Shown here piece by piece: positions 1-44,163 of a stretch of DNA of 44,163 nt. The stretch comes from a virus: UHGV virus genome UHGV-0207246, one strand, 5' to 3'. The notes beneath the pieces are model-generated. The model saw only the letters and a list, made by a program, of their open reading frames with translations. It was not told the DNA's origin and made no database searches. How positions within the stretch are numbered: the first letter of the stretch is position 1; every line of letters starts with the position of its first letter. Made by a program: the position numbers and the translations under genes.

Positions 1-387
1 ATGAATCTTAAAGCAACTGTCGTAGCAGGAGCATGTTTCGTCATCCTGGCTTACGCACACGGCATCTACCAGTACCGCATCGGCTGGAACGAAGGCCGCG
101 CTAATCTCGTTTCGCAGCAACAGCAGAAATCACAGGCCGAGCTGGTAAAGAAAACACAACGGCAGCAGCAGGACGAATCGAAGGCCGCCGCCGCTGACAA
201 CGAAGGCAAGACGAAATCAGAGGTGATTACCCGTGAAGTCGTTAAGTACATTAGAACGCCTGGTCGCAGCGTGTGCACTTTTGACCCTGAGCGCGTGCAG
301 CTCAAGTCCCGCGCCGTCGCAAACGCCAATTCCATCCCCGGATATGACAATGATGCAGCCGCCGTGCAAGCTGGCGCTGCCAAGTAG
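1..387 (+). CDS. i-spanin (Rz-like) candidate: N-terminal transmembrane anchor, Q/K/E-rich coiled-coil periplasmic domain, single Cys
   Basis: ORF track; N-terminal hydrophobic segment VVAGACFVILAYA then charged coiled-coil-like region; overlapped by a lipoprotein ORF in another frame; RBS AAGGAGA at window end 44154-44160 precedes ATG at 1. Confidence 0.55.
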   Translation: MNLKATVVAGACFVILAYAHGIYQYRIGWNEGRANLVSQQQQKSQAELVKKTQRQQQDESKAAAADNEGKTKSEVITREVVKYIRTPGRSVCTFDPERVQLKSRAVANANSIPGYDNDAAAVQAGAAK

Positions 388-502
388 CGACGCCGATGAG
401 GATTTGGCTATCGACGTTCAGAACGCCGAATGTGTACGGCAACTGAGGCTGAAAGTGTTCATGTTGCAGGATTACGTGAGGAACATAACAAATGCCGACT
501 AA
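233..502 (+). CDS. o-spanin (Rz1-like) candidate lipoprotein, overlapping the i-spanin gene in a different frame
   Basis: Signal peptide with lipobox LSAC followed by Pro-rich segment SSSPAPSQTPIPSP and a Cys; begins inside and extends past the 1..387 ORF (overlapped spanin architecture). Confidence 0.5.
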   Translation: MKSLSTLERLVAACALLTLSACSSSPAPSQTPIPSPDMTMMQPPCKLALPSSDADEDLAIDVQNAECVRQLRLKVFMLQDYVRNITNAD

Positions 503-620
503 ACCGTTCAGTTTAGAAGACCTTAAACACCAGAAACTTAAGAACGCTATCAAGGCTATTGCCAACCCGGTTAAGCGGGAATCTTTGTATCGCAACCGTA
601 AGCTGTGGCGGGGTAGTTGA
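492..620 (+). CDS. hypothetical small basic protein (42 aa)
   Basis: ATG at 492 with GAGGAA about 12 nt upstream; 43 codons hand-translated MPTKPFSLEDLKHQKLKNAIKAIANPVKRESLYRNRKLWRGS; below ORF-track threshold. Confidence 0.25.
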   Translation: MPTKPFSLEDLKHQKLKNAIKAIANPVKRESLYRNRKLWRGS

Positions 621-717
621 GTAAATTATTCCAGGTTGCAACATAATCAGTAATAATTTATTCTTGACATGTAAATCCGGGTGGCCCGGGTTCCAACGTC
701 CAGGGGACATACTGACT

Positions 718-1419
718 ATGAATCGTTTTTTACGTTATCCGTTCCGGGAAGAAGCTGGGGTAGAAGATAAAGCCGGTGGCGGTGGCGCGCCGAAAATGTT
801 CACCGCTGAAGAAGTTCAGGCGCTGATTGAGAAAGAAGTTGCCGGGCTTAAGGCCAATCAGGAAGCATTGCTGGCGGAGAAGAAAGAAGCCGCTCGCAAA
901 GCAAAAGAGGCCGAAGAAGAACGGCAGCGCGCACACCAGGAGGCGTTAAAAGCCGCAGGTAAGATGGACGAGTTCGAAAAGACGATTCGTAGCCAGTATG
1001 ACCCGGTGTTAGCCGAGAAAGACGGTCGCATCTCCAGAATGGCGGAGCGCATCCTCGGCAGCGAACGTAAAGCGGTGTTAGGCTCTTTCGCAGGTGACTT
1101 TATTACCCCGGAAGCAGTGGACATCCTTGCGCCGTTCGTCAAGACTGAGTTCGAAGGTGACGATGTGGTTACTAAGTTTGTTGGTGCAGACGGAAACGTA
1201 ATCACGACTGACCCGGAACAGTTCCGTAAATATCTGCGTGAACACAAAGCGTTTTCGCATTTGATTAAAGCAAATGCAGCTTCCGGCGGCGGGGCTTCCG
1301 GTAGCAAAGGCGGCGGGGCCGCACCAGCGTTTAAAGACATGAGTGAAGCGGAGCGTTTAGCTCTGTATAAATCGAACCCTGCCGAATTTGAACGGCAACT
1401 TAAAGCCCTGAGGAAATAA
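718..1419 (+). CDS. scaffolding protein candidate
   Basis: Immediately upstream of capsid gene; Ala/Glu/Lys-rich predicted coiled coil (EALLAEKKEAARKAKEAEEERQRAHQEALKAAG); start chosen at first ATG (track ORF begins at an in-frame TTG at 664). Confidence 0.5.
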   Translation: MNRFLRYPFREEAGVEDKAGGGGAPKMFTAEEVQALIEKEVAGLKANQEALLAEKKEAARKAKEAEEERQRAHQEALKAAGKMDEFEKTIRSQYDPVLAEKDGRISRMAERILGSERKAVLGSFAGDFITPEAVDILAPFVKTEFEGDDVVTKFVGADGNVITTDPEQFRKYLREHKAFSHLIKANAASGGGASGSKGGGAAPAFKDMSEAERLALYKSNPAEFERQLKALRK

Positions 1420-1421
1420 TA

Positions 1422-2471
1422 ATGGCAATTACCACTATCGGCGATATCGTAACTGGCAACATCCCGGTCCTGGCGTCTTATATGACCGAGGACCCGGTAG
1501 AAAAAACCGCGTTCTTCCAGTCTGGTATTCTGACCCCGACCCCATACGCCGCCGAGATTGCCCGCGGCCCGTCCAACATCGCTAATATTCCTTTCTGGAA
1601 AGCGATTGATACATCTATCGAGCCAAACTACTCGAACGACGTATACCAGGACATCGCTACCCCGCGTAATGTCCAGACCGGTGAGATGATGGCGCGCGTA
1701 GCTTACCTGAACGAAGGTTTTGGCCAGGCTGACCTGACCGTTGAACTGACCAGCCAGAACCCGCTGCAATCTGTGGCTTCTCGCCTGGATAACTTCTGGC
1801 AGCGCCAGGCGCAACGCCGTCTGATTGCTACTGCGCTTGGCCTGTATAATGACAACGTGGCCGCTACCGACGCATACCACGAGCAGAATGACATGGTAAT
1901 CGACGTGTCATCTACTCTGGGCTTCGACGCGGGCGCGTTCATCGACGCTACCCAGACTATGGGTGATGCTCTGATGGGTAACGGCGGTGAAGTGCTGGGC
2001 GCTATCGCGATGCACAGCTTCGTTTATGCGCAGGCCCGTAAGCAGCAGCTTATTGACTTCATCAAAGACGCCGACAACAACACCATGTTCGCCACCTACC
2101 AGGGCTACCGTGTTATTGTTGACGACAGCATGACCGTAGTCGGTACTGGCCCTAGCCGTAAGTTCATCTCCATCATCTTCGGTAACGGCGCTATCGGTTA
2201 CGGTGAAGGTTCTCCGTCCAACCCGCTGGAATACGAGCGCGAAGCGTCCCGCGGCAATGGCGGCGGCGTTGAAACCCTGTGGACCCGTAAGACCTGGTTG
2301 CTGCACCCACTGGGCTACAGCTTCACCAGTGCGGTAATCACCGGTAACGGTACTGAGACTACCCCGCGCTCTGCTTCATGGCAGGACCTGGCGAACGCCT
2401 CCAACTGGAACCGTGTTGTTGAGCGTAAGCATGTGCCGATTGCCTTCCTGGTAACTGGTGTCGGTGCTTAA
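1422..2471 (+). CDS. major capsid protein
   Basis: 349 aa ORF directly after scaffold, strong RBS GAGGAAATAATA, followed by a strong rho-independent terminator; gene order typical of HK97-fold capsid genes. Confidence 0.75.
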   Translation: MAITTIGDIVTGNIPVLASYMTEDPVEKTAFFQSGILTPTPYAAEIARGPSNIANIPFWKAIDTSIEPNYSNDVYQDIATPRNVQTGEMMARVAYLNEGFGQADLTVELTSQNPLQSVASRLDNFWQRQAQRRLIATALGLYNDNVAATDAYHEQNDMVIDVSSTLGFDAGAFIDATQTMGDALMGNGGEVLGAIAMHSFVYAQARKQQLIDFIKDADNNTMFATYQGYRVIVDDSMTVVGTGPSRKFISIIFGNGAIGYGEGSPSNPLEYEREASRGNGGGVETLWTRKTWLLHPLGYSFTSAVITGNGTETTPRSASWQDLANASNWNRVVERKHVPIAFLVTGVGA

Positions 2472-2487
2472 GGTTAAGCTATAATCG

Positions 2488-2511
2488 AGAGGGACTTCGG
2501 TCCCTCTTTTC
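2488..2511 (+). terminator. rho-independent terminator after capsid gene
   Basis: AGAGGGAC-TTCG-GTCCCTCT hairpin followed by TTTT. Confidence 0.7.
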
Positions 2512-2532
2512 ATTTACTAAGAGGATTCCTCA

Positions 2533-2874
2533 ATGGCAGACGTATTGAAACGACGCATCACCGGCGTCTCCGCTGACGCCCCGGGCGCTAAGATCGACAT
2601 GGCAACTATTTCTCCTGCGTCTTTCTCTTCCGCGCTGGCGGCTACTACCGCAGTGACCGCAGGTGAAACTATGACCCTGACCGTCGCAGTAACTGGCGGC
2701 CTGGAGCCATATTCCTACCAGTGGTACAAGAACAACAACGCTATCGCCGGGGCAAACGCTGCTTCCTATGCGAAGGCGTCCACTACTACCGCCGATTCAG
2801 GCACGTATAAAGTGGTTGTTCACGATGTGTATGGTAATATTATCTCCAGCAGCACCGTAGCAACTGTGTCTTAA
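2533..2874 (+). CDS. Ig-like domain protein (candidate capsid decoration/accessory)
   Basis: Pattern LTVAVTGGLEPYSYQWYKNNNAI...ADSGTYKVVVHDVYGN resembles bacterial Ig-like (I-set/Big) domains; paralogous domain in 42778..43239. Confidence 0.5.
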   Translation: MADVLKRRITGVSADAPGAKIDMATISPASFSSALAATTAVTAGETMTLTVAVTGGLEPYSYQWYKNNNAIAGANAASYAKASTTTADSGTYKVVVHDVYGNIISSSTVATVS

Positions 2875-2910
2875 TACAACAGCCCTTCGGGGCCGTAATA
2901 AGGAAAGGTC

Positions 2911-3090
2911 ATGGCAGATAATTATGTAATCCGAGAAAAGTATACCCACGTTGACATTGTCGATGGTCAGGTGATGCCTGTTCGCGGTGTGGTAGAAGCG
3001 GATGAACTGGTTGCAACCCAACAGGACAACGAAGAAGCGCACAACAACGGCGGCGGTACCAAGCGTCGTCGCCGTAAGTCAGAGGAATAA
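2911..3090 (+). CDS. hypothetical small protein (59 aa) with basic C-terminus GGGTKRRRRKSEE
   Basis: ATG at 2911 with RBS AAGGAAAGG; 60 codons hand-translated; below ORF-track threshold. Confidence 0.4.
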   Translation: MADNYVIREKYTHVDIVDGQVMPVRGVVEADELVATQQDNEEAHNNGGGTKRRRRKSEE

Positions 3091-3093
3091 TTT

Positions 3094-3606
3094 ATGCCGC
3101 TAATCGTGGAAGATGGGTCAATAGTACCTGGCGCTGACAGTTACATTAGTCTGGCTGACGCCCGCGCGTTAGCGGCTAATTATGGTCTGGAGTTGCCGGC
3201 AGACGATACCGCCGCAGAGGTGGCCTTGCGAAACGGCGCTACTTATGTAGGGCTTGCAGAACCGCAGATGTGCGGGCGTCGCGTATCCGCTGAACAGTCT
3301 CTGGCGTACCCTCGCACCGGTGTTACGTTAAACGGGTTCCCTGTCGCGAACAACGCCATTCCGAAACAGGTAATTCTTGCGCAGGTAATCGCCACGGCTA
3401 CATACGGTGCGGGTACTGAGGTTCGGGCTAACTCAGACGGTCGTTCCGTGCAGACTGAGCGTGTAGAGGGTGCAGTGACAGTGACCTACTTCAACAATGG
3501 CGACAGTGGGGCCACAACCGCGATTACCGCGGCGGATGACGCTCTACGCCCGTTACTGTGTGGTGGTCTCAACAATGGCTTCTCGTTTAACGTGTACCGG
3601 GGTTAA
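3094..3606 (+). CDS. head-tail connector/adaptor protein candidate
   Basis: Position between capsid and tail genes; weak resemblance to gp6-like connector N-termini; function inferred mainly from synteny. Confidence 0.4.
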   Translation: MPLIVEDGSIVPGADSYISLADARALAANYGLELPADDTAAEVALRNGATYVGLAEPQMCGRRVSAEQSLAYPRTGVTLNGFPVANNAIPKQVILAQVIATATYGAGTEVRANSDGRSVQTERVEGAVTVTYFNNGDSGATTAITAADDALRPLLCGGLNNGFSFNVYRG

Positions 3607-3608
3607 AA

Positions 3609-4223
3609 ATGGCGAAGACTAAATCAGAGATGTTTACCCTTATCGGAGCGAACCTTCCCGATAACACCACCGGGCTTATCACCCCCGAGAAGTTACGCGA
3701 AGTAATGACACAGATGGCCGACTCACCTATTTACGCCACTCCGGGGGTTAAAGAGGTTGAAGTCCTTCGCGCTGCGTCTACCGTAATACAGGCGCCAACA
3801 GCGACGGACACGGCGTTGCAGTTAACTTTCGGCTCCGCTCAGGGAAGTACATCCGACCCGGTAATGATTAATGCTGCGGGGCTGGTTACGTTCAACGCCG
3901 CGGGTAACTACGCCGTTCGCATCAAGTTACAGGCTGGTCGTACTGGTGCGAGCGGGACGTCTATTCTGCTATCACGCATTTTAATAAACGGCACTCAATA
4001 CGGATCTCCGGCAGCTACGAAACTGGTCAGCGCGGATGTGACCATTCCTATTGAATCCCGCGTCGTTATTAACCCTACCGCAGGTCAGACGTTTGCTGTT
4101 CAGATTATGCGAGATAGCGCCGGAACTAACTTCGGCGGCGTATACCCACAAGCAGCTACTGTAACCGCATGGGGCACCGCGCCATCCGCGCTACTGGTTA
4201 TCTCGAGACTGGAGGCCGCGTAA
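3609..4223 (+). CDS. hypothetical structural protein
   Basis: ORF track; synteny within head-tail joining module. Confidence 0.4.
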   Translation: MAKTKSEMFTLIGANLPDNTTGLITPEKLREVMTQMADSPIYATPGVKEVEVLRAASTVIQAPTATDTALQLTFGSAQGSTSDPVMINAAGLVTFNAAGNYAVRIKLQAGRTGASGTSILLSRILINGTQYGSPAATKLVSADVTIPIESRVVINPTAGQTFAVQIMRDSAGTNFGGVYPQAATVTAWGTAPSALLVISRLEAA

Positions 4224-4321
4224 TGAATAAGTTCTTATGGGGCGCAGTTTTTGGTTTTCTTACCGCGGTAGTCTTGCACAGTTACGGTGTTCTTTTGACG
4301 CTGCAAGAGGTGTTAAAATGA
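4223..4321 (+). CDS. hypothetical small hydrophobic peptide (32 aa)
   Basis: TAATG overlap with upstream stop and ATGA overlap with downstream start; RBS GGAGG 8 nt upstream; MNKFLWGAVFGFLTAVVLHSYGVLLTLQEVLK. Confidence 0.3.
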   Translation: MNKFLWGAVFGFLTAVVLHSYGVLLTLQEVLK

Positions 4322-4677
4322 GCACAGCTTTCAGTAAACGTATGCAAGGCGTTGGTACACGCCTGCTAACCAAATTCGGCAGCACAGTATCTCTAATTCG
4401 TTCCGGCTCGAAAGTGTGGGATGAAGTTCTCGGTGAGTACGTCTGGTCTGATGATGAAGTGCTGCCGTTGAATGCCGTCCCGGTTCCGGTAAACGTGGAA
4501 CGGGTAAACGGTACGACGATTCAGGCCGGTGACGTGATTGTTAAAGCCGATTGCAGTGTCGTTCCGAAGATGGAAGACAAGGTGCAATTTGACGGCGGGC
4601 AATGGTCTGTCGTAGCCATCGAGAAGAAGATGGTTAATGGTGATGTCGTAGCCTACTTTATTCAGGTGAGAAAATGA
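4318..4677 (+). CDS. head completion / head-tail joining protein candidate
   Basis: Start at internal ATG with RBS AGAGGTG; synteny. Confidence 0.4.
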   Translation: MSTAFSKRMQGVGTRLLTKFGSTVSLIRSGSKVWDEVLGEYVWSDDEVLPLNAVPVPVNVERVNGTTIQAGDVIVKADCSVVPKMEDKVQFDGGQWSVVAIEKKMVNGDVVAYFIQVRK

Positions 4678-5069
4678 GTTTCGCGCTTGATGTCTCTAAG
4701 TTCGTCGAAAAGGCGAAGAAGAATCCCGAGAAGGTGATGCGTCAGGTGTCTATCAAGTTGTTTTCCGCTATCATAAAGGCGAGTCCGGTAGATACAGGCC
4801 GATTCCGTATGAACTGGATGGCATCCGGCGGTACTCCTGCTCCCGGAGTTACAGATGCAACGGATAAATCAGGGAACATAGCTACTGGAAACGCTACAAG
4901 TTTCGTGCTGAAAGCCGCTGACTGGCACGAGTTTACGCTGACAAATAACCTGCCGTATGCACAACGGCTGGAGTATGGTTGGTCACAACAGGCGCCAGCC
5001 GGGGTTGTCAGGACTAATATATCGCGTTTCCAGCAACTCATTAATGAAGAAGCCAACAAGGTGAAATGA
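4674..5069 (+). CDS. tail completion / neck protein (HK97 gp10-like)
   Basis: Motif PVDTGRFRMNW resembles the conserved PVDTGRLR motif of HK97 gp10-family proteins; ATGA-coupled to neighbours. Confidence 0.5.
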   Translation: MSFALDVSKFVEKAKKNPEKVMRQVSIKLFSAIIKASPVDTGRFRMNWMASGGTPAPGVTDATDKSGNIATGNATSFVLKAADWHEFTLTNNLPYAQRLEYGWSQQAPAGVVRTNISRFQQLINEEANKVK

Positions 5070-5482
5070 TGGGCTACTTTGAGGACTTAACAAAAGCGTT
5101 CGATGTGCCGCTGGTAGCCTTCGGAACCGCCAACGGCATCAAGGTTGCACTTGAAAACATCGACGCGCCGACGTCAACCGATACCCCGTATCTGGCGAGT
5201 TACATGCTACTCGCGGATACCGAGCAGGCGGATTTGTTCTTCACGGAACAACGCTCTGGTATCTATCAGGTCGACATTAACTACGCATCGGTGAAAGGTA
5301 GCGCGCCAATCAATAAAATGGCAGACTTACTTAACACGGCGTTTAAAGCAGGTAAGTCATTTTCACGTAACGACATCTGCGCCGAGGTTCAATCGGTTAG
5401 CCTGGGGCCGCTGATTGTAGAAAACGGATGGGCCAAACGGCCATTGTCAATTAACTTTATTGCATTCACCAAGAGGCTGTGA
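5066..5482 (+). CDS. tail terminator protein candidate
   Basis: Synteny immediately upstream of major tail protein. Confidence 0.4.
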   Translation: MMGYFEDLTKAFDVPLVAFGTANGIKVALENIDAPTSTDTPYLASYMLLADTEQADLFFTEQRSGIYQVDINYASVKGSAPINKMADLLNTAFKAGKSFSRNDICAEVQSVSLGPLIVENGWAKRPLSINFIAFTKRL

Positions 5483-6651
5483 ATATGGCTACAACTCCTT
5501 TTAAGGGCGCGAATACCGCGCAATTCTATGTGGCGGAAGTGACCCCGGGCGTAACACCGGATAACCCGGTATGGTCGCCGTTGCGCAATACGGGCGGTGT
5601 TCCGGCCATTACCCGCGACACGCTGACCTCCAATGAACTTGACGGCAGCCGTGAAACTACATCCATCCGCACCGGCAACAAGCAGGTTAGCGGAGAATAC
5701 GCTATTGAGCTTAGCTCGAAAAGCCAGGACGACTGGTTAGCCGGGGCTTTAGGCTCTACGTGGCAATCCGGCGTTTCTCTGTCCGGGCTGTCTATTACCG
5801 TCGCACCGGCGGGAAAGACATTCACCCGTGCAGAAGGTAGCTTTATTTCTGACGGCGTTGAAGTGGGGGACTTAATCGCGTTCACCGATTTAACTGGCGA
5901 TAACGCCAAACCGTTTATCGTAACCGAGGTAAGTGCGACAGTTGTCACCGGTGCTGGTACCCAACATACTCTGACCACTGAGACCGCCACTACTGCGGCT
6001 AAAACTGGCGATAAGCTGGAAACCGGTAGCCAGTGTAAGACGTTCTCTATTCTCACCTGGTACAAAGGCCAGTGTGGTGGGGCCGACGCGTACACGCTGA
6101 CCAAAGGCGTGGAAGTTTCTGGCTTCACTATTGAGCAGGCCGTTAACGCGATGGTAACTGGCAGCTTCCCGTTCATCGGTCGCAGTCAGGAGATTCTCGC
6201 CACGCAGCCGACAGGTTCTGATTTCTCCTCTGTCACGTTTGGTGACGAGCCGTTCTCTTCGGTTGACGTTTCTGTGTTCGATGGCTCAACACCGTTGCGC
6301 TGCGACAGCCTGGCCATCACCAACGACAACAGCGCGTCCGCTCAGTTCGAACTCGGCAACACTAACGTGGCGTTTGTGGAGCGTAGCCGCGCGGCTAACA
6401 CCTTCTCTATCTCTGGTAAGCTGTACGACATGGCTATGATTCAGAAGTTTATCAACGAACAGCAGGTAGAGATTAACTCTATTCTGGCGGGGGTAAACGG
6501 GGCTATGTCTTTCAGTTTAAAACGTGCGGAACTGACAGCGGTTACACCTGAGATTGGCGGACCTGAGTCAATCACTCAGTCTATTGAAGGCCAGGCTACT
6601 GGCAACCAGTACCAGTCGTCTATTGTTATTCAGCGTATCACCTACGCATAA
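5479..6651 (+). CDS. major tail (tube) protein
   Basis: 390 aa ORF after neck genes and before chaperone/tape-measure genes; followed by strong terminator. Confidence 0.6.
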   Translation: MNMATTPFKGANTAQFYVAEVTPGVTPDNPVWSPLRNTGGVPAITRDTLTSNELDGSRETTSIRTGNKQVSGEYAIELSSKSQDDWLAGALGSTWQSGVSLSGLSITVAPAGKTFTRAEGSFISDGVEVGDLIAFTDLTGDNAKPFIVTEVSATVVTGAGTQHTLTTETATTAAKTGDKLETGSQCKTFSILTWYKGQCGGADAYTLTKGVEVSGFTIEQAVNAMVTGSFPFIGRSQEILATQPTGSDFSSVTFGDEPFSSVDVSVFDGSTPLRCDSLAITNDNSASAQFELGNTNVAFVERSRAANTFSISGKLYDMAMIQKFINEQQVEINSILAGVNGAMSFSLKRAELTAVTPEIGGPESITQSIEGQATGNQYQSSIVIQRITYA

Positions 6652-6655
6652 AACT

Positions 6656-6679
6656 AAGGCCCCGAAAGGGGCCTTTTCT
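6656..6679. terminator. bidirectional rho-independent terminator
   Basis: AAGGCCCC-GAAA-GGGGCCTT flanked by A-run and T-run between convergent genes. Confidence 0.75.
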
Positions 6680-6909
6680 TACTCATCAATATTGCTTCGG
6701 TATTCCCGTAACTTCTCCAGACTTTCAATTGCTTCCGCTAAGTCTGTTCCGGTATCCTTGTGACCGCGCAGGCCCATACACAACAGCTTCTTCAATGCGT
6801 GCTGTAGCGCCGGGTCACGGATATCGAAAGCACGGAGAACATCATAAACGTCTACTGTCATAGTGCTGCCGTGAATGTTTGTCATTGTTCGGTTGTATTT
6901 TGAAGTCAT
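6679..6909 (-). CDS. DUF3310-like small phage protein
   Basis: Pattern VYDVLRAF...LQHALKKLLCMGLRGHKDTG.DLAEAIESLEKL resembles the DUF3310 family consensus (from memory). Confidence 0.45.
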   Translation of the reverse strand: MTSKYNRTMTNIHGSTMTVDVYDVLRAFDIRDPALQHALKKLLCMGLRGHKDTGTDLAEAIESLEKLREYRSNIDE

Positions 6910-8036
6910 CCCAGCATCTCCGGTGAAATAGTTAAACGTGCGACCTCACCATATTCGGCGCTATAAGTAATTACATTAGCACTGCGGCCCGACATCCATC
7001 CGCCGCGGGAGGCGTAGGCGTCTTTAGCCGCTAAGGTGCGGTGTTGCTCAACAACCATGTTACGGCTTTCTACAATCTTCTGGTGGTGCAGATGGCCTAC
7101 GTGGGCGTAGCTGTAAACACTCTCGCCGAACGCTTTGCGGAACTTGGCAATCATAACCGGTTCGATAGCATCGAAGCGCGATTTATGCCCGTGGTGAAAG
7201 AACAACGTCGTTTTGCCGTGTTGCACCATCTTGTAAACGTCTGGTGACGTATCGACAATCACTCGGCTGTCGTTTGAGTATAAAACCGTGAACATTTCGG
7301 CGAGCCATACAGAGCCTACAGGGTCGTGGTTACCTTGAACTATTAAGAGTTTGACTGTGTGATGTTTAACAAGCGCCATATCGACAACACGACGCACCAT
7401 ACGAATCATGTAGCGAACTAGTTTCTGATAGCGAGTATCGGCGTCTAACACATGACGCGACTCAGGGGTAACGGCATCAAGACTATCGAAGTGCGCGAAG
7501 TCTCCTAGCAGATTAATAACTCCTGTTCCCGCGTCCGGTGCTTTCTGAAACGCCGCGTCGAACCATCGAGAGAACAGGTCTTCTGCAATCTTCATGTCCC
7601 AGTCGTCGCCGCTCTCGTCTGCCCATGCAAGCATACCGAGATGGAAATCAGACACAGTGTAAAGATTGAGAAGTTTATCGTCGCGTTTGGCGCGAGTCGC
7701 TTTAACAGGCGCAACAGGTGTAATCTCTGACTTCATGCCTTCAATTACGGCTTTCATCAACTCGACCTGACGTTCAGCATCGGTGTCAGTCTTAACCCAT
7801 TGCAACTTAGTGTTGCCGAACTCGTCCACCAGGGACGACGTGCCTTTAATCTTGTAGCCGTCCGGCACAAGGTGACTAACGTCGCGCCCGTGGCCTACAC
7901 CTTTCTTAGCCAGCTTCGCTTTACGGATACGAATAACGCGGTCTGAGATGCCGTATTTACGGGCGATATCAATAATCTTCATCCCGGCGTTCAATTCTTC
8001 CTGTAACTGTTCGTCGGTTATTTTCTTCTGGGCCAT
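6906..8036 (-). CDS. N-terminal HTH domain fused to calcineurin-like metallophosphoesterase
   Basis: MPP motifs in order: DFHLG, GDFAHFD, GNHD, GHLHH; N-terminal IIDIARKYGISDRVIRIRKAKL is HTH-like; RBS GAGGAAG. Confidence 0.65.
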   Translation of the reverse strand: MAQKKITDEQLQEELNAGMKIIDIARKYGISDRVIRIRKAKLAKKGVGHGRDVSHLVPDGYKIKGTSSLVDEFGNTKLQWVKTDTDAERQVELMKAVIEGMKSEITPVAPVKATRAKRDDKLLNLYTVSDFHLGMLAWADESGDDWDMKIAEDLFSRWFDAAFQKAPDAGTGVINLLGDFAHFDSLDAVTPESRHVLDADTRYQKLVRYMIRMVRRVVDMALVKHHTVKLLIVQGNHDPVGSVWLAEMFTVLYSNDSRVIVDTSPDVYKMVQHGKTTLFFHHGHKSRFDAIEPVMIAKFRKAFGESVYSYAHVGHLHHQKIVESRNMVVEQHRTLAAKDAYASRGGWMSGRSANVITYSAEYGEVARLTISPEMLG

Positions 8037-8101
8037 GCTTACTTCCTCGTGTTTAGGATTTGTCCTATTTAACCACAGTGCATTCCTTTAAATAAAGGCG
8101 A

Positions 8102-8428
8102 CTATTTACTTTCTGCGCCTATCGCCCACCCTGTCATTACCATTTGCAGACGGGTGGCTGTCAGTAGGCTATAGAAAGCATCTCCGTTTTTCTCTACCGA
8201 ACGTATCACTGTGTAGGTTACGGCCTGCGGGGGTAGGCCCGATTTACCAACCTCTACAGCGGCCTCACACTCGCGAACGGTAGAGTCCTTAAATGCCTTT
8301 ACAATAGTAGGGTCGGCTTTATCGAGAACACCAGAAGTCATAAGAACAGATTCACTAAATACCTGTTCGCACGGAGACCCAAAAGCGGCAAAAGACATAA
8401 ACCCCAGAGCTAATACTAATTTACGCAT
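8102..8428 (-). CDS. secreted/periplasmic protein (signal peptide), function unknown
   Basis: N-terminal MRKLVLALGFMSFAAFGS signal-peptide-like; first gene downstream of an early-type promoter. Confidence 0.5.
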   Translation of the reverse strand: MRKLVLALGFMSFAAFGSPCEQVFSESVLMTSGVLDKADPTIVKAFKDSTVRECEAAVEVGKSGLPPQAVTYTVIRSVEKNGDAFYSLLTATRLQMVMTGWAIGAESK

Positions 8429-8456
8429 AATTATTTCCTCAGTAGGTTACAGGTGA

Positions 8457-8485
8457 ATAGTACCCTATTATATTGGGGTGTGCAA
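8457..8485 (-). promoter_or_regulatory. class I early-type promoter (TTGCAC-17-TACTAT) for the minus-strand island
   Basis: Reverse complement TTGCACACCCCAATATAATAGGGTACTATTCACC matches the 30384-30412 promoter at about 32 of 35 positions; contains AATAG-N4-CTATT inverted repeat. Confidence 0.6.
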
Positions 8486-8592
8486 GTAGTGTGTTAGAAT
8501 AAGTTTGCGCCTAGTGTCGCACACGAAAAGCGGGTGGTTCCCGTCTGGCGCAACACCATCAACCAGTAACCTCTTAACCAAAGGATTAAAGA

Positions 8593-9009
8593 ATGAAACT
8601 TTCTGATTTTTATTTTGCGGACCGCCACGCCGCCGGTACTAAAATGCCTATCCTTCTGCCCAGTGGTAAAGATTCCGGTGAATGGTTGCAGGTCATCGGC
8701 CCCGATTGTGACGCTGGTGTTCGTGCGGGCCGTGCCTACACAACGGCAATTCGACGCCTTACGGAAGAACTTGCGCCATTAGATAAAGAGTGCGAGGCGC
8801 TGAATAACTGGGCGCGCTATAATGATGAGAAGGGCTGGCGGGTGATGGACCTGAACAAGCAGCTTGCCGTGGAAATCGTCACCGGTTGGTCATTCGACGA
8901 ACCATTCAGCAAAGAGGCGCTTGCTAACCTGTTCGACCAGTACAGTGGGTTGGCAGAGGCCGTAGTTAAGCATCACACCGATAGCCGTGAGAAACTCTCG
9001 GAAAAGTAA
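8593..9009 (+). CDS. tail assembly chaperone (gpG-like)
   Basis: Position immediately upstream of tape measure; followed by overlapping ORF in -1 frame. Confidence 0.55.
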   Translation: MKLSDFYFADRHAAGTKMPILLPSGKDSGEWLQVIGPDCDAGVRAGRAYTTAIRRLTEELAPLDKECEALNNWARYNDEKGWRVMDLNKQLAVEIVTGWSFDEPFSKEALANLFDQYSGLAEAVVKHHTDSREKLSEK

Positions 9010-9098
9010 AAGCGCTGTATGAATTTGCGCAATGGTGCTTTGTCGACCGCCACAAACGTAAGCAATTCGACGACATCGCGGCGGGCCACCAGGCGGCT

Positions 9099-9371
9099 TT
9101 GATTGCAATGGGCGTGATTAAAGAACCGCAGATGAAAGAAGCGACGGGGCCGGAATGCCCCGTTTCTCTTATCGACGTGTTCGAGAAATACCGTGCCATT
9201 AAATTCCTACAGCGCGAAACAGATGATACTATCGTTATAATCCCGCGCGATGCGCTCAAATGGCAAGATTTGGTAGCGTTTCGTGATGTCGCCGGTTACG
9301 GCATAAGTTTGTTCGAAGCCGAGGTTATCATGGGCTTAGACGGAATATTTGAGGGCAGAGAAGATGGCTGA
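9099..9371 (+). CDS. tail assembly chaperone extension (gpT-like), probably expressed as a -1 frameshift fusion with 8593..9009
   Basis: -1 frame is open from 8991; shifty A_AAG at 9003-9006 just before the zero-frame stop; classic G/GT arrangement before tape measure. Confidence 0.45.
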   Translation: MIAMGVIKEPQMKEATGPECPVSLIDVFEKYRAIKFLQRETDDTIVIIPRDALKWQDLVAFRDVAGYGISLFEAEVIMGLDGIFEGREDG

Positions 9372-11676
9372 TACGGCTTCCCTAATTGCCAGAGTAAAAA
9401 CAGAAGGCGCTGATGTAGCCGCTAAACAGCTTGACGCTATGGCGGCATCCGCAGACCGTGCGGACACATCCGTAAACAAACTAACGCCGGATGTTAATAA
9501 AGTAAACTCCGCTACGTCTAAAGCGGCTTCTGACGGTTTCGCTAAATTCCGTAACGCCGCCGGGCAGGTAGGCTTCCAGGTGCAGGACATGGTCGTCCAG
9601 TTGCAGTCCGGCACGTCTGCATTCGTAGCAATCGGGCAACAAGGCTCTCAGCTTGCGGGTGCTTTCGGCCCTGGTGGCGCGGTGCTTGGGGCCGTAATTG
9701 CTCTTGCGTCAGCAATCGGTGGTGTCCTGTATAAATCGTTAACCGAAGCAGAAGGCAGTTCAAAAGACCTCGAAGCCGCACAGAAACAGCTAAAAGATAC
9801 TTTCCAGCAAACGGCGTCCGGCTCTCTCGAACTGACAGACGGCCTTATCCAGCTTACCCAAATCAGCAGAGAAGCGGCGGAGACTCAGCTTGCGCTGGCT
9901 AAGGCTAACGCGGACCTTATCGCACAGCAAACAGCTAAAGCTGTTCGTGAGGACGCAGAATCATGGGAGACATGGAAGGCATCCACAGCATCAGCTATCA
10001 GCCAGTACGATGCATTGGTCTCTAAAGGTGCGGATGTAGGCGACACGTTAGAAAAACTCGGTGGCACTTACGAGGGTAACATCGTAGGCGTCAACATGCT
10101 GGCGCAGAATATCGCAGAGCTTAGCAGTAAGTTTGGGGTTAACCGTGACCAGGCGCTGGAGATGATAGCGGCGCAGAGTGCGTTTAACAAAGAGCCAACC
10201 GCCGAGAATGCCCGTCGCATCGCCGATGTGTTTACCGACTGGCTCGGTAATACAAAACAGTTGAACCCGGAACTTATCCGCCTGACCGACAATGCCAACA
10301 AGAACGCCACGGCACTGGAGAACGCGGAGAAGTCCGCAAACGCGGCGGCGGAGGCCCAAAAGAATCTTGGTCGTAACGTCAACTCAACAACGCAGAGATT
10401 CCAGGAACAGAACGAAGCTATCGTCAAAAACCAGCAAATCGCTATCTTAAGTGACCGCGAGCGTATCCGTGCGCAAGCTGAACTGGATAAGCAGGCGTTC
10501 GCTAAACGTGAAGCTGTCACCAAAGAACAGATCGCCGCGTATAATGCTGCGCGTGACACGGAAGCACAACAAGACATCGCTCGCATCGACGCTACCGAAA
10601 AAGCGAAGGCCGACCGCGAGGCCAAATCGAACGAGAAACGGCTGGCGGCACAAGCCAAACGCGAAGAAACGGCGGCTGAACGACAGAAAAAAGCGGCGGA
10701 AGATTTCCTGGCTACTGTCGACCGCACAACCGGAGATGAGATTTCGCGCATTACCGCTGCGGAAGAACAGAAACTGGCGAAACTGGAGGAGTTCAACCGC
10801 GCCGGAACGATAAGCCAGCAGCAGTATGAAAACGCCAAAACTCAAATTATGCTCACAGCCGAGCAGGCCAGACAGGAAGAACTGGATAAGAAAAGAAAAG
10901 AGCAGCAGGAAAAGCAGCAGAAAGGCGAGGACTTCATGGCACAGATTATGGGTCAGAACGCTACTGAGCTTGAGCTTCTCGACATCCAGGAACAGCAGAA
11001 ACTGGAGGTAGCGGATAAGTACCGTGAGCAGGGGCTTATTAGTGAGAAGCAGTACCAGGCGGCGCTTAACGCCATCAATGAGCAGTATGCTACGAAGCGT
11101 GCCGACGCAACGGCAACCGCCTTCGGTAACATGGCTTCAAACATCGGGTCTGCGTTGGGTGAGGCTTCTGGCGCGTATAAGGCATTCGCTATCGTACAGG
11201 CCACTATAGCCACGTACACCGCAGCTATTGAAGCGTATAAGTCAACGGCTGCTATCCCTGTAGTTGGCCCGTTCCTGGCCCCCGTAGCCGCTGCTGCTGC
11301 AGTTGGGGCGGGTATGGCGCAGATTTCCGCCATCAGGTCCGCGCGTGAGCAGGGCGGTCAGTTATCCGCAGGACAGGCTTCCACCATCGCCGAACGCGGT
11401 AAACCCGAAGTTATCATGCCCGCTGGGGCATCGCGTGTGCGCACGGCACAGCAGATGAAAGAAATTATGGGGCAAAACGGGTCTTCTTCCGGCCCATCTA
11501 ATGTTACTATCGTAAATAACACGAGTTCTCAAATTGGCAACGTATCCACCGAACAAGATGATGAAGGCCGTTTGCGTATCATCATCGAGGAGCAGGTGGC
11601 CGCCTCTTTGCAGAACAGCAACAGTAAGATTAGCAAGGCCCGCAAGGCCACAAGAAATGCGCCGGGGTTCAAATAA
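9364..11676 (+). CDS. tail tape measure protein
   Basis: About 770 aa, Ala/Gln/Glu/Lys-rich coiled coil, hydrophobic Gly/Ala-rich segments, located after chaperone pair; start at ATG with RBS GAGGG (track uses upstream TTG). Confidence 0.8.
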   Translation: MADTASLIARVKTEGADVAAKQLDAMAASADRADTSVNKLTPDVNKVNSATSKAASDGFAKFRNAAGQVGFQVQDMVVQLQSGTSAFVAIGQQGSQLAGAFGPGGAVLGAVIALASAIGGVLYKSLTEAEGSSKDLEAAQKQLKDTFQQTASGSLELTDGLIQLTQISREAAETQLALAKANADLIAQQTAKAVREDAESWETWKASTASAISQYDALVSKGADVGDTLEKLGGTYEGNIVGVNMLAQNIAELSSKFGVNRDQALEMIAAQSAFNKEPTAENARRIADVFTDWLGNTKQLNPELIRLTDNANKNATALENAEKSANAAAEAQKNLGRNVNSTTQRFQEQNEAIVKNQQIAILSDRERIRAQAELDKQAFAKREAVTKEQIAAYNAARDTEAQQDIARIDATEKAKADREAKSNEKRLAAQAKREETAAERQKKAAEDFLATVDRTTGDEISRITAAEEQKLAKLEEFNRAGTISQQQYENAKTQIMLTAEQARQEELDKKRKEQQEKQQKGEDFMAQIMGQNATELELLDIQEQQKLEVADKYREQGLISEKQYQAALNAINEQYATKRADATATAFGNMASNIGSALGEASGAYKAFAIVQATIATYTAAIEAYKSTAAIPVVGPFLAPVAAAAAVGAGMAQISAIRSAREQGGQLSAGQASTIAERGKPEVIMPAGASRVRTAQQMKEIMGQNGSSSGPSNVTIVNNTSSQIGNVSTEQDDEGRLRIIIEEQVAASLQNSNSKISKARKATRNAPGFK

Positions 11677-13073
11677 TGAGCGACTTATATTTCCCGCGTA
11701 GCCTTAAGCCCATTGTGTCAAAAGGCTACTCAATGACCAGACGTAACAACGTCTGGAGTGTAGATTTAGCTGGTGGCGGAGTGCGTCAGGGCCGTGACAC
11801 ATATTACGACGTGTTTCCGGTGAGCGTAACCCTGATTACATCCGCAATGGGGCGGCAGGCGTTTCTGTCGTTCCTTGAGAAAGTCGATGGCGGTGCGTCA
11901 AGTTTCTGGATGGCACATGACTTCGGCATGGGTATCGAGGATTACCAGGTAACAATCACGTCAACCATCGCTGAGTCCACCGAAGACGGGATTAACTGGA
12001 CAATTACTTTCACGGCAACCGCTGAGAAATCGCCGTTCCAGGACCTTGAGAACCAGTGCCTGATTAACAATCTGCCAGATTTGTACGGCTGTTACGGGGA
12101 TTGTCTGGGTAGTTTCCTGAAAATATACGCTAACTATGTGACGACGTTCCCGCGCATCTGGAGCAATGAAGGGCCTGCCGGGTATCCACCTATTAACCTT
12201 CTGGCGTCGACTCTTGATAGCCGCATTGTGTATGACGGGCCGCAGGTTTATTACATCAACCGCAACGGCAATCTTGTGCAGTCCGCCGCTAATGAATGGC
12301 CTCTTACGTTTATTGATGGGGTTGCTGTTGGACGTGTTCCGCCGGAATCCGCGTCCAGTAATATCCTGATTAAATCGTCGAAATTATCTGACGCATCGTG
12401 GACTAAAACTAGAGCAACAGTGTCGGATGCAGTTGACGGATTTCTAAACGGTGGTACGTTCTCGCTAGTCCCGAACCAGACAAACGACAGCCATCTCGTA
12501 TATCAATCGGTGTCTTCCGCTTTTGCGGAGGGTGATGTATACACTCTCAGTTACGTTGCTAAGGCCTATGGTTATAATTATGCGAGACTTCGCGCCGCTG
12601 ATGATGCTGGGTTTATCGCGGATTGTGTTGCTAACTTATCGACAGGGGTTATTTACGCAGGCGCCCCCGGCAGCGATATAGCAGAGCTTGGTAATGGTTG
12701 GTATCGATTTACAGAAACGGTAGCTATACGCCAGGGTGGCGCGTCTTCTCTGCTTTTAGCGTCATGGGTGTACAACAACTCCGCCGTTGGTTCATTTGTC
12801 GGTGACGGGGTTAGTGGTATATTAGTGTGCGCGATGCAAATAGAAAAATCACCGTTTGCCACATCGCCGATAGTAACCGACGCATCACCATCCGCACGCC
12901 CTATGGCATCGGCAAAAGTAGTAATGAACGGTGCAACAAGCATTGATATTACATATTCAGACGGCTCTGTGGTAAACGTTCCGTCTGTTGACGGTTACGC
13001 CGCCATCCCTCAAGCAGACTCTGCGTGGGGAAGCAAGTACATCACCCGTATTGATTTTAATGTGGACGGATAA
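11676..13073 (+). CDS. minor tail protein with lambda gpM-like N-terminal domain
   Basis: N-terminal region (YDVFPVSVTL...FLSFLEK.DGG..SFW) resembles gpM family; C-terminal extension. Confidence 0.45.
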   Translation: MSDLYFPRSLKPIVSKGYSMTRRNNVWSVDLAGGGVRQGRDTYYDVFPVSVTLITSAMGRQAFLSFLEKVDGGASSFWMAHDFGMGIEDYQVTITSTIAESTEDGINWTITFTATAEKSPFQDLENQCLINNLPDLYGCYGDCLGSFLKIYANYVTTFPRIWSNEGPAGYPPINLLASTLDSRIVYDGPQVYYINRNGNLVQSAANEWPLTFIDGVAVGRVPPESASSNILIKSSKLSDASWTKTRATVSDAVDGFLNGGTFSLVPNQTNDSHLVYQSVSSAFAEGDVYTLSYVAKAYGYNYARLRAADDAGFIADCVANLSTGVIYAGAPGSDIAELGNGWYRFTETVAIRQGGASSLLLASWVYNNSAVGSFVGDGVSGILVCAMQIEKSPFATSPIVTDASPSARPMASAKVVMNGATSIDITYSDGSVVNVPSVDGYAAIPQADSAWGSKYITRIDFNVDG

Positions 13074-13076
13074 CTT

Positions 13077-13592
13077 ATGAGTCAGGAATCAGTAGAAGCA
13101 GCCTACCGCCGTAAGTTGGCCTCAAACCCCGACGGCGAGATGGACTACATCACGTTGCAAATCAGCCACCCGTTGTTGTCGAAGACGTACTATCTTGTGC
13201 GCGGGCTACAGGAACTTACCGCAACACTGGAGACAGGCGAAATTATCACGTTCGAGCCAACCCCGATGGAGGCGTCGGGAGCCGCTAACAACAGTGATAT
13301 GGACCAGACGACGACGTTTACTTTACCGGATATTCTCAATCAACTGGATGATGAGATGGATAAAATCCCGATGAGTAACACCGAGTTGCCGAAGTTCGTC
13401 TTCCGCCGTTACGTCAGTACCGACCTGTCTTATCCGGCTGACGGTCCTGTCGGGTACGAGTTACAGGCCATCAACCAGGAGAAAGGCGAGTTCTCCGCGG
13501 ATGTCGGTACGCCTATGCTGAACCAACGAAGCACTGGTATACTGATGACACCTAAAGAGATACCGTTATTACGCGGCCTGTTGACCACATGA
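13077..13592 (+). CDS. minor tail protein (gpL-like) candidate
   Basis: Synteny M-L-K-J. Confidence 0.4.
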   Translation: MSQESVEAAYRRKLASNPDGEMDYITLQISHPLLSKTYYLVRGLQELTATLETGEIITFEPTPMEASGAANNSDMDQTTTFTLPDILNQLDDEMDKIPMSNTELPKFVFRRYVSTDLSYPADGPVGYELQAINQEKGEFSADVGTPMLNQRSTGILMTPKEIPLLRGLLTT

Positions 13593-13954
13593 ATATTAAC
13601 GACTACACGGGCATACCTTACGACTTTCGCAAACGCAATTGCTGGCATCACGTGCGCATTGTCCGCGCGGATGCCGGGTTAGAAACACCGGCGTTCGACG
13701 TTACAAACCCAACGGCGATTAACGAAGCGTTTGACGAAGGACATCGCAACACGAAGGGGCTTACAAAAATTGATAAGCCCGAAAACTTCTGTGCGGTGTT
13801 GATGGGGTATCACCGCGGCGGTCGTATCGTGTGGCATGCAGGAGTTTACTTCGACGGGATGGTGAGTCATTGTGAGCTTGCTTCTCGCCAGGTACGGCTT
13901 GACAGGCTGGCGGACCTCAGAGACACGTACACGGAGATTGAATTTTGGCGATAA
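13589..13954 (+). CDS. tail assembly protein (gpK-like) with NlpC/P60-like Cys-His motifs
   Basis: Motifs RNCWHHV and HAGVYFDGMVSHC; synteny. Confidence 0.4.
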   Translation: MNINDYTGIPYDFRKRNCWHHVRIVRADAGLETPAFDVTNPTAINEAFDEGHRNTKGLTKIDKPENFCAVLMGYHRGGRIVWHAGVYFDGMVSHCELASRQVRLDRLADLRDTYTEIEFWR

Positions 13955-16503
13955 TCTTGCACTACACGCGAAACGCGGAAGGCGCTTTCGCCCGTACAAA
14001 ACACGTCGGGATGCCGATGGAGTTTGTCGTTAACCGTATCCCGGACGGCGTGCCGGTGCGCGTCTACCTCGGCGAGATTGGCGATGATACAGACGTAACG
14101 GACGACTTCGATGCGCTTAAAGACGAGGACGCCGTGTACCACATTATTGAGGGAGCGGGTAGCGGGGCGCTTGGTGCCGTTAGTAAGGTATTTGGTTTTA
14201 TCCTTAAGCCAATTGCCAAGTTGTTCGGCCTTAACACAGCCACCAACGCCAACTACACGGCGACTAACAACCAGACAACATCACCAAATAACAGCCTCAC
14301 AGACCGCTCCAACAAACCACGCCCTTACGAGCGCTCTTATGACATCTGCGGGACTGTACAGACAATCCCTAACGACCTGATGCAGACGTATAAGGCGTTC
14401 AACTCCACCGGTGCTTTGCTGGAGTATTCATACTACGACGCAGGGCGCGGGCATCTGTATATTGAGGCCGATGGCGTCACGGAAGGTGACACCCTGATAA
14501 GCGACATCACAGGTTCCTCTGTTGCCGTGTATGCGCCGTATACGTCGCCGAACAACACCACATCTCCGCAACTACAAATCGGCGACGTCATTGACCAGAA
14601 ACTCTATGTGACATACTCCAACGACGACGTTGACGGTATTGTACTGAAAGCTCCAAACGACATTGGGGCTAACCCAAGCGCCGACGGGAAAGTTCGTTAT
14701 GACTCGTCAACTAAAATAGGCTACATATATGATAGCTCTGGGGATTCCGCCTTCACCGAGTTTCTTAACGTCGGAGACATCGCGGTCTTAACTGAATTTT
14801 GGGTTAAGGACGTTGCCGTTTTAGACGGGGAGTTTGAAGTGCTTTACGTGGACGATTTTGAGGTGAGAATAGCTACAGGTGGCACTAACCAATGGCCTAA
14901 CCTCGGAAGCACCACCTACAACCTGACCGAGCAATCAATCACGTTTATCGGGCCCAAAGACACTTATGAACCATCGCTTTCGGACTGGTACTACATGGTG
15001 CGCGGAGAAGTTGACCGGGTGCTAGTTAACGTTGCGGGGCAAAATGGCCTCTACAAATACGACGGCGGCTATAACCGCACCAGCGTAACTGTAGAACTCC
15101 AGTACCAGATGATTGACTCTCAGCGTAACCCTTTGAGCGGCATTTACACGGTACGGGCTACAATTACTGGTAATAGCACGGATTACGTCGGTACGTCTAT
15201 CTACGGGCAATTGCCGACCGCGTCTCGTTTCCGCGCCCGTATGCGCCGTATAACGAATTTCGATAAGGACTACGACGGTACAGTAAGTGACGAGATAACC
15301 TTCATCAACCTGTACGGGCAATCACTAGACACCACCCCGCACTACGGCAACAGAACTACCGTACATTGCGCACGTAAACAGACGCCGCGGGCCGCCAGTA
15401 TCGATAACCCTGAACTGCGCATGATTGCGACCGAGATGTGCTACAAATACCTCGGCAATGGGGTATTCGATACAGTAATGACACCGAACACGCAAGCCGT
15501 ACAATCTCTAATTCGACTGGCGCGCGACCCCGCAGTAGGCAATCTGGAACTGACAACGGCAAACATGGACAAGTTACTTGCTGTGCAGGAAGAAATTGAG
15601 TCCTATTTCGGAAGTGAATTAGCAGGGCAATTCTGCTACACGTTCGACGACTATGACACAACCATGCAGGACATCGTTCAGACCATAGCGGAAGCCGTGT
15701 TCTGTACCGCGTACCGTAAAGGTGCGGATATTATGCTGCGATTCGACCGTCCTGTCGCGGGGCCTGAAATGGTGTTCACCCACCGCAGTAAGACGACGGG
15801 TACGGAGAAATGGACCCGCACGTTCAACGATTCGACAACCTACGATAGCCTGTCGTTCTCGTACATCGACCCGTATACTAACGTACAGGAGACAATTTAT
15901 ATCCCGGAAGAACTCGGTGCAAACACCGAGGAATACGAATCGAAGGGCGTGCGCAACTACCAACAGGCATATTGGCTGGCATGGCGTCGCTACCAGCGCA
16001 ACGCGTTAAGTAAAGTTGTCGTAGAGTTCGAAGCTACAGAAGAAGGCGCTCTCGCTACACCCGGCGGTGTAATCAGCGTGGTTAAGGGCTCCCGCATCGC
16101 CCCGCAGGATGGTTATGTTGTTGCCGTTAACGGGCTTACACTTACACTATCTCAGCCGGTTACGTTTACCCCGGGCGACGACCACTCCATTATCCTCAAG
16201 AAGCGCGACGGCTCTGTGCAGAGTATCTCTGTTATCAAAGGAAGCCACGACCGCGAAGTGATTATGCTCTCCGCACCGGAGGAGGCAATCTACACGGGGA
16301 ATAGTGCGCTAAAAACTGAGTTTTCATTCGGCAACGAAGCAAGGCATAATGCTCAGAAGATAGTTGTTTCTTCAATCGACCCCGGCGACGACCGCACGGT
16401 CAAGATTACGGGCTACAACTATGATGACGGATTCTATAAATACGACGGCGTCGCGCCATACGGCAGCGGTTTCTCCGACGGATTCAGCAATGGTTTTAAT
16501 TAA
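13945..16503 (+). CDS. tail tip / host specificity protein (gpJ-like)
   Basis: 852 aa ORF after gpK-like gene; TTG start with RBS GGAG; start codon uncertain. Confidence 0.55.
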   Translation: MAIILHYTRNAEGAFARTKHVGMPMEFVVNRIPDGVPVRVYLGEIGDDTDVTDDFDALKDEDAVYHIIEGAGSGALGAVSKVFGFILKPIAKLFGLNTATNANYTATNNQTTSPNNSLTDRSNKPRPYERSYDICGTVQTIPNDLMQTYKAFNSTGALLEYSYYDAGRGHLYIEADGVTEGDTLISDITGSSVAVYAPYTSPNNTTSPQLQIGDVIDQKLYVTYSNDDVDGIVLKAPNDIGANPSADGKVRYDSSTKIGYIYDSSGDSAFTEFLNVGDIAVLTEFWVKDVAVLDGEFEVLYVDDFEVRIATGGTNQWPNLGSTTYNLTEQSITFIGPKDTYEPSLSDWYYMVRGEVDRVLVNVAGQNGLYKYDGGYNRTSVTVELQYQMIDSQRNPLSGIYTVRATITGNSTDYVGTSIYGQLPTASRFRARMRRITNFDKDYDGTVSDEITFINLYGQSLDTTPHYGNRTTVHCARKQTPRAASIDNPELRMIATEMCYKYLGNGVFDTVMTPNTQAVQSLIRLARDPAVGNLELTTANMDKLLAVQEEIESYFGSELAGQFCYTFDDYDTTMQDIVQTIAEAVFCTAYRKGADIMLRFDRPVAGPEMVFTHRSKTTGTEKWTRTFNDSTTYDSLSFSYIDPYTNVQETIYIPEELGANTEEYESKGVRNYQQAYWLAWRRYQRNALSKVVVEFEATEEGALATPGGVISVVKGSRIAPQDGYVVAVNGLTLTLSQPVTFTPGDDHSIILKKRDGSVQSISVIKGSHDREVIMLSAPEEAIYTGNSALKTEFSFGNEARHNAQKIVVSSIDPGDDRTVKITGYNYDDGFYKYDGVAPYGSGFSDGFSNGFN

Positions 16504-16515
16504 AGAGGACTCTAT

Positions 16516-18471
16516 ATGTCAAGCGGATGCGGTGACGTTTTAAGCCTGGCGGATTTACAAACCGCCAAGAAACACCAAATTTTTGAAGCTGAAGTTATCA
16601 CCGGTAAATCTGGTGGTGTCGCAGGTGGCGCTGATATTGATTACGCAACAAACCAGGTTACAGGACAGACACAGAAGACGCTCCCGGCGGTGTTACGTGA
16701 CGCTGGGTTTTCTCCTGTGTCGTGGGACTTCTCTACCGGCGGTACGTTAACTGTTAATGACCGCGACAAAGTTGTCTACGACCCCGTAAGTGAAACATGG
16801 TATTCGTACGTAGGTGCACTTCCTGTTACAGTTCCCGCTGGTTTTAACCCAGTAGGAAACGCTGACTGGAAACCTCGGACAGACCCTAATTTGAGAGAAG
16901 ATTTGGCCAGCATAGATGGCTTAAGTTTGGTATACCTCCCGAGCTACGATGATTTGCGCGCGTATTCTGGCCCGGCAACATATCTGTATGTCAGAGGCCG
17001 TAGCGCTGGAGCAACAATGGCTGGCGGATGGTTTAGCGTAATTTCAGGCGATGCTACAACGCAAGATGATGATGGGACCGTTTTAGTAGATGCAATCAAT
17101 CGGAGATGGGGCCGCGTATTTAATGGGGTTTTACTCCCAGAATGGTTTGGGGCCGATCCATCAGGTACCTCAGATTGCACGAGTGCTTTTAATAAGTGTT
17201 TTGCGTCTGCAAAAGGAAAAGAAGTAAGGCTCGGTGGTAAGTATAAATTCCTTAGCCCTATTGTAGTTGACTACGAGGACCAATATAGCCTCAAGGTGAT
17301 AGGTACTGGAAGTTCAAACCATAAGAGCGGCGCGAAGACAGATAACTACTGTTATCTTGATTTTGATGATATTCCAGAAAACTCAAGAGCTTTAACATTC
17401 AAAGGTGTTAGAGGGCTTACCTTAAATGATTTCCATATATCACACCGTAAAGTTAGCCCATCACTATCAGTTGCGTTATGGGTTACGCAACTTGATAACT
17501 TTAAAATTGATGGTGTAACTATCGATTCAAATTCTGGCCCGGCCGGGCAGGGTATGCGTTTCGGCGAGTCTGGAGGAGAAGACTGTGCCTTCATGGGTTC
17601 GGTGGATAACTGTAAAATATGGATGCACGGAGGAGGCCCGGCGGTTGCCGTACAACCTCTATGTACATCCATAACATTTAAAAACTGCTACCAAATTGGG
17701 GGCTACTACTACTTCCAGAGCTGCATTTATACCTCCATGGTAACCTGCGCTTCAGAAGGAAGCGAGGTAAAAGGTTATGGCTATGTTCTGTATGCCGTAA
17801 AAGGGTTTACAGCTATAAACTGTGCGGGCGAAGCCAATAAAAACGGGGTGTTCTATATTTCTAATGGCTCTAGTAATGTAGAAATACTCTCTCCTTTTGG
17901 TGCAGGTAATAACACAGGCAATACAGCAGTAGCTGGTGCGCTTGTTTTGGTGGATGGCAGTGGTGGGTATAATGCTAATATTCATATAGATAATCCAGTA
18001 AGCCTGACCCCAGGTTCAAACGCACAGCATGATATTGGTTTTCTTTCGGCCAATAAAAACATGAGTGTCACAAACGTGTACGCAGAAAACCTACTGAAAG
18101 GTATTGGTGGTGAATCTTCGTGGGCGGCTTCAAACCTCAGCCTTAGTGGAGACCTCTCTCAAAGAGATTTCACGTTCACCATCCCAGGTTGGACGGTAAC
18201 ATCTCCAGTGATGAGTGGGAAGTATATTCGCAGCGGTAAGCGTGTTGATTTTACACTCACCGTGAGTGGTAACTCCCTATCAACATCGCTTGGTATAAGC
18301 TTTATACAACTTCCATTTGGTACATTATCGGCACAAACTGTCTGCTCCGTAGCCAGTACTACTGGAAATAGCTTTGGTAGCGCGGTTATAGATAGCACTG
18401 GCAAAATATTTGTACCAACAACCTCGGGGGCGTCTGGGATTATAATTTCTGGGTCTATCCTTACGCTGTAA
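16516..18471 (+). CDS. tailspike / receptor-binding protein with pectate-lyase-like beta-helix (depolymerase candidate)
   Basis: Motif LLPEWFGADPSGTSDCTSAFNKCFASAKGKEV typical of pectate lyase superfamily beta-helix tailspikes; last gene of structural module. Confidence 0.6.
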   Translation: MSSGCGDVLSLADLQTAKKHQIFEAEVITGKSGGVAGGADIDYATNQVTGQTQKTLPAVLRDAGFSPVSWDFSTGGTLTVNDRDKVVYDPVSETWYSYVGALPVTVPAGFNPVGNADWKPRTDPNLREDLASIDGLSLVYLPSYDDLRAYSGPATYLYVRGRSAGATMAGGWFSVISGDATTQDDDGTVLVDAINRRWGRVFNGVLLPEWFGADPSGTSDCTSAFNKCFASAKGKEVRLGGKYKFLSPIVVDYEDQYSLKVIGTGSSNHKSGAKTDNYCYLDFDDIPENSRALTFKGVRGLTLNDFHISHRKVSPSLSVALWVTQLDNFKIDGVTIDSNSGPAGQGMRFGESGGEDCAFMGSVDNCKIWMHGGGPAVAVQPLCTSITFKNCYQIGGYYYFQSCIYTSMVTCASEGSEVKGYGYVLYAVKGFTAINCAGEANKNGVFYISNGSSNVEILSPFGAGNNTGNTAVAGALVLVDGSGGYNANIHIDNPVSLTPGSNAQHDIGFLSANKNMSVTNVYAENLLKGIGGESSWAASNLSLSGDLSQRDFTFTIPGWTVTSPVMSGKYIRSGKRVDFTLTVSGNSLSTSLGISFIQLPFGTLSAQTVCSVASTTGNSFGSAVIDSTGKIFVPTTSGASGIIISGSILTL

Positions 18472-18476
18472 CAATG

Positions 18477-18500
18477 AAAAGGCCCCAAACGGGGCCTTTT
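18477..18500. terminator. bidirectional rho-independent terminator
   Basis: AAAAGGCCCC-AAAC-GGGGCCTTTT between convergent modules. Confidence 0.75.
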
Positions 18501-18502
18501 CT

Positions 18503-18640
18503 CTACTCTTCTGATAACTTCTCAAGTACAAACGCCAGTTGCGCATTAGCGGCGTCTCTTTGCTGGCGTAGTCGTAGAACCTCCTCCTCGAGTTCCTTGA
18601 TACGTTTTTGCAATGCTGGAATCGGGGCTATGATGTTCAT
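18503..18640 (-). CDS. hypothetical small coiled-coil protein (45 aa)
   Basis: ATGA overlap with helicase stop; hand-translated MNIIAPIPALQKRIKELEEEVLRLRQQRDAANAQLAFVLEKLSEE. Confidence 0.3.
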   Translation of the reverse strand: MNIIAPIPALQKRIKELEEEVLRLRQQRDAANAQLAFVLEKLSEE

Positions 18641-20061
18641 TTCTTACCTCGTCTCTTCATGTAATTAAGCAACTCTTCCTGCACCGATTTCTTCTCGTCA
18701 GTACGCGCGGCAACAACCTCATCAAGCGTGTCTTTAGCAACGATATGATAGAGGAACACCGGGCGCTCGTGGCCCGCCTGTTTCTGGCGGACCGGGCCAA
18801 TACGCTCGACAACCTGCAAATAGTGCTCAAGGTTCCAGCCTTGCGAAATAAACGCCAGATGATGTCCGCCGTCCTGCAAATTCAAACCATGCCCCGCTGA
18901 CGCGGGGTGCACGCATAAGATTTCGATTTCGCCACGGTTCCACGCTTCCATCTGCTTATTGCCCTTAACACCTTTGGCGAACGCCTGCGCCTGCGGGAAC
19001 CGCTTAAGGATACGTTCCAGTTCGTGCTTGAACTGATAAGCCACAAGCAGCGGCGCACCCTGTAACTCCTCAACAATCGACTCGAGCGCATCCAGTTTCG
19101 TGTCGTGCACTCTCTCCCAGTCTTTGGTTGCTTCGCCATCCGGCCCGGACACATATACGGCACCGGATGCAATCTGCAGGCACTTCGACGTCTTCGCCGC
19201 CGCGTTAGCCGCTTCAACTTCCCCGCTCTCCAGTTCCGCAAATAATTTTTCCTCCATATCAATGTACGCCTGACGCGCCTTCTTCGGCAGGTCGATTTCA
19301 ACCGGTACAATAATCGGCGCTTCACAACCAAACCACTCGGCGGCGTCAATCGTAAGGCTGATGTCTTTCATCTTCTGATGAATCTCGTTATCAGCCCCCG
19401 GGCGTGCGTGATATTCACGGGCCATAGCTGATTTGCCTTTCTGCACCGAGTTAAACCAGCGGTCGGTGAATGCCGTGTACGATGAGCCGAGGCGCTCGCC
19501 TGCGTCGATAAACCAGTTCTGCCCCCACAGGTCTTTGAGGCCGTTTGGTGATGGTGTGCCGGTGAGGTTAATAAAACGCTTAACCTTACCGAACGCCACT
19601 TTACTAAGCGCCTTTGCTCGCTTGCTGCCACCAGAACGGCTACGGAACGATTTCAGCTTCGTGCTTTCATCGGCAACGATAACCGTAAAAGGCCAGTCGT
19701 CTTTGCCGTAGTAGTCAATCAGCCACTCGATAACTTCGTAGTTCGTGCACACCACATTAGCGTCAGACTCCAGCGCCGCGATGCGGCGCTTCTCCGAACC
19801 CGTTGCATCGACGACACGCAGACACGGGAAACCCCACTTAGTTTGTTCTGCGGGCCACGTACCTGACGCAACACGTAAAGGGGCGAGGATTAACACGCGG
19901 TCCTCTTCCGTAAGCTGCCCGTTGCGGAACAGGCGGTTTAATGCCCACAGTACGCTGCCAGTCTTCCCGGCACCCATGCTCGCCCATATGTTGCAGCGAT
20001 GGTGTTGCAACATGAACGAAGTCATGAGCTTCTGATATTCGCGCCTTTGAAACTTACTCAT
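18637..20061 (-). CDS. SNF2/DEAD-box family DNA helicase
   Basis: Walker A GAGKTG and DExx-like box ADESTKLK; 474 aa. Confidence 0.7.
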   Translation of the reverse strand: MSKFQRREYQKLMTSFMLQHHRCNIWASMGAGKTGSVLWALNRLFRNGQLTEEDRVLILAPLRVASGTWPAEQTKWGFPCLRVVDATGSEKRRIAALESDANVVCTNYEVIEWLIDYYGKDDWPFTVIVADESTKLKSFRSRSGGSKRAKALSKVAFGKVKRFINLTGTPSPNGLKDLWGQNWFIDAGERLGSSYTAFTDRWFNSVQKGKSAMAREYHARPGADNEIHQKMKDISLTIDAAEWFGCEAPIIVPVEIDLPKKARQAYIDMEEKLFAELESGEVEAANAAAKTSKCLQIASGAVYVSGPDGEATKDWERVHDTKLDALESIVEELQGAPLLVAYQFKHELERILKRFPQAQAFAKGVKGNKQMEAWNRGEIEILCVHPASAGHGLNLQDGGHHLAFISQGWNLEHYLQVVERIGPVRQKQAGHERPVFLYHIVAKDTLDEVVAARTDEKKSVQEELLNYMKRRGKK

Positions 20062-20249
20062 TTTGCCACCAGAACTAACTCTTTACGCCCGAACGCTGTA
20101 ACATTGCCTGTTACATCTTCGATAACCAGTTTACCGTTTGACTCGACGAACACCGTATCAACGGCAACAGGCTGGCGGGTCTTAACGTTGAAAATCATGT
20201 CGCCAGGTACGATGTCACGTGCTGGTTTACGGTCATATTCGTATTTCAT
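20058..20249 (-). CDS. hypothetical protein
   Basis: ORF track; ATGA-coupled to helicase; first gene after class II promoter. Confidence 0.4.
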   Translation of the reverse strand: MKYEYDRKPARDIVPGDMIFNVKTRQPVAVDTVFVESNGKLVIEDVTGNVTAFGRKELVLVAK

Positions 20250-20279
20250 CTATCAATTCCTTATATTGTTGGTGTAGGG

Positions 20280-20564
20280 CTAACTATAATAGTTCGCTAT
20301 TAGGTCGTCAACCTGTTTGAACGACCCGACGACAAAAACATTCGCACCACGTTTACGCATCCGCTCATGCTCTCGTAACTGGTGTGGGTCAGGCTTCGTG
20401 CTTTCGTCTTTCTTCACCTCGACGAACCAGACGATGCCGCCCGGGAGAATTACCAGCAGGTCGGGAGCGCCGGAGCGCCCCTCATAAGACAGTTTACGGA
20501 CGAGGCCCCCGATGGCCTCGAATCGCTCTTTTGCGTATTTCTGTATTTTTCCTTCCGGGGTCAT
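20280..20564 (-). CDS. VRR-NUC domain nuclease (PD-(D/E)XK)
   Basis: Motif GAPDLLVILPGGIVWFVEVKK; start set at ATG (track begins at upstream TTG). Confidence 0.55.
   Translation of the reverse strand: MTPEGKIQKYAKERFEAIGGLVRKLSYEGRSGAPDLLVILPGGIVWFVEVKKDESTKPDPHQLREHERMRKRGANVFVVGSFKQVDDLIANYYS
20283..20311 (-). promoter_or_regulatory. class II promoter (TTGACG-17-TATAGT)
   Basis: Reverse complement TTGACGACCTAATAGCGAACTATTATAGT; near-identical spacer to promoters at 24601 and 26753; lies within 3' end of upstream CDS. Confidence 0.6.
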
Positions 20565-20713
20565 GAGCGCAGAACCCAAGTTATAAATGCCCCGCCCAGA
20601 ACGGCAACGCCAACAAACTTAAAGAACAGGCCGTAACAGAACATCGCAGCTATTCCCGCGCCGAGTAACAGTGCGAGCATGGTTACTATGGTCCAAAATA
20701 CAAACTTTGTCAT
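20561..20713 (-). CDS. small membrane protein (50 aa, two hydrophobic segments)
   Basis: RBS GAGGGG; ATGA overlap with VRR-NUC start; hand-translated MTKFVFWTIVTMLALLLGAGIAAMFCYGLFFKFVGVAVLGGAFITWVLRS. Confidence 0.4.
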   Translation of the reverse strand: MTKFVFWTIVTMLALLLGAGIAAMFCYGLFFKFVGVAVLGGAFITWVLRS

Positions 20714-20795
20714 AATACACACCCCTCACGTTTCGTATGTTCAGTACCGCAGCGCGGACAGATTCGACAGTCTTCTTCATAAAACCAGTAGATTT

Positions 20796-20927
20796 TCATT
20801 CCAGCACCCACAGATAAATTGCGATGAACATGCCCAATATGGCAACCATCATGCCGTATTGACCCTCGTGACAGTAGACACCGGCAGCAAATCCCGCCAG
20901 TACCGCGATAATCAGTTTACTTGGCAT
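20796..20927 (-). CDS. small membrane protein (43 aa)
   Basis: RBS AAGGAG 9 nt upstream; hand-translated MPSKLIIAVLAGFAAGVYCHEGQYGMMVAILGMFIAIYLWVLE. Confidence 0.35.
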   Translation of the reverse strand: MPSKLIIAVLAGFAAGVYCHEGQYGMMVAILGMFIAIYLWVLE

Positions 20928-21612
20928 CTCTACATTCTCCTTCAGGCCACCTATTAGGAAAAGACGGTATATGTGAAACTTCTCTCGCCGCTTTTATTCT
21001 TTTAATGGCGGGACCTATCTCCGTGACCATTTCAATGAATGTAAACCGGTGTCCTCTGGTAAGATTACATGTCTGACAACAAGAAACGCAGTTAGATACT
21101 ATGTGCCCGCTTGTATTATCTATGCGGTCTACCCCGACTTTTGTAGTGCTTCCGCAATAATGGCATGGCTGTGATATTAGTTTAATAACGCTTTCCAGTG
21201 TTAAATCGCAGATAAGCCCTTTTCCTGAATCTGCTCTTTTGTATCCTAACAAAAGCGCGTACGCCCGCGTCCTTTGGTCCTTATTCACCAGTTCCCTGCG
21301 TTGCTTGTTGAGACACTCCCGGCAATCTTTCCTGATATGAGAGCCATTACTTTTATTTCCTTTCCTGAAGTTTTCCTCTGTTAAAGGTTTTACCTCCCCA
21401 CACTTTCTGCATTTAACAGGCTTCCCAGTGAAAACATACCAAGGGCTTTCTCGTCTGGATTTACCTTGTAATTTAAGTTTTTCGTCATACTTTTCCTTCC
21501 TGTTAGCATTTACACACTCTTTACACCAGCGTTGCAGCCCGAGGCGCGTTGACTTTGAAAAATACTCTGTAGTCGCCGGTTTATCTTCGCCGCATCTTGA
21601 ACACTTTTTCAT
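20917..21612 (-). CDS. HNH homing endonuclease with two N-terminal Cys4 zinc-ribbon repeats
   Basis: Repeats CSRCGEDKP...CKEC and CRKCGEVKP...CREC then HNH core CHYCG...DRIDNTSGH...CN; start at ATG with RBS GGAG. Confidence 0.7.
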   Translation of the reverse strand: MKKCSRCGEDKPATTEYFSKSTRLGLQRWCKECVNANRKEKYDEKLKLQGKSRRESPWYVFTGKPVKCRKCGEVKPLTEENFRKGNKSNGSHIRKDCRECLNKQRRELVNKDQRTRAYALLLGYKRADSGKGLICDLTLESVIKLISQPCHYCGSTTKVGVDRIDNTSGHIVSNCVSCCQTCNLTRGHRFTFIEMVTEIGPAIKRIKAAREVSHIPSFPNRWPEGECRDAK

Positions 21613-21623
21613 TAATAACTCCA

Positions 21624-21658
21624 AAAAAAAATACCGACATAGCCATTATATCGGTATT
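21624..21658 (-). terminator. rho-independent terminator downstream of DNA polymerase
   Basis: On minus strand ATACCGA-loop-TCGGTAT followed by T9. Confidence 0.5.
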
Positions 21659-21672
21659 TACATTTTCTACAA
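21645..21672 (-). promoter_or_regulatory. candidate promoter for HNH gene (TTGTAG-16-TATAAT)
   Basis: Perfect TATAAT on minus strand located in the loop of the terminator hairpin. Confidence 0.35.
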
Positions 21673-21689
21673 CGTATTTCCTAAATCTA

Positions 21690-23861
21690 CTACTTGGCGT
21701 ATCTGTACATTTCGCTACCTTCTGCTACAAGAGGGAACCCCTCCGCCCATTCCGGCAATTCGCACATCAACCGCTCAAGCTCTGCTACATTGTATTCCGG
21801 TGAATCTGGTGTCTCGCAGATAATCTCATCGTGTACGTGAAGTACAATCGGGTAGCCGTTTGCTTCTACGTTCAGCAGGGCATTAGCCAGCAAATCACGG
21901 CACAATGCCTGAGTGCAGTTTTCCACCAGTTTACCCGAGTAGGTGTACTGGAACCCCCACTGACGGGTTAGCTGATTTTCGCCCTGGTACTTAATGCGCA
22001 CGTTAGTAGACACTTTTCCATCTTCGTCTGTTTCTTTCGACACGCTCAACCCGACGCCTGGATAAGACATAACGCGACCAGACGGCAACGTCATGCGCAG
22101 CCACCAACCGGCGACTTTGTTGCCGTTGTTATCTGTCTCCACGTTGCGCGAAAACTTAACGCCACGCGGCCCTGCGGTGAACTCTTTACCTGGGTTGCGG
22201 ATAGCCGCCATAGCCGCGTCTTCAATATCGCGCCAGAATTGGACTATTGCAGGATTAGCTTCCCGGTACATGCGCTTTAAAGCGTCACAGGTGCGCCAAA
22301 CTTTCTTATCAAGGATATATGAGGGTCGGTCATCTTTTTCACCAGGACGTGGTGGTCGCTTGGCTTCCTGAATACGCGCCCATTCGTATCCGCGTGCGGT
22401 AGCGGCCCAAATATGGTCCGGGAATGTACCGTCTAAAGTGTTAGTCATGTCATTCAAATCAAGACCTAAGTTTTTAGCAAACGTGACGAAAGCACCGACG
22501 CCCCCCGCGTAGCCGAGTCCCAGAACCATTGCTTTGGCTATTTGTCTTTGGTCCTTTGTTACGGCTTCATATGCAACATTGAACACCGTTGATGCGAGTT
22601 TCTTATACACATCAACCCCGTTTACAAATACTTCGATTAAATCGTCTTCACCCGCCAGCCACGCAAGCCCGCGACCCTCAACGTTAGAGTAATCGGCGAC
22701 GACAAACTTATGCCCTGCTTCCGGTATGATGCAACTGCGAACCGTCGATGCCGTTAGCTTGGCTACGTCAAATCGGCGGTGCGCACGGCCCTTAAGTAAC
22801 GCAGAAATGCCTTTATCCAGTTCATCATCATGATAGTACCCGCGCGCCAGGTTCTGCGGCTGGAAGCCTTTACCGGCAAATCGTAATGTACGCTTAGCTC
22901 CACCATACTGTATGCAACCGCGTCGGCGGTCGTCCGAAGAGCGGCCCAGCAGCAGCGGGGTATATTTCGTTGACGCTGTTGACGCGGCCCCGAGGCGCAT
23001 TTCGATAATCATCCGGGCGTCGTCCGGTAAATCATCATCTGCCAACAGGTCGTTAAGCGTCGACTTCTGTGCATTGTGTATGCGGTGCGCGGGCGAAAGT
23101 TCACGCAGAATCGGAAGGAAGTCTTTACCGGTAAGCGAGCCGCCATATTTACGTTGAGCTTCTTCCTGTAACTGTGCCTTGTGCTTCTCTACGGCTTCAA
23201 TCGCGGCTTCCGCCAGTGCGACGTCAACCTTAAATCCGCGGTCGTTGATTAACTGGTCAAGTTCCAGTACACGGTCTTCGAACTCGGAGTTACCCCAACG
23301 CGGCAGCTTATGGAAGACTTCACGCATCGCAGTGATGTCGCTCACGGCGTACTTGATGAACAGCGCCCACTCATCCGGGTGCGTTTCAGCAGTGTAGCGG
23401 CGGATTTTGTAGTTCTTCGGTGTCGGTTTAGAAAAACGCTGAATAAGCGCTTTGCCTCGTTTGTCTTTCGCGTTGTCTGCGGACACGCCAAGCACTTCAC
23501 ACAGCGCATCAAGAGAACCCGGCAGCGCGTGACGAAACGCCCAAATCATCGTATCGATAGTGTTGCTTACCGGAATATCAAAGCCCCAGCAATGCTTCAT
23601 GACGAGCCTGTCGAACATTGAGCCATTGTGCCACACCATCTTAATGCGACTGTTTGGCTTAACCAGACGGCGCAGTGCGCGGTGCAAATCCCCCGGCATG
23701 TCGCTGCCGTCTGTGCAATCCCATACCTGTACAGGCTCGTCATCAAAAGCATAGGTACAGATAAGCACTTCGGTAGTCGGGTGTTCGGCGTAAGCATAGG
23801 AGCCGAATTTCTTTAAATCGGCTTCGGAGAATGTTTCAAAGTCTAAGAACAGGTAACTCAT
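21690..23861 (-). CDS. family A DNA polymerase with 3'-5' exonuclease domain
   Basis: Exo I FLDFETFS; Pol motif A DYSNVEGR, motif B RQIAKAMVLGLGYAGG, motif C LHVHDEI. Confidence 0.85.
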   Translation of the reverse strand: MSYLFLDFETFSEADLKKFGSYAYAEHPTTEVLICTYAFDDEPVQVWDCTDGSDMPGDLHRALRRLVKPNSRIKMVWHNGSMFDRLVMKHCWGFDIPVSNTIDTMIWAFRHALPGSLDALCEVLGVSADNAKDKRGKALIQRFSKPTPKNYKIRRYTAETHPDEWALFIKYAVSDITAMREVFHKLPRWGNSEFEDRVLELDQLINDRGFKVDVALAEAAIEAVEKHKAQLQEEAQRKYGGSLTGKDFLPILRELSPAHRIHNAQKSTLNDLLADDDLPDDARMIIEMRLGAASTASTKYTPLLLGRSSDDRRRGCIQYGGAKRTLRFAGKGFQPQNLARGYYHDDELDKGISALLKGRAHRRFDVAKLTASTVRSCIIPEAGHKFVVADYSNVEGRGLAWLAGEDDLIEVFVNGVDVYKKLASTVFNVAYEAVTKDQRQIAKAMVLGLGYAGGVGAFVTFAKNLGLDLNDMTNTLDGTFPDHIWAATARGYEWARIQEAKRPPRPGEKDDRPSYILDKKVWRTCDALKRMYREANPAIVQFWRDIEDAAMAAIRNPGKEFTAGPRGVKFSRNVETDNNGNKVAGWWLRMTLPSGRVMSYPGVGLSVSKETDEDGKVSTNVRIKYQGENQLTRQWGFQYTYSGKLVENCTQALCRDLLANALLNVEANGYPIVLHVHDEIICETPDSPEYNVAELERLMCELPEWAEGFPLVAEGSEMYRYAK

Positions 23862-23878
23862 TATTTTCGACCCTTAGT

Positions 23879-23901
23879 AAAAAGGCCCAATGAAGGGCCT
23901 T
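23879..23901 (-). terminator. rho-independent terminator
   Basis: AAGGCCC-TTCATT-GGGCCTT then T5 on minus strand. Confidence 0.55.
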
Positions 23902-23920
23902 AGTTAAATTGATTCAGATA

Positions 23921-24547
23921 TTAGCGGCGACGACGCTCGCGGCGCGGTGCTTCATCTTCTTCGTCGTCTTCCAGGTCATTGACGCTTGCAGCGACTTTAG
24001 AACCGCCAAACGCTTTACCTTCACCAACGTATTTAATCGCCAGCAGGTTAACACCGAGGACTTTGTATTTCTGACTGAACCAGATTTCGACGCTTACGTT
24101 AGCAACGCAGCCGCTGTAAACCTGTTCGCCTTCAATCTGTTCACCGTCTACATTGAAGTCCTGTTCTACCTGAGTCTCACCTTTTTTAGAGGTTACAATC
24201 AGTGGCTGTTTCTGTGCCTTCGCTTTGAAGTAGAAGCCTTCCGGGAAGTCTTCAAACGGATTGTCGCGCTCGGCGATGTCTTTAATCGCGCATTTATCCA
24301 TGTGCTTACCTTCGCCGTAGTTGGACTTCATCCACTTCTCGGCGGCGGCTGCACCTAATGCTTCTTCAACTACAGCGTAGACTGTGTCGTAGAGCGCATC
24401 GATTTGCGCGTGGTCAGACGGCAGGATGATAGTTGCGCTATACTGACCTTTAGTGATTGAGCCATCATCGTTTTCACGGTCTTTTTCGCGTTCGAATACG
24501 TTAACCCAAGCAGTGTTTACTTTACGCAGATTTAATTTCAGTCCCAT
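23921..24547 (-). CDS. SSB-like protein (DUF2815-like) candidate
   Basis: Acidic C-terminal region; position between Cas4-like nuclease and PolA resembles the DUF2800-DUF2815-PolA arrangement (recalled, not searched). Confidence 0.4.
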   Translation of the reverse strand: MGLKLNLRKVNTAWVNVFEREKDRENDDGSITKGQYSATIILPSDHAQIDALYDTVYAVVEEALGAAAAEKWMKSNYGEGKHMDKCAIKDIAERDNPFEDFPEGFYFKAKAQKQPLIVTSKKGETQVEQDFNVDGEQIEGEQVYSGCVANVSVEIWFSQKYKVLGVNLLAIKYVGEGKAFGGSKVAASVNDLEDDEEDEAPRRERRRR

Positions 24548-24600
24548 CTTGATTTCTCGCTTTTAAGTTTACTCCGGGAACCGCCCGGCCAGTGATTAGA

Positions 24601-24629
24601 ACTATAATAGCTTACTATTCAGGTGTCAA
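24601..24629 (-). promoter_or_regulatory. class II promoter (TTGACA-17-TATAGT)
   Basis: Reverse complement TTGACACCTGAATAGTAAGCTATTATAGT. Confidence 0.65.
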
Positions 24630-24633
24630 CACT

Positions 24634-25908
24634 TTATTCTAAATCTTCTTCACTAACCTGATCCCACTCAGGACGTTTGTCGTCTGCCGTTGCGACACAT
24701 GGTGCGCCTGGCTTACGGGTAATAAAGTCTTTCAGTTCTTCTTCCGGTATAACTTTAACCGCTTCGGTGGGCGTCATGAGAACTACCTTTTGCAGCATAG
24801 TACCGTACTTCTCGAATACTGCATCGGTATCTTTCCACGCACGATTACCCGGGCGACCCTCAACCAGTTTGTACCCTGGAACTTTCTTACCGGAATGCAA
24901 CGCGGCAGCCATAGCTTTCTCAACCTTGTCGATGTGCTGGCGCAGCATCGGCAACTTCTCATACTCAGCTACGAGTTGCTCAGGAGTGAGTTCCAGCGCA
25001 AAGTCGTCCTCCAGTTCTTCCGCCAGTACGGAATTAACCGTCTTTGTACGCGCGGCGCATTGTTCCGAGAACCTACACCACTGACAACCATCGACCGACG
25101 GCCTGAAGTCCGACGCTTTCAGGTTCTTCTTACCGCGGAAATAAGCATCAAGCGCTAACAGCGCGCGTTTCTGTGCGAACTTAGCGAACAGTTCCAGACC
25201 TTCAACCGAGATGTCCCACTCCGACGCACCGCCCGCGTATGGCTGGAAGATGACCAGACGAACCACGGTGATGTTATAACGTCTCTTGAGTCGGCGATAA
25301 ACACCAAGAGCGTAAAGCATAAGCTGTTTGTTTTCTTTCGCTTCGACGCGATGCCGTCCTGTTTTCAGGTCTGTGATATTAAGTATAAATTCGTCTGTAT
25401 TTGCTTTTTCTAGCACGGCAACAAGGTCAGCGGTTCCGAACGTCTCTAAATCATCCTCCTCGCCTTCTTCACCATCAGCGGGTACTTTGTAGCCAGGATG
25501 TAGCACCTGAGTAAGATTTACGCGCATCTCGAGCTTGGCATAAGTCGCTACGTCGATAATCGCTTTGCAGTAGTCGGTGTACTTGCGCACCTGCTCAATC
25601 ATGTCCGCCGTAATCAGTACCGCGCCTTTCATAGGACTGATTAGCGCCTTAATCTGGCCTTTACCCTCATCCAGCACGTAAGCACCTACTTCGCGCTCTA
25701 ACGGCAACGCAGTGCCTTTGATGTACTGGTTTAAGTGCATCTCAGCTATGGTGTGCATAGCCGTTCCTAATACGGCGGCTTTACCTGACGTGTTAGGAAT
25801 ATCTTTTTCACAGGCCAGTGATGCACTGCACGCCAGCCACTTTTTAGCACCAGACGGCGACAGTAAGGCGTGCACATCGTTATTGCCGCCGCGTTCCTTT
25901 AAAATCAT
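24634..25908 (-). CDS. PD-(D/E)XK nuclease, Cas4/RecB-like (DUF2800-like) with C-terminal Cys cluster
   Basis: Motifs ITDLKTG, QLMLYA, C-terminal CQWCRFSEQC; start at ATG with RBS GGGAGAG, ATGA-coupled to upstream gene. Confidence 0.6.
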   Translation of the reverse strand: MILKERGGNNDVHALLSPSGAKKWLACSASLACEKDIPNTSGKAAVLGTAMHTIAEMHLNQYIKGTALPLEREVGAYVLDEGKGQIKALISPMKGAVLITADMIEQVRKYTDYCKAIIDVATYAKLEMRVNLTQVLHPGYKVPADGEEGEEDDLETFGTADLVAVLEKANTDEFILNITDLKTGRHRVEAKENKQLMLYALGVYRRLKRRYNITVVRLVIFQPYAGGASEWDISVEGLELFAKFAQKRALLALDAYFRGKKNLKASDFRPSVDGCQWCRFSEQCAARTKTVNSVLAEELEDDFALELTPEQLVAEYEKLPMLRQHIDKVEKAMAAALHSGKKVPGYKLVEGRPGNRAWKDTDAVFEKYGTMLQKVVLMTPTEAVKVIPEEELKDFITRKPGAPCVATADDKRPEWDQVSEEDLE

Positions 25909-26177
25909 ACCCTGCTCTCCCACTGGTCAATTAAATGTCGTGTCTTATGGTCGCAGTGCATAGCCCACCCATACATCGACTCGAAGACATAAAAGTCAGG
26001 TTTGGCGAAAGTCGTGCGCTTAATATGTGACACGTGGCGGCCTATGTCTTTAGGCCGTGGCACTTTGCCTAAGTACGCCATCTCTTCCATCTGGTGCGCA
26101 CCGGACGGCGCACGCAACAGCCATAGCGCATCTGTGTTATCCCGCCTGTCAACGGCGCGGTAGAGTTGGTAAATCAT
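25905..26177 (-). CDS. hypothetical protein
   Basis: ORF track; ATGA coupling. Confidence 0.4.
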   Translation of the reverse strand: MIYQLYRAVDRRDNTDALWLLRAPSGAHQMEEMAYLGKVPRPKDIGRHVSHIKRTTFAKPDFYVFESMYGWAMHCDHKTRHLIDQWESRV

Positions 26178-26220
26178 AATTCCGACCCTCAGTTAAAGCG
26201 GCCTGAAGGCCGCCAGATAA

Positions 26221-26721
26221 TTATTCTTCTTCGAAATACTTGTTCTTGATCGCCGTCAGGCGTTCCAGGTACTCTGCCAGGTCTTCATCTTTAATCGCGG
26301 CAATCTTCATCTTCTTACCGGTGAACTCTTCCAGCAGTTCGTCAGAATCGTCGCACGCGGCATCGCTTGGACCTTCGTTAATCGCATCGTCGATAGCCTG
26401 AATCTGGTCCCGAAGAGACTGGTAATCGACTTCTTCTTTCTCTTCTTCCGGCTCTGGCGTAGGCTCCTCTGCTTTAGCTTTACGCGGCTTGCGTTTAGGC
26501 TTCTCGTCTTCCGCCGGTTTAGTGTCGACGATGTTTTCACCTTCGACCGGGATTTCTTTTGTTGCTTCTTCGGTGCACTCGGCTACCGCTTCTTTGGCAT
26601 ACACTACCGTCTCTACTTCCAGCGGCGCGGCAACCTGAACAACCTGTTTCACACTGTTCGCAGCAATCAGTTCATGCGCAACTACGAAACGTTCCAGTAA
26701 TTTCAGAAATTGTTCTAACAT
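26221..26721 (-). CDS. highly acidic protein (candidate DNA mimic / host takeover factor)
   Basis: First gene after strong class II promoter, RBS GAGGAGAG; E/D-rich with KPKRKPRKAKAEE linker. Confidence 0.5.
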   Translation of the reverse strand: MLEQFLKLLERFVVAHELIAANSVKQVVQVAAPLEVETVVYAKEAVAECTEEATKEIPVEGENIVDTKPAEDEKPKRKPRKAKAEEPTPEPEEEKEEVDYQSLRDQIQAIDDAINEGPSDAACDDSDELLEEFTGKKMKIAAIKDEDLAEYLERLTAIKNKYFEEE

Positions 26722-26752
26722 TTGTTTCTCTCCTCTCGTTTGGTATGGGCTA

Positions 26753-26781
26753 ACTATAATAGCGAACTATTCACATGTCAA
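26753..26781 (-). promoter_or_regulatory. class II promoter (TTGACA-17-TATAGT)
   Basis: Perfect -35, 17 bp spacer TGTGAATAGTTCGCTAT, -10 TATAGT, about 30 nt upstream of ATG. Confidence 0.7.
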
Positions 26782-26845
26782 TGGGTTTTTCTAAAATAAT
26801 TAATATGGTACTATTCGCATATCAACTAACTAAGGAGTAATTGAT

Positions 26846-27061
26846 ATGCAACCCTCTGAACTAGGCATCCGTGTAGAACAACGCCGCAAAGAACTCGGCA
26901 TCTCCCAGCGCCGTCTGGCTGTCCTGGCTGGCGTTTCACAGGGCGCGATTAACCAGCTGGCACTTGGGGTAACTCAGGACGTCCGCCCGGCAACGCTGTT
27001 TAAACTGGCGGAAGTGCTGGAAGTAGACGCCAAGTGGCTGGCGTTCGGTGAAGGGGCTTAA
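26846..27061 (+). CDS. XRE-family helix-turn-helix transcriptional regulator (Cro/CI-like)
   Basis: HTH ISQRRLAVLAGVSQGAINQLALG; RBS TAAGGAG; isolated plus-strand gene with its own terminator. Confidence 0.7.
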   Translation: MQPSELGIRVEQRRKELGISQRRLAVLAGVSQGAINQLALGVTQDVRPATLFKLAEVLEVDAKWLAFGEGA

Positions 27062-27078
27062 AGCCCCTTTCTTTTTTA
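27052..27078 (+). terminator. rho-independent terminator
   Basis: GGGGC-TTAAA-GCCCC followed by TTTCTTTTTT. Confidence 0.7.
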
Positions 27079-27079
27079 C

Positions 27080-29299
27080 CTATTCCAAATCCTCTTCTGT
27101 CACTACCAGCATTTCATTCGGTTCGTATATTGTCTTCGGTCTTAGTCTATCCCCTATTCTTTCAGGTATACGATACGTTCTCGGTACTACTTCGCCATTA
27201 GCATCACAGCCTAGCATTAGTTCACCATCTTTCAGCATTTTATCAAGATGGGTGTTAGTCACAGAAAAGTCACCGGAACGGGCAACTATCTGCTGCTGAG
27301 TAAAACCGCGACCTGTGTCATCTGACTGTTGCAGGTCTTCCAGTGCCGAAAGTATTGACTCCTTCCTTACTTCATCCTTCCCACGTTTTACGGCATTCTT
27401 TACGTTTTCTTTACCTTCCTTTGCCAGCCCTTCTTCGCGCTCTTTCTCCTCGTCGGTTTTGAACGGCTCGAAGCCCCACGGCATCAGCACAAGTGCCTTA
27501 TGCGGCTCAGGAAGGTCCAGGTTTACGATTGTGCCGTATTCTTCTGTGCTACCCAGGAACTCAACAGCACGGTATTCTTTCGGCGGCGGGGCTTCACGGA
27601 ACTGTACAGACTCAAGCACCATGCCGACGGTTTTCTGTTGAGGCCCGTGCTTAAATTTCGAGTGGTATACGTTTATCTGGCGGTCGGTAGCGCGTTCGAT
27701 TGTCAGCTCGACGTCGACACCTGCATACAGTGCCCCGCTGCCACGGGCTTTCTTTCCACCCTTCGGCGTATGGTGGACAACGCCCACCGCGGCTTTAGTC
27801 GCATCACGTACTTCTTTCAGGATGGCGATAACTTTACCCATACCGATTGCCGTGGACGAACTGTTCTCGTCGAACTTATCAATCGTCAGGGCTAGCGTCT
27901 GGTTAAGGGTATCAAACGCGACCACCCCAATTGGCTCATCGCCAGCAGTTTCACGCATTAACTTAATCAGGCTTTTCAGTTTTCCGACTTCGCCCATATC
28001 GATAACATGTACATAATCTTTACCTTCCTCGCCATATTTAGCCGCTAGCGCATCAATACGTGTACGTGTAGCTGCACCGCCTTCGCCATCGATATAGAAA
28101 TGGTGGCAACGCTGGGTATCCGCCCCTGCAAACCGGTATCCGGCGGCGCTCAGGTACATCATCCCCAGCGTATAGAATGATTTGTACGTACCAGATTCAC
28201 CGACAATATCCCATATGCAATCTGACGGCATGTACCCCTCAACGACGAAATCAGCCTTTACCGGTTCCGGTAGCTCGTCCTCTTCTGAGCCCTCGTCTTC
28301 CAGGTCGTCGAGGCTGCAAGTTACTGGATCCTCGTTCTCTGTGCGGTGTAGTTCTTCAATCTCTTCTTCCGGTAAATCAGGTAGAGCCGCACGAATGCTG
28401 TTAATGCTGATAGGTTGCTTATCTACGTTAAGCTCGTCGGGTAGGCCACACATACGCAGGGCCAAATGCTGCCTACGGTTAAGCTCGGTGCAAGCGCCGT
28501 TGTTTGTATGCTGGCAGACAAAGCGAACTTCTTTACCGTCGAGCATGATGCTGGTGGAGCCCTTGCCTGTATGCAGATGTTCGTTAGGGCATGGCACTTC
28601 GTACCCGCGACCAGAAGATAAGACGTCAAGGCCAAGCTCGGCTTCGCAGAAATGCGCTATATCTGCGTTAAGCCCATGCTCATCGGCGGCAAGTGTCTTA
28701 GCTTCGCGTTTACGCAACCCCATCTCTTCGGCTTTCTTGATGTACCGCTCGGCACGGATAACACGCCCTTCTGTAACCGTTATCTTCGACTCTCTATGTG
28801 GCAGGTAGATGAGGCGGTTGCCATCTTCCGTGCAGTGGTCGCGCAATGCTTCGTCTATTTCTAACTCTGCACAAATAGCCCGTTGAACCATCCACGCGTC
28901 GTTAGAGTTAAACGGCGTGCGAGCCGGTACGAGAACGCGGAAGGCGTAATCACCGTTTTTACACGCATGTTGATGCGATGCCGTTGTGTGCAGAATATTG
29001 AAGAACGGTGCGATCTTGAATTTGCGGGTAAGGTCGCGGTACTGAGTACGGTTTAGATGGTCGAAGTCGAACTTAACCACACTGTCTTCCAGAATAGCGT
29101 TTTTACGGCGGCCACCAACAGGCGCAATAGCTTTCTGTTTAATCTTGGCAGCGTCGTACTCTTCTTTAGTCCATGACGGGTCCACGGACAAACGCTTTGA
29201 TGTATCACAGACATACTCTACGAACTGCTCCAGCGGCATTTCACGCGCTACAGGGTTTTTATCGAATGTGTTACGCAGCGTTGCAAAAACAATATTCAT
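27080..29299 (-). CDS. DNA primase/helicase (primase-polymerase-like N-terminus, RecA/DnaB-like ATPase C-terminus)
   Basis: N-terminal DFDHL; Walker A-like GESGTYKS and Walker B-like IGVVAFDTL. Confidence 0.65.
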   Translation of the reverse strand: MNIVFATLRNTFDKNPVAREMPLEQFVEYVCDTSKRLSVDPSWTKEEYDAAKIKQKAIAPVGGRRKNAILEDSVVKFDFDHLNRTQYRDLTRKFKIAPFFNILHTTASHQHACKNGDYAFRVLVPARTPFNSNDAWMVQRAICAELEIDEALRDHCTEDGNRLIYLPHRESKITVTEGRVIRAERYIKKAEEMGLRKREAKTLAADEHGLNADIAHFCEAELGLDVLSSGRGYEVPCPNEHLHTGKGSTSIMLDGKEVRFVCQHTNNGACTELNRRQHLALRMCGLPDELNVDKQPISINSIRAALPDLPEEEIEELHRTENEDPVTCSLDDLEDEGSEEDELPEPVKADFVVEGYMPSDCIWDIVGESGTYKSFYTLGMMYLSAAGYRFAGADTQRCHHFYIDGEGGAATRTRIDALAAKYGEEGKDYVHVIDMGEVGKLKSLIKLMRETAGDEPIGVVAFDTLNQTLALTIDKFDENSSSTAIGMGKVIAILKEVRDATKAAVGVVHHTPKGGKKARGSGALYAGVDVELTIERATDRQINVYHSKFKHGPQQKTVGMVLESVQFREAPPPKEYRAVEFLGSTEEYGTIVNLDLPEPHKALVLMPWGFEPFKTDEEKEREEGLAKEGKENVKNAVKRGKDEVRKESILSALEDLQQSDDTGRGFTQQQIVARSGDFSVTNTHLDKMLKDGELMLGCDANGEVVPRTYRIPERIGDRLRPKTIYEPNEMLVVTEEDLE

Positions 29300-29424
29300 T
29301 TCTTTTTCTCCGCACGTTCTAAGGCTTCCTGCATACGGCGCATTGCGCGGTTCATCTTTACCGGTGCGAAGAAATCAGCGCCGTGTTTCTGGCGGCGTAG
29401 CTGTGGAACTATCAACTTTGTCAT
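29296..29424 (-). CDS. hypothetical small basic protein (42 aa)
   Basis: RBS AAGGA; ATGA overlap with primase start; hand-translated MTKLIVPQLRRQKHGADFFAPVKMNRAMRRMQEALERAEKKK. Confidence 0.3.
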   Translation of the reverse strand: MTKLIVPQLRRQKHGADFFAPVKMNRAMRRMQEALERAEKKK

Positions 29425-29493
29425 TGTATAATCCTTGTGCTTACTTTGATGATTTGTACTTTAACCCCGACGTTCTGGCGTTGGGGTTTCTTT

Positions 29494-29784
29494 TCACCGT
29501 TTAGCCAACTCTTCCAGCAAATTTTTATACTCTTCAAAATATTCCTCGACCAAATCGTCGCCGAAATAGAAGTCGATATACTCGATATTATCTCCTACGT
29601 TAAGCGATGCCGACATGGTGCTTAGTTGGCGTAAGCTAATTAGCTTCATTTCTGTTTCTACGCAGAAAGGCCGGTAGGTATCAAGGTGACAAGAGATATT
29701 GAAACATAAGGCGAACTCTCCCGCCACGGTGTGGACCATATACACTTCGTTTTCTGCTTTATTGTGGAAAATTACACCTTTCAT
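29494..29784 (-). CDS. hypothetical protein
   Basis: ORF track; ATGA-coupled downstream of HTH gene. Confidence 0.4.
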   Translation of the reverse strand: MKGVIFHNKAENEVYMVHTVAGEFALCFNISCHLDTYRPFCVETEMKLISLRQLSTMSASLNVGDNIEYIDFYFGDDLVEEYFEEYKNLLEELAKR

Positions 29785-29963
29785 TTCACGTTCTCCTTAA
29801 TCCACGCTTCAACTTTATTTCGATCAAATGTACCGGGTAAACGGCGACCCATAACCTTAATACAACAATCCGGGAATTTACCACTGCGCAACCAGTTATT
29901 AATTGTCTGACGTGTTACCCCGATACGTTCGGCGACTTCATTCTGTGTCATGTAATGCTGCAT
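29781..29963 (-). CDS. small HTH DNA-binding protein (AlpA/excisionase-like fold)
   Basis: MTQNEVAERIGVTRQTINNWLRSGKFP; first gene of leftward operon. Confidence 0.55.
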   Translation of the reverse strand: MQHYMTQNEVAERIGVTRQTINNWLRSGKFPDCCIKVMGRRLPGTFDRNKVEAWIKENVK

Positions 29964-29995
29964 TTTTTATATCTCCTGTTTGTTTAGTGAAACCG

Positions 29996-30024
29996 AGTAT
30001 AGGATAGCGGGAATGTAAAAGCAA
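29996..30024 (-). promoter_or_regulatory. leftward promoter (TTGCTT-17-TATACT)
   Basis: Minus strand TTGCTTTTACATTCCCGCTATCCTATACT, about 35 nt upstream of ATG with RBS AGGAGA. Confidence 0.55.
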
Positions 30025-30061
30025 CCAATCCCTGCAATATTTAATCTTTACAAAAAAGTTA

Positions 30062-30091
30062 TTGAAAGTTCTTGACTCATGTTTGTATAAT
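30062..30091 (+). promoter_or_regulatory. rightward promoter (TTGAAA-18-TATAAT) of a non-coding unit
   Basis: Perfect -10 TATAAT, -35 TTGAAA with 18 bp spacer; no ORF before the terminator at 30291. Confidence 0.55.
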
Positions 30092-30118
30092 GGTTTTGGG
30101 ACTTGTATGTATTACGGA

Positions 30119-30150
30119 GTTGACGAACCCTCCCCGAGGGATTCGTCAAC
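30119..30150. repeat. 32-bp near-perfect palindrome GTTGACGAACCCTCCCCGAGGGATTCGTCAAC
   Basis: Outer arms GTTGACGAA/TTCGTCAAC and inner arms CCCTC/GAGGG. Confidence 0.8.
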
Positions 30151-30290
30151 CCCTCCCAGACAGCTGAGATGCTTGCCTTGGGGTTTAAGGATAAGTGTAT
30201 CTAAATCTCATTTAAAGAAGTAACCAGCTGAAATATCTACTGTTTCTTCCTATGCCGTAGATTCGCAACCGTAAAAATGTAACGATTATT

Positions 30291-30318
30291 GGGCAGGCTT
30301 AAGGCCTGCCCTTTAGTT
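30291..30318 (+). terminator. rho-independent terminator
   Basis: GGGCAGGC-TTAAG-GCCTGCCC followed by TTTAGTT. Confidence 0.6.
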
Positions 30319-30383
30319 ACCAAGTAATAAGAATAAAGGCACAACCTTCCCCGAAGAATCACAACGGCAACGTAACTATTCTC

Positions 30384-30412
30384 TTGCGCACCCCAACATA
30401 ATAGGATACTAT
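30384..30412 (+). promoter_or_regulatory. class I early-type promoter (TTGCGC-17-TACTAT)
   Basis: TTGCGCACCCCAACATAATAGGATACTAT; conserved leader to RBS GAGGAG. Confidence 0.6.
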
Positions 30413-30445
30413 TCACTTATCGAAACGAGACAGAGGAGTGGGGTT

Positions 30446-30643
30446 ATGTTTAAGAAGGGTCAGTTGGCTAGGGATATAGGTACAGGGCTTTTAGTTCAGG
30501 TTGTCAGCGAGCCTATTAATATTGAATCTGAATTTAAAGGATTCTTGCCTGTTAAAACTGTTACAGGTTCATGGATAGCGTATCGCAAGCCATCCGATTT
30601 AGAACTCATCGGCAACAATTTTAAATTCAAAGGGGCGAAGTGA
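30446..30643 (+). CDS. hypothetical early protein
   Basis: ORF track; RBS GAGGAG. Confidence 0.45.
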   Translation: MFKKGQLARDIGTGLLVQVVSEPINIESEFKGFLPVKTVTGSWIAYRKPSDLELIGNNFKFKGAK

Positions 30644-30882
30644 TGGAAGAATTAATTTGTGTGAAAAGTAAATTAGCTGAGTTCAAGCCGGGAAGTTCAT
30701 ATGTCGGCTATTCAACACCTGATTACGATTATGTAATAGATGAAACAGGAAGCGAATGGGTAGTTGACCAGTTCGGGGACGACGAATTCGGGGTGTTCGA
30801 TGGTGGACTGAAAGCTTCATTCACAACGGCATCGAATCATGATGCTCGCGCCGACGACTCTGAGGGAGGTTGCCGTGAATAA
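30640..30882 (+). CDS. hypothetical acidic early protein
   Basis: ORF track; ATGA coupling. Confidence 0.45.
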   Translation: MMEELICVKSKLAEFKPGSSYVGYSTPDYDYVIDETGSEWVVDQFGDDEFGVFDGGLKASFTTASNHDARADDSEGGCRE

Positions 30883-30942
30883 TTACCCGTTCATTTTAAT
30901 CATCAGCTCCGTTTATGTGGTGCACGCGCTGTGGGGTTTGGT

Positions 30943-31143
30943 GTGAGCAAGTGGGTTAAGTGTAGTGAGCGGATGCCGTGCTGCGAGCCGGGTAGGTGGT
31001 CAAAAGATGTTATTGCACTAAGTGATACCGGGGATGTGTTCCGTCTAGCCTGTCAAGGTGAATACTGGCAAAGAACGTCAGCATTCGTTGAATCCGGTTC
31101 CGAAAAAGTGGTTGCATGGATGCCGTTTCCCGAGGAGGACTAA
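30943..31143 (+). CDS. DUF551-like protein (paralog 1)
   Basis: (M)SKWVKCSERMP...VVAWMPFPEED parallels paralog MSKWIKCSEQMP...THWRKLPKPP; GTG start inferred from paralog alignment. Confidence 0.5.
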   Translation: MSKWVKCSERMPCCEPGRWSKDVIALSDTGDVFRLACQGEYWQRTSAFVESGSEKVVAWMPFPEED

Positions 31144-31146
31144 GTT

Positions 31147-31290
31147 ATGAGAGAAGCATTCGAACGGTGGGCTGTCGTCGAGGGTCTGCCGGTTAACAAA
31201 GGTTCAAAGAAAGAGTACCTGAACGTTAAGACGCGTCTAGCGTGGCGGGCGTGGAAAGCTGGTGTGCAAGCTGTGATGAATACGAGGTGA
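31147..31290 (+). CDS. hypothetical small protein (47 aa)
   Basis: Strong RBS GAGGAGGA; hand-translated MREAFERWAVVEGLPVNKGSKKEYLNVKTRLAWRAWKAGVQAVMNTR. Confidence 0.4.
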   Translation: MREAFERWAVVEGLPVNKGSKKEYLNVKTRLAWRAWKAGVQAVMNTR

Positions 31291-31293
31291 GAT

Positions 31294-31494
31294 ATGAGTA
31301 AGTGGATTAAGTGCAGTGAGCAGATGCCCGCTCCTTTCTCTCATGTACTTGTGACTGATGGGGGAGAGGTTGAGATTAAATGGTTCGATGATGATTCGGA
31401 TGAGTGGGATAGTTGGGATGAATTCAACTCTGTCATAGACAACGAGGATATAACGCACTGGAGGAAATTGCCTAAACCGCCGAAACTGGTGTAA
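31294..31494 (+). CDS. DUF551-like protein (paralog 2)
   Basis: ORF track; RBS GAGGTGAG; C-terminal W..LP.PP motif. Confidence 0.5.
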   Translation: MSKWIKCSEQMPAPFSHVLVTDGGEVEIKWFDDDSDEWDSWDEFNSVIDNEDITHWRKLPKPPKLV

Positions 31495-31629
31495 CAGGTC
31501 AATAGGTTACTATTTGACTGAGTGACTTACGCTGCTACACAGCAGCGTACAACTTTAGATTAGTGTCGTCAAAAAGCGACACTTTCACCGAACGCAACAA
31601 TAGAAGCGATTATTGCAGGAGATGCAACA

Positions 31630-31800
31630 ATGAAACTGAATGACATCGTGACCTGGGCCGGTAGAAACGGAAAAAAGCGATTCGGGCTTATTGTTGCGTC
31701 AGACGGCAACAAGTACCGGGTTATGAGGTGGCGTCAGTTGGCACGACGCCCGAGGTACTATTGGATTCGCGGCGAACAATTATCGTTAAAACACCAATAA
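31630..31800 (+). CDS. hypothetical small basic protein (56 aa)
   Basis: ATG with RBS AGGAG; hand-translated MKLNDIVTWAGRNGKKRFGLIVASDGNKYRVMRWRQLARRPRYYWIRGEQLSLKHQ. Confidence 0.3.
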   Translation: MKLNDIVTWAGRNGKKRFGLIVASDGNKYRVMRWRQLARRPRYYWIRGEQLSLKHQ

Positions 31801-31807
31801 AATTTAT

Positions 31808-31836
31808 TTGCACACTAAGATAGAATAGGCTACTAT
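31808..31836 (+). promoter_or_regulatory. class I-type promoter variant (TTGCAC-17-TACTAT)
   Basis: TTGCACACTAAGATAGAATAGGCTACTAT; downstream leader ACAAACGAGAGGAGAG parallels the 30413-30445 leader. Confidence 0.55.
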
Positions 31837-31867
31837 TCATTTACACAAACGAGAGGAGAGACGGAAG

Positions 31868-32035
31868 ATGAAAGAAGTAACTAAAGATGAGTTTTTCAGC
31901 ACAGTAGAAGGTCTTATGTATCACATGGTTATTAATGCGGGTACGCCAGAGTCTATCTACATAGATAGCGGTAATAATCTTGTCGCTAAAGCAACATGGG
32001 GTTACCCGGAAACTTTGTATGAGGTTGCGCAATGA
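31868..32035 (+). CDS. hypothetical small protein (55 aa)
   Basis: RBS GAGAGGAGAG; ATGA overlap with next gene. Confidence 0.4.
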   Translation: MKEVTKDEFFSTVEGLMYHMVINAGTPESIYIDSGNNLVAKATWGYPETLYEVAQ

Positions 32036-32259
32036 CCCCCGCAAAAGCACGTGCGCTGTTACGCCGCAAGGGGATTCTCGATGAGGTGGACATCCTTGTA
32101 GAGAGATACGGCATCCACATGATAGGTCGCCAGTCGAAAGGTGATATGCGTTGGATGGCGGGTATCCCTGGTACGCCAGGCGTGTCATACGGCGACACAT
32201 TAACCCATGCGGTCCATACTTACATTATTGAGTCGGTGTTAGGGGAAACCAATGAGTAA
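32032..32259 (+). CDS. hypothetical protein
   Basis: ORF track. Confidence 0.45.
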   Translation: MTPAKARALLRRKGILDEVDILVERYGIHMIGRQSKGDMRWMAGIPGTPGVSYGDTLTHAVHTYIIESVLGETNE

Positions 32260-32608
32260 CAAAAACGAAGTATTCGAGTACCTGATTGACCGGCTACGGC
32301 AGCAGGTAATTAACAACCCATACAAACAACAGTGTGAAGACCTGGCGCATGAGGTGCAGTCACTTAAGAATCAGTTACGTGATGCTTCGGTGCAGATTAA
32401 GGAGCTACATCTGGCGCTGGTTAAGGCCGCCGGTGATGTAGAGGCTTACAAACTTATCCGCAAGGGTGGGTACGTCAATGGCGGTCGGCGATATGTAGTA
32501 GGTGAGCACGGGCTGGAGCAATCCGGTTGCCAAATAGGTGAGCATGATTGGGTGTTAGACGCCGACGAGGATTATTTTGTGTGCCGCAGATGTGGGGAAA
32601 CGACATGA
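32252..32608 (+). CDS. hypothetical protein with coiled coil and C-terminal Cys pair (zinc-ribbon-like)
   Basis: ORF track; C-terminal CQIGEHDW...CRRCG. Confidence 0.45.
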   Translation: MSNKNEVFEYLIDRLRQQVINNPYKQQCEDLAHEVQSLKNQLRDASVQIKELHLALVKAAGDVEAYKLIRKGGYVNGGRRYVVGEHGLEQSGCQIGEHDWVLDADEDYFVCRRCGETT

Positions 32609-32808
32609 CCAGCATCTTATTTATATGGGTACTGTCCGCGGGCCAGATGCAACTCGCGGCAGCAGAAACGTTTTACTCGATGGAGGCGTGCCAGTCAGCG
32701 GCACGTGCCACAGAGAACTCGCACTTCCTGTTTCAGGGCGACAAGCCCAACGATTCAGAGGTACGCGCTATCTGCTCACCCAAGCGACTTGGTAAACAGG
32801 AGAAGTGA
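32605..32808 (+). CDS. small secreted protein (signal peptide)
   Basis: ATGA-coupled start; N-terminus MTSILFIWVLSAGQMQLAAA. Confidence 0.4.
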   Translation: MTSILFIWVLSAGQMQLAAAETFYSMEACQSAARATENSHFLFQGDKPNDSEVRAICSPKRLGKQEK

Positions 32809-32810
32809 TT

Positions 32811-33065
32811 ATGGTACAGAGATATAACGCTTCATATAACGACTATTATGAAAACGATGCCGGTGAGTTTGTAAGTTATGAAGACTATGCGAAACTCGAA
32901 GCAGATTTTAAGGCGTACAAAGCCTCTGCTTACATGGTTGCAGAGCAGTATGCGGGGGTAATTAAGGAACTCGAAGCCGAGTTACAGAAATACAAAGACC
33001 AGTTCCCGGATTACGTCGAGTGCGCGAACTGTGGGTCAGTTACACATGTGGAAGAGGTGGAGTGA
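32811..33065 (+). CDS. hypothetical protein with C-terminal CxxC
   Basis: ATG with RBS AGGAGAAG (track ORF begins at upstream GTG 32805). Confidence 0.4.
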   Translation: MVQRYNASYNDYYENDAGEFVSYEDYAKLEADFKAYKASAYMVAEQYAGVIKELEAELQKYKDQFPDYVECANCGSVTHVEEVE

Positions 33066-33370
33066 TGGTTGACGCGTATATCTATTGGAGCGGGATAGCT
33101 TTTAATTTCACCCTTGTCGCCGCGTTTCTTTGGGCGCTTTGGTGTTGGGTACTATTCCCTGCTGTAGAAGCCGCCAGCATGGCACGGTACTACAGAAGAC
33201 TCGGGAAAGTGCACAGGATTAAAGTGCACAACTGGTTCAGGCTCTTCCTCGCTAACTACGAATTGTTTGGGCGCACGTTCACAGCGCAGCGGTGTGCCTA
33301 CGGATACTGGGAAGGAGTGGGGCAATGGGTCGTATTTCCTGCGGAGGATGAGAATGAGCCTCGCAACTGA
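33065..33370 (+). CDS. small membrane protein
   Basis: TGATG overlap; hydrophobic segment IAFNFTLVAAFLWALWCWVLFPAV. Confidence 0.4.
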   Translation: MVDAYIYWSGIAFNFTLVAAFLWALWCWVLFPAVEAASMARYYRRLGKVHRIKVHNWFRLFLANYELFGRTFTAQRCAYGYWEGVGQWVVFPAEDENEPRN

Positions 33371-33647
33371 CATCCTGAAAAGAAGCGGCCTTGCGCCGCT
33401 GTCACCGAGAGCGAACACCAGGATATACAAGCGCCGAGGTAACGCGCTGTACCCTGAGATTCAGGCCAGACGCAAAGCTGTCCGCGCCTGTGGGTTCCAG
33501 AACGGGAAGGCCGTGAATCTGGGTGAGTTCAAGACAAAGGAACGCGCAGCAATCGCTAACCGGCTATTTAATTACTGGAAATCGCTGGGATACGAGGATA
33601 TTCCAACGAAACCGCAGAGACGACAATACATCTGGAGACATAAATGA
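33354..33647 (+). CDS. AP2-like DNA-binding domain protein candidate
   Basis: Motif NGKAVNLGEFKTKERAAIANRLFNYWKSLGY resembles AP2-type domains; RBS GGAGG. Confidence 0.35.
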   Translation: MSLATDILKRSGLAPLSPRANTRIYKRRGNALYPEIQARRKAVRACGFQNGKAVNLGEFKTKERAAIANRLFNYWKSLGYEDIPTKPQRRQYIWRHK

Positions 33648-34084
33648 CGACTATCGCGTTTGACGGAAAGACAATGGCATGTGACACGCGTGTTGTGTGC
33701 GGGAGTAACTGTTACAACACAGACACGAAGATATACGAGAACGATTTTGCTGTTATCGGGGTGGCTGGTGATGCGGGGGTAGGGGATATTCTCGTTGGTG
33801 ACCGAGGAATTTTAGTGCCAAAGCGCTATGACTTCGATTTCGAAGCTCTGGTGTTCGTGAAAGACACAGAAAAGGTGTACAAAGTCGCGTTTTATAAATC
33901 GTGGGATTGTGCACTTAGTTCAGTTATTCCGGTTGCCGATAGTTTTTCAGCCGTGGGGTCTGGTTCTCCTTATGCACTGGCAGCTATGGAATGTGGATAC
34001 TCGGCACACGGTGGTGTAGCCGTTGCGTCGAAGTTCGACACTAACACCGGCGGCAAGATTATTACCAAACAACTATTAGGATAA
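33644..34084 (+). CDS. HslV/proteasome beta-subunit-like Ntn hydrolase peptidase
   Basis: N-terminal MTTI (Thr nucleophile after Met removal), IGVAGDAGVGD and SAVGSGSPYALAAME paralleling E. coli HslV motifs. Confidence 0.5.
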   Translation: MTTIAFDGKTMACDTRVVCGSNCYNTDTKIYENDFAVIGVAGDAGVGDILVGDRGILVPKRYDFDFEALVFVKDTEKVYKVAFYKSWDCALSSVIPVADSFSAVGSGSPYALAAMECGYSAHGGVAVASKFDTNTGGKIITKQLLG

Positions 34085-34143
34085 TTCCTAACCGTGGTAT
34101 CCTCCAGTTACTGCATACTTAATACGCACCTGGAGGATTCATC

Positions 34144-34452
34144 TTGGATAAATTTACTGAAACAGTGACAGGCTGGCTTCTGGCTGCCGCACTAGCCGGT
34201 GGGGTAATCGGACTACGACAACATAAGTCCGTTATTTCTGGCCCTATCGACGGCTTCTGCTTTATCGCTACTGGCTTCACTTGTGCCGTATTTGGCGCAC
34301 CTCTCGCAGCTCAATGGTTCGGTATCACTGGCGACCGTGAAATCGCTGGCCTGGGCTTCATTATCGCTATTCTCTGGATGCCTATCTATTCCCGTCTCTC
34401 TGGTATCGTCGCCGGAGAATACATTGCACGTCGAGGAGGCACAGATGAATGA
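34144..34452 (+). CDS. holin candidate (three hydrophobic segments)
   Basis: TTG start after RBS GGAGGA; membrane protein directly upstream of second membrane protein and endolysin. Confidence 0.5.
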   Translation: MDKFTETVTGWLLAAALAGGVIGLRQHKSVISGPIDGFCFIATGFTCAVFGAPLAAQWFGITGDREIAGLGFIIAILWMPIYSRLSGIVAGEYIARRGGTDE

Positions 34453-34717
34453 GCTATTCTGGTTCGGCGGTATGCTGGTAATAGGAGGCACATCGCTGTT
34501 TAATGTATATCACCCCAGCGTGGACGACGGGTTATTCGGTCGGGTGCTCTATATCCTGACTGCCATCGTCTGTGCTGCCGGATGTATACACCTGTTACAG
34601 AGCAGCATGTCACCAACGCTGCCTGAGACGTTAATCACATTAGTTGCGCTGCGTCAGATTCGTCAGGCGTGGCTGTCATACGGAGGACATAAGCGTGTCT
34701 CGAAACATTTCAGATAA
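34445..34717 (+). CDS. second lysis membrane protein (holin/antiholin candidate)
   Basis: Two hydrophobic segments; overlaps holin stop and endolysin start. Confidence 0.45.
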   Translation: MNELFWFGGMLVIGGTSLFNVYHPSVDDGLFGRVLYILTAIVCAAGCIHLLQSSMSPTLPETLITLVALRQIRQAWLSYGGHKRVSKHFR

Positions 34718-35180
34718 TGGATTGCATTTTACCGCCGCGTTCGAGGGATTCCGCGGTACCGCGTATCGCGCTACCCCAAATGAGAAGTACCTGACTATAG
34801 GCTACGGTCACTACGGGCCAGACGTAACACCAGGTAAGACCATCACCCCGGGGCAAGGCCTCCTGTTACTGAACCGTGATATGGCTAAGGCCGTAGCTGC
34901 GGTTGATGCAGCGGCGCACCATTCACTGACACAGGCGCAGTTCGACGCAGTGTGTGACCTGGTGTATAACGCTGGCGCTGGCGTGATTGCGTCTACTACG
35001 GGCACAGGCAAGGCACTGCGTTCTGGTGATACTGCAACACTGCGGGCTAAGCTGGCACTGTTCATCAACCAGAACGGCAAACCACTACTTGGCCTGCGTC
35101 GCCGTACAGCCGGGCGGCTGGCATTGTTCAACGGTAAACCGTGGCAGGAGGCGGAGGCTATTGGGAGGGCTGTTAAATGA
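34695..35180 (+). CDS. endolysin, GH24-type lysozyme
   Basis: Motif TAAFEGFRGTAYRATPNEKYLTIGYGHYG; GTG start after RBS GGAGGA. Confidence 0.7.
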   Translation: MSRNISDNGLHFTAAFEGFRGTAYRATPNEKYLTIGYGHYGPDVTPGKTITPGQGLLLLNRDMAKAVAAVDAAAHHSLTQAQFDAVCDLVYNAGAGVIASTTGTGKALRSGDTATLRAKLALFINQNGKPLLGLRRRTAGRLALFNGKPWQEAEAIGRAVK

Positions 35181-35308
35181 TGGACGAATACGAAGGCGTT
35201 TAGTAAACTTATCCCTACGCTGCTTGTGCTTGCATACTAAGCCCCGGTAAACCCGAAGCAGCAGCCCAAGCGGTGGAGACTGCGTAGGGTTCAGGGGCTT
35301 ATGACCGA

Positions 35309-35339
35309 AACCCGGACCGCGAATCCGGGTTTTATTTTA
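35309..35339 (+). terminator. rho-independent terminator
   Basis: CCCGGA-CCGCGAA-TCCGGG then TTTTATTTT. Confidence 0.6.
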
Positions 35340-35413
35340 CCAATTGACACCTGAGACTAATCCGACGATACTTAAATCACCTCCTGTTCCATCCATCTGC
35401 TCTCCAGTTTTAT

Positions 35414-35445
35414 CCCGGCCCTGACCCAGCCGGGATTTTTTTTTA
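35414..35445 (+). terminator. rho-independent terminator (second, tandem)
   Basis: CCCGGC-CCTGACCCA-GCCGGG then ATTTTTTTTT. Confidence 0.65.
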
Positions 35446-35466
35446 TCTGTTTTCTGTAATGACTAG

Positions 35467-35495
35467 TTGACTATTACCTTAGACCCTATTATATT
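35467..35495 (+). promoter_or_regulatory. promoter (TTGACT-17-TATATT)
   Basis: TTGACTATTACCTTAGACCCTATTATATT; shares the CCCTATTATATT core with class I elements. Confidence 0.55.
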
Positions 35496-35529
35496 TACTC
35501 CATCGACAATGAGAACGGAGTAGAGAGAA

Positions 35530-35679
35530 ATGAAAATCACAGATATCGAAGCATTCAAAGACGCGCAACTGATGGCACGCATTGCCGTTAGTAATCTGAG
35601 CAGTAGCATTCCAGCGGACGCGTTCTGGTTCGCTGCGATGCAGACCATGAAGGCCGCTTATGCAGGAGAGAAGAAATGA
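35530..35679 (+). CDS. hypothetical small protein (49 aa)
   Basis: RBS GGAGTAGAGAGAA; ATGA coupling. Confidence 0.35.
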   Translation: MKITDIEAFKDAQLMARIAVSNLSSSIPADAFWFAAMQTMKAAYAGEKK

Positions 35680-35873
35680 AAGTTAAAGCCGCTAAAATTC
35701 TCTGGTTAGCCGCCCTTGACTATGTGACAGAGGGTAAAGTGTACGATGTATACAACCCGACAGCTACTGGTTTCGGTTATATAGTCGCCGACGACGACTG
35801 CGATATTTTCATAGACTTTGGTAACGATGAAGGTGATGGTTTCCACGGCGTTAAATGGGAGGTTGTAGAATGA
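35676..35873 (+). CDS. hypothetical protein
   Basis: ORF track. Confidence 0.45.
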   Translation: MKVKAAKILWLAALDYVTEGKVYDVYNPTATGFGYIVADDDCDIFIDFGNDEGDGFHGVKWEVVE

Positions 35874-36028
35874 GCGAACAAGGTCAGGTAAGCCAACCAT
35901 TACGAGTAGGCCGTAAAGTCAGTCACACCCCGTTCCCGACACGCGAGGAACTGATGAAACGTAACAGTTTCCCGGGGCCGGACAAGAACAAGTATCTCAA
36001 TCGCATGTGGGGAGAGCGTAAAGAATGA
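35870..36028 (+). CDS. hypothetical small protein (52 aa)
   Basis: ATGA overlaps at both ends. Confidence 0.35.
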   Translation: MSEQGQVSQPLRVGRKVSHTPFPTREELMKRNSFPGPDKNKYLNRMWGERKE

Positions 36029-36261
36029 CCGACCGCGAATACGAAAAGATGATGGTTGAGGCTGTTAACAGCGGCGTAGACATAAGCCACGTGATGCACG
36101 TCCTGAATACTAAAATCGCGGTAGCCGAGCAAATGGTAGAGTCGCTTTATGAGACACGCCGTGAACTGATTAACCGCTTCAACCTAAATAAGGGGCGCAC
36201 TATTTCTGATGATTTCGATGGAGATTACCGAAATGGCGATTTTTATGAGGGGGCTGAATAA
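36025..36261 (+). CDS. hypothetical protein
   Basis: ORF track. Confidence 0.45.
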   Translation: MTDREYEKMMVEAVNSGVDISHVMHVLNTKIAVAEQMVESLYETRRELINRFNLNKGRTISDDFDGDYRNGDFYEGAE

Positions 36262-36399
36262 TGCCTAAAATAACAATCGCATCACTTGAGCGTCGTATTA
36301 TGGTGCTTGAGTCGGAGAAATAGACGTTAGGCGGGCAACTGTCAATTAATGGCGAGTTTCAACTGGAGGCGTTTAAATTGTTGCTTGAACGCATGAAGA

Positions 36400-36582
36400 A
36401 TGAAAGCGCCTGAGCCAGTAGTTATCGATGGCGTCCTGTGGAAGCCCTACTCGGTTAACCACATCGACGCCGACGGGAAGAAGTTTAGTTTCTACATTTT
36501 TGCAATTAGCCGTGAGCACGCCGCGTGTGTGGTTGACGATATACGAGAAACGGCGTGGCTTGGTGATGAGATAGTGTGGTAA
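36400..36582 (+). CDS. hypothetical protein
   Basis: ORF track. Confidence 0.4.
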   Translation: MKAPEPVVIDGVLWKPYSVNHIDADGKKFSFYIFAISREHAACVVDDIRETAWLGDEIVW

Positions 36583-36584
36583 GT

Positions 36585-36755
36585 ATGTTCAGTGATATCA
36601 ACGCAGCAATCGAAGAAGCAATCTGGCGTCGCTACAACGGCGAGCAACAACGGCACTTCTGCCTCGTGCAACGAGGTAACATGGTTGCCGTAGTACAGGA
36701 CCGCGATAACAAATACCCGAATGCGATGTGGACAACGAGGAATTTCTTAGGATGA
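36585..36755 (+). CDS. hypothetical small protein (56 aa)
   Basis: Hand-translated MFSDINAAIEEAIWRRYNGEQQRHFCLVQRGNMVAVVQDRDNKYPNAMWTTRNFLG; ATGA overlap with next gene. Confidence 0.3.
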   Translation: MFSDINAAIEEAIWRRYNGEQQRHFCLVQRGNMVAVVQDRDNKYPNAMWTTRNFLG

Positions 36756-36988
36756 TTACCAGCATTCCGAACCTGATTAAAGAATTCGGCACGATGGCGG
36801 AGACATGCCGACAAACCGGCATCAACGAAATGACGATTGCGAAGTACAGCAAAGACGTGAACTGCGAGCGCCACGTAATTTATAACAACCGTCTGATGAC
36901 GCACGTTAAGACAAGCCCGGTGTTATTCACGCGCCGGGGTATCACTAAAACAGAGCAACGTATCACTAAAGAGGGGAGAGGGGAATGA
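36752..36988 (+). CDS. hypothetical protein
   Basis: ATG with RBS GAGGAA (track begins at upstream GTG 36728). Confidence 0.4.
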   Translation: MITSIPNLIKEFGTMAETCRQTGINEMTIAKYSKDVNCERHVIYNNRLMTHVKTSPVLFTRRGITKTEQRITKEGRGE

Positions 36989-37134
36989 TTGAGTTTGATG
37001 ATGTTTTATTTGAGGAATACCACGGAATGGTGTTTTTGACCGTGATGTACGGTGTTTACTCAAAGTCCTTTAACGGGTTTTCGGAAGCAGATTGCATAAA
37101 TCAATTACTGCAATGGGTGGCAAGCCGAAAATAA
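36985..37134 (+). CDS. hypothetical small protein (49 aa)
   Basis: RBS GGGGAGAGGGGA; ATGA coupling. Confidence 0.35.
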   Translation: MIEFDDVLFEEYHGMVFLTVMYGVYSKSFNGFSEADCINQLLQWVASRK

Positions 37135-37144
37135 CCACACCACA

Positions 37145-37168
37145 AGCCCTCTACGGAGGGCTTTTCTG
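37145..37168 (+). terminator. rho-independent terminator
   Basis: AGCCCTC-TACG-GAGGGCT then TTTTCTGT. Confidence 0.6.
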
Positions 37169-37202
37169 TACATCCCGCCTAATACCCCTATATAATCCCT
37201 TT

Positions 37203-37245
37203 AGACGCGTAGGGCGCGTCTGGTGCGCTCTGATGGTCAGACGCA
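37203..37245. repeat. interlocking inverted repeats built on GACGC/GCGTC just upstream of terS (candidate pac/terminase recognition or regulatory site)
   Basis: AGACGCG-TAGGG-CGCGTCT and CGTCTG...CAGACG within 43 bp, preceded by TATAAT at 37191-37196. Confidence 0.3.
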
Positions 37246-37261
37246 TATGCAAGGGGATTCT

Positions 37262-37774
37262 ATGAAGCTGAAACTTAAGCAGCCATCACCAGAGGTGGTG
37301 CAAGCTGCACATGAAGAAGCTGTTAGCGCAAACCGTCGCCGTAAACGACCGCGCGGTAAACAGAGCCTTTATCAATCATCCCGTAATTCCGCCGCGTTGT
37401 GGGACCCGGACTATTGCGACGAATTGATTCGTTTCTTCGACCGCACGTCGTGGGAACTTGTACCTACGTCTAAGGGTGACGAACGCCCCCTTATTCAGGA
37501 TAAGCCGCCGTCATTGGCCCGCTTTGCCTTACACATCGGCGTCACTATCCCGATTATTAAGCTGTGGTTGCGCGAGATTCCAGCATTTGCGGAAGCCTAT
37601 GAAACAGCACAGGCGCTGGAAGAGGCGTATTTCACTGAGACAGGGGCTGCGGGTATCTCCGCTACGTTTGCTGCCGCGAAACTGGGGCTGAATAAGAAAG
37701 AAGAATCGACTGGCGAGGGTTCTGAACCTATCGAGATTCGTTTTGTTAAGGCTGTTAAACCGGGGGTGGAGTAA
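37262..37774 (+). CDS. terS: terminase small subunit
   Basis: About 170 aa gene immediately upstream of and overlapping the large terminase; RBS AAGGGGA. Confidence 0.55.
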   Translation: MKLKLKQPSPEVVQAAHEEAVSANRRRKRPRGKQSLYQSSRNSAALWDPDYCDELIRFFDRTSWELVPTSKGDERPLIQDKPPSLARFALHIGVTIPIIKLWLREIPAFAEAYETAQALEEAYFTETGAAGISATFAAAKLGLNKKEESTGEGSEPIEIRFVKAVKPGVE

Positions 37775-39009
37775 TGGATATCCCATTAACCGAACCCCAA
37801 CAAGACTTTGTATTCAGCACAAAAACACATCCGGCTATTGTCGCAGGACTGGGGGCGGGTAAGTCCCGCGCGGCAACGATGCGCCTTTTGTATCTTATGT
37901 TGCGCGAGCGCGGGATAAACACCCTGTACACCATGCCTACGTATGACCTGTTGAAGCTGCGCGCCATCCCTGGTGTGGTTGATGACCTGAATATGATGGG
38001 GCTTAAGTATGACCTCAACAAATCGGAATACAGTATCCACGTTAAGGGGTACGGTACTATGTTTTTCAGGTCATACGACAACCCGAACCGTCTAATCGCT
38101 TTTGAAGTAGCCCATTCTGTCGCCGATGAACTTGACGTTCTTACTAAAGAACAGGCGTCTCTGGTGTGGCGTAAAATTTCAGAGCGTACCCGACAGCCTT
38201 GCAGAGGGGGTAACAGTATTGCCGCTGTGACTACCCCTGACCAGGGATTCTCTGGATTTGTGTATGACTATTGGGTCACTAACGCTGACAGTTCTACGGA
38301 ACTGATTAAGGCGTCTACATTGTCGAACCCATATTTACCTGACGGCTACGTCGAACAGATACGCAGGAACTACGATGCGGCTTTAGCCGATATGTATATC
38401 AACGGTGAATTTGTCAGTTTGACTGCTAATAAGGTGTATCACTATTTCAAACGAAGCACCCATGACTCCACTCGCACCTTGCGGAACGGAGATGCGCTCC
38501 ACATAGGGCTGGACTTTAATATTGGTGGATGTTGCGCCACCGTGAGCGTTATCGAAGACGGCAACCCGACGGTTGTTGATGAGTTTGTCAGCCATAATAC
38601 CGACGACTTCGTCAATAATGTCAGGATACGGTATCCAGGCCATACGGTTACGGTTTACCCTGACGCGTCTGGTCGCTCAGGCCACACTAACGCATCATTA
38701 TCCGACATAGGTATCATCGAAAAGGCCGGCTTACGCGTTAACGCTCCAAGTAAGAACCCATTCGTTAAAGACAGAATAAACGCGGTTAACGCTCTTTTGT
38801 CGCATAGCCGTTTGAGGGTTAACACTTCAAAATGCCCTAAACTAACGCAGTCACTGGAGACGCAGGGGTATAACGATAATGGTGAACCAGAGAAGTTTAA
38901 AACCCACCCGGCGATTGACGACTGGAACGACAGTTTAGGCTATTGTATGCATAGGTTGTTCCCTGTTGTTCGCCCTGTTATCAATACACCAGTTCGTTTC
39001 GCACTTTAA
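37774..39009 (+). CDS. terL: terminase large subunit
   Basis: Walker A-like GLGAGKS near N-terminus; position between terS and portal. Confidence 0.7.
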   Translation: MDIPLTEPQQDFVFSTKTHPAIVAGLGAGKSRAATMRLLYLMLRERGINTLYTMPTYDLLKLRAIPGVVDDLNMMGLKYDLNKSEYSIHVKGYGTMFFRSYDNPNRLIAFEVAHSVADELDVLTKEQASLVWRKISERTRQPCRGGNSIAAVTTPDQGFSGFVYDYWVTNADSSTELIKASTLSNPYLPDGYVEQIRRNYDAALADMYINGEFVSLTANKVYHYFKRSTHDSTRTLRNGDALHIGLDFNIGGCCATVSVIEDGNPTVVDEFVSHNTDDFVNNVRIRYPGHTVTVYPDASGRSGHTNASLSDIGIIEKAGLRVNAPSKNPFVKDRINAVNALLSHSRLRVNTSKCPKLTQSLETQGYNDNGEPEKFKTHPAIDDWNDSLGYCMHRLFPVVRPVINTPVRFAL

Positions 39010-39021
39010 GAGGATTATTCA

Positions 39022-40491
39022 ATGTTAACTATGAACGGTCAGAATCAGGGTGTTAAGACTAAACACCGGGAATGGCTGCATCACTTCGATAAATGGCAGA
39101 AGGTACGCCATGCGCTGGAGGGCGACCTTATTCGCTATCTGCGTAACGTTGGGAAGAACGAACCTGACCCGACCTATGCGGCCCAACGGCAGGAAGAGTA
39201 CGAGAACGGCGCTATCTGCTACAACTTCACCAAACGTACCCTGGCCGGGATGGTTGGTAGCGTCATGCGCAAAGACCCAGAGCAGATTATACCTCCTGAA
39301 ATGGAGTACCTGCTGCGTAATGCCGACGGTTCCGGTGTCGGGCTGTGGCAGCACGCTCAGGATTCTTTGATGGAGATTGACTCGGTGGGCCGTGGGGGGC
39401 TGCTGGTGGACGCGCCGGAGACAGCAGCAGCAACGGCGGCAGAACAGAACGCGGGGCTATTAAACCCGGTCATTGCATTCTACACTGCAGAGAACATCAT
39501 CAACTGGCGGCTGACCCGCGTCGGCTCAGTGAACCGTGTGACGATGGTCGTATTGCGCGAGGTGTGGGAATACTCAGAACCAGGCGCAGAGTTTGAAACA
39601 AAGTTCGGGGAGCAATACCGTGTTCTCGATTTGATTGAAGGCCGTTACCGTCAGCGCATTTACCGCTTCGATGCTGAAGGCGGTGCTCAGGATGAAGTAA
39701 TCGAAATCTTCCCGGAACTTGGCGAACAGTTACGCGGTAAAATACCGTTCACTTTTATTGGGGCAAGCAACAATGACGCAACCATTGACGACGCACCTTT
39801 GCTGCCGTTGGCTGAGCTTAATATCGGGCATTTCCGCAACAGTGCGGACAATGAGGAATCCAGTTTCGTCGTAGGTCAGCCTACTCTGTTCATCGCCCCG
39901 GGCGAGAACATGAGCATGGAACAGTGGAAAGAAGCCAACCCTCACGGCGTACGCATGGGGTCGCGCTCGGGTCATAACATCGGTTACGGCGGCAATGCGT
40001 TTCTGGTTCAGGCGGAGGAGAACAACCTCGCTAAACAGAATATGCTGGATAAAGAGAACCAGGCCATTCAGATTGGTGCGCAGCTTATCACCCCGACGCA
40101 GCAAATCACCGCTGAATCTGCCCGTCTGCAACGCGGGGCGGATACGTCCGTTATGGCAACAATCGCACGTAACGTAAGTATGGCGTATACCGATGCGTTG
40201 CGCTGGGTAGCGGCGATGCTGGGACTGCGGGAAGACACAGAGATTGAGTTCAAGCTGAATATGGAGTTCTTCTTGCAACCTATGACTGCTCAGGACCGCG
40301 CACAGTGGATGGCGGATATTAACGCCGGCCTGTTACCCGCTACTGCTTACTACGCGGCATTGCGTAAGGCTGGTGTAACTGACTGGACTGACGAGGACAT
40401 TCAGAACGCTATCGAGGATGCACCACTGCCGTTAGGCGCTGTCACTCAGGCGGCGGGGGAGATTCCGCAGTCGGCGCAGCAACAGGAGTAA
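39022..40491 (+). CDS. portal protein
   Basis: 489 aa ORF directly after terL and before head morphogenesis gene. Confidence 0.65.
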   Translation: MLTMNGQNQGVKTKHREWLHHFDKWQKVRHALEGDLIRYLRNVGKNEPDPTYAAQRQEEYENGAICYNFTKRTLAGMVGSVMRKDPEQIIPPEMEYLLRNADGSGVGLWQHAQDSLMEIDSVGRGGLLVDAPETAAATAAEQNAGLLNPVIAFYTAENIINWRLTRVGSVNRVTMVVLREVWEYSEPGAEFETKFGEQYRVLDLIEGRYRQRIYRFDAEGGAQDEVIEIFPELGEQLRGKIPFTFIGASNNDATIDDAPLLPLAELNIGHFRNSADNEESSFVVGQPTLFIAPGENMSMEQWKEANPHGVRMGSRSGHNIGYGGNAFLVQAEENNLAKQNMLDKENQAIQIGAQLITPTQQITAESARLQRGADTSVMATIARNVSMAYTDALRWVAAMLGLREDTEIEFKLNMEFFLQPMTAQDRAQWMADINAGLLPATAYYAALRKAGVTDWTDEDIQNAIEDAPLPLGAVTQAAGEIPQSAQQQE

Positions 40492-40493
40492 AG

Positions 40494-40518
40494 AAAAAGG
40501 CCCCTTTCGGGGCCTTAG
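40494..40518. terminator. bidirectional rho-independent terminator
   Basis: AAAAAGGCCCC-TTTC-GGGGCCTT then AGTTTTATT. Confidence 0.7.
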
Positions 40519-40520
40519 TT

Positions 40521-40733
40521 TTATTCATGTGTCGCTGCTCTGAAATTAAGTTCTTCACGAGGGATAAAACCTCTATCAGTTTTCACATAACAAGTTGTGT
40601 AACTATACATTACCTCTCTGCCTGTGACATCTCCGTAGTTCTCACACCCGTGTTTATCTAAGCTACGTACACCAGCAGCAATTACCAGTGAAACTGCCAG
40701 TGTCGTCAATACCGCGATAATTAATTCTTTCAT
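40521..40733 (-). CDS. small exported/membrane-anchored Cys-containing protein (70 aa)
   Basis: N-terminal hydrophobic MKELIIAVLTTLAVSLVIAAG; driven by class I early-type promoter. Confidence 0.45.
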   Translation of the reverse strand: MKELIIAVLTTLAVSLVIAAGVRSLDKHGCENYGDVTGREVMYSYTTCYVKTDRGFIPREELNFRAATHE

Positions 40734-40766
40734 CTTTAAATCCCTTATCTCTCGTTTCGATAGCTG

Positions 40767-40795
40767 AATAGTACCCTATTATATTGGTGTCTGCA
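40767..40795 (-). promoter_or_regulatory. class I early-type promoter (TTGCAG-17-TACTAT)
   Basis: Reverse complement TTGCAGACACCAATATAATAGGGTACTAT; same region may carry a rightward TCGATA-17-TATATT promoter. Confidence 0.55.
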
Positions 40796-40840
40796 AATAT
40801 TATTTTTATGCGTTACACTGGCGATACTACAGGAGGGCAT

Positions 40841-42778
40841 ATGAGCTTACTTACATCCCTAATCAGCCACCAGATATGGCTGCAACGCACCGCATCCGGC
40901 GAAGTGAAAGACCTCACACCGTTCATTCAGGAGATGCGGGATGAAATCAAACGGCAGGTGCTGTTATTCGGTGACGACGGGCGAAGCACTGCGCGACTGA
41001 ATAAATTGTTACGCGACCTAGAAGAAGCACTGACAGGACTTACGGGTGACTGGCAAACAAAGCTGACAGAAGACCTTAAGGACCTGGCGGCGTATGAGGC
41101 TGAGTGGAATGTAAAGACACTCACGGCCAACGTCAACGCTGAATTTGTTACGCCTACTGCCGAACAGGTGTGGGCCGCTGCCGAGTTTCAGCCTCTGTCG
41201 TTAAGCGACAAGCCAGTAGATTTCACTAAGCTGATGGGTGGCTGGGGTGAAACAGAAGTATCGCGCCTGGTAACTGGCGTTAAGATGGGCTTTGTTCAGG
41301 GTCAAACCACACGGCAGATTGTTAAGAATGTTGTAGGCGCTGGCGGACTGGCCGACATCTCTGAGCGTAACGCCGCTACCGTAATACGTACGGCGCTGGC
41401 TCACGTATCCAACGAAGCCCGTAACGAGACGTACCGCCAGAACGACGACATCATCGAGAAATACGAGTGGGTGTCAACGCTGGACAGCCGTACCAGTACA
41501 ACGTGTTTCACGGCTGAAACAGAATTAGCGCCCATCGCGGGGATGGACGCGGTAATGCGCGGACTCTATTCAGGAAAAATCTTTACCATCGAACTTTCCA
41601 ACGGCGAGAAGTTCAGTGGCACCCCGAAACACCCTGTACTCACGCAATACGGATGGACTCCGCTTGATGAACTCGATCCAACTAAGCATGTCTTGTATAC
41701 CACTGTTGACAAAGTGACTGTGCTCGAAACAGTGAAGAACATAAACATGCCAGCCAGAGCGGATTATATTTTTAATACGCTCGCTGATTTCCCCATCAGG
41801 AAAATGGTAAGCACGAGTCCCGCGGCAACAGATTTCTATGGCGATGGAGTGGGACTCAATGGCAAAATCGACATTGTACGGGCCGATTGCAAACTGCGGA
41901 ACTACGTCCACGCCAGCGGAATTAAACAATTCAAAAGCGAGGGTTTCAGTCTTATTCATAGCGCCGCTTTGCTGTCGGACGATAGCTCTGGCGATTTTCT
42001 CCTCCGGGGTGAATGTCCTGTGAGTGTGCCCGCGCTTAGCGAGGCCAAGTGTTTTGACCATAGAATAGAAAACTGTTTTGCTTACTTGGGTCCTTCTTAT
42101 GCACTCAATAGGCGGGACGCCGGACTCGAACAATTCTATAGCCCTTTTTTGATTCAAAATGGTGTCGTTAGAAACCCAACCACGGGGTCGATCATGCATG
42201 AGTCCGAGCTTCTTGAGAAATGTTGTTACCGTGGTGGTAGTGACGCCGTAATTCTTGGCTATGATGCTGGCGGGAGTGCCATCTCGGTACAAAGAACAAA
42301 TATCATCCGCATAAGCGTCGAGTTTAGAACGTGCCATGTTTATACCCTCTCTAGTAGTCAAGGATATTATACAGCAGGTAGTGCGATAGTCAAGAATTGC
42401 AGGGCCAGAGACGGAATGACGTGGGAAATTGGAAAAGGGCCGATGCCGCCAGCGCATCCGAATTGCAGAAGTACCACGGCCCCGGTGATTAGCTCGGAGT
42501 TCGACTTCCTTGATAAAGGCGCAAAACGCGCGGCACGCGGGGCGGACGGCGGTACTCAGGTAAGCGCGGACACAACCTACTACGAGTTCCTTAAACAACA
42601 GCCCGCATGGTTTCAGGACCAGGCGCTCGGCCCTGTTCGCGGTAAGATTTTCCGTAACAGCGGTATATCACCAGAGGAGTTTCGCGTAATATCTGTAGAT
42701 GGTTTTGGGCGTCCGCTCACGCTTAAGCAGATGGCGGAACTCGATAAACGTGTTGCTGATTATCTGAAAGGGGAATAA
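40841..42778 (+). CDS. head morphogenesis protein (Mu F / SPP1 gp7-like) containing a 298-codon intein
   Basis: RBS AGGAGGG; extein motif LDSRTSTT | C RARDGMTWEIGKGPMPPAHPNCRS is contiguous only after removing residues 241-538 of the track ORF. Confidence 0.6.
   Translation: MSLLTSLISHQIWLQRTASGEVKDLTPFIQEMRDEIKRQVLLFGDDGRSTARLNKLLRDLEEALTGLTGDWQTKLTEDLKDLAAYEAEWNVKTLTANVNAEFVTPTAEQVWAAAEFQPLSLSDKPVDFTKLMGGWGETEVSRLVTGVKMGFVQGQTTRQIVKNVVGAGGLADISERNAATVIRTALAHVSNEARNETYRQNDDIIEKYEWVSTLDSRTSTTCFTAETELAPIAGMDAVMRGLYSGKIFTIELSNGEKFSGTPKHPVLTQYGWTPLDELDPTKHVLYTTVDKVTVLETVKNINMPARADYIFNTLADFPIRKMVSTSPAATDFYGDGVGLNGKIDIVRADCKLRNYVHASGIKQFKSEGFSLIHSAALLSDDSSGDFLLRGECPVSVPALSEAKCFDHRIENCFAYLGPSYALNRRDAGLEQFYSPFLIQNGVVRNPTTGSIMHESELLEKCCYRGGSDAVILGYDAGGSAISVQRTNIIRISVEFRTCHVYTLSSSQGYYTAGSAIVKNCRARDGMTWEIGKGPMPPAHPNCRSTTAPVISSEFDFLDKGAKRAARGADGGTQVSADTTYYEFLKQQPAWFQDQALGPVRGKIFRNSGISPEEFRVISVDGFGRPLTLKQMAELDKRVADYLKGE
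41570..42337 (-). CDS. antisense gene inside the intein: tandem HTH DNA-binding repeats plus DUF559 (Vsr-like PD-(D/E)XK) endonuclease, candidate homing endonuclease
   Basis: IGPYNVDFA...IAIEI...GWHVYVL pattern matches DUF559 (GGYRLDFA...LAVEVDG...GWRVLRF); HTH segments ASIIAKNYGVTTTTVTTFLKKLGL and IECIRRTQVSKTVFYSMVKTLGL; RBS GAGGG 7 nt before ATG. Confidence 0.55.
   Translation of the reverse strand: MARSKLDAYADDICSLYRDGTPASIIAKNYGVTTTTVTTFLKKLGLMHDRPRGWVSNDTILNQKRAIELFESGVPPIECIRRTQVSKTVFYSMVKTLGLAKRGHTHRTFTPEEKIARAIVRQQSGAMNKTETLAFELFNSAGVDVVPQFAIGPYNVDFAIESHSIAIEICCRGTRAYHFPDGEISERIKNIIRSGWHVYVLHCFEHSHFVNSGIQDMLSWIEFIKRSPSVLREYRVFRGATELLAVGKFDGKDFS
42366..42393 (-). promoter_or_regulatory. 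promoter for the antisense endonuclease gene (TTGACT-16-TATAAT), encoded within intein blocks F/G
   Basis: Minus strand TTGACTATCGCACTACCTGCTGTATAAT about 30 nt upstream of the antisense ATG. Confidence 0.5.
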
Positions 42779-43239
42779 TGATGGGCTTTTTCAAAGTAAC
42801 TGACGTACCGTCGCGTCGCGTAGTCCAGTACGCCCGTGTGTCTGGCTCCGGTGAGAACGTGGTATTTATTGAAGATGAAAGTGTACTCGGTACACCTGTA
42901 GACGATATGCCGTTTGCAGATAAAACTGGTATTGCGCTACCGACCGCAGGTATGCTTTACGAGATTCCGTATCTGGCAGACGCTGGAGACGTGTATTTCT
43001 CTGCGCAACCGCAGGATACCGAACTGACAGACGGCAGCGCGACTCTCACTGTCGAAGTTAAGGCTGGTAAAGCGCCATATGTGCTGACCTGGTACAAAGA
43101 CGGTAAGGAAGTGGTAAACGCACCTGAAGAGGCTTTGTCTCTGACGGTTAATGCAGTCGGTGAATACTTCGTCAAGGTTACCGATGCCGATGGCGTAGAG
43201 GCCTTCAGTAAAGCGGCGAAGGTCACTAAGCCAGAATGA
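42778..43239 (+). CDS. Ig-like domain protein (paralogous domain to 2533..2874)
   Basis: ATLTVEVKAGKAPYVLTWYKDGKEV...VGEYFVKVTDADG parallels LTVAVTGGLEPYSYQWYKNNNAI...SGTYKVVVHDVYG. Confidence 0.5.
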   Translation: MMGFFKVTDVPSRRVVQYARVSGSGENVVFIEDESVLGTPVDDMPFADKTGIALPTAGMLYEIPYLADAGDVYFSAQPQDTELTDGSATLTVEVKAGKAPYVLTWYKDGKEVVNAPEEALSLTVNAVGEYFVKVTDADGVEAFSKAAKVTKPE

Positions 43240-43240
43240 T

Positions 43241-43272
43241 AAAAGGCCCCGTATGGGGCCCTAGTTTTATTT
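43241..43272. terminator. bidirectional rho-independent terminator
   Basis: AAAAGGCCCC-GTAT-GGGGCC then AGTTTTATTT. Confidence 0.65.
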
Positions 43273-43788
43273 AAATCGCGCAGGCATTAACACCATAAAG
43301 GCCGTGTTTGAAAATAGTATTTTACATCCTCTGGTTTGGTCCTGGAAATCGAAACGAGCAATTTCATTTTTGTATGCCTTAGAAATCTTGTACGCGTCTG
43401 CCAAATAACGCAGGGTGAACCCTATACTATCGACAACACCCGGTGTGATGTGCGCCACGCGTCTCCAGTCAGGAAAGTTTCCTTCTACAACATCTACCGG
43501 AAGTGTACATATAAGCGCACGATTATCGTCATAGAAAGATACACTGCCGTTGTCGTGGTTTACCTCCGCGTAGTTAAATTTAGAAGGCTCTCTCCCTTTG
43601 ATGTCTATGAGAGTCCCTTTCTCAACGTTGGTCTTCACATTGTCGCAGAACAATCTATGACCGTCCGTAGACACTATCAATCCTTCAGGGTCTATGTAAA
43701 AAGCGTTCAAATAGTAGCGAACATCATTTTTAGCCCTGCATATTTTCGCCCCTACATACGCAGGGAAAGTAATTACTGTAGTAACCAT
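43267..43788 (-). CDS. hypothetical protein (173 aa) expressed from class I early-type promoter
   Basis: ORF track; RBS AGGAGATGAAAA. Confidence 0.5.
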   Translation of the reverse strand: MVTTVITFPAYVGAKICRAKNDVRYYLNAFYIDPEGLIVSTDGHRLFCDNVKTNVEKGTLIDIKGREPSKFNYAEVNHDNGSVSFYDDNRALICTLPVDVVEGNFPDWRRVAHITPGVVDSIGFTLRYLADAYKISKAYKNEIARFDFQDQTRGCKILFSNTAFMVLMPARFK

Positions 43789-43815
43789 TTTTCATCTCCT
43801 GTTTAAATTAACTGA

Positions 43816-43844
43816 ATAGTACCCTGTTATGTTGGTGTGCGCAA
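43816..43844 (-). promoter_or_regulatory. class I early-type promoter (TTGCGC-17-TACTAT)
   Basis: Reverse complement TTGCGCACACCAACATAACAGGGTACTAT. Confidence 0.55.
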
Positions 43845-43898
43845 ACTATTTATTTACGTATTCCAGTTATTCCACCGAATTGTAAATGTTAGAATAAA

Positions 43899-43912
43899 CT
43901 ATTCGAATAGTT
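43899..43912. repeat. perfect 14-bp palindrome ACTATTCGAATAGT abutting a -35 element
   Basis: Uses the same CTATT/AATAG pentamer found in the promoter families. Confidence 0.7.
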
Positions 43913-43939
43913 GACTTTTCACTAAAAATATGATAAGCT
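43911..43939 (+). promoter_or_regulatory. rightward promoter (TTGACT-17-TAAGCT with TGn extended -10)
   Basis: TTGACTTTTCACTAAAAATATGATAAGCT. Confidence 0.45.
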
Positions 43940-43945
43940 CCACCT

Positions 43946-44147
43946 GAGCTTGTGAAGTATGAACAAGCGACCGCGGCGCGGGCAGGTAACGGAGCGGGAC
44001 GTAAGTCCTGAGTGTAGTTACGCTGACGCGTTCGGAAGGGCCATACTCTATTGCTTGTGTAAAAAGTAACTGGTTTACTGAGATTACGCCGTTTCTATGT
44101 TTAAATGATAAGGACTAGCGCCCCGCTTTAAGGCGGGGCTTTACTTA
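43946..44147 (+). ncRNA. candidate non-coding transcript or structured leader (about 200 nt)
   Basis: No ORF over 10 codons between promoter 43911-43939 and terminator 44120-44147. Confidence 0.3.
44120..44147 (+). terminator. rho-independent terminator/attenuator upstream of the spanin RBS
   Basis: GCCCCGCT-TTAA-GGCGGGGC then TTTACTT. Confidence 0.55.
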
Positions 44148-44163
44148 TCGAGAAAGGAGAAAC

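Follow-up and report, generated by a model that had tools for sequence, protein, structure and literature searches.

A predicted structured RNA that heads the late operon of Guernseyvirinae phages, with its own promoter and a terminator-like stem

Which kind of element occupies positions 43911-44147, directly before the spanin genes, and what might it do at the entry to the late genes? The window, by which we mean the whole stretch of 44,163 nucleotides that was analysed, is the genome of a siphovirus of the Guernseyvirinae, of the Kagunavirus/Jerseyvirus kind. Phages of these two genera are among the most often isolated phages of E. coli and Salmonella and are used in therapy, in biocontrol and as chassis in synthetic biology. 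To our knowledge, the Guernseyvirinae do not encode an RNA polymerase, and neither an antiterminator nor a late activator is known for them. An earlier note on this DNA had read the stretch as a promoter, about 200 nt without an ORF and a terminator-like hairpin, and had suggested a small RNA or a terminator-controlled leader regulating spanin expression. Judged from its homologues and predicted folds, the unit is most probably a structured non-coding RNA of ~200 nt, and it appears to represent a previously undescribed, subfamily-wide family of structured RNAs that is of a known general kind.

The genes next to the unit lie at the other end of the window, the end of which joins its start in ~40 contiguous relatives (...GGCGGGGCTTTACTTATCGAGAAAGGGGAAACATGAATCTTAAAGCAACTGTC). 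Since these relatives are contiguous across the junction, the Shine-Dalgarno sequence at the window end serves the ATG at position 1, and the claim that the hairpin stands directly before the Shine-Dalgarno of that ATG was thus borne out. The surroundings of the unit comprise the following features, of which the downstream genes were taken from the annotation of relatives and the ORF list.

43243-43262, both strands: bidirectional terminator GGCCCC-GTAT-GGGGCC, directly after the decoration gene, where it ends the upstream packaging and head genes ahead of the promoter of the unit
44154-44159, + strand: Shine-Dalgarno AAGGAG, four nt before the window end, for the i-spanin ATG at position 1
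1-387, + strand: i-spanin gene, the first gene downstream, annotated as i-spanin or Rz-like in relatives
~350-502, + strand: o-spanin gene, overlapping the i-spanin gene
end at 1419, + strand: scaffold gene
1422-2471, + strand: major capsid gene
2487-2508, + strand: strong terminator within the operon, following the capsid gene; no obvious promoter behind it
6656-6675, + strand: strong terminator inside the operon, with no obvious promoter after it

The unit heads the whole late operon, from the spanins through scaffold and capsid to the tail genes. Upstream, a leftward gene of 173 codons (43267-43788, - strand) separates it from the decoration gene; records annotate this gene as RusA-like or as a sliding clamp. 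In relatives this slot is variable and holds a 204-nt gene, two small genes or nothing, and in many records homology to the unit starts only at ~43859.

The region 43790-44163 was matched by 181 phage records at 93-99% identity, whereas the subfamily set, which we defined by a capsid protein at least 80% identical to that of the window, held 462 records, so that over half of them at first appeared to be without the unit. Direct reading of the same position in SETP3 and Jersey revealed a diverged homologue, here called type C, with 60-65% identity to the type A of the window as estimated from aligned sequences. The layout of type C is that of type A, with T(T/A)GACT, 17 nt, TG-n-TACGCT, a short 5' hairpin, the two blocks ACCGCGGYGCGG plus UUCGGAAGGG, a closing hairpin rich in GC and a Shine-Dalgarno. 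As type C adds 269 records, the unit stands before the spanins in ~450 of ~462 Guernseyvirinae records, and in 58 of 58 distinct type A and type C sequences it adjoins the spanin ribosome-binding site without an intervening promoter. In the more distant Klebsiella phage VLCpiS6a, the capsid of which is 44% identical, both the unit and the spanins are missing from this place, and the head morphogenesis gene runs directly into the scaffold gene. Pattern scans of viral contigs, metagenomes and genomes added the sub-variants A2 and B2. Beyond A, A2, B (described below), B2 and C these scans gave no type outside the subfamily, with the 21-base pattern reaching close relatives only; in metagenomes and genomes it found Guernseyvirinae contigs plus chance matches in GC-rich genomes and nothing else, and the matches of a loose pattern in viral contigs were mostly due to chance. 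Two records stand apart. A 738-bp scaffold of a bacterial assembly (NZ_JACVEL010000048.1, Taishania pollutisoli scaffold48) carries a type C Jerseyvirus leader and is most likely phage contamination of the assembly, and PP935706.1 (Salmonella phage vB_SE130_2P, 164,642 bp) carries a type A and a type C unit far apart and looks like a concatenation of several Jerseyvirus genomes, not a single phage.

Some genomes hold a second, related copy. This paralogue, type B, is complete in ~41 of ~460 records (~10% of genomes) and lies 10.7-11.7 kb upstream of the unit on the same strand, flanked by an HTH/excisionase-like early gene that runs leftward and by the early genes that run rightward. Type B has the promoter, P1 and P2 in common with type A (84% identity in the one case aligned by BLAST), and its 3' half is different, ending in a large composite stem followed by UUUU; downstream of it a separate conserved early-gene promoter is found. 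Neither BLAST nor the covariance model described below gave a type B copy or any second copy of the unit in the window. At its early divergent locus the window has an unrelated cassette of promoter, RNA and terminator instead (30062-30320). It has TTGAAA-18-TATAAT, ~200 nt that contain a long hairpin (GUUGACGAACCCUC...GAGGGAUUCGUCAAC) and, at 30291-30311, a terminator, and it is presumably the "first unit" of the earlier note. The full cassette was found in ~21 phage records only, its last ~100 nt in 335.

Among 39 type A loci the unit was on average 98.4% identical to the window (99.1% in the 5' domain of the RNA, 98.8% in its 3' half), as compared to 88.2% for the decoration gene, 90.8% for the i-spanin, 94.8% for the scaffold and 90.6% for the capsid gene. 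Including its unpaired stretches, the whole length of the RNA is ~99% conserved among type A genomes. A non-coding unit that is more conserved than its coding neighbours over its whole length points to strong constraint or to a recent spread as a cassette. It is the most conserved DNA of its neighbourhood, and it stands where the operon of capsid and tail genes is entered.

The 5' boundary of the unit is set by a predicted promoter, and the features at this end are as follows.

43897-43912, no strand: perfect 16-nt palindrome AACTATTCGAATAGTT, which abuts and overlaps the -35 (the first T is shared with ACTATTCGAATAGT)
43911-43939, + strand: predicted sigma-70-type promoter, with the -35 TTGACT at 43911-43916, a 17-nt spacer, TG at 43931-43932 and the -10 TAAGCT at 43934-43939 (direct reading and conservation)
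43946-43947, + strand: putative transcription start, a purine 7-8 nt past the -10, from promoter geometry

All elements of the TTGACT-17-TAAGCT promoter with its extended -10 TG, as described in the earlier note, were present on direct reading. A consensus scan did not list this promoter because TAAGCT agrees with TATAAT at only three of six positions, the A at position 2 and the T at position 6 among them, and the evidence for it is its conservation. In most of 73 distinct variants the -35 reads TTGACT or TAGACT, and TG-n-TA(A/C)GCT occurs in all of them. The 17-nt spacing is kept in SETP3 and Jersey despite a different spacer sequence, and, likewise, types A, B and C share the promoter elements and the spacing while the spacer sequence differs. 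The palindrome reported at the promoter, ACTATTCGAATAGT at 43898-43911, was confirmed as a single exact copy, with near matches in the window at chance level. It is specific to type A, type C having GAATA-CTT-TATTC a few nt upstream instead, and it may be a protein-binding site.

A separate 32-nt conserved promoter-like element (TTGCRC-17-TACTATTCA) occurs in four copies in the window, at 8454-8485 (-), 30384-30415 (+), 40765-40796 (-) and 43813-43844 (-), of which none would be expected by chance. Each copy is located upstream of a gene, namely three small leftward genes that lie within the structural region and, as the fourth, the first of the rightward early genes, and the conservation of the spacer suggests a specific regulator for these elements. 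Where records gave multiple matches in the region search, these were due to this repeated element upstream of the unit and not to the RNA. A published RNA-seq analysis of a relative gives annotated genes only (PMC12645636).

The statement that the ~200 nt behind the promoter are without an ORF did not hold, as an ORF of 36 codons lies inside.

43959-44069, + strand: 36-codon ORF, "hypothetical protein" in some GenBank records, not a gene

This ORF was rejected as a protein gene. In several type A variants it is cut to 9 or 17 codons or frameshifted, in A2 and B2 it lies in another frame, and in type C and most type B sequences it is missing. It has no Shine-Dalgarno, differences between variants alter the peptide, and a Pfam search gave no match. 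The non-coding character of the stretch is supported by this lack of a conserved reading frame among homologues, and the 36-aa "hypothetical protein" is a recurrent annotation error that is corrected here.

How is the transcript folded? We describe its 5' domain by two stems and a tail.

43948-43968, + strand: P1, a GCUUGU-9 nt-ACAAGC hairpin at the very 5' end of the transcript (inferred +2), from MFE folding and comparison
43971-44035, + strand: P2, a long irregular helix of ~23 modelled pairs with bulges and an internal loop, from covariation; its parts are P2a (CCG-C-GGNGCGG / CNGCNUUCGG, whose bulged C and tandem G.U pairs are conserved), P2b, the internal loop GGAGC / UGAGUGUAG and P2c with a variable apical hairpin
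44036-44060, + strand: tail and P3 region, the invariant AAGGGYC followed by CUAUUGCUUGUG, from direct reading and RNAalifold

P1 reads GCUUGU/GCAAGC in type B, and type C has a different hairpin, ACGCU-UUC-AGCGU, at the same place. For P2, 92% of the cells were standard pairs in 23 distinct sequences, as compared to 25-45% when the partners were slid by 1-3 columns. Six pairs were changed on both sides, and none of 500 shuffles reached the observed covariation score. One pair of P2a is C-G in type A, A-U in type B and U-A in C, A2 and B2, and changes from G-C to G.U were observed as well. The bulged C, the two tandem G.U pairs and the GGAGC/UGAGUGUAG loop are conserved and the apical loop varies (GUAA, AUUA, GUCA, UCACAA). 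The lowest five pairs of P2a never vary and are unproven for that reason, and a small tetraloop hairpin of UUC-GGAA-GGG is a possible alternative. A covariance model of P2 matched the window at 43970-44044 only (93 bits) and elsewhere found known copies only. In the tail region a weak candidate hairpin, GGGC/GCUU (P3), may form. Moreover, the motif GCUUGUG from the 5' strand of P1 (43948-43954) occurs again ~100 nt downstream in type A (44052-44058), type C repeats a different motif of its own, GCUUUCAG, at the two corresponding places, and type B is without such a repeat. The recurrence of GCUUGUG and GCUUUCAG suggests an alternative pairing or a repeated binding site. RNAalifold also paired the 5' end over a long range with a stretch after P5, with two compensatory pairs, a pairing only marginally better than in shuffled sequences.

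The 3' part of the unit is formed by a second long stem.

44107-44149, + strand: P5, a three-part stem with the base GAUAAG/CUUAUC, the middle UAG/UUA and a GC-rich top at 44120-44139, from folds of ~30 variants
44120-44147, + strand: part resembling an intrinsic terminator, an 8-bp hairpin (seven G-C pairs) with a 4-nt loop, then UUUACUUA (five T in eight)

The GC-rich hairpin and T-run of the earlier note were found at 44120-44147, with the hairpin proper at 44120-44139 and a tail that reads TTTACTTATC. In types A and C, however, this "terminator" is the top of a longer three-part stem of ~16-18 pairs, and the U tract is base-paired into lower P5 in both types. Type C has the same architecture in another sequence (UAUACG/CGUAUA, UUAA/UUAG, GCCCGGC/GCCGGGC). 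The lower stem rests on folds and direct reading, types A and C being offset by one column in MAFFT alignments. The top stem has compensatory variants, GCCCTGC/GCAGGGC and GCCCGAC/GTCGGGC. Both P2 and the top of P5 are kept by compensatory change, and the covariation of the structure supports a structured RNA behind the conserved promoter. After the closing hairpin, type C (SETP3, Jersey; 269 records) continues with UUAGCGUAU, a poor U tract, and in both types P5 ends 2-4 nt before the Shine-Dalgarno.

These results bear on the function proposed earlier. A non-coding, structured element directly before the spanin ribosome-binding site was indeed found. The terminator control of such a leader does not appear to be conserved, given the poor U tract of type C, and spanin regulation is too narrow a scope, since the unit heads the whole late operon and its 5' half also occurs at an early locus without a spanin gene. 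Our leading interpretation, which we put forward tentatively, is that the unit acts in cis as a read-through (antitermination-type) leader of the late structural operon. A host sigma-70 promoter would start the transcript, the first ~100 nt of which would fold at once into P1 and P2. This module would work in cis, on either the transcribing complex or the nascent transcript, and set how much transcription passes P5 and later terminators, e.g. 2487-2508. It would be a nut- or put-like element, and a phage or host protein may or may not bind to the bulges conserved in P2. Where transcription ends at P5, a stable RNA of ~200 nt would arise as a by-product, much as lambda PR' leaves 6S RNA. We infer both the termination at P5 and the effect of the 5' module on read-through.

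The architecture of the locus argues for such a read-through leader. As the bidirectional terminator at 43243-43262 stops upstream transcription, the late genes should depend on the promoter of the unit or on read-through. Because, in addition, P5 and the start of the spanin genes have no promoter between them, the genes for spanins, scaffold, capsid and tail would require the promoter of the unit as well as transcription past P5 and, further on, past 2487-2508. Furthermore, promoter, P1 and P2 are reused before another terminator-like stem at the early locus, which suggests that the job of the module concerns such stems and therefore favours a read-through leader in cis. Against it, the poor U tract of type C means that there is perhaps little termination to overcome. 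Similarity to put, a boxA consensus and a Q or N homologue were not found in the searches described below. Since type B is followed by a separate promoter, a free-standing RNA gene fits that locus equally well.

Comparable leaders are known from other phages. The lambda PR'-qut-6S-tR' region resembles the unit in its constitutive-looking promoter, a non-coding leader of ~200 nt and a terminator before lysis and then structural genes, and here, too, terminated transcripts could persist as a small RNA. Lambda PR' leaves 6S RNA, and the sRNA StxS derives from that late leader. In contrast to the lambda PR' leader, no Q homologue was detected, the unit has no -10-like pause element that is conserved across types, its leader is highly structured and conserved, unlike 6S, and its terminator is weak in type C. 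None of 20 small ORFs compared with PHROGs and none of the 83 annotated genes of Bas70 was a homologue of a Q or N antiterminator, and the only regulators seen were two HTH proteins. With lambda nut and the boxB-boxA-boxC elements of rrn leaders the unit shares a hairpin followed by a short conserved single-stranded stretch and its presence in two operon leaders. ACUCUAUUG is faintly boxA-like and is preceded by a hairpin as in rrn leaders. However, ACUCUAUUG departs from the boxA consensus GCUCUUUA, type C (GCUAUAUUG) still more so, and, as compared to boxB, the apical loop of P2 is variable and an N-like protein was not found.

The put RNAs of HK022 are polymerase-utilisation RNAs that bring about processive antitermination without a protein, by way of the zinc-binding domain of the beta' subunit. 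We considered that P1 and P2 might likewise be a self-sufficient put-like RNA that on emerging binds host RNA polymerase and makes it terminator-resistant across the ~18-kb late operon and, with type B, the early operon. We regard this stronger form of the read-through leader as doubtful. Like the unit, putL and putR consist of RNA at or next to a sigma-70 start, form stem-loops with conserved bulges and have terminators downstream (PMC9378689). In some genomes related copies of the element head two operons here as well, the window having a single copy, and nutL/nutR as well as putL/putR sit behind two early promoters (PMC9378689). P1 and P2 are longer than put (~100 nt vs ~70), the second copy is present in ~10% of genomes, and an action on polymerase is predicted only. 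Homology to put was rejected, as the P2 model gave no match in the HK022 genome at E values up to 10. If the put-like reading were true, this would be the first protein-independent processive antiterminator RNA outside HK022-like temperate phages, in a virulent subfamily that is in wide use for therapy and with a sequence unrelated to put.

Next to the read-through leader, the strongest contender is a free-standing, abundant sRNA of ~200 nt that reaches from the promoter to P5 and acts in trans on RNAs or proteins of host or phage, e.g. as a regulator, sponge or decoy, with read-through into the spanins being incidental. We consider it somewhat unlikely. It would account for a strong predicted promoter of its own and a terminator-like 3' end, for a 5' hairpin and a long 3' stem as are typical of stable RNAs, and for a conservation among type A genomes that extends to unpaired stretches. 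Besides, type B and 30062-30320 are cassettes of promoter, RNA and terminator that are followed by a separate promoter. However, complementarity to phage mRNA did not exceed 11 nt, which is chance level, and a search of 5,426 E. coli genomes gave no homologue or mimic. Hfq-type sRNAs have a long uninterrupted U tail, whereas the tail of the unit is a short, broken one (UUUACUU) that is almost missing in type C. Moreover, the strict adjacency to the spanin Shine-Dalgarno in all variants suggests a coupling in cis.

The unit could also be a structural 5' UTR on which the stability and processing of the mRNA and the translation of the spanins depend, a reading that we hold to be unlikely. P1, which begins at the inferred +2, would shield the 5' end, P2 and P5 would be processing or stabilising elements for RNase III/E, and the 3' part would partly mask spanin initiation. 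Both P2, with ~23 bp and bulges, and P5, with ~16-18 bp, are long hairpins of irregular shape that contain internal loops, and P2, in the model with its 23 pairs, has the feature of RNase III sites, i.e. at least ~20 bp of irregular double-stranded RNA with an internal loop. In this respect the unit resembles the R-sites of T7 early mRNA, which likewise are extended, irregular hairpins, have a conserved internal loop that separates a lower from an upper stem and stand between parts of transcription units. It differs from them in that there is no sequence similarity, in its position at the 5' end of the transcript and not between cistrons, and in that cleavage is predicted only. As to masking, the type A model pairs GUUUCU and GAGAUU (44080-44096) with the Shine-Dalgarno spacer and spanin codons 2-3 (unpaired probability below 0.1), in addition to P5 ending just before the Shine-Dalgarno. 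This pairing is marginal in type A (-11.6 vs -7.5 +/- 2.5 kcal/mol; 65 of 1000 shuffles did equally well). For type C the pairing is no better than in shuffled sequence, and we do not rely on masking of spanin initiation for that reason. Furthermore, simple stabilisers rarely keep invariant loops, bulges and tails across types that have diverged to 60-65% identity, and the 5' module is reused at a locus without a spanin gene. The read-through leader, the sRNA and the 5' UTR are not mutually exclusive.

We regard two further explanations as very improbable. A riboswitch-like sensor, with P2 as the aptamer for a metabolite or ion and P5 as the expression platform, would fit the classic layout of promoter, conserved structured 5' domain, variable linker, terminator-like hairpin and Shine-Dalgarno, but Rfam gave no match at permissive thresholds, P2 is a single long hairpin and not a junction or pseudoknot, a candidate antiterminator pairing of the P2a 5' strand with the P5 5' arm (found by eye) is not conserved in type C, RNAalifold predicts no alternative to P5 and the type C platform is without a U tract. 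A DNA-level element (replication origin, single-strand initiation site or operator cluster) would agree with hairpin covariation, which also fits single-stranded DNA structure, and with the palindrome at the promoter, just as a 36-aa protein would agree with the ORF annotated in several records; yet the exact borders of the unit are a conserved promoter and a terminator-like stem, both on one strand, the conserved G.U pairs of P2a (G-T in DNA) and the G-C to G.U changes favour RNA, and the ORF is broken or absent in many variants, lacks a Shine-Dalgarno and encodes a peptide that is altered between variants.

Whichever of these functions applies, the RNA does not resemble described families. 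Rfam 15 gave no match in the whole window at gathering thresholds, and at permissive thresholds the best match on the region reached 16 bits against a cut-off of 42; this match, to wcaG, was rejected as chance. A scan for tRNA and tmRNA was negative, and our literature search found no description of this RNA. It is a new family that could be added to Rfam. By its conservation, position and RNA covariation the unit is a concrete and testable candidate control point for the timing or level of late gene expression in these phages.

Another part of the window also differs from its relatives. The Mu-F-like head morphogenesis gene (40784-42778, + strand) has 664 codons as compared to 347 in relatives. 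The extra ~317 codons gave a weak, sub-threshold match to intein splicing, and an antisense ORF of 342 codons within the insertion (41570-42598, - strand) gave weak HTH and restriction-endonuclease-like matches. The insertion may be an intein or a homing-endonuclease insertion.
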